In this document: positions 1 to 25,999 of the stretch, piece after piece
Numbering within the stretch: the stretch's first letter is position 1
How the letters are laid out: each line of letters begins with the position of its first letter
From: a virus
Taxonomy: Duplodnaviria > Caudoviricetes
IMG/VR virus record: IMGVR_UViG_3300029775_000298
Reading direction: 5' to 3' (one strand)
Length of the DNA: 25,999 nt
The notes under the pieces: generated by a model
What the model was told of the DNA's origin: nothing
The model's input: the letters and a program-made list of their open reading frames with translations, nothing else
The model's database searches: none
Translations under genes and position numbers: made by a program

Positions 1-67
1 ATGAAGGATACAAGATCGACTGACTGGAAGTTGGCTTGCTATAACAAGAATTTTAGGAGGTAATCTT

Positions 68-658
68 ATGAAAAAGAAATTAATTATATTTTTATCATTG
101 GTACTTATGTTCACCTTAGCCGCTTGCGGTGAAAAAAACGGCGGTAAATCAACGTCCGAAAGCCCCCCACCCGCCGAATCAGGCAATGCTCCCTCCAGCG
201 AGGCGGGAGCGGATGAAAACAGGTATTACGGTATCGGAGAAGCAGCTGAGGCAAACGGGCTTTCCATCATTATTGACGGGGCGGAGCCTTTCGATTATAC
301 AGGTATGCTTTCAAGGCCGAAGGACGGATTTGAATATGTGAAGGTCTGGTTTACCTTCACAAATGTCTCCGGCGAACCGATAGATTCCCCGAACAAGAAG
401 GATATCTATATCATCTACGAGGAAGGGCCCACCGGGGACGACAGCGACATGACATCGGAGGAAAATTCACAGGTGATGTCGGATGTGGCTGACAGGAACG
501 AGCGGTATATGGAGGACATAGAGCTTGCGCCCGGCGAATCCACCGGCGGCTGGATGGTCTATCAGCGACAGACCGACAAAAGCGAGGTCACCATGCACTA
601 TTACTCCGGCTTTGTCAACGTCGCGCCGGATTTGAGATTCAGCTTTGCGGTTGAGTAA
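68..658 (+). CDS. Lipoprotein, DUF4352-like Ig-fold domain
   Basis: RBS AGGAGG at ~55; signal peptide with lipobox LAAC; Pro/Ser linker; VKVWFTFTN...ELAPGESTGGWMVY resembles DUF4352 lipoproteins. Confidence 0.75.
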   Translation: MKKKLIIFLSLVLMFTLAACGEKNGGKSTSESPPPAESGNAPSSEAGADENRYYGIGEAAEANGLSIIIDGAEPFDYTGMLSRPKDGFEYVKVWFTFTNVSGEPIDSPNKKDIYIIYEEGPTGDDSDMTSEENSQVMSDVADRNERYMEDIELAPGESTGGWMVYQRQTDKSEVTMHYYSGFVNVAPDLRFSFAVE

Positions 659-682
659 GCCGACAGAAAGGAGCTTTGCGCA

Positions 683-2821
683 ATGAAACGAAAAATATTA
701 TCTATTCTGCTTGTAGCCGTCATGCTGCTGTCCGCTATAGCAGGTCTTGCAGGATGTGGAGAAAGTGGTTTTGCCTCAACCCAAATTGCTTCGGACAAAG
801 GAGCAGAAATCGGGAATCTGAAAAAGGGCGGCTGGATAGTATCGGTTCCTGCTGGAGCTTTTGACGGGGATGTAAGTGTCATCGTGGCGAAAGCCTCCGA
901 GAGAGAAGACGTCTTGCTCACTACGCCCATCGATATCAGCGTTGAGGGCATGGAGCAGGTGCGCCTGAACCAGCCGGTGAAAATCACCATGAAGCTTGAT
1001 AAGAAAAACATCCCCGATGCCGAGAGCTTTGACCGAACGGTCATGGCATATTGGAACGGCAGCGAATGGGAGCCGATTATCCCCGACCCTGTTCGCCTGT
1101 CCGAGGGATATTTGGAATTTGAAACATGGCATTTTTCATCATACAGTGGCAAGTTGATGAACAGAGAAGAACAAATCAAGCTTTACGCTCACAAAATGGC
1201 GGTGGATTCTGTCAGCAACGAAGTGAAAGATCCAACTTATATCGAAAAGATAAAAGCAGTGTGCAATGATTATTTTGATGGAGTTGGGCTTTATGCCGGT
1301 GAAACACGAGAAATTATTATTGACCGTGCTTTGGAGATGAACATTATTCCGACAACGCAAGAGCTTGGTGCAAAAGGTGATATAGAGGCATTAACCTATG
1401 AATGTGGAAAGATTCTTGCCGAAGCCACAATTGATATTGTTCAAGAAAATCCTTTGGTTAAAGAGAGCCTAATGGAGGGCTTAGGCAAATTGGGCTCACT
1501 CACCGAAGGCGCAGAGGCTCTTTATAACGGGGATTATAAAACAGCTGTGGTGGAGTTCACCGATTTAGGCGTTACCCTGTTTGGCGGTGCTGCTGGCGGC
1601 GCAGTGACTGCGATTAAATCCATAGGGGATTTAAGCAAGGCAGCGGTAGAGCAAGGTATTATGGCGTGGAAAGATTATGAGATGGAATGTGCTTACAAGT
1701 CGTATGCAGGGCTTGCAAAGGAAGGCGCTTACGGCTATACGCTTAACTCCGGTGACTGGGAAACACTGAAAATCCAGATGCGCGGATATTACAACCGCCT
1801 TTTAAGCGAAAAGAAGGAAGCCTGGCGTAGACTTCACGGAAAAGACAGCCTGACCAATGCTGAAATCAAAATGCTAGAAGACTATGTGGAAGCCGATCTA
1901 AAGGAACAATTCGATAAAAGGCTGGCAAATGAGAAGCTGGTTGAAGCCAAGGCTACGGAATATGAGAAGATCATTGGGAGCTTTAAGGATGCCAACCTGC
2001 TCAACCGCCTTGAAAACGGATATAAATATGACATGACTATTGAGCAGAGGTTGAAGTCGCTATTTACCATTCGACAAGTCATTTTGAAAATGGTAGGCGG
2101 GGATATATCCGTTTTCGGAAGTGAAAAAAACCGTGAAGATAATTTGAGTATGGCAATAGCCATGTGGCTGGGCTACGGTAAGGACAGAACCAAATTTTAT
2201 GACTGGATGCGGGAGCAGGGTTATCTGAAAAAGGCGGGAGCGGTGACTGAGGGGTATTGGCTGCTTGTCAGAAGCTTTGATAACAAGTATGAAACAAGCG
2301 CAGCTGACGATTCCTATTCAGAATCATGGAGTGGTGGCAGCGGAAGCTACACATATCGATGCAAAACAACATTTGATTACAGTTACTCCGGTAGCACCCA
2401 CGATAATTGCAAGGGCGAATTTGTTGAGAATATAGGAACCGCAAGCAGCCCAAATGGACGGTATTCGGGAGGAGAGCCGGTTACCTTGGATTTGAGTATC
2501 AAGGCAAACACATCAAGAAACATTTGCTTCCATCTTGGGGCGTCTTTGGGGGCCGCTATTACGCCTATCAACCATGACGATCCCTTTGTCTCATACGGTA
2601 CGGACACATCTCTTTATGATATTACTGAAAAGCACACAAAATCATATATCTGGACCGAAAAAAACGATACCAACACCGGCTACACGGGTATGCGAGTCAC
2701 GGTTGGCGGCACGATGCCCGCAGGGTCAGCCGATGGCGATAAGGTATATATTGTGGTCGGGTTTACCGGTGGTAATCAAATAATTGCAACAGCTTATGAG
2801 TATGAATGGCATACCAAATAA
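683..2821 (+). CDS. Large lipoprotein with N-terminal ZU5-like domain ending in HFS, helical middle and beta-rich C-terminus
   Basis: RBS AAGGAG; lipobox LAGC; VSVPAGAF...LNQPVKITM...YWNGSEWE...ETWHFSSY pattern typical of bacterial ZU5-like domains. Confidence 0.65.
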   Translation: MKRKILSILLVAVMLLSAIAGLAGCGESGFASTQIASDKGAEIGNLKKGGWIVSVPAGAFDGDVSVIVAKASEREDVLLTTPIDISVEGMEQVRLNQPVKITMKLDKKNIPDAESFDRTVMAYWNGSEWEPIIPDPVRLSEGYLEFETWHFSSYSGKLMNREEQIKLYAHKMAVDSVSNEVKDPTYIEKIKAVCNDYFDGVGLYAGETREIIIDRALEMNIIPTTQELGAKGDIEALTYECGKILAEATIDIVQENPLVKESLMEGLGKLGSLTEGAEALYNGDYKTAVVEFTDLGVTLFGGAAGGAVTAIKSIGDLSKAAVEQGIMAWKDYEMECAYKSYAGLAKEGAYGYTLNSGDWETLKIQMRGYYNRLLSEKKEAWRRLHGKDSLTNAEIKMLEDYVEADLKEQFDKRLANEKLVEAKATEYEKIIGSFKDANLLNRLENGYKYDMTIEQRLKSLFTIRQVILKMVGGDISVFGSEKNREDNLSMAIAMWLGYGKDRTKFYDWMREQGYLKKAGAVTEGYWLLVRSFDNKYETSAADDSYSESWSGGSGSYTYRCKTTFDYSYSGSTHDNCKGEFVENIGTASSPNGRYSGGEPVTLDLSIKANTSRNICFHLGASLGAAITPINHDDPFVSYGTDTSLYDITEKHTKSYIWTEKNDTNTGYTGMRVTVGGTMPAGSADGDKVYIVVGFTGGNQIIATAYEYEWHTK

Positions 2822-3200
2822 TAGCCCGCGAAAACGAATACTTCTGCGGATTTCATCCGTACTGATGTTACTTACCGCCCTGCCCATGCTGCTGTGGTGC
2901 CTGGGTCTTATTGACAATGCGGCACTGGACTACACCTACGCCGGAGCGGGTTGCTTCGCGGCTGGAATAGCGTACATCTTTTCTATGGTGACGGCCATCG
3001 CGGGCCTGGCCTTTGCAGAGCGGCTCCACCGACATCGCTGGTGCCGGACGCTTGGCTATATCCAACTGGCGGCGGGAGTGTTGCTGGTATATTCGCTTCG
3101 CTCCTATGCCACGATCACGTTACCGCCGCTTTTCCTATCGACCGTCCTGTATTTGGTCGGCGTGGGCTGGCGCGAAAAGCGGGATTGCGAACAACAATGA
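2802..3200 (+). CDS. Small multi-pass membrane protein
   Basis: About 4 hydrophobic segments; overlaps the upstream stop; start uncertain (2796 or 2802). Confidence 0.65.
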   Translation: MNGIPNNSPRKRILLRISSVLMLLTALPMLLWCLGLIDNAALDYTYAGAGCFAAGIAYIFSMVTAIAGLAFAERLHRHRWCRTLGYIQLAAGVLLVYSLRSYATITLPPLFLSTVLYLVGVGWREKRDCEQQ

Positions 3201-3213
3201 AAGGAGCGTTGAG

Positions 3214-4554
3214 ATGTCAAAGAAGAAAAAGAGCAAAAACATCCCCCTGCCCATCCTCATCCTGATTTACGCCGTGCTGCTGTTTGCCATGTATTTGAGC
3301 CTATCTACGCTGGCTCTGGCGATATGGGGCGACAGCGTAATGGGTACGGTGGACAGCTATGACAGCCGTCGGGACGATACGACCGCACAGGAAAATCGCT
3401 CCCGGACCATTTCCAAGGGCTATTGGTTTGTGGTAAGTGGCAAGGAGTATCGGGGCTATGTGATGTACCAAAGCGACGAGGCGTGGCCAAGCCTTACCGA
3501 GGGCGAAACGCGCTCCGAGCGCATCCGCTACCTTGGCCTTTTCCCATACGTCAACAAGCCCTCCGCGTTGTGCGAATTTGACGAGATGGGAGAGGTGGCA
3601 ATTATTTACCATATTCTCGCGCCCATCGGTTATCTGCTTTTGCTGCTACTTGTCATCCGCACAGCCAGACGCGGGAAAAAGAAGAAAACAGCGGCGAGGA
3701 AACCCGCCGGAAAATCCGCGACGAGCCGGGAATCTCAAATAATCGAAGCAAGGAGTGATATTGATATGTTTTGTCCTAACTGTGGAAACAAGTTGCCGGA
3801 GGGCGCGGCTTTCTGTCCGAGCTGCGGCGCAAAAACACAAACAAACGCCCCCGGCGTGTGTAAGGCCTGCGACGCAGAGTTGCCGGAGGGAGCTGAATTT
3901 TGCATTGGGTGCGGCAAGGCGGTGAATTTGAGAACGCCGGAGCCGATGGAGGTAAGCCAAGCGGCATCTTCCGCTCCCTCACAGGGCGACGCGGGACTGG
4001 TCGGCTTTTCCGACAGGTGTAATTCGCCGGAGATACTGGCCGCCGCGCAGAAAAACAAAAAATCATCCATCGGCTGTATGTGGATATTGGTTTTCGTACC
4101 GCTCATCGGCTTTCCCATCGCTGGTCTGCTGATGGATGATTTCCCTTTTGGAGAATCGGCGGTCATAGGTGTCGGTATTGCCCTTGTGATGCTGATCATC
4201 AATGTATTTGCTCTACGAAGAGCCAAACTGCCCATGTGGGAGGGCATCGTCACCAACAAATTCAGCAAAGAGAAGTACGAGCATAAAGACGATGCGTCAA
4301 AAACTTATACGGAATACACGGTGGCAATCACTACCGATGCAGGTAAAAAAAAGACTATTGTTGAAAAAGACAGCAGGCGGGATATGTATGACTATCTGGA
4401 TGTAGGCGACAAGGTGCGTTTTCATCCGAAGTTTGGTACATACGAGAAATACGATAAATCGAAAGACCGCATCATCTACTGCAACGTGTGTTCCATGATG
4501 AATCCCATACAGAATAATCGCTGCAAGCGGTGTAATAATCTGCTGTTCAAATAA
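3214..4554 (+). CDS. Membrane protein with double zinc ribbon (DZR) and C-terminal zinc ribbon; possible internal start at 3766
   Basis: RBS AAGGAG before ATG 3214 (preferred over 3013); TM segments; CPNC..CPSC..CKAC..CIGC and C-terminal CNVC..CKRC. Confidence 0.75.
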   Translation: MSKKKKSKNIPLPILILIYAVLLFAMYLSLSTLALAIWGDSVMGTVDSYDSRRDDTTAQENRSRTISKGYWFVVSGKEYRGYVMYQSDEAWPSLTEGETRSERIRYLGLFPYVNKPSALCEFDEMGEVAIIYHILAPIGYLLLLLLVIRTARRGKKKKTAARKPAGKSATSRESQIIEARSDIDMFCPNCGNKLPEGAAFCPSCGAKTQTNAPGVCKACDAELPEGAEFCIGCGKAVNLRTPEPMEVSQAASSAPSQGDAGLVGFSDRCNSPEILAAAQKNKKSSIGCMWILVFVPLIGFPIAGLLMDDFPFGESAVIGVGIALVMLIINVFALRRAKLPMWEGIVTNKFSKEKYEHKDDASKTYTEYTVAITTDAGKKKTIVEKDSRRDMYDYLDVGDKVRFHPKFGTYEKYDKSKDRIIYCNVCSMMNPIQNNRCKRCNNLLFK

Positions 4555-4570
4555 AGAAGGAGGATCTGTA

Positions 4571-4933
4571 ATGGAACAATTCAACACATTGCTGAAGGCG
4601 GCGGAATGCGCCGTAACACGCTGTAATAGCTGGAACTTTGCCACTTCTAATGATAGATACGACGTAAAAGGCTTGCTGGTGCTTGCCAAGACAAGCGACA
4701 GTGAAAATCCCATCGACGAGGACAGCTTTTATGTGGTATCGCCTGCCGGAGCCATCGGTTTATGCGAGGATGGAGAGGACATTGACTGGCTGTTTCTGAC
4801 AGGCTCCAGTACAGATGAGGATTTACCCGCCACGCTTCAGACTGCTTCACAAATCAAATTCTGCTCGAAATGTGGAAACGGGGTTATTCTGGGCGCTCGC
4901 TTTTGCGGAGCCTGCGGCGTGAAACTTAATTAG
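4571..4933 (+). CDS. Zinc-ribbon domain protein
   Basis: RBS AAGGAGG; C-terminal FCSKCG...FCGACG. Confidence 0.8.
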   Translation: MEQFNTLLKAAECAVTRCNSWNFATSNDRYDVKGLLVLAKTSDSENPIDEDSFYVVSPAGAIGLCEDGEDIDWLFLTGSSTDEDLPATLQTASQIKFCSKCGNGVILGARFCGACGVKLN

Positions 4934-5010
4934 AAACACGGAAGAACCGTTATAGACCAGAATAACGAAATAAATACAGCCAAATGCAAACCCATCAAAA
5001 GGTGGGACAC

Positions 5011-5044
5011 AAAGCCTGCCCTCTCTCATGGGGGCGGGCTTTTG
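5011..5044 (+). terminator. Intrinsic terminator of the lipoprotein/zinc-ribbon operon
   Basis: aaagcctgccct / ggggcgggcttt GC-rich stem followed by T-rich tract. Confidence 0.7.
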
Positions 5045-5217
5045 CGGTTTTTAAGGGATGATTCAGGCGACATAATACCAGCTTTTGCAACTCTCTGTGA
5101 AAAAAGGGTACTCCTATAAGCATTGTTTTCTGTTTTTATTTCTTTGCGAGGTGGAAATAAAGACGGTGCAGTCCATATATACCGCCTTCTAACAATACAA
5201 TTTTATAGTGCTCTTAT

Positions 5218-5262
5218 AAAAAAGTCAGTATTTTGCCAGGAGTGAAATACTAACTTTTTTTT
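5218..5262. repeat. Inverted repeat (operator or bidirectional terminator)
   Basis: aaaaaagtcagtattt (5218-5233) / aaatactaactttttt (5245-5260), one mismatch. Confidence 0.5.
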
Positions 5263-5431
5263 CGCGAAGAAAACCTATGGAACGACCGTTTTCCAGAAAC
5301 AGGGAGAACCAGTGTCAAACAGTAAACCATCAGCTGCAGGAACCTTCACATTCGATTGAAACCCCAAAAAAAGATTGAAAAAATAAAAATATTTTTTGTA
5401 GACCCCCTCACGAAACCGGATTAGTAGTGAG

Positions 5432-5464
5432 GGGGTTATTTATACCCCAATTGTTCTTTGAAAA
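5432..5464 (+). promoter_or_regulatory. boxB-like hairpin plus boxA-like antitermination signal
   Basis: ggggt...acccc hairpin at 5432-5448, then TGTTCTTTGAAAA at 5452-5464, matching the Firmicute rrn boxA consensus. Confidence 0.5.
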
Positions 5465-5474
5465 CTTCATATCC

Positions 5475-5845
5475 GATAACCTAAATACTTTAGCTGACGG
5501 TGCTTTAAAAGGCAAAGCGACTTCCGAGGATGCGCCAAGACCACCTGTAGGATTTTAATGGGAAAATGAAACTACTATCTATCTTTTTTCTTTTCTGTTT
5601 TGTTAATTTCTTCCCATTTATAAACCTATCAAAGACGGCCAAATAAGGTGCTAAGCGGTACCCATCCGACGGTCAAACAGGCTGTAGCAGTCTGTTTCGC
5701 AATAATCCCGTCAGCCTATAATGATACTTCTGTCCAGTCACAGCCCCCCTTAAATGGGGGATCACGCAATGAGGGCAGTCGGCGGAGATCCCGGCGAGGG
5801 TGAAAGTCCCATGATGCGGTATAGCTAACCGCAGTTTAGGTTATT
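5475..5845 (+). ncRNA. Putative large structured non-coding RNA / leader (~370 nt)
   Basis: No ORF of 60 aa or more; nested helices 5475-5486/5834-5845, 5493-5500/5708-5715, ggatg/catcc, cacct/aggtg, aatgggaa/ttcccatt; local hairpins including GGG-TGAAAGT-CCC; G-U wobbles favour the + strand. Confidence 0.7.
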
Positions 5846-5910
5846 GCCATTAGTGCTTGGGAAGTAGTGTCGAATTAAGCACATAGAAAAAAACTTAATG
5901 TCAGAAGCCA

Positions 5911-5968
5911 TGCAAACCGCTCTGTATACGTAAACAGAGTAATCACAAGCAGAGCGGTTTGTATTTTT
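5911..5968 (+). terminator. Terminator-like hairpin immediately upstream of mazF
   Basis: tgcaaaccgctctgt / gcagagcggtttgta ~15-bp stem, large loop, then ttttt. Confidence 0.55.
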
Positions 5969-6001
5969 GTGCCATTAAGCAGATAAAAGGAGGTGAACAT
6001 T

Positions 6002-6379
6002 TTGCAGGAACAAAAAAGAATTATAAGACGTGGAGATGTTTTCTATGCTGATTTAAGTCCAGTTGTGGGCTGTGAGCAGGGTGGTATCCGACCCGTGCTT
6101 ATTATACAGAATGATATAGGAAACCGTTACAGCCCCACGGTCATTGTCGTAGCTATAACCAGCAAGCTTAAAAAGGAGCTGCCCACTCATGTGGAAATTG
6201 GGTGTATGGAGCCGTTACAGAAAAATTCGGTGGTACTGCTGGAGCAGATACGCACTATTGATCGCATCCGGCTTTTGGAATACATAGGAAGCCTAAGTGA
6301 GTTGCGGATGATTTCAATTGACCAGGCATTGTCTCTTAGTTTAGGGCTAACAACGGCTAAAGTTATACGGGCAAAATAA
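6002..6379 (+). CDS. mazF: MazF/PemK family endoribonuclease toxin (NdoA-like)
   Basis: [33 protein letters not shown]...AITS...LLEQIRTID signature; RBS AAGGAGGTG supports a TTG start at 6002. Confidence 0.92.
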
Positions 6380-6428
6380 TGCGATTATGAAAAGGAAAAA
6401 TCACATTAGATACAGGGAGGATATATTT

Positions 6429-6590
6429 ATGTCAAAGGAACAAACAGCTAATGAAGTAAAATATAAAATCACATTGAAGTACTTGGGAATTCTGCTTCGT
6501 AACGGCCTAATAACCAATGAAGAATATGAAGAAATCGATGCTTTGAACCGCCAGACCTTTCTTCCCCAACTTGCAAAAGTATATGTGTAA
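6429..6590 (+). CDS. Small SHOCT-like protein associated with serine recombinase modules
   Basis: RBS GGGAGG; LLRNGLITNEEYEEI SHOCT-like motif; directly upstream of the recombinases. Confidence 0.7.
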   Translation: MSKEQTANEVKYKITLKYLGILLRNGLITNEEYEEIDALNRQTFLPQLAKVYV

Positions 6591-6670
6591 TAACAGTAGC
6601 TATTCTAAAACTTGTGTGGTAATGTGTGTTGCTAACAGAGGAAAAATCTGTTAGAAAGGAGGAAACGATC

Positions 6671-8341
6671 ATGGCGGGCAAGCAGAAAAAAGTAAAAAAG
6701 ATAACAAAAATAAACCCTGTAAAACCTCAGGTAATGATGCAGCTTCAGCCTACAAAACGCGTCTGCGCCTACTGCCGTGTCAGTACGGATTCCAGAGAAC
6801 AACAGAATTCATTTATTGCACAGACAGCCTATTACGAAGAACTGATTAGCAAAAGAAGTGATTGGCAGTATGTCGGAGTTTATGCGGATGAAGCACGAAG
6901 TGGAACGAAGCTGCAAAAAAGAGATGACTTTTTGCGCATGATAAAAGATTGTGAAGCAGGAAAAATAGATATGATCATCACAAAATCGGTAACCCGCTTT
7001 GCAAGAAATACCGTTGACAGTATAAAGGCAATCCGTAAGCTAAAACTGCTTGGCATTGCAGTGTTTTTCGAGAAAGAAAATATCAACACCTTATTCGAAA
7101 GCAGTGAGATGCTCTTGACCATCTTAAGCTCTCTGGCACAAGGAGAGGCAGAAAGCATTTCAACCAACAATAAATGGGCAGCAATTAAACGGTTTCAAGA
7201 CGGCAGCTTTAAAATAGGAACACCCGCCCTCGGATATATTAAAGATGGAGGGGGTGAGCTGGTTATTGATGAACAGGAGGCAGAAACCGTCCGCTATATT
7301 TTCAAACAGTATTTAAACGGCAAAGGCTCCTATGTTATTGCAAGGGAATTGACTGAGAAAGGAACACAAACCATTCGAGGCGCTGAAAAATGGTCAGATG
7401 GAGTGATAAAGGAAATTCTTCTTAACCCAATCTATACAGGAAACTTAATATTGCAAAAGACATTTACTACTGAGGTAATCCCCTTCAAGCGAAAAAGAAA
7501 TAAGGGTGAGCTACCTCAGTATTTTATTTCTGAGAATCATGAACCCATCATCAGTGCGGAGGAAGCGGAAGCGGTTAAGGAAATTTATGAATACCGTCGT
7601 AAGCAGATGAAAACTGATACTACAAAATCGCTGAACAGATATGCTTACAGCAGTAAGATTATATGCGGGGAATGCGGAAAGGTGTTTAGAAGGCAGAAAA
7701 TTTATATCGGGAAGACTTATGAGAAAGTGCAATGGTCTTGTATCCAGCATATCGAGGATAAAGAAAAATGCAGTATGGTAGCAATTAGGGAGGATATTAT
7801 ACAAGAAGCATTTACCCTGATGTGGAATAAGCTCTCCGGCAATTACCTGGAAATCCTTTCTCCCATGCTGGAATCCTTACGAAAGTTGCGTGCAGATGAA
7901 CAGCAGGAAAAGGACATCAGAGAGTGTAATGAAAAAATAATGGAACTGTCGAAGCAGAGTCATATCTTAAGCGGTGTAGCTGCAAAGGGATATCTTGACT
8001 CTGCTATTTTTATAGAGAAACAGACTGCCCTGCAAATAGAGTTGGATGCCATGCGAAAAAAGAGGAAAGCCCTGCTTGATGACAGTGGGTTTGAAACAGA
8101 GATTTTTTATACTGAACAGCTTATAGGACTGTTGGAAAACAATCCGGGGATACAGGATACATACCGTGAGGATTTGTTTTTAGAAACAGTGGATCAGATT
8201 ATTATAAAGGAAGGAAAGACTGTAACCTTCCGACTAAAGAATATGCTGGAATTTTCAGAAGCCTGTGGAAAGGAGGATAACAAAGATGCAAAGACATACA
8301 CCGATAGGGTTCCGGATGCGAAACGGAAAGATATATGTTGA
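6671..8341 (+). CDS. Large serine recombinase 1 (resolvase + recombinase + zinc ribbon)
   Basis: AYCRVST catalytic motif, KSVTRFARN, CGECG...C...C zinc ribbon, coiled coil; RBS AAGGAGG before ATG 6671. Confidence 0.93.
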   Translation: MAGKQKKVKKITKINPVKPQVMMQLQPTKRVCAYCRVSTDSREQQNSFIAQTAYYEELISKRSDWQYVGVYADEARSGTKLQKRDDFLRMIKDCEAGKIDMIITKSVTRFARNTVDSIKAIRKLKLLGIAVFFEKENINTLFESSEMLLTILSSLAQGEAESISTNNKWAAIKRFQDGSFKIGTPALGYIKDGGGELVIDEQEAETVRYIFKQYLNGKGSYVIARELTEKGTQTIRGAEKWSDGVIKEILLNPIYTGNLILQKTFTTEVIPFKRKRNKGELPQYFISENHEPIISAEEAEAVKEIYEYRRKQMKTDTTKSLNRYAYSSKIICGECGKVFRRQKIYIGKTYEKVQWSCIQHIEDKEKCSMVAIREDIIQEAFTLMWNKLSGNYLEILSPMLESLRKLRADEQQEKDIRECNEKIMELSKQSHILSGVAAKGYLDSAIFIEKQTALQIELDAMRKKRKALLDDSGFETEIFYTEQLIGLLENNPGIQDTYREDLFLETVDQIIIKEGKTVTFRLKNMLEFSEACGKEDNKDAKTYTDRVPDAKRKDIC

Positions 8342-9209
8342 AGAAGAAAAAGCAAAGGTAGTAAGAAAGGTTTTTGTTGATTATCTTTCGGGGCTCTCTA
8401 CCTATGCAATAGCAAAGGAACTTACAGCAAAGGGATTTCCAAATGCAAACAACAAACCATCCTGGAACCATGGCTCTGTCGGCAAGATTTTAGAAAACAT
8501 AAAGTATTTGGGCGATGAGATGTATCCGCAGATGATAGAAACGGAAATTTTTGAACAGGTACAGAACCGAAGGCAAGAGCAACGTAAAAAACTCGGAAGG
8601 GTTATGCAGCCAAATAGCATGAACAATCAAAGCTCATTCAGTGGCAGACTTTGGTGCGGCGAGTGCGGAGAGGTATTCAGAAAATATATAGAGAATAGTG
8701 GCAAACCCTCTGAAAAAAGCAAATGGAAGTGCAAGCATTATATTTATAAAAACAGAGTTCATTGCAACTGTGGGGTAATTACAGATGAACAGATCAAAGA
8801 AGTTTTTATTCTTGCGGTAAACAAGGTAATAAGAACTCCTTCTTTGCTGCAGAAAAAACAAAGAGAGATTCCAAAGTGTTATTCACCAGAATTTCGGAAG
8901 CTTGATCAAAAGATTAAAGACATGGAAGCAGACGAACAATTTTCCTCCAAAGAGCTGGCGACGATGATTTTCCAAAGGGCAGCACTCCTTTATCAAACTG
9001 CACAGGTGCATGACTACGAACATCATACGAAAAACATAATGCAAGCCCTTTCAGGCAGGGAACAGCAAACCGAATTTAATGAAGAATTATTTTTACAGAC
9101 AGTCAAAAAACTGGTCATCTATAAAGATGGACGAGTTGAAATAGAATTTATTAATGGACTGATTGTCCATGAAACTTATAGAAAGGGGGATAAATATGCA
9201 AGCAGTTAA
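8286..9209 (+). CDS. Recombinase-family protein lacking the catalytic resolvase domain
   Basis: Starts at PIGFR, the recombinase DNA-binding domain; ILENIKYLG; CGECG zinc ribbon; no YxRVST motif; RBS AAGGAGG. Confidence 0.88.
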   Translation: MQRHTPIGFRMRNGKIYVEEEKAKVVRKVFVDYLSGLSTYAIAKELTAKGFPNANNKPSWNHGSVGKILENIKYLGDEMYPQMIETEIFEQVQNRRQEQRKKLGRVMQPNSMNNQSSFSGRLWCGECGEVFRKYIENSGKPSEKSKWKCKHYIYKNRVHCNCGVITDEQIKEVFILAVNKVIRTPSLLQKKQREIPKCYSPEFRKLDQKIKDMEADEQFSSKELATMIFQRAALLYQTAQVHDYEHHTKNIMQALSGREQQTEFNEELFLQTVKKLVIYKDGRVEIEFINGLIVHETYRKGDKYASS

Positions 9210-10842
9210 AAAGAAAAATGTATCTATCATACCTTCACAACCAGCATATGACAGGAGCATCAAGGTACAGTTAAAAGCATTAAGGGTTGCAGCTTACTGT
9301 AGAGTCAGCACTTTGCTGGAACAGCAGGAAAGCAGTTACGATGCTCAGATATCTTATTATACAGAGAAAATTCAGCAGAATCCAAACTGGAAACTGGCGG
9401 GCATTTACGCAGATGACGGGAAGTCTGCAACCAATATGAAAAAAAGAGATGACTTTAACTCCATGATTGATGACTGCATGGCAGGAAAAATCGACTTAAT
9501 ATTGACTAAATCAGTCAGCCGTTTTGCAAGAAATACAGTAGACTCCCTGCAAACCATAAGAAAACTGAAGGAGAAAAATATCGGCATCATTTTTGAAAAG
9601 GAAGGCATCAATACACTGGAGGCGACAGGCGAACTTTTAATCACCATCTTAAGCAGCCAAGCACAAGAAGAAAGCCGTAACTTAAGTGAAAACACACGCT
9701 GGGGAATCGCAAGAAAATATGAAAATGGTGTAGTGCTAGTCAATCACAAAAAGTTTTTAGGATACACAAAAGATGAGGATGGCGAGCTGGTCATCGTACC
9801 GGAACAAGCGAAGCTTGTCAGAAGAATCTATCGTCTTTATCTTGAGGGGCTTAGCACACAGCAGATAGCGAATACCTTTATGGAAGAAGGTATCAAGACA
9901 GTGACTGGAAAGGATAAATGGCATGATACTGTCATCGCAAAGATACTCCAGAACGAAAAATACATGGGCGATGTACTGCAACAAAAGACATATACGGTGG
10001 ATTTTCTTACAAAAAAGAGGGTAAAAAATGACGGCATCGTGCCTCAGTATTATATTGAGGATAACCATGAAGCAATTATCCCAAAGGAGCTTTTTTACCA
10101 AGTGCAAGAAGAAAGAGCAAGACGAGCAAGCCTTCATAAGCCGTCCATTGCCAGGCGAGCTAAAAAAGAAAAAAGTAAGTACAGTTCTAAATATGTACTC
10201 TCAGACATTCTTGTCTGCGGAGAATGCTCCCACCCTTATCGCAGGCAGACCTGGTCAAGGAATGGAAATCTTACTCCCGTGTGGCGATGTGAAAGCAGAT
10301 TATTAAATGGAACAAAAAAATGCAAGCATTCCGCCACCTTGAAAGAAAAACCCCTACAGGAAGCAATTATGAAGGCTGTGGATAGTGTAGTTGAAAATCA
10401 AAGGGAGCTTGTAGGAGCATTCAGGGAGAATGTGATCCGGGTGATCGGTAACTACACAACAAAAAACATAAAAACAGAGTTTGATGAGGAAATTAACAAA
10501 CTGCAAAAGCAGCTCCTTAACTTAATCGAAGAAAATGCAAAGCAAGGAGCCGTCAATGAAGATTTTGATGAGCAGTATAGAAAAATTGCAGAAGAAATAC
10601 AATCCCTTAAGATGAAAAAATTAAAGCAGGCAAGGGAACAGAAGTTGGCCGATGATTATGAGCAAAGGGTGGATGGAATGGACTCTTGCCTTGGCAGGGT
10701 AAGCTGCAGGGTCGGAGAGTTTGATGAGGATTTAATCAGACGCTTGATACTTAGAATCAAGGTAATAAATGAATCCAAAATTGAAATTCACTTTAAATAT
10801 GGCATCATTATGGAACAAGAGATTGAGTTTTATGAAGATTAA
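9196..10842 (+). CDS. Large serine recombinase 3
   Basis: AAYCRVST, KSVSRFARN, AQEESRNLSEN, ILQNEKYMGD, CGEC zinc ribbon. Confidence 0.93.
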   Translation: MQAVKKKNVSIIPSQPAYDRSIKVQLKALRVAAYCRVSTLLEQQESSYDAQISYYTEKIQQNPNWKLAGIYADDGKSATNMKKRDDFNSMIDDCMAGKIDLILTKSVSRFARNTVDSLQTIRKLKEKNIGIIFEKEGINTLEATGELLITILSSQAQEESRNLSENTRWGIARKYENGVVLVNHKKFLGYTKDEDGELVIVPEQAKLVRRIYRLYLEGLSTQQIANTFMEEGIKTVTGKDKWHDTVIAKILQNEKYMGDVLQQKTYTVDFLTKKRVKNDGIVPQYYIEDNHEAIIPKELFYQVQEERARRASLHKPSIARRAKKEKSKYSSKYVLSDILVCGECSHPYRRQTWSRNGNLTPVWRCESRLLNGTKKCKHSATLKEKPLQEAIMKAVDSVVENQRELVGAFRENVIRVIGNYTTKNIKTEFDEEINKLQKQLLNLIEENAKQGAVNEDFDEQYRKIAEEIQSLKMKKLKQAREQKLADDYEQRVDGMDSCLGRVSCRVGEFDEDLIRRLILRIKVINESKIEIHFKYGIIMEQEIEFYED

Positions 10843-10887
10843 TACGATGATGAAGGCCTTAATGGATGCTCCGGTGTGTAGAATTAG

Positions 10888-10912
10888 GCAGGGGTGGGGT
10901 TCCCACTCCTGC
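10888..10912 (+). terminator. GC-rich hairpin after the recombinase operon
   Basis: gcaggggtggg-gtt-cccactcctgc; no immediate U-tract. Confidence 0.45.
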
Positions 10913-10914
10913 TG

Positions 10915-10970
10915 AAAACTACTAAGACTAAAATCCTCGGTCCGCTGAGGGTTTTACTGTTAGTAGTTTT
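10915..10970 (+). repeat. Imperfect palindrome, copy 1
   Basis: aaaactactaa-gac-taaaatcctcgg-tccg-ctgagggtttta-ctg-ttagtagtttt; near-identical copy at 13087-13144. Confidence 0.85.
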
Positions 10971-11161
10971 TTCTTTACAAATAATACATCGAGATATGGT
11001 AATTATTGTGTTATAATTAATATGGAAATAGTGTAATAAGATTTATCCGTTATAGATTTCAATAAAGCAATTGCGGACATTATCTTTAGAATATTGATTT
11101 AATTTTAGTCAAATAAGTTGCGATAATTGTCATTACAGGTGCAAAACTATGAGGTGGAAAA

Positions 11162-12112
11162 ATGGGATTATTTGATATATTCAAAAAGAAAACCAAAGAA
11201 AGGAGTTTAGTACCCACAGCACAGGAAGCGTTATTAAAGCAGACAGCTACTATACCTGATTCAGAGAAGAAATATTATCAGCCGGATTCCTATTATAAGG
11301 CAAAATCACACGATGGAACACCTTTTGAAAGTGAAGTAGTATCTTTTGAACAGAGGAAAAATACGTCTATTCCATCTAATAACGGATTGTACGTTCCTGA
11401 AATCTTGATGCTTCATTTTTGTAAGAAATATCCTAATCCCAAGGGAGGATACCCCGGGTATTGGTGGTATAAATATGGCATTCGGGATGTAGGTTCTGTT
11501 TATGAATCCTTAGTGGATCGTGGTTTCCTAATTATTAATGATAAAACAGGTAAATACGAGCTTACAAATCTCGGTAAAACTGAACTTGAAGAGAATGCAT
11601 ATGTACCGTATATGCACCGTCACAGCAAATATACTACATTTACCGTATGGGATTTGAATCAATTGTTAGGCACTGGAAATAAAAGCAATTATATGGAAAT
11701 CATAGAGAAAAAATATGCTGATATTGATAACGGAAATGAAGATAGCAATAAGTCTTTCATGAAAGAATTGAAAGTGATTGATCCGGAAGGTTATAGGTTG
11801 TTGAAAAGTCAGGACAAGCAGATAAAAGCTGTTCAGGCTACTGATGAGAAGTATGCTGAAGATAAAGATATTGATTGGATTATCAACTTTTGGGAGGAAA
11901 TATGGAAGGATGGTGGTCCCAAGTTTGAAGGCTCTGGATGGATGTTCAGGCTGCCGGATTTGTACATCAAGGCCAAAAGATATGATGATGCTATAGCCAT
12001 TGTGCAAAAAATAAAGAAAACCAAGGGGTCTTACTATTTAAATAAGGCTAACAGCTATATTACCAAAATCGAGGAACGCAGAGCAAAGGAAGCTACAAAG
12101 AAAATTAAGTAA
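11162..12112 (+). CDS. Hypothetical protein (MGLFD N-terminus, winged-helix-like segment, TPR-like C-terminus)
   Basis: RBS GAGGTGG; SLVDRGFL..YELTNLG wHTH-like pattern; LYIKAKRYDDAI TPR-like pattern. Confidence 0.75.
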   Translation: MGLFDIFKKKTKERSLVPTAQEALLKQTATIPDSEKKYYQPDSYYKAKSHDGTPFESEVVSFEQRKNTSIPSNNGLYVPEILMLHFCKKYPNPKGGYPGYWWYKYGIRDVGSVYESLVDRGFLIINDKTGKYELTNLGKTELEENAYVPYMHRHSKYTTFTVWDLNQLLGTGNKSNYMEIIEKKYADIDNGNEDSNKSFMKELKVIDPEGYRLLKSQDKQIKAVQATDEKYAEDKDIDWIINFWEEIWKDGGPKFEGSGWMFRLPDLYIKAKRYDDAIAIVQKIKKTKGSYYLNKANSYITKIEERRAKEATKKIK

Positions 12113-12136
12113 TGTGGTGCAAGAAATAAAGGAGGT

Positions 12137-12817
12137 GTGCCGACTATGATGATAAGTCCAGAAAACTATTGTGAAGAGTATCTAAGAGAAAAGGATGCTA
12201 AGCAAATCTTATCCATTATCCGTGGATTAAAAAACGAAATGGGTCATTTAAAGAATATCATGGAACATCCGGATTATGGCACTGAGTCAAAAGTGTGCCC
12301 AAGTGAATCAGTCAGATTATCGTGCACCCGTGAATACCTTGAACGAGCAAAACAGGCACTTGTCGAAGTGGGCGGCACCTACAACCCTTCGCGAACGGAA
12401 CTTCGCACATTGGATTTTATAAGCAATGTTAACCATATCAGCAAGTTTACATTTTCCATTGGAGGATTCTTCGGTGGATATAATACATACATTGCTGACT
12501 TATCTGGCAATGAACTAAAATTTGAATCAAAACAAGGAGAGGCTTCAACACCGATGAAGGTTTTCAATAAAGAGGGTGAGCCTCTGACAAAGGAAAGTTT
12601 TCTCGAAGGAATTCGAAAGCTGCATATGGGAGAATGGAAGAGAAGCTATTCCCCGGAGCGTTTTGGCCACATGGTTTTAGACGGTACACAATGGGAAATT
12701 GAAATTGAATATGACAACGGACACAGGAAGGTTCGTTTTGATGGGGATAATTCTTATCCATACAATTTCTTCGATTTGCAGGCTTTGTTTGGTGTCGAGG
12801 AAGATTGTGAGAACTAG
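12137..12817 (+). CDS. Hypothetical protein
   Basis: RBS AAGGAGGTG (start may be ATG 12146 or 12149); C-terminal VLDGTQWEIEI..GDNSYPYNF motif. Confidence 0.75.
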   Translation: MPTMMISPENYCEEYLREKDAKQILSIIRGLKNEMGHLKNIMEHPDYGTESKVCPSESVRLSCTREYLERAKQALVEVGGTYNPSRTELRTLDFISNVNHISKFTFSIGGFFGGYNTYIADLSGNELKFESKQGEASTPMKVFNKEGEPLTKESFLEGIRKLHMGEWKRSYSPERFGHMVLDGTQWEIEIEYDNGHRKVRFDGDNSYPYNFFDLQALFGVEEDCEN

Positions 12818-12902
12818 TTATTAATTTGAAACAGTGTCATCAATAAAGGTTAATAACGAGTTCGATGATTGTGATGAAATCAACGGAAGGGAGTGTGAGA
12901 AA

Positions 12903-13067
12903 ATGCAAATGTGTGGGAACTGCATGAAAGTTTATGATGAATCTGAATATGCAAAATGCCCGTTTTGCTCTAATGACAAAGATGAATATACGCATGTTAT
13001 AGTTTTTGATAAAGATGCTGGTGTGGCAAAATCAGTACCAAAGAAAGATGCACATCTTTATGAATGA
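12903..13067 (+). CDS. Small zinc-finger protein
   Basis: CGNC...CPFC; RBS-like GGGAG before ATG 12903. Confidence 0.55.
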   Translation: MQMCGNCMKVYDESEYAKCPFCSNDKDEYTHVIVFDKDAGVAKSVPKKDAHLYE

Positions 13068-13086
13068 ACAATTAGTTGGTTGTATT

Positions 13087-13144
13087 AAAAACTGCTAAGA
13101 CTAAAACCTTCAGTGCTCTGAGGGTTTTATTGTTGGCAGCTTTT
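13087..13144 (+). repeat. Imperfect palindrome, copy 2
   Basis: aaaaactgctaa-gac-taaaaccttcag-tgct-ctgagggtttta-ttg-ttggcagctttt. Confidence 0.85.
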
Positions 13145-13301
13145 ATCTTTGTTAAATCAAATGTCAAAAACAAGAGTTGCCATGTTATAATTAGCAAAAC
13201 TATTTTGTAAAAACAAGTGTTTAGCGCTGGAGTTATTGGAAATATACCCTGACGCCAAGGGGGTACCAGGCCCGATGGTCATCAGAATTGCAGCAACAAG
13301 G

Positions 13302-13343
13302 CACGTTGAGTGCGTGGTATTGATGTCGAGGGTAGAGAAATAA
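13302..13343 (+). other. rlmD: Orphan 3' end of rlmD/rumA (23S rRNA m5U methyltransferase); att-site junction
   Basis: cac gtt gag tgc gtg gta ttg atg tcg agg gta gag aaa taa = HVECVVLMSRVEK*, the RlmD C-terminal HVE motif with no upstream gene body; known hotspot for serine-recombinase elements. Confidence 0.8.
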
Positions 13344-13553
13344 TAGTTTAAAAGTGCTTGATATAAAGGGATTTCCGTGATTTTGAACTCATATGCAAGC
13401 TGGGTTCTATGTCACGGATTTTTTATTGTAAGAACATATCTAAAACCATAAAAACACAAGGTTGTGTGGATAGAATTACTTTCAGCCTTGTGAGTTGATG
13501 AAATTACTGTCAAAAAGGTGGCGAGTGGATAGAATTGTTGGCGAGATTAAACC

Positions 13554-13582
13554 TTGATATCGGACTGAAATTAGGGTATAAT
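13554..13582 (+). promoter_or_regulatory. Sigma-A promoter
   Basis: TTGATA (13554-13559), 17-bp spacer, TATAAT (13577-13582). Confidence 0.7.
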
Positions 13583-13613
13583 TAGACTAAATATAAACTG
13601 AGGAGGAAAGTGC

Positions 13614-13808
13614 ATGGCTGATTCATATATTTACTTAGATACATATGTGTTGCAGCAAGATATGAGAGTTCGCTTGCCTAAAGCCATTCTTTCGAATATG
13701 AAAGTAGAAAAAGGTAAAACAAAATTTGATATATATCTGGATTCTTCTGACGATTCATTGCTTTTGCGCATTCACAATGATGAAGGCGGAGGTTCAAATA
13801 ATGAATAA
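13614..13808 (+). CDS. AbrB/MazE/SpoVT-like small DNA-binding protein, probable R-M controller
   Basis: RBS GAGGAGG; LQQDMRVRLPKAIL swapped-hairpin-like motif; overlaps the start of the methyltransferase. Confidence 0.7.
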   Translation: MADSYIYLDTYVLQQDMRVRLPKAILSNMKVEKGKTKFDIYLDSSDDSLLLRIHNDEGGGSNNE

Positions 13809-13926
13809 AGAATATTCTGCTGTATCTTTGTTTACCGGTGCGGGAGGCATGGATATTGGCTTTGAAAGGGCAGGCATTAAAGCTGTATTCGCAAATGAAT
13901 TGATGAAAGAGGCTGCAGAAACATAG
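13801..13926 (+). pseudogene. Truncated DNA (cytosine-5)-methyltransferase
   Basis: RBS GGAGG; SLFTGAGGMDIGFERAG..VFANE = motifs I-II; stop after 41 aa; no PCQ catalytic motif seen downstream. Confidence 0.85.
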
Positions 13927-13934
13927 AAAGCAAC

Positions 13935-13985
13935 AACTTCCAGTTATTGCTACGACCTCTGAGGTCATAACAGAAACTGGAGGTT
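13935..13985. repeat. 51-bp imperfect palindrome at the methyltransferase breakpoint
   Basis: aacttccagttattgctacgacctc-t-gaggtcataacagaaactggaggtt; 20 of 25 positions complementary. Confidence 0.7.
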
Positions 13986-14055
13986 TATGTTTAAAAGGAT
14001 GGAAAATGAAAACTAAGGTGTTTACATAATTTCCAGATAGGTTAAGACGAAAGGG

Positions 14056-14727
14056 GTGGTTTCAATTAAGCATATATTATTAGTAGAAGATGATATCATG
14101 ATAGCTTCAGGACTGGTCTATGCACTAGAACATGAAGGGTACAGTGTTGTACATACGAAGAATGTTCATGACACATACGCCGTTATACAAACGAATCAAT
14201 TTGACCTGGCAATTCTTGATATGCAAATGCCAGATGGGAATGGATTTGACATAAGCCACAGACTTTCTAAGGTAAAAAGTACATCGATTATTTTCCTGAC
14301 CGTTGTAGATGACGAGGATAAAATTGTTAAGGCATTTGACGATGGAGCCGCCGATTATATTACAAAGCCATTTAGACTGCGTGAATTATTAGCCAGAGTA
14401 AAACGTACTCTGAATGCCAGTAGTGAAGACGGTAAAAATGAAGTACTGACACTTGGGAATGTAAATATAGATGTTACAGCAGGCAAGGTAATGATCGGGA
14501 TTAACGTAGTAGAATTGACAGCATTAGAATATAGATTACTATTGATATTTGCCACAAATAAGTCAATTTTGTTGACAAGAAACCAGATACTTGAGAATAT
14601 ATGGGATTCTGGTGAAAATTTTGTAGAAGATAATACTTTGACAGTCTATATAAAACGTCTGAGAGAAAAATTAGGAGCTGCCGTTAAGATCGAGACCGTT
14701 AGGGGGATTGGATATCGTGCTGATTAA
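14056..14727 (+). CDS. OmpR/PhoB-family response regulator
   Basis: LLVEDD, LDMQMPDGNG, GAADYITKPF, VYIKRLREKL, TVRGIGY. Confidence 0.95.
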   Translation: MVSIKHILLVEDDIMIASGLVYALEHEGYSVVHTKNVHDTYAVIQTNQFDLAILDMQMPDGNGFDISHRLSKVKSTSIIFLTVVDDEDKIVKAFDDGAADYITKPFRLRELLARVKRTLNASSEDGKNEVLTLGNVNIDVTAGKVMIGINVVELTALEYRLLLIFATNKSILLTRNQILENIWDSGENFVEDNTLTVYIKRLREKLGAAVKIETVRGIGYRAD

Positions 14728-15544
14728 AAAGAGTGAAATAATTGAATTGTCAGAGGGAATCCGTAGTGCTATCAATGGTAAAAGTGTAGACTTTCGAGAT
14801 AATAAGGAGGGTGCATGGAGCATACTGAAGAATGATATAAATACACTTGTAAATATGAAAAATGAACAGATGAATCTGGCACAAAAGGAAAGGGATATAT
14901 TAACAGAGTATCTGGCAGATATATCACACCAGCTAAAAACGCCAATTACCTCCATGAAGATTATGGCAGATCTAGTCGAAATGGCACCACCTCAGAAACA
15001 AGCTGAATTTATGAAAAGCATTAAGATAAGCCTTTCGCGTATGGAATGGCTTGTTGCAACGCTGCTAAAAATGGCACGGCTTGATTCGGGAGTTATTGAA
15101 TTTTCAATAGTTTCAATAAAAACCAAGGAGCTGATCAAAAAAGCATTGCAGCCGTTGGAGATTTTACTAGATGTCAAGAACCAGACAGTGGATGTGGTAA
15201 ATGATGTTGAGCTGATGTGTGATCAGCGCTGGACGGCGGAAGCTTTGACGAATTTAATAAAGAACGCATCGGAATATTCGCCTGTAAATGGGAAAATAAC
15301 GATAGATTGTGGAATTAACCCTATATATAGGTGGGTTTCTGTTACAGATAGCGGCGCGGGATTAAAAAAAGAAAATTTTGCAGGAATATTTGAGCGGTTT
15401 TCCTATTCACAAAATGAAGATGGGTATGGAATCGGTTTACCTCTTGCGCAATCGATTATTAGACACCAAAATGGCGACATCGATATTGATGGCGGGGGTA
15501 AGGGAAAGGGAGCAACTTTTATCATTAAATTTTTTACTTCATAA
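14717..15544 (+). CDS. Sensor histidine kinase lacking obvious TM helices
   Basis: H-box ISHQLKTP, N-box NLIKNA, G1 DSGAG, F-box IFERF, G2 GIGL; probable GTG start overlapping the regulator. Confidence 0.9.
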   Translation: MLIKKSEIIELSEGIRSAINGKSVDFRDNKEGAWSILKNDINTLVNMKNEQMNLAQKERDILTEYLADISHQLKTPITSMKIMADLVEMAPPQKQAEFMKSIKISLSRMEWLVATLLKMARLDSGVIEFSIVSIKTKELIKKALQPLEILLDVKNQTVDVVNDVELMCDQRWTAEALTNLIKNASEYSPVNGKITIDCGINPIYRWVSVTDSGAGLKKENFAGIFERFSYSQNEDGYGIGLPLAQSIIRHQNGDIDIDGGGKGKGATFIIKFFTS

Positions 15545-15586
15545 AAATACCTACAGTGTTTAAGAGACTTTTAAAGTGAATAAACT

Positions 15587-15639
15587 GTCACTTTATTTTT
15601 TTATATAGTCACGAAGGAGTCATTTTGGTTTGCTAAGAT
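15587..15639 (+). promoter_or_regulatory. Probable response-regulator binding repeats and extended -10
   Basis: GTCAC 15587, GTCAC 15608, GTCAT 15619 (21- and 11-bp spacing), then TGcTAAGAT. Confidence 0.5.
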
Positions 15640-15705
15640 TATTACAACGATTTGAAGGAGCAGAGTTGCTCGCCTTTGAACAATTATGGATCATAGGAGG
15701 ATAAA

Positions 15706-16389
15706 ATGGCTGTATTAGAAGTGAAAGGATTAACGAAGCAATATGGTACAAGAGATACAATGGTCACAGCACTTGATCATGTAAGCTTTCGAGTGGAAAA
15801 GGGAGAATTTGTCGCAATTATAGGTGCGTCAGGTTCTGGAAAGTCAACACTCATGAACTTGACAGGAGGAATAGACAGACCAACAAGTGGTGATGTTATT
15901 ATTGATGGAAAAGAGATTTTTAAGTTAAGTGAGAGTGAACTAGCAATATTTCGTCGCCGAAATATTGGAATGATTTATCAATTCTATAACTTAATACCGA
16001 CACTAACAGCAGAGGAAAATATAATGCTTCCTCGCCTACTGGATAATAAAGGAAAAGATCGTGAGAAATTATCTTCAATTTTGAAGATGGTAGGGCTTAC
16101 AGAACGTGCAAAGCATTTACCATGTCAATTATCAGGTGGTCAGCAGCAAAGGGTATCCGTAGGAAGAGCTATGATTAATGATCCAGCATTTATTCTAGCA
16201 GATGAACCAACAGGAAATCTGGATAGTAAAATGAGCCATGAAATAATAGATCTCTTAAAAATGGCGAATAGGAGCTGTAACCAGACGCTTTTGATTATTA
16301 CACATGATGAAAAAATAGCATTGCAGGCAGATCGTATCATCACGATTGGAGATGGAAAGATAATCTCAGACGAGGTGATGAAATCATGA
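15706..16389 (+). CDS. ABC transporter ATP-binding protein (LolD/MacB/BceA-like)
   Basis: GASGSGKST, LSGGQQQRV, ILADEPTGNLD, ITHD. Confidence 0.96.
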   Translation: MAVLEVKGLTKQYGTRDTMVTALDHVSFRVEKGEFVAIIGASGSGKSTLMNLTGGIDRPTSGDVIIDGKEIFKLSESELAIFRRRNIGMIYQFYNLIPTLTAEENIMLPRLLDNKGKDREKLSSILKMVGLTERAKHLPCQLSGGQQQRVSVGRAMINDPAFILADEPTGNLDSKMSHEIIDLLKMANRSCNQTLLIITHDEKIALQADRIITIGDGKIISDEVMKS

Positions 16390-18383
16390 AAATAACTGCA
16401 AGGCTAGCATATAGCCAATTAAAGAACAACCGTTCACGAACAATAGGTGCAATTATAGCAATTGTATTATCAAGTGCATTAACTACAGCAGTATGTAGTT
16501 TTGTTGCCAGTGGAAATGTTATGCTTACAGGATTATTGGGAAAAGGCTATGGTGATTATGCCAAAAGTTATAAGGGAATGCTGTTGACTCCAGCGATAAT
16601 ATTAGGCTTACTTATTATGGTGATGTCAATAACAGTCATTTCAAATGTCTTTCGAGTAAGTGCAAGAGAGCGCATCACTCAATTTGGAGTATTGAAATGT
16701 ACAGGCGCGACAAAAAAGCAAATTATAGACTCTGTTATGTATGAAAGTGTTTTTTTAAGTGCAGTCGGTATACCAGTAGGAATTATATTAGGATTGCTCT
16801 TTGCATATGGAGGCATTCGCATTACAAATCATTATATAGGAAATTTGAATGATTTGGCTAGAATTATGATGACGAATATCAAGATATCGTTAGACTTTGT
16901 AATTACATGGGAAGCATTAGCAACGGCTGCATTCATTTCATTTGCGACTGTATTGTATTGTGCATGGCGCCCAGCAAATAAAACGGCAAAGATACCTGCA
17001 ATCGACTGTATCAAAGGTGCGGGGGAGATTAAAATAAATGAAAAACAGGTACGTACAAATCCACTGATTGAAAGGATATTTGGATTTGAAGGATTATTGG
17101 CTGATAAAAATATTAAGCGAAACCATAAGAATTTTCGTGCAACCGTAATTTCTCTATGCGTAGGAGTAATCTTATTTGTTGGTATTGGAGGTTTGTATAA
17201 ACAGGCAAAAGCGATAGAAGATTACATGGTGATTAATATGGACAGAAATGTTTTGGCTGAATATACTTCAAACTACACACGCGATACCAATAAAATGACG
17301 GGGAGAGAGGAAACAATCTATACACATCCTGTTGACAGTCAATTAGGAAACGAGATTACAAGAAAATTACAGAATTTTAAAGATACAAATGTGTACGGAG
17401 TAGGCATGGATTTGGATACTTATGTAACAGCAATATCTGATAATCTAATTACAGATGATATGCAAAAAGCACTGGAATTTCAGAATAAAGATTCCACTGC
17501 ATTAAAAGTAGAGCTTATTGTTATAGATCAGAAAAATTATGAAAAATTGTGTAAAAAAGCAGGGGTACCGATTGGCTCTTCTATTTTACTAAATCATTAC
17601 TGGTATAATCATTCTGGTGAAGGGGTAAATTTACAACCATTTTCATCAAAAATGAAGGAATTGCAGCTTCAAAAAGCGGATGGAAGTATAACAACTATAC
17701 AGATACAAGGAATATTGACACAAGACGAAATACCACAGGAACTTTTCGAAATGAGTCCGTGGCCTGTTAGGCTAGTCGTACCAGAAGCTGCTACAGTTCG
17801 TGGTTTTTCATGGATGTGTAAGACGAGTGACGTAGGTGGTTTCATGAAATATGCGAATGAGCTGCTAAAAAAGGAATTTCCGACAAAAGCAGATTCGTCA
17901 TATGCAGAGGAAGGATTTAATACGCGTGTCTATAAAACAGACGATTACATAAGGGTAATGAACATAGCCATTTCGCTGGCTACAGTACTGGTTTACAGTT
18001 TTGTTGCATTACTTATGCTAATCGGACTTACGAATATAATAAGTACATTAGCAACGAATGTTATGGTACGCTCAAGAGAGTTTGCTGTTTTAAAAAGTGT
18101 TGGCATGACGCCAGAAGGATTAAACCGCATGCTTAAGTTCGAAAGCATATTATGTTCTGCAAAAGCCTTAATAATAGGGTTGCCAATTGGAATTTTGATA
18201 ACAGGATTAATCAATATCCCAATTAAATCGATATATCCAGTGCCCTATAAGTTGCCTTGGTTGATCATTCTAGTATGTATATTAGTTGTATTTTTAATTA
18301 CATATGGAACTACGATGTATGCAAGTCACAGATTGAAAAATCAAAATATTATTGAAACAATAAGGTCAGAAAGTGGAAAGTAA
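16386..18383 (+). CDS. FtsX-family ABC permease (antimicrobial peptide export/resistance-like)
   Basis: Two FtsX motifs (ERITQFGVLKCTGAT; RSREFAVLKSVGMT); about 8 TM segments; single large extracellular loop; ATGA overlap. Confidence 0.92.
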   Translation: MKITARLAYSQLKNNRSRTIGAIIAIVLSSALTTAVCSFVASGNVMLTGLLGKGYGDYAKSYKGMLLTPAIILGLLIMVMSITVISNVFRVSARERITQFGVLKCTGATKKQIIDSVMYESVFLSAVGIPVGIILGLLFAYGGIRITNHYIGNLNDLARIMMTNIKISLDFVITWEALATAAFISFATVLYCAWRPANKTAKIPAIDCIKGAGEIKINEKQVRTNPLIERIFGFEGLLADKNIKRNHKNFRATVISLCVGVILFVGIGGLYKQAKAIEDYMVINMDRNVLAEYTSNYTRDTNKMTGREETIYTHPVDSQLGNEITRKLQNFKDTNVYGVGMDLDTYVTAISDNLITDDMQKALEFQNKDSTALKVELIVIDQKNYEKLCKKAGVPIGSSILLNHYWYNHSGEGVNLQPFSSKMKELQLQKADGSITTIQIQGILTQDEIPQELFEMSPWPVRLVVPEAATVRGFSWMCKTSDVGGFMKYANELLKKEFPTKADSSYAEEGFNTRVYKTDDYIRVMNIAISLATVLVYSFVALLMLIGLTNIISTLATNVMVRSREFAVLKSVGMTPEGLNRMLKFESILCSAKALIIGLPIGILITGLINIPIKSIYPVPYKLPWLIILVCILVVFLITYGTTMYASHRLKNQNIIETIRSESGK

Positions 18384-18458
18384 GTTGTAATAAATAAAAT
18401 GACGAATTGATTGCAAATAATACTACAGTTCATTTTAGGGGGATGAGGAGGGAGTGTC

Positions 18459-20327
18459 TTGGCAGGTAATCGTTCTTTTAAAGATTATGTGGCTGATAGA
18501 TTCTATAATGAGATATTTGCTACCATACAAAGTTACATCTCAGATAACTATGATGACTTAGACTTACGGTTGTACAGAGTTCGAAATATTGGCGGCATAG
18601 AATTATCAGATATAGAAGTAAAGTTTGTGTCAGTTAATGATTTACCGGACATGAAAATAGAATTTGATGTTGCTGTGGAAGCTGAATTTGAAGTCCGAGA
18701 GTCAGATTATCACTATGATGAATCAGAAAATTGCCGGCAATGGTTTATGCTGGAATGCTCAGGAGATTTAGATTGTAATTTGGATGATTTTGTAATCTCC
18801 AGTATAACTGAGTATACTAGCAAAAATAAGCAGCCAAAACCTATGTCGGACTCCCTTGTCCCTATCATTCATAAGGAACAACTAGAATCTGTTGCTACAG
18901 ACTTCCTTAGAAGACATTACCATGAAGCATTAAAAACCTCGATGGCAGTCGAGCCACAGGTGTTGGCAGAAAAAATAGGCCTTACAGTAGAAATGCGAGA
19001 GATTACAAAGGATTTCTCTGTTTTTGGGCAGATATACTTTCACGACTGTGATGCAGAATTTTATGATGAAGATAGCGATGAAATGGTACAAACTCGTGTG
19101 AATGCTCGTACAATAATCGTGGACCCTAAAGCTTATTTCCTTCGTAATCTGGGGTCAGTCAATAATACTATTGTGCATGAGTGTGTTCATTGGGATCAAC
19201 ATAGAAAAGCATTTGAATTGGAACGGCTATATAATAGCAGTGCCACACGAATCAAGTGCCAGGTAGTCGGGGGTATAAAAGACAATAGCAGAGATGCAAC
19301 TGACTGGATGGAATGGCAGGCGAATGCCCTCGCTCCTAAGATACAAATGCCACTTGCCATGTTTAAAACCCAAGCGTTTAAATTTATTAAGCAATTCCGT
19401 TCAGAACTGGGAACATCTGAACTTATAGATGTAATGGAGCCAGTTATTGACGCCTTGGCAACGTTCTTCAGCGTATCTCGGACAGCAGCTAAAATCAGAA
19501 TGATTGATGCTGGATATGAGGAAGCAATCGGAACCTTTACTTACATAGATGGTCGTTACGTCAAGCCTCATAGATTTAAGAAGGGTGCGCTTGAAAGAAA
19601 TCAGACCTTTTCTATAGGTGCAGAGGATGCTGCCATCCAAAGCATAACCAATACGGAAATGGCCGCTTTAGTTAGGGACGGAAGCTATATATATGTAGAT
19701 TCTCACTTTGTGCTAAATCATCCAAAATTTATAACACAGGATATATTTGGACAGACTGTACTTACCGACTATGCACGAACCCATATGGAAGAGTGCTGCT
19801 TGGCTTTCGAGTTATCAGTTAAATCTGGATGTAAGGAAAGATATTATACTGAATGTTTTCTCAATCGTGATAAGACATCGAATATTGATTTTGATATAAA
19901 ATATTGTAATGGTTTTGAGTACGCTGCTCCAGAAAAGAAGGCTCAAATACTTGCTGATACAATAGCTGAAGAAATGCGAGTCTATAATGAATTACCAAAT
20001 AGCTATACCAGCTCTCTTAAAATGGTGCGTAAGTGGAGAAAAGTAACTTATAACGAATTAGCAGATGAAATGATGGTCAATGAGCGCACCATAAGAAGAA
20101 TCGTTAATGGGGAAGAACAGGGATCTATTAATTCCATAGTTTTAATTTGCCTTGGACTTCATCTGCCACCTAAAATTAGCAGCCATATAATTAGCAATTC
20201 CCCATTTTCATTGAACTTCAATAACAATAGTCATATTTGGTATGATTTTGCATTGACCCACCTATATCCAAAATCGATGGATGAGATTAGAGCGTTTTTA
20301 CAGGAACGTGGCGCAGAGCCATTATAA
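18459..20327 (+). CDS. ImmA/IrrE-family metallopeptidase fused to a C-terminal XRE HTH
   Basis: TIVHECVH and EWQANALA zincin motifs; FSVSRTAAKIR; VTYNELADEMMVNERTIRRIVNGE HTH; RBS GGAGG with TTG start. Confidence 0.85.
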   Translation: MAGNRSFKDYVADRFYNEIFATIQSYISDNYDDLDLRLYRVRNIGGIELSDIEVKFVSVNDLPDMKIEFDVAVEAEFEVRESDYHYDESENCRQWFMLECSGDLDCNLDDFVISSITEYTSKNKQPKPMSDSLVPIIHKEQLESVATDFLRRHYHEALKTSMAVEPQVLAEKIGLTVEMREITKDFSVFGQIYFHDCDAEFYDEDSDEMVQTRVNARTIIVDPKAYFLRNLGSVNNTIVHECVHWDQHRKAFELERLYNSSATRIKCQVVGGIKDNSRDATDWMEWQANALAPKIQMPLAMFKTQAFKFIKQFRSELGTSELIDVMEPVIDALATFFSVSRTAAKIRMIDAGYEEAIGTFTYIDGRYVKPHRFKKGALERNQTFSIGAEDAAIQSITNTEMAALVRDGSYIYVDSHFVLNHPKFITQDIFGQTVLTDYARTHMEECCLAFELSVKSGCKERYYTECFLNRDKTSNIDFDIKYCNGFEYAAPEKKAQILADTIAEEMRVYNELPNSYTSSLKMVRKWRKVTYNELADEMMVNERTIRRIVNGEEQGSINSIVLICLGLHLPPKISSHIISNSPFSLNFNNNSHIWYDFALTHLYPKSMDEIRAFLQERGAEPL

Positions 20328-20351
20328 AATTTCAAAATATTTACGAAAAAG

Positions 20352-20509
20352 CGGACACAGGATGTCCGTTTTTTTTAGTTGTAAAATATGTCAGCCATAC
20401 ATGAACCCTTTTAAGGGTTTGTGTATGGCTTTTTTTATTGTTGTTTTTAGGTTTTTTTGTGGGGAAAAGCGTCATTTTGAGCCTGAAATTAACGGGCATG
20501 AGGTGTCCG
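20352..20509. promoter_or_regulatory. Two 17-bp palindromes CGGRCA-N5-TGTCCG
   Basis: cggacacaggatgtccg at 20352-20368; cgggcatgaggtgtccg at 20493-20509. Confidence 0.55.
20393..20436 (+). terminator. Intrinsic terminator
   Basis: agccatacatgaaccctt / aagggtttgtgtatggct followed by tttttt. Confidence 0.75.
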
Positions 20510-20613
20510 CCAAGGCTGTCCAATTCTCACTTACAATAATGATAGACGAAGGAAAGGTTCTTCGTAGTTAGCAAGAATTAGACCATTCCTCGTCTACAAG
20601 AAAATATCAAATG

Positions 20614-20790
20614 CCTGATTTGCAATAAGGGCAAAGGATACATATTGTTACGTTTCAGTCCGTTAAGGATTGTTATACGTTGCAATAGAAGTACCTTACC
20701 TTGTTGCGCTCATTTTCAGGACAAAGGGTCTGTGTACTTCAAGGCACAGACCTATTTTTGTATCCTTTGCCACCAATGCAATCCGGTGGA
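20614..20790 (+). promoter_or_regulatory. Structured leader/attenuator upstream of the sigma-r4 gene
   Basis: Long hairpin 20614-20720; terminator 20727-20759; alternative perfect 13-bp pairing 20630-20642/20759-20771. Confidence 0.6.
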
Positions 20791-20802
20791 AAGGAATACT
20801 TA

Positions 20803-21351
20803 ATGAAGATTCGAGTTTTATATGAAGAAAACATCAAAAACGGCCACAAGTTCTACACCACAATTGAAATCCCGGATGGTGATTACAACATCATGCTGGA
20901 TATCGACTATGAACAGCGTCTTGCAGATGCAAAGCCGGAAAAGAAGGCTGAAGTAAAGCGTTGTGAGACTGTACAGCAAATGTTCGACCTTATGAACAGT
21001 AAGGAATACAACAACTGGCGCAGATCTCATAGGAATCTTGGAATACCGAAGACCCCTTATCGCAAGGATGATGAAGCTGAGGATGAAACGGATGTAATGG
21101 ATACTATTGCAGATGATTCACAGGAATCTGAGCGTAATCTCCTCTATGAGTACGAGGATGTCTGCCAATGGATACATAAGTATCTCGGCAAAAAGCAAGA
21201 TTGGGCAGAGATGTTTATTGCAGTACGCATCAATGGCATGCCAATCCGTGATTATGCCCGCTTTATCGGTGCTGACGAGAACAACATCACCCAGAAGCTA
21301 AAACGTGCAGAGAAAAAAATTAAAGAATTTTTTGAAAACCATCAGATTTGA
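20803..21351 (+). CDS. Sigma-70 region 4-type DNA-binding protein
   Basis: RBS AAAGGA before ATG 20803; C-terminal GMPIRDYARFIGADENNITQKLKRAEKKIK HTH. Confidence 0.75.
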   Translation: MKIRVLYEENIKNGHKFYTTIEIPDGDYNIMLDIDYEQRLADAKPEKKAEVKRCETVQQMFDLMNSKEYNNWRRSHRNLGIPKTPYRKDDEAEDETDVMDTIADDSQESERNLLYEYEDVCQWIHKYLGKKQDWAEMFIAVRINGMPIRDYARFIGADENNITQKLKRAEKKIKEFFENHQI

Positions 21352-21416
21352 CCTTCTCTCAAGGCTACCAGTTAGGAGGTCAAGGCCTCCAAAAAAATTA
21401 TAAGGAGGTAATTCTG

Positions 21417-22085
21417 ATGAGAGAATTAATACCTAAGGACAAATACGGTGTGTTTGCCGACACCAACGATACGGCAAGAGTAGATAGTTTGTTTGGGGCA
21501 GAGTTTTTTGAAAAACAGCATTTCCATGTACTGCGTGATATTGCAAAAATAACTGACACCAAATCTGGATTGAGTGAAGAATTTACTAAATCCAATTTTG
21601 AGCTAACCCATTACAAGGATAGTACTGGCAGAAAATTACCTTGTTATGCCATGACTCGTGATGGCTTCACCATGTTGGTTATGGGGTACACAGGGCAGAA
21701 AGCAATGAAATTCAAAGAATTATACATCAAACGCTTTAATGAAATGGAGCAATTTATAAAAACATTAGTTTCTGCTCGTAAGGAGTTTCCGTTACTGACA
21801 GATAACATTAAGTTGCTTCACGAGAATCCCAAGCCATATCACTTCAGCAATGAGTGCGACATGATTAACCGCATTGTTACCGGGATGTCAGCAAAGCAAT
21901 TTAGAATAGCCAACGGTATCGAAAAAGGTAAAAGTATCCGTCCCTACCTATCCGATGAACAGATTACGATGCATGAAACCTTGCAGAAAGTAGATGTTGG
22001 TTTGCTAGTAGCTGTTCCGGAGTATGAACAGCGTAAGCGTCATCTGGAATGGTACAAGTTGAAGCTGGAAGAAAACGCAAATTAA
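21417..22085 (+). CDS. Rha-family phage regulatory protein
   Basis: RBS AAGGAGG; DSL..AEFFEKQHFHVLRDI, YKDSTGRKLPCYAMTRDGFTMLVMGYTG.KA..FK..YI..FNEME. Confidence 0.92.
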   Translation: MRELIPKDKYGVFADTNDTARVDSLFGAEFFEKQHFHVLRDIAKITDTKSGLSEEFTKSNFELTHYKDSTGRKLPCYAMTRDGFTMLVMGYTGQKAMKFKELYIKRFNEMEQFIKTLVSARKEFPLLTDNIKLLHENPKPYHFSNECDMINRIVTGMSAKQFRIANGIEKGKSIRPYLSDEQITMHETLQKVDVGLLVAVPEYEQRKRHLEWYKLKLEENAN

Positions 22086-22099
22086 GGAGGACAATCATT

Positions 22100-22321
22100 A
22101 TGTTTTATGTGAAAGAAAGATTGAACGATACCATGGAGGTATCCATTGAAATAACAGATGAGAATGTATTTTGTCATTGCCCTATGTGTGGCAATGAGGT
22201 GTCAGTAGACATTGCAGAAATTTTAAGTGACGGAGAGAGTGATCTATTTGGTACTGCAGTATTTTGTGATGATTGTGGCAAGAAGGTTAGAACTGGAGGC
22301 AAACATTATGAGCATAAATAA
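22100..22321 (+). CDS. Small zinc-finger phage protein
   Basis: RBS AAGGAGG; CPMCG...CDDC. Confidence 0.75.
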   Translation: MFYVKERLNDTMEVSIEITDENVFCHCPMCGNEVSVDIAEILSDGESDLFGTAVFCDDCGKKVRTGGKHYEHK

Positions 22322-22742
22322 ATTCAATCCAGAGGGATATCATGATCCAACTCCCCATGAAGCACTTACCAATGTAACCCGTGAGGAAAAGGCAGCAGTA
22401 AAAGCTGCCTTTAAGCCCCTTGTCTATATCTGCTCTCCCTTTAGTGGAGATATAGAAAACAATAATAAGCGAACACGAGCATTTTGCCGTTTTGCTTTAG
22501 ACAAGGGAAATATCCCTCTTGCTCCCCACCTTATGTTTCCGCAGTTCATGGATGACAGCAATGAGAAAGAGCGGGACCTCGCTATTTTCATGGATATCAT
22601 CCTTATGGGAAAATGCCAGGAGGTATGGGTGCTCGGTGATGTTATTTCAAGAGGTATGAGTGTTGAAATTGAAAAGGCAAAGAAACGCAGACAGTCGGTC
22701 AGATATTTCAATAAAGATTTTGAGGAGGTAGAGTCTCTATGA
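22308..22742 (+). CDS. DUF4406 / nucleoside deoxyribosyltransferase-like phage protein
   Basis: VYICSPFSGD..PLAPHL..KCQEVWVLGD.IS.GM..EI..A. Confidence 0.78.
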   Translation: MSINKFNPEGYHDPTPHEALTNVTREEKAAVKAAFKPLVYICSPFSGDIENNNKRTRAFCRFALDKGNIPLAPHLMFPQFMDDSNEKERDLAIFMDIILMGKCQEVWVLGDVISRGMSVEIEKAKKRRQSVRYFNKDFEEVESL

Positions 22743-23347
22743 GTGGAATGAAAGCTATACAGACCCAATATAAAGGTTACCTCTTCCGCTCAAGACTTGA
22801 GGCTCGTTGGGCGGTATTCTTTGATGCCTGTGGTATTGATTTTGAGTATGAACCCGAAGGTTATGACCTTGGAAACGGTTTAATGTATCTTCCGGATTTT
22901 CTTCTTCATGGTGTAGACGGCAGAGGCGGCGGAGATCTTTATGTTGAGGTTAAGGGTCAGATGACCGATGCCGATGCAAAGAAAATCAACCGTTTCTACG
23001 AGTTAGGAAAAGAAGATTCTGATGCTTACGGAAAGTCCAAGACCGCAATCCTTGTGGTTGGCAATATTCCAAGTGGTTCAGATATTGACGATATCCTTTG
23101 GTGCATTGAAGGCGAAGCTTATGCAAACAACGGAGATTGGCCGAATAGCTACAATTTTGAAACCATTGACGGTGACTACTTTGCTGCGTATCCGGGAATC
23201 AACAAGAACGGTAAGCTTGAACTCTTTGGTGATGACTCCAACTATCTTCGCGATATGGATGATGCGGCAACAGAGAAAGCTTACCGTATTGCCAGGCAGG
23301 CAAGGTTTGAACATGGGGAAAGACCACGTTTGAAAGGAGGATTCTAA
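22739..23347 (+). CDS. PD-(D/E)XK nuclease-like protein
   Basis: FRSRLEARWA..YEPEGY..YLPDF..VEVKG. Confidence 0.72.
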   Translation: MSGMKAIQTQYKGYLFRSRLEARWAVFFDACGIDFEYEPEGYDLGNGLMYLPDFLLHGVDGRGGGDLYVEVKGQMTDADAKKINRFYELGKEDSDAYGKSKTAILVVGNIPSGSDIDDILWCIEGEAYANNGDWPNSYNFETIDGDYFAAYPGINKNGKLELFGDDSNYLRDMDDAATEKAYRIARQARFEHGERPRLKGGF

Positions 23348-25696
23348 TTGCGTAATTTAGCTATTGCCTATGGGAACAATCGGCAGGCAAAGAAATGGGT
23401 CAATAAGACCACCTCTTTTGATGAGCTCAAAGAAAGGTTGAAAGTTACTATCCGAACAACGGAATCCGCTGAAGAGTATGCCAAGTTTAGCAAGGCTCAG
23501 AGAGATAACGTAAAAGACCACGGAGGTTTCGTTGCAGGTGCATTAAAAGGCGGCCGTAGAAAAATTGACACTGTGGAACTACGTTCTATGGTTGCCCTGG
23601 ATGGAGATAGGATAGATAAAGCTTTCCTTGAAAACTATGAAACCAGTACACCTTATACCTCTGTTCTTTATACAACGCATAGCAGTACTGATGAAAATCC
23701 AAGAGTCCGTCTTATCTTTCCTCTTACAAGGGATGTGACTCCGGAAGAGTTTGTGGCAGTTTCAAGATACCTTGCACAGATGCTTGGCATTGATTATTTC
23801 GATGAATGTTCCTATCAGCCGAATCAGCTGATGTACTGGCCGTCCACTCCGTCAAACGGGAGTTTTGTATATAAGGAAGTAGATAAAAAGTGGCTCGACC
23901 CGGATGAAATATTAAATGCTCATCCTGAATGGACAGACCCTACGAGGCTGCCGACTTCATCCAGGGAGAGCAAGGCAAATACAGTAGCAAATCAGAAGGT
24001 GCAAGACCCTCTTGAGAAGGACGGCATTGTCGGACTTTTTAACAGGGTTTATTTCCCTATATCAAAAGCAATCCAAGTGTTTCTGTCTGATGTATATGAG
24101 CCGACAGAAAACGAGAACAGGTATCACCTTATTGAATCAAGCAGTATTGCAGGTGTTGAAATCAAAGAAGATGGCAAGTTTGTATACAGCCATCATGCCA
24201 AGGATCCGGCATACCTTAAACTCTGCAATGCGTTTGACATCGTGCGTATCCATAAGTTCGGTGACGATGATGTTAAGAAGTCCTTTAAGGATATGTGTAA
24301 GTTTGCCATGCAGGTTGATGAAGTAAAAGTTCTTGCTGCAAACGAGCGTCTTGCGTTAGCTGAGGTAGATTTTTCTGCAGACGGTGATGACTGGAAGACG
24401 AGACTTAAATATCAACCCAAGACAAGCTTACTTGAAAACAGCGTGTACAACTTAAACCTTATCCTAAATAATGACCCCGATTTTAGGAATTTTGCATATA
24501 ACGAAATGGCAAACCGTATCCAGGTCGCAGGCCCACTTCCCTGGGAAAGACCGGAGGGTAACAAGTTCTGGCGAGATGCCGATACAGCGCAGCTTAAGTC
24601 CATTATTGATATACGCTACCTTCCTTTTTCAAGCCGCAACCATGATGTGGCATTTACCAAGATTGCAGACGATAGACGTTTCCATCCTATACGGGATTAC
24701 CTTGATTCCCTTCCTGCATGGGATGGAACAAAACGTGTAGAGGGTGTTTTTATCAAATATCTAAAGGCTGATGATACAGAATATATACGTACAGTAACCA
24801 GAAAGACCTTTGCAGCGGCTGTTGCACGCATTTATGTTCCCGGCATCAAGTTTGACTGCGTTCCCGTGCTTGATGGAGATCAAGGCATAGGTAAAAGCAC
24901 AATTGTGAAAGACCTTGTAACCGCAGATTATTACTCTGAAACTCTATCACTTACCGATATGGATGATAAGTCTGGTGCTGAAAAACTGCAGGGATTCTGG
25001 GTGGTTGAAATCGGAGAGCTTGCCGGAATGAGAAAAGCCGATATTGAAAAGGTTAAAGCATTCCTCTCAACCTCGGATGATAAATACCGACCATCCTATG
25101 GAAAAGTAGTCGAAAGCCATCCAAGGCAGTGTATCATCATTGCAACGGTTAACGGTGAGCGCGGATATCTGCGTGATATTACGGGTAACCGTCGTTTTTG
25201 GATTATTAAGGTGCATCAGAAAAAACAGAAAAAGACATGGAATTTTACCGAGGAATATAGGCGGCAGTTCTGGGCGGAGGCTAAAGAAATATGGAAGTCC
25301 GGCGAAAAGCTATATCTTGAAGGTGACATTATGGAGGAGGCTGAAAAAGCACAGAAGGGTGCTATGGAGTCAGATGAGCGTGTCGGTATGGTGGAAGAGT
25401 ATCTTAATACATCTTTACCTACGGATTGGGACGAAATGGATTTATTTGCCCGCCGTAATTTTCTTAACGGTAGTGAATTTGGTGGCGGTGAGCATATAGG
25501 CAGTGTCATTCGTACTGATGTCAGCAATACCGAAATCTGGTGCGAGTGTTTTGGAAAGAGCCTGCAGGAGCTAAAGCCTTCTGACAGCTACAGCATTGCG
25601 GCTATGATGTCGCAGATTCCAGGCTGGGAGCGAACCACCATTATCAGGCGTTTGCCGATTTACGGCAGGCAGCGGCTCTATCACTACGGAGGTTAG
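23348..25696 (+). CDS. Virulence-associated E (VirE/VapE) family primase-helicase
   Basis: N-terminal primase-like ALDGD and YTTHS..PRVRLIFPL; Walker A GDQGIGKST; LRDITGNRRFW. Confidence 0.9.
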   Translation: MRNLAIAYGNNRQAKKWVNKTTSFDELKERLKVTIRTTESAEEYAKFSKAQRDNVKDHGGFVAGALKGGRRKIDTVELRSMVALDGDRIDKAFLENYETSTPYTSVLYTTHSSTDENPRVRLIFPLTRDVTPEEFVAVSRYLAQMLGIDYFDECSYQPNQLMYWPSTPSNGSFVYKEVDKKWLDPDEILNAHPEWTDPTRLPTSSRESKANTVANQKVQDPLEKDGIVGLFNRVYFPISKAIQVFLSDVYEPTENENRYHLIESSSIAGVEIKEDGKFVYSHHAKDPAYLKLCNAFDIVRIHKFGDDDVKKSFKDMCKFAMQVDEVKVLAANERLALAEVDFSADGDDWKTRLKYQPKTSLLENSVYNLNLILNNDPDFRNFAYNEMANRIQVAGPLPWERPEGNKFWRDADTAQLKSIIDIRYLPFSSRNHDVAFTKIADDRRFHPIRDYLDSLPAWDGTKRVEGVFIKYLKADDTEYIRTVTRKTFAAAVARIYVPGIKFDCVPVLDGDQGIGKSTIVKDLVTADYYSETLSLTDMDDKSGAEKLQGFWVVEIGELAGMRKADIEKVKAFLSTSDDKYRPSYGKVVESHPRQCIIIATVNGERGYLRDITGNRRFWIIKVHQKKQKKTWNFTEEYRRQFWAEAKEIWKSGEKLYLEGDIMEEAEKAQKGAMESDERVGMVEEYLNTSLPTDWDEMDLFARRNFLNGSEFGGGEHIGSVIRTDVSNTEIWCECFGKSLQELKPSDSYSIAAMMSQIPGWERTTIIRRLPIYGRQRLYHYGG

Positions 25697-25852
25697 TCAA
25701 CACAAGAATGCGACACAGCACAACTTTTTCCCTTATATTCAAAATGCTTTTTATAAATAAGGGATAGTTAAATCCTGTGAGCGCACACCCGCGTAAGTAA
25801 ATATAAGTGAATGGTTGTGCTTTTGTGTTCCTTGTGTCAGATGGAGGTAAAA

Positions 25853-25999
25853 ATGCAAGAAAAATATATAGAGCAAAAATTGATAGCAGCAGTTAAAAAC
25901 ATGGGAGGCATTGCCCCGAAGTTTGTAAGTCCAGGGTTTAATGGTATGCCAGACCGCCTTGTGCTGCTTCCTATGGGCAGAATCGCATTTATTGAATTA
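25853..25999 (+). CDS. VRR-NUC domain nuclease (partial, runs off the window)
   Basis: MQEKYIEQKLIAAVKNMGGIAPKFVSPGFNGMPDRLVLLPMGRIAFIEL; RBS GGAGG; not in the ORF track. Confidence 0.88.
   Translation, partial: MQEKYIEQKLIAAVKNMGGIAPKFVSPGFNGMPDRLVLLPMGRIAFIEL

Follow-up and report, generated by a model that had tools for sequence, protein, structure and literature searches.

The RNA canT of Tn916 is, in the available text of its description, a cis-acting, orientation-specific and processive antiterminator with which several intrinsic terminators are passed (PMC11658703, Wirachman and Grossman 2024). Its 452-nt active clone spans +126..+577 after the orf8 stop, and shorter clones are likewise active. 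Activity is lost upon S3, a 3-bp change at +283, or upon the 162-bp deletion of +229..+390, while a 400-nt clone is insensitive to S3. Furthermore, canT acts on heterologous terminators and does not complement in trans. In the part of PMC11658703 that is available, boxA, pemK, Rfam and covariation are not mentioned, and the folds are single-sequence folds only.

Two other systems are relevant here. In B. subtilis rrn leaders a hairpin precedes boxA, and the rrn boxA consensus binds NusB (PMC13753749, in part). For the antiterminator conAn, the accessible text of PMC8191782 describes that the RNA alone works at short range and that a protein is needed for distance. Long stems resist conAn read-through, as far as the accessible part of PMC10325885 goes.

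We analysed a linear 26-kb DNA record which is filed as viral and 11% complete; the window is this whole stretch of 25,999 nt. It contains an element of about 400 bases in a gene-free stretch. We propose, with a probability of roughly 80%, that its RNA is a cis-acting processive antiterminator of the canT family, belonging to an integrated mobile element. The conserved fold, the homology and the position near one end of the element were observed here, while read-through is published for canT alone. The parts of the RNA are as follows.

5432..5448, + strand: short hairpin directly 5' of the boxA-like site, arranged as in B. subtilis rrn leaders
5452..5465, + strand: boxA-like sequence, a candidate NusB:S10 site by family counts and by its resemblance to the B. 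subtilis consensus and host rrn leaders
5475..5845, + strand: main structured RNA, by fold and covariation, with closing helix P1 (5475-5486/5834-5845, two G-U pairs)
5493..5715, + strand: domain 1 with closing helix 5493-5500/5708-5715, a homologue of the 5' half of Tn916 canT
5718..5814, + strand: Rfam pemK motif RF02913 (68.7 bits, cut-off 34.8), the mutationally defined core of canT
5798-5810: T-loop hairpin within the core
5815-5833: hairpin between the core and the 3' strand of P1
5853..5882, + strand: hairpin of the 3' extension, confined to the window's subgroup; its AGUA/GAA internal loop is conserved
5894..5979, + strand: long terminator-like hairpin of the 3' extension; a short U-run comes after its inner stem (5910-5964)

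The first-pass annotation had described a nested fold in a gap without open reading frames of 60 aa or more. The gap is real for 5030-5992, and a 60-aa minus-strand frame (4847-5029) touches its left edge. RNAfold gave -117.2 kcal/mol for the + strand of 5475-5845 (z = -4.0), and none of 100 shuffles was equally stable. The minus strand folded more weakly (z = -2.9). The predicted structure was close to the one drawn by eye, and all claimed helices were found in place, including P1 with its two G-U pairs. The exception was the register of the GAGA hairpin, where TCG.CGG/CCG.CGA is conserved and not the gtcgg/ccggc that had been given. The limits 5475 and 5845 hold for the main fold, but the element starts at 5452 with the boxA-like site, and the window's subgroup adds two conserved hairpins which extend it to about 5979. 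These 3' hairpins (5853-5979) show double changes in 10 of 34 pairs and are conserved in 10 window-like sequences; the AGUA/GAA loop is, we presume, reminiscent of the loop-E motif. Two parts are variable inserts: the AU-rich arm of domain 1 (about 5552-5624) and the helix ccccc/ggggg.

Relatives were collected by scans with a core pattern, which found 8 and 10 viral loci and at least 120 genome loci. The window and three loci from plasmids were added; of the 142 loci, 131 had enough flanking sequence and formed 26 families among the matches listed, the largest with 71 of the listed loci. The core is set by the pattern itself, and the features that count as tests are therefore those outside it. 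For pair counts, 15 window-like sequences were aligned on sequence alone. With the slightly corrected first-pass structure, double-sided changes were present in 53 of 78 pairs, a count which cannot be read as a probability because the 15 sequences share kinship. Pairing cells made up 93.5% in these relatives, compared to 33-42% when the partners were slid by 1-3 columns. RNAalifold, run independently on the same alignment, predicted 74 pairs with double changes in 49, to be read with the same reserve about kinship; on a 30-sequence alignment it recovered the core alone. G-U cells outnumbered A-C cells (81 vs 35), which favours an RNA from the + strand.

A helix-level duplex test, made without column alignment, covered 23 families among the matches listed. 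Three loci were left out as they had no boxA anchor: L053, which is probably a true family member (domain-1 profile 12.3 bits), and L043 and L095, which look like pattern-only matches. In the 23 listed families, the strands of P1 paired with their own partners at a mean of -15.0 kcal/mol and with foreign ones at -6.9 kcal/mol; for P2 the means were -12.6 and -5.5 kcal/mol. The own duplex was the best in its row in 16/23 families for P1 and in 16/23 for P2, whereas mismatched-helix controls reached 0/23 and 1/23. The closing helices show covariation over these 23 families, and the fold in 5475-5845 is that of a real RNA. The proposal of a large conserved structured RNA was borne out.

The sole Rfam match in the window was RF02913, with the full model aligned (positions 1-61). 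This motif reportedly originates from Weinberg et al. 2017. The word pemK is absent from the available main text of PMC5737381, and the supplement may describe the motif further. The core is already catalogued, but the 61-position model spans only about a quarter of the element.

The comparison with Tn916 was made on L142, the Tn916-type locus of pCF10 with the gene order orf7-orf8-xis-int. There, the S3 site at +283 reads ATA, as it does in the window, and the pemK motif starts at this very base. The three bases changed in S3 open the motif, and the deletion of +229..+390 takes out the entire motif. A profile of boxA and domain 1 was built from 14 sequences, excluding the window's family and Tn916. 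It matched the window at 5452-5708 with 71.0 bits and L142 with 36.6 bits, in both over model positions 1-159 of 167. L142 also folds into eight corresponding helices (56/56 pairs) at -72.8 kcal/mol, compared to its optimum of -76.7 kcal/mol. These matches and helices indicate that the whole element is canT-like, in the core and beyond, and by this sequence comparison it is homologous to canT over boxA, domain 1 and core. Three loci (L003, L011 and L072) keep boxA, P1 and the core but differ in domain 1, where the profile matches boxA and nothing further; xis-integrase genes lie downstream of them. L010:826-1070 is a minimal member, about 245 nt long, and an actin-like partition gene takes the place of the recombinase after it.

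The pattern G..C.TTGA[AC]AA, placed 105-285 nt upstream of the core, was present in 22 of the 26 families among the matches listed, whereas among 1228 control windows it turned up in 5. It was composed after the sites had been seen and is partly circular, and the checks on it are the control windows and the rrn leaders. In five host genomes, the strict pattern occurred in 7/17 rrn leaders and a looser one in 15/17, and nusB was found in all five. A hairpin ends at most 6 nt before the boxA-like site in 27 of the 29 sequences folded. A weight matrix made from host rrn leaders was uninformative, as it rested on one training site (4/26 vs 1/74 at the lowest cut-off). A reading as a -35 box of sigma-70 was also considered. 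In no family did a -10 box score above 4 of 6 at 16-18 nt, which makes this reading unlikely.

In the coordinates of L142, the boxA-like site occupies +119..+133 after the orf8 stop. Since the active 452-nt canT clone starts only at +126, 7 nt are missing from the 5' end of the site. Activity with half of the site argues against a strict need for it at short range. On the analogy of the protein in conAn, boxA might serve distance. We suggest, tentatively, that NusB is involved at this site.

The surroundings of the RNA in the window contain the following features.

5011..5042, + strand: terminator-like hairpin which ends the upstream cargo genes
5148..5304, + strand: upstream region left from a lost sigma70-r4-like gene; an inverted repeat lies within it at 5218-5260
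5308..5385, + strand: 3' remnant of an orf7-like sigma70-r4 gene, with about 450 bp missing and the last 25 codons left
5402..5436, + strand: spaced inverted repeat; the same motif type lies 84 nt before orf7 in L142
5993..6379, + strand: PemK/MazF-family endoribonuclease gene (PF02452; EndoA/MazF structures at E 1e-37 to 1e-40)
6387..6590, + strand: SHOCT_2 small protein (PF20612)
6626..10842, + strand: three large serine recombinase genes (6626-8341, 8265-9209, 9163-10842)
10915..10976, + strand: long-stem terminator-like hairpin with U-tract, 3' of the recombinases; second copy at 13088-13150
13293..13343, + strand: probable right attachment site, an orphan 3' tail of a rumA-type methyltransferase gene

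The region 5148-5304 shares 74.5% identity with the DNA that precedes the sigma-like gene of L049 and L093 and is a probable promoter/operator region. The sigma remnant was recognised by tblastn (52% over 25 aa with the stop, E 0.021), and its DNA is 80-84% identical to L021 and L051. The same deletion is seen in L074, whose recombinases differ. The repeat at 5402-5436 is possibly the element promoter or a terminator-like fold. The MazF protein is close to B. subtilis EndoA, and no antitoxin gene was seen beside pemK among the window's reading frames. The middle recombinase had no resolvase-domain match in the domain search. The hairpins at 10915-10976 and 13088-13150 are 82% identical and flank a variable cargo slot.

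The orphan tail at 13293-13343 reads like the RumA C-termini of L165-L167. According to the accessible text of PMC4701971, serine-integrase elements are known to target rumA; in streptococci this gene goes with single integrases, while triplets are found at other genes. Past 13343, the DNA looks like a second, phage-like element in tandem (Rha, VapE helicase); by eye, 13805-13930 reads like a stop-interrupted start of a cytosine methyltransferase. There are no conjugation genes within the window, and the far end of the element lies outside this record. With the sigma-like gene lost as well, the window copy may be decayed.

Flanking genes were examined in 20 families among the matches listed; of the remaining families, four had 300-nt flanks only and two were probable pattern-only matches. 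An excisionase-like or recombinase gene lay at most three genes downstream in 17 of these 20 listed families, and a sigma70-r4 (orf7-like) gene or its remnant lay upstream in 14/20. The first-pass statement that similar sequence lies before xis and recombinase genes in other Firmicute elements, and the coupling of the RNA to excision and integration genes, were both supported by these neighbourhoods. pemK was downstream in 9/20 of the listed families, directly 3' in eight besides the window. As pemK is an optional neighbour, the name of the motif is misleading.

The closest full-length relative (G007, loci L160-L163) is 91% identical over 5366-11082, and its similarity to the window stops at 13310, where the orphan RumA-like tail begins. 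In the 56 of its 68 reading frames scanned, genes for a MobL relaxase, a coupling protein, a VirB4-like ATPase, TrbL and a pilus were found at its far end, co-directional with the RNA. The record of G007 calls it a complete provirus, whereas its gene content, read from sequence, is that of a conjugative element, arranged with the geometry of Tn916. The canT-like arrangement (orf7-like gene, recombination genes and a co-directional transfer operon) is present in G007, while the window has the sigma remnant only. The pilus of G007 is of the Tad type, and restriction-modification genes are part of its cargo. In its cargo slot, which matches 10915-13150, lie genes for KAP NTPase, QueC and TatD, a set we take to be Qat-like defence.

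In the antitermination model, transcription would start at a promoter upstream of the RNA and pass through it. The nascent RNA would fold and remain on RNA polymerase, and host NusB:S10 on the boxA-like site would probably help it to hold the enzyme. The polymerase would become terminator-resistant and ignore the hairpins at 5910, 10915 and 13088, so that pemK, SHOCT and the recombinases would be expressed by the modified enzyme. After excision, transcription would cross the attachment site and reach the transfer operon, which lies at the opposite end of the element, and expression of the transfer genes would thereby be coupled to excision. The stems at 10915 and 13088 are longer than 20 bp, a length which counts against read-through there. 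Terminator-like hairpins directly 3' of the RNA were not enriched (8/23 families among the matches listed vs 8/23 on the reverse strand).

The lambda nut site is part of a boxA-type antitermination system with NusB:S10. It is conceivable that the folded RNA with its hairpin-boxA is an RNA-encoded counterpart of lambda N/nut, in which NusB:S10 is loaded and a folded RNA with the T-loop core replaces N; no N-like protein was seen with the window RNA. On the same reading, canT could perhaps belong to a family of RNAs of 240-400 nt which is widespread in the mobile elements of Firmicutes, a view we hold with some reserve. That intrinsic terminators are passed over tens of kilobases is likewise a tentative suggestion. 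If true, NusB of Gram-positive bacteria would have a role beyond rRNA operons.

Four of the 22 listed RNA-library runs were examined. In one library, a 417-nt contig covers 5453-5869 with one difference, and in a second one from the same study a contig covers 5255-5909. The contigs reveal neither ends, strand nor level and are a weak hint only. Runs X3 and X1 had cover in all 30 bins and may contain DNA; in X9 pemK was without cover, which carries no evidential weight.

The best of the other explanations, which we still consider unlikely, is a local leader, attenuator or riboswitch-like, serving only pemK, SHOCT and the recombinases by a switch at 5894-5979 or by access to the ribosome binding site. 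The subgroup-conserved 3' hairpins between the RNA and pemK would fit it, as would the cis-regulatory class of the pemK RNA in Rfam. However, these hairpins are missing in Tn916-type loci and in most other families among the matches listed, and canT acts on heterologous terminators (PMC11658703, available text).

Quite improbable is a stand-alone, trans-acting stable RNA, or an inactive relic in a decayed element. The 417-nt contig and the deletion of the sigma-like gene in the window and in L074 point in this direction; however, every conserved motif is intact, both short contigs come from one study with the limits given above, and canT failed to complement in trans in the accessible part of PMC11658703.

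Very improbable, too, is an RNA antitoxin of a type III-like kind, or a decoy, for the orphan MazF, a role considered in the first-pass annotation. It would account for a pemK without an adjoining antitoxin gene and for a library contig spanning the RNA alone. Nevertheless, pemK is downstream in only 9/20 of the listed families, L056, a locus near the window, has the RNA and the 3' hairpins but not pemK, and the window has no tandem repeat array as expected of type III, which leaves the neutralisation of MazF unsupported.

Least probable is a ribozyme or a group II intron-derived domain which processes the transcript: size, multi-way junctions, invariant unpaired motifs and the T-loop hairpin beside a group II D1-D4 match in L043 speak for it, but boxA and domain 1 are both missing at the L043 locus, Rfam gave no match to introns or ribozymes in 5200-6100 at E <= 10 (besides pemK, nothing came near its threshold), the domain search gave no reverse transcriptase gene nearby, and the fold is explained by homology to canT, so that the proposed self-processing and group II origin are not upheld.

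Antiterminators of the canT kind and the Rfam pemK family are already known, and the window copy, taken as canT-type, is one more such RNA. Our literature searches did not find in print that Rfam pemK is the core of canT, nor a covariation-backed secondary structure of the canT family with clear ends, nor the boxA-like site at its start. They returned no work on the function of the pemK RNA, judged from titles and the beginnings of abstracts, and nothing on boxA antitermination in Firmicute conjugative elements. The structure and the boxA model pinpoint mutations: compensatory pairs in P1 and P2, boxA, and deletion of nusB. Control of the canT type would extend past Tn916 to serine-recombinase elements.

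Among known systems, conAn2/ConAn1 of pLS20, in the available text of PMC8191782, is likewise a cis-acting RNA antiterminator, with conAn2 serving conjugation operons, and the EAR and HK022 put RNAs cited there are cis-acting RNA antiterminators too. The window had no Rfam match to conAn2, EAR or put, and no ConAn1-like partner was identified for the window RNA. With the rrn boxA/NusB:S10 system the window RNA shares a 5'-end hairpin followed by a boxA-like sequence, but here this site heads a 370-nt folded RNA. Read-through was measured for Tn916 canT; for the window RNA it is predicted. The window RNA is about 100 nt longer, with an extra hairpin and the AU-rich arm, and has two extra 3' hairpins; pemK, SHOCT and three serine recombinases, not xis-int, lie downstream, and the sigma-like gene is deleted. 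Nevertheless, the window RNA and Tn916 canT share the homologous boxA-like site, the closing helix, domain 1 and the core, and both are placed before recombination genes, with an orf7-like sigma gene ahead of canT and the remnant of one ahead of the window RNA.
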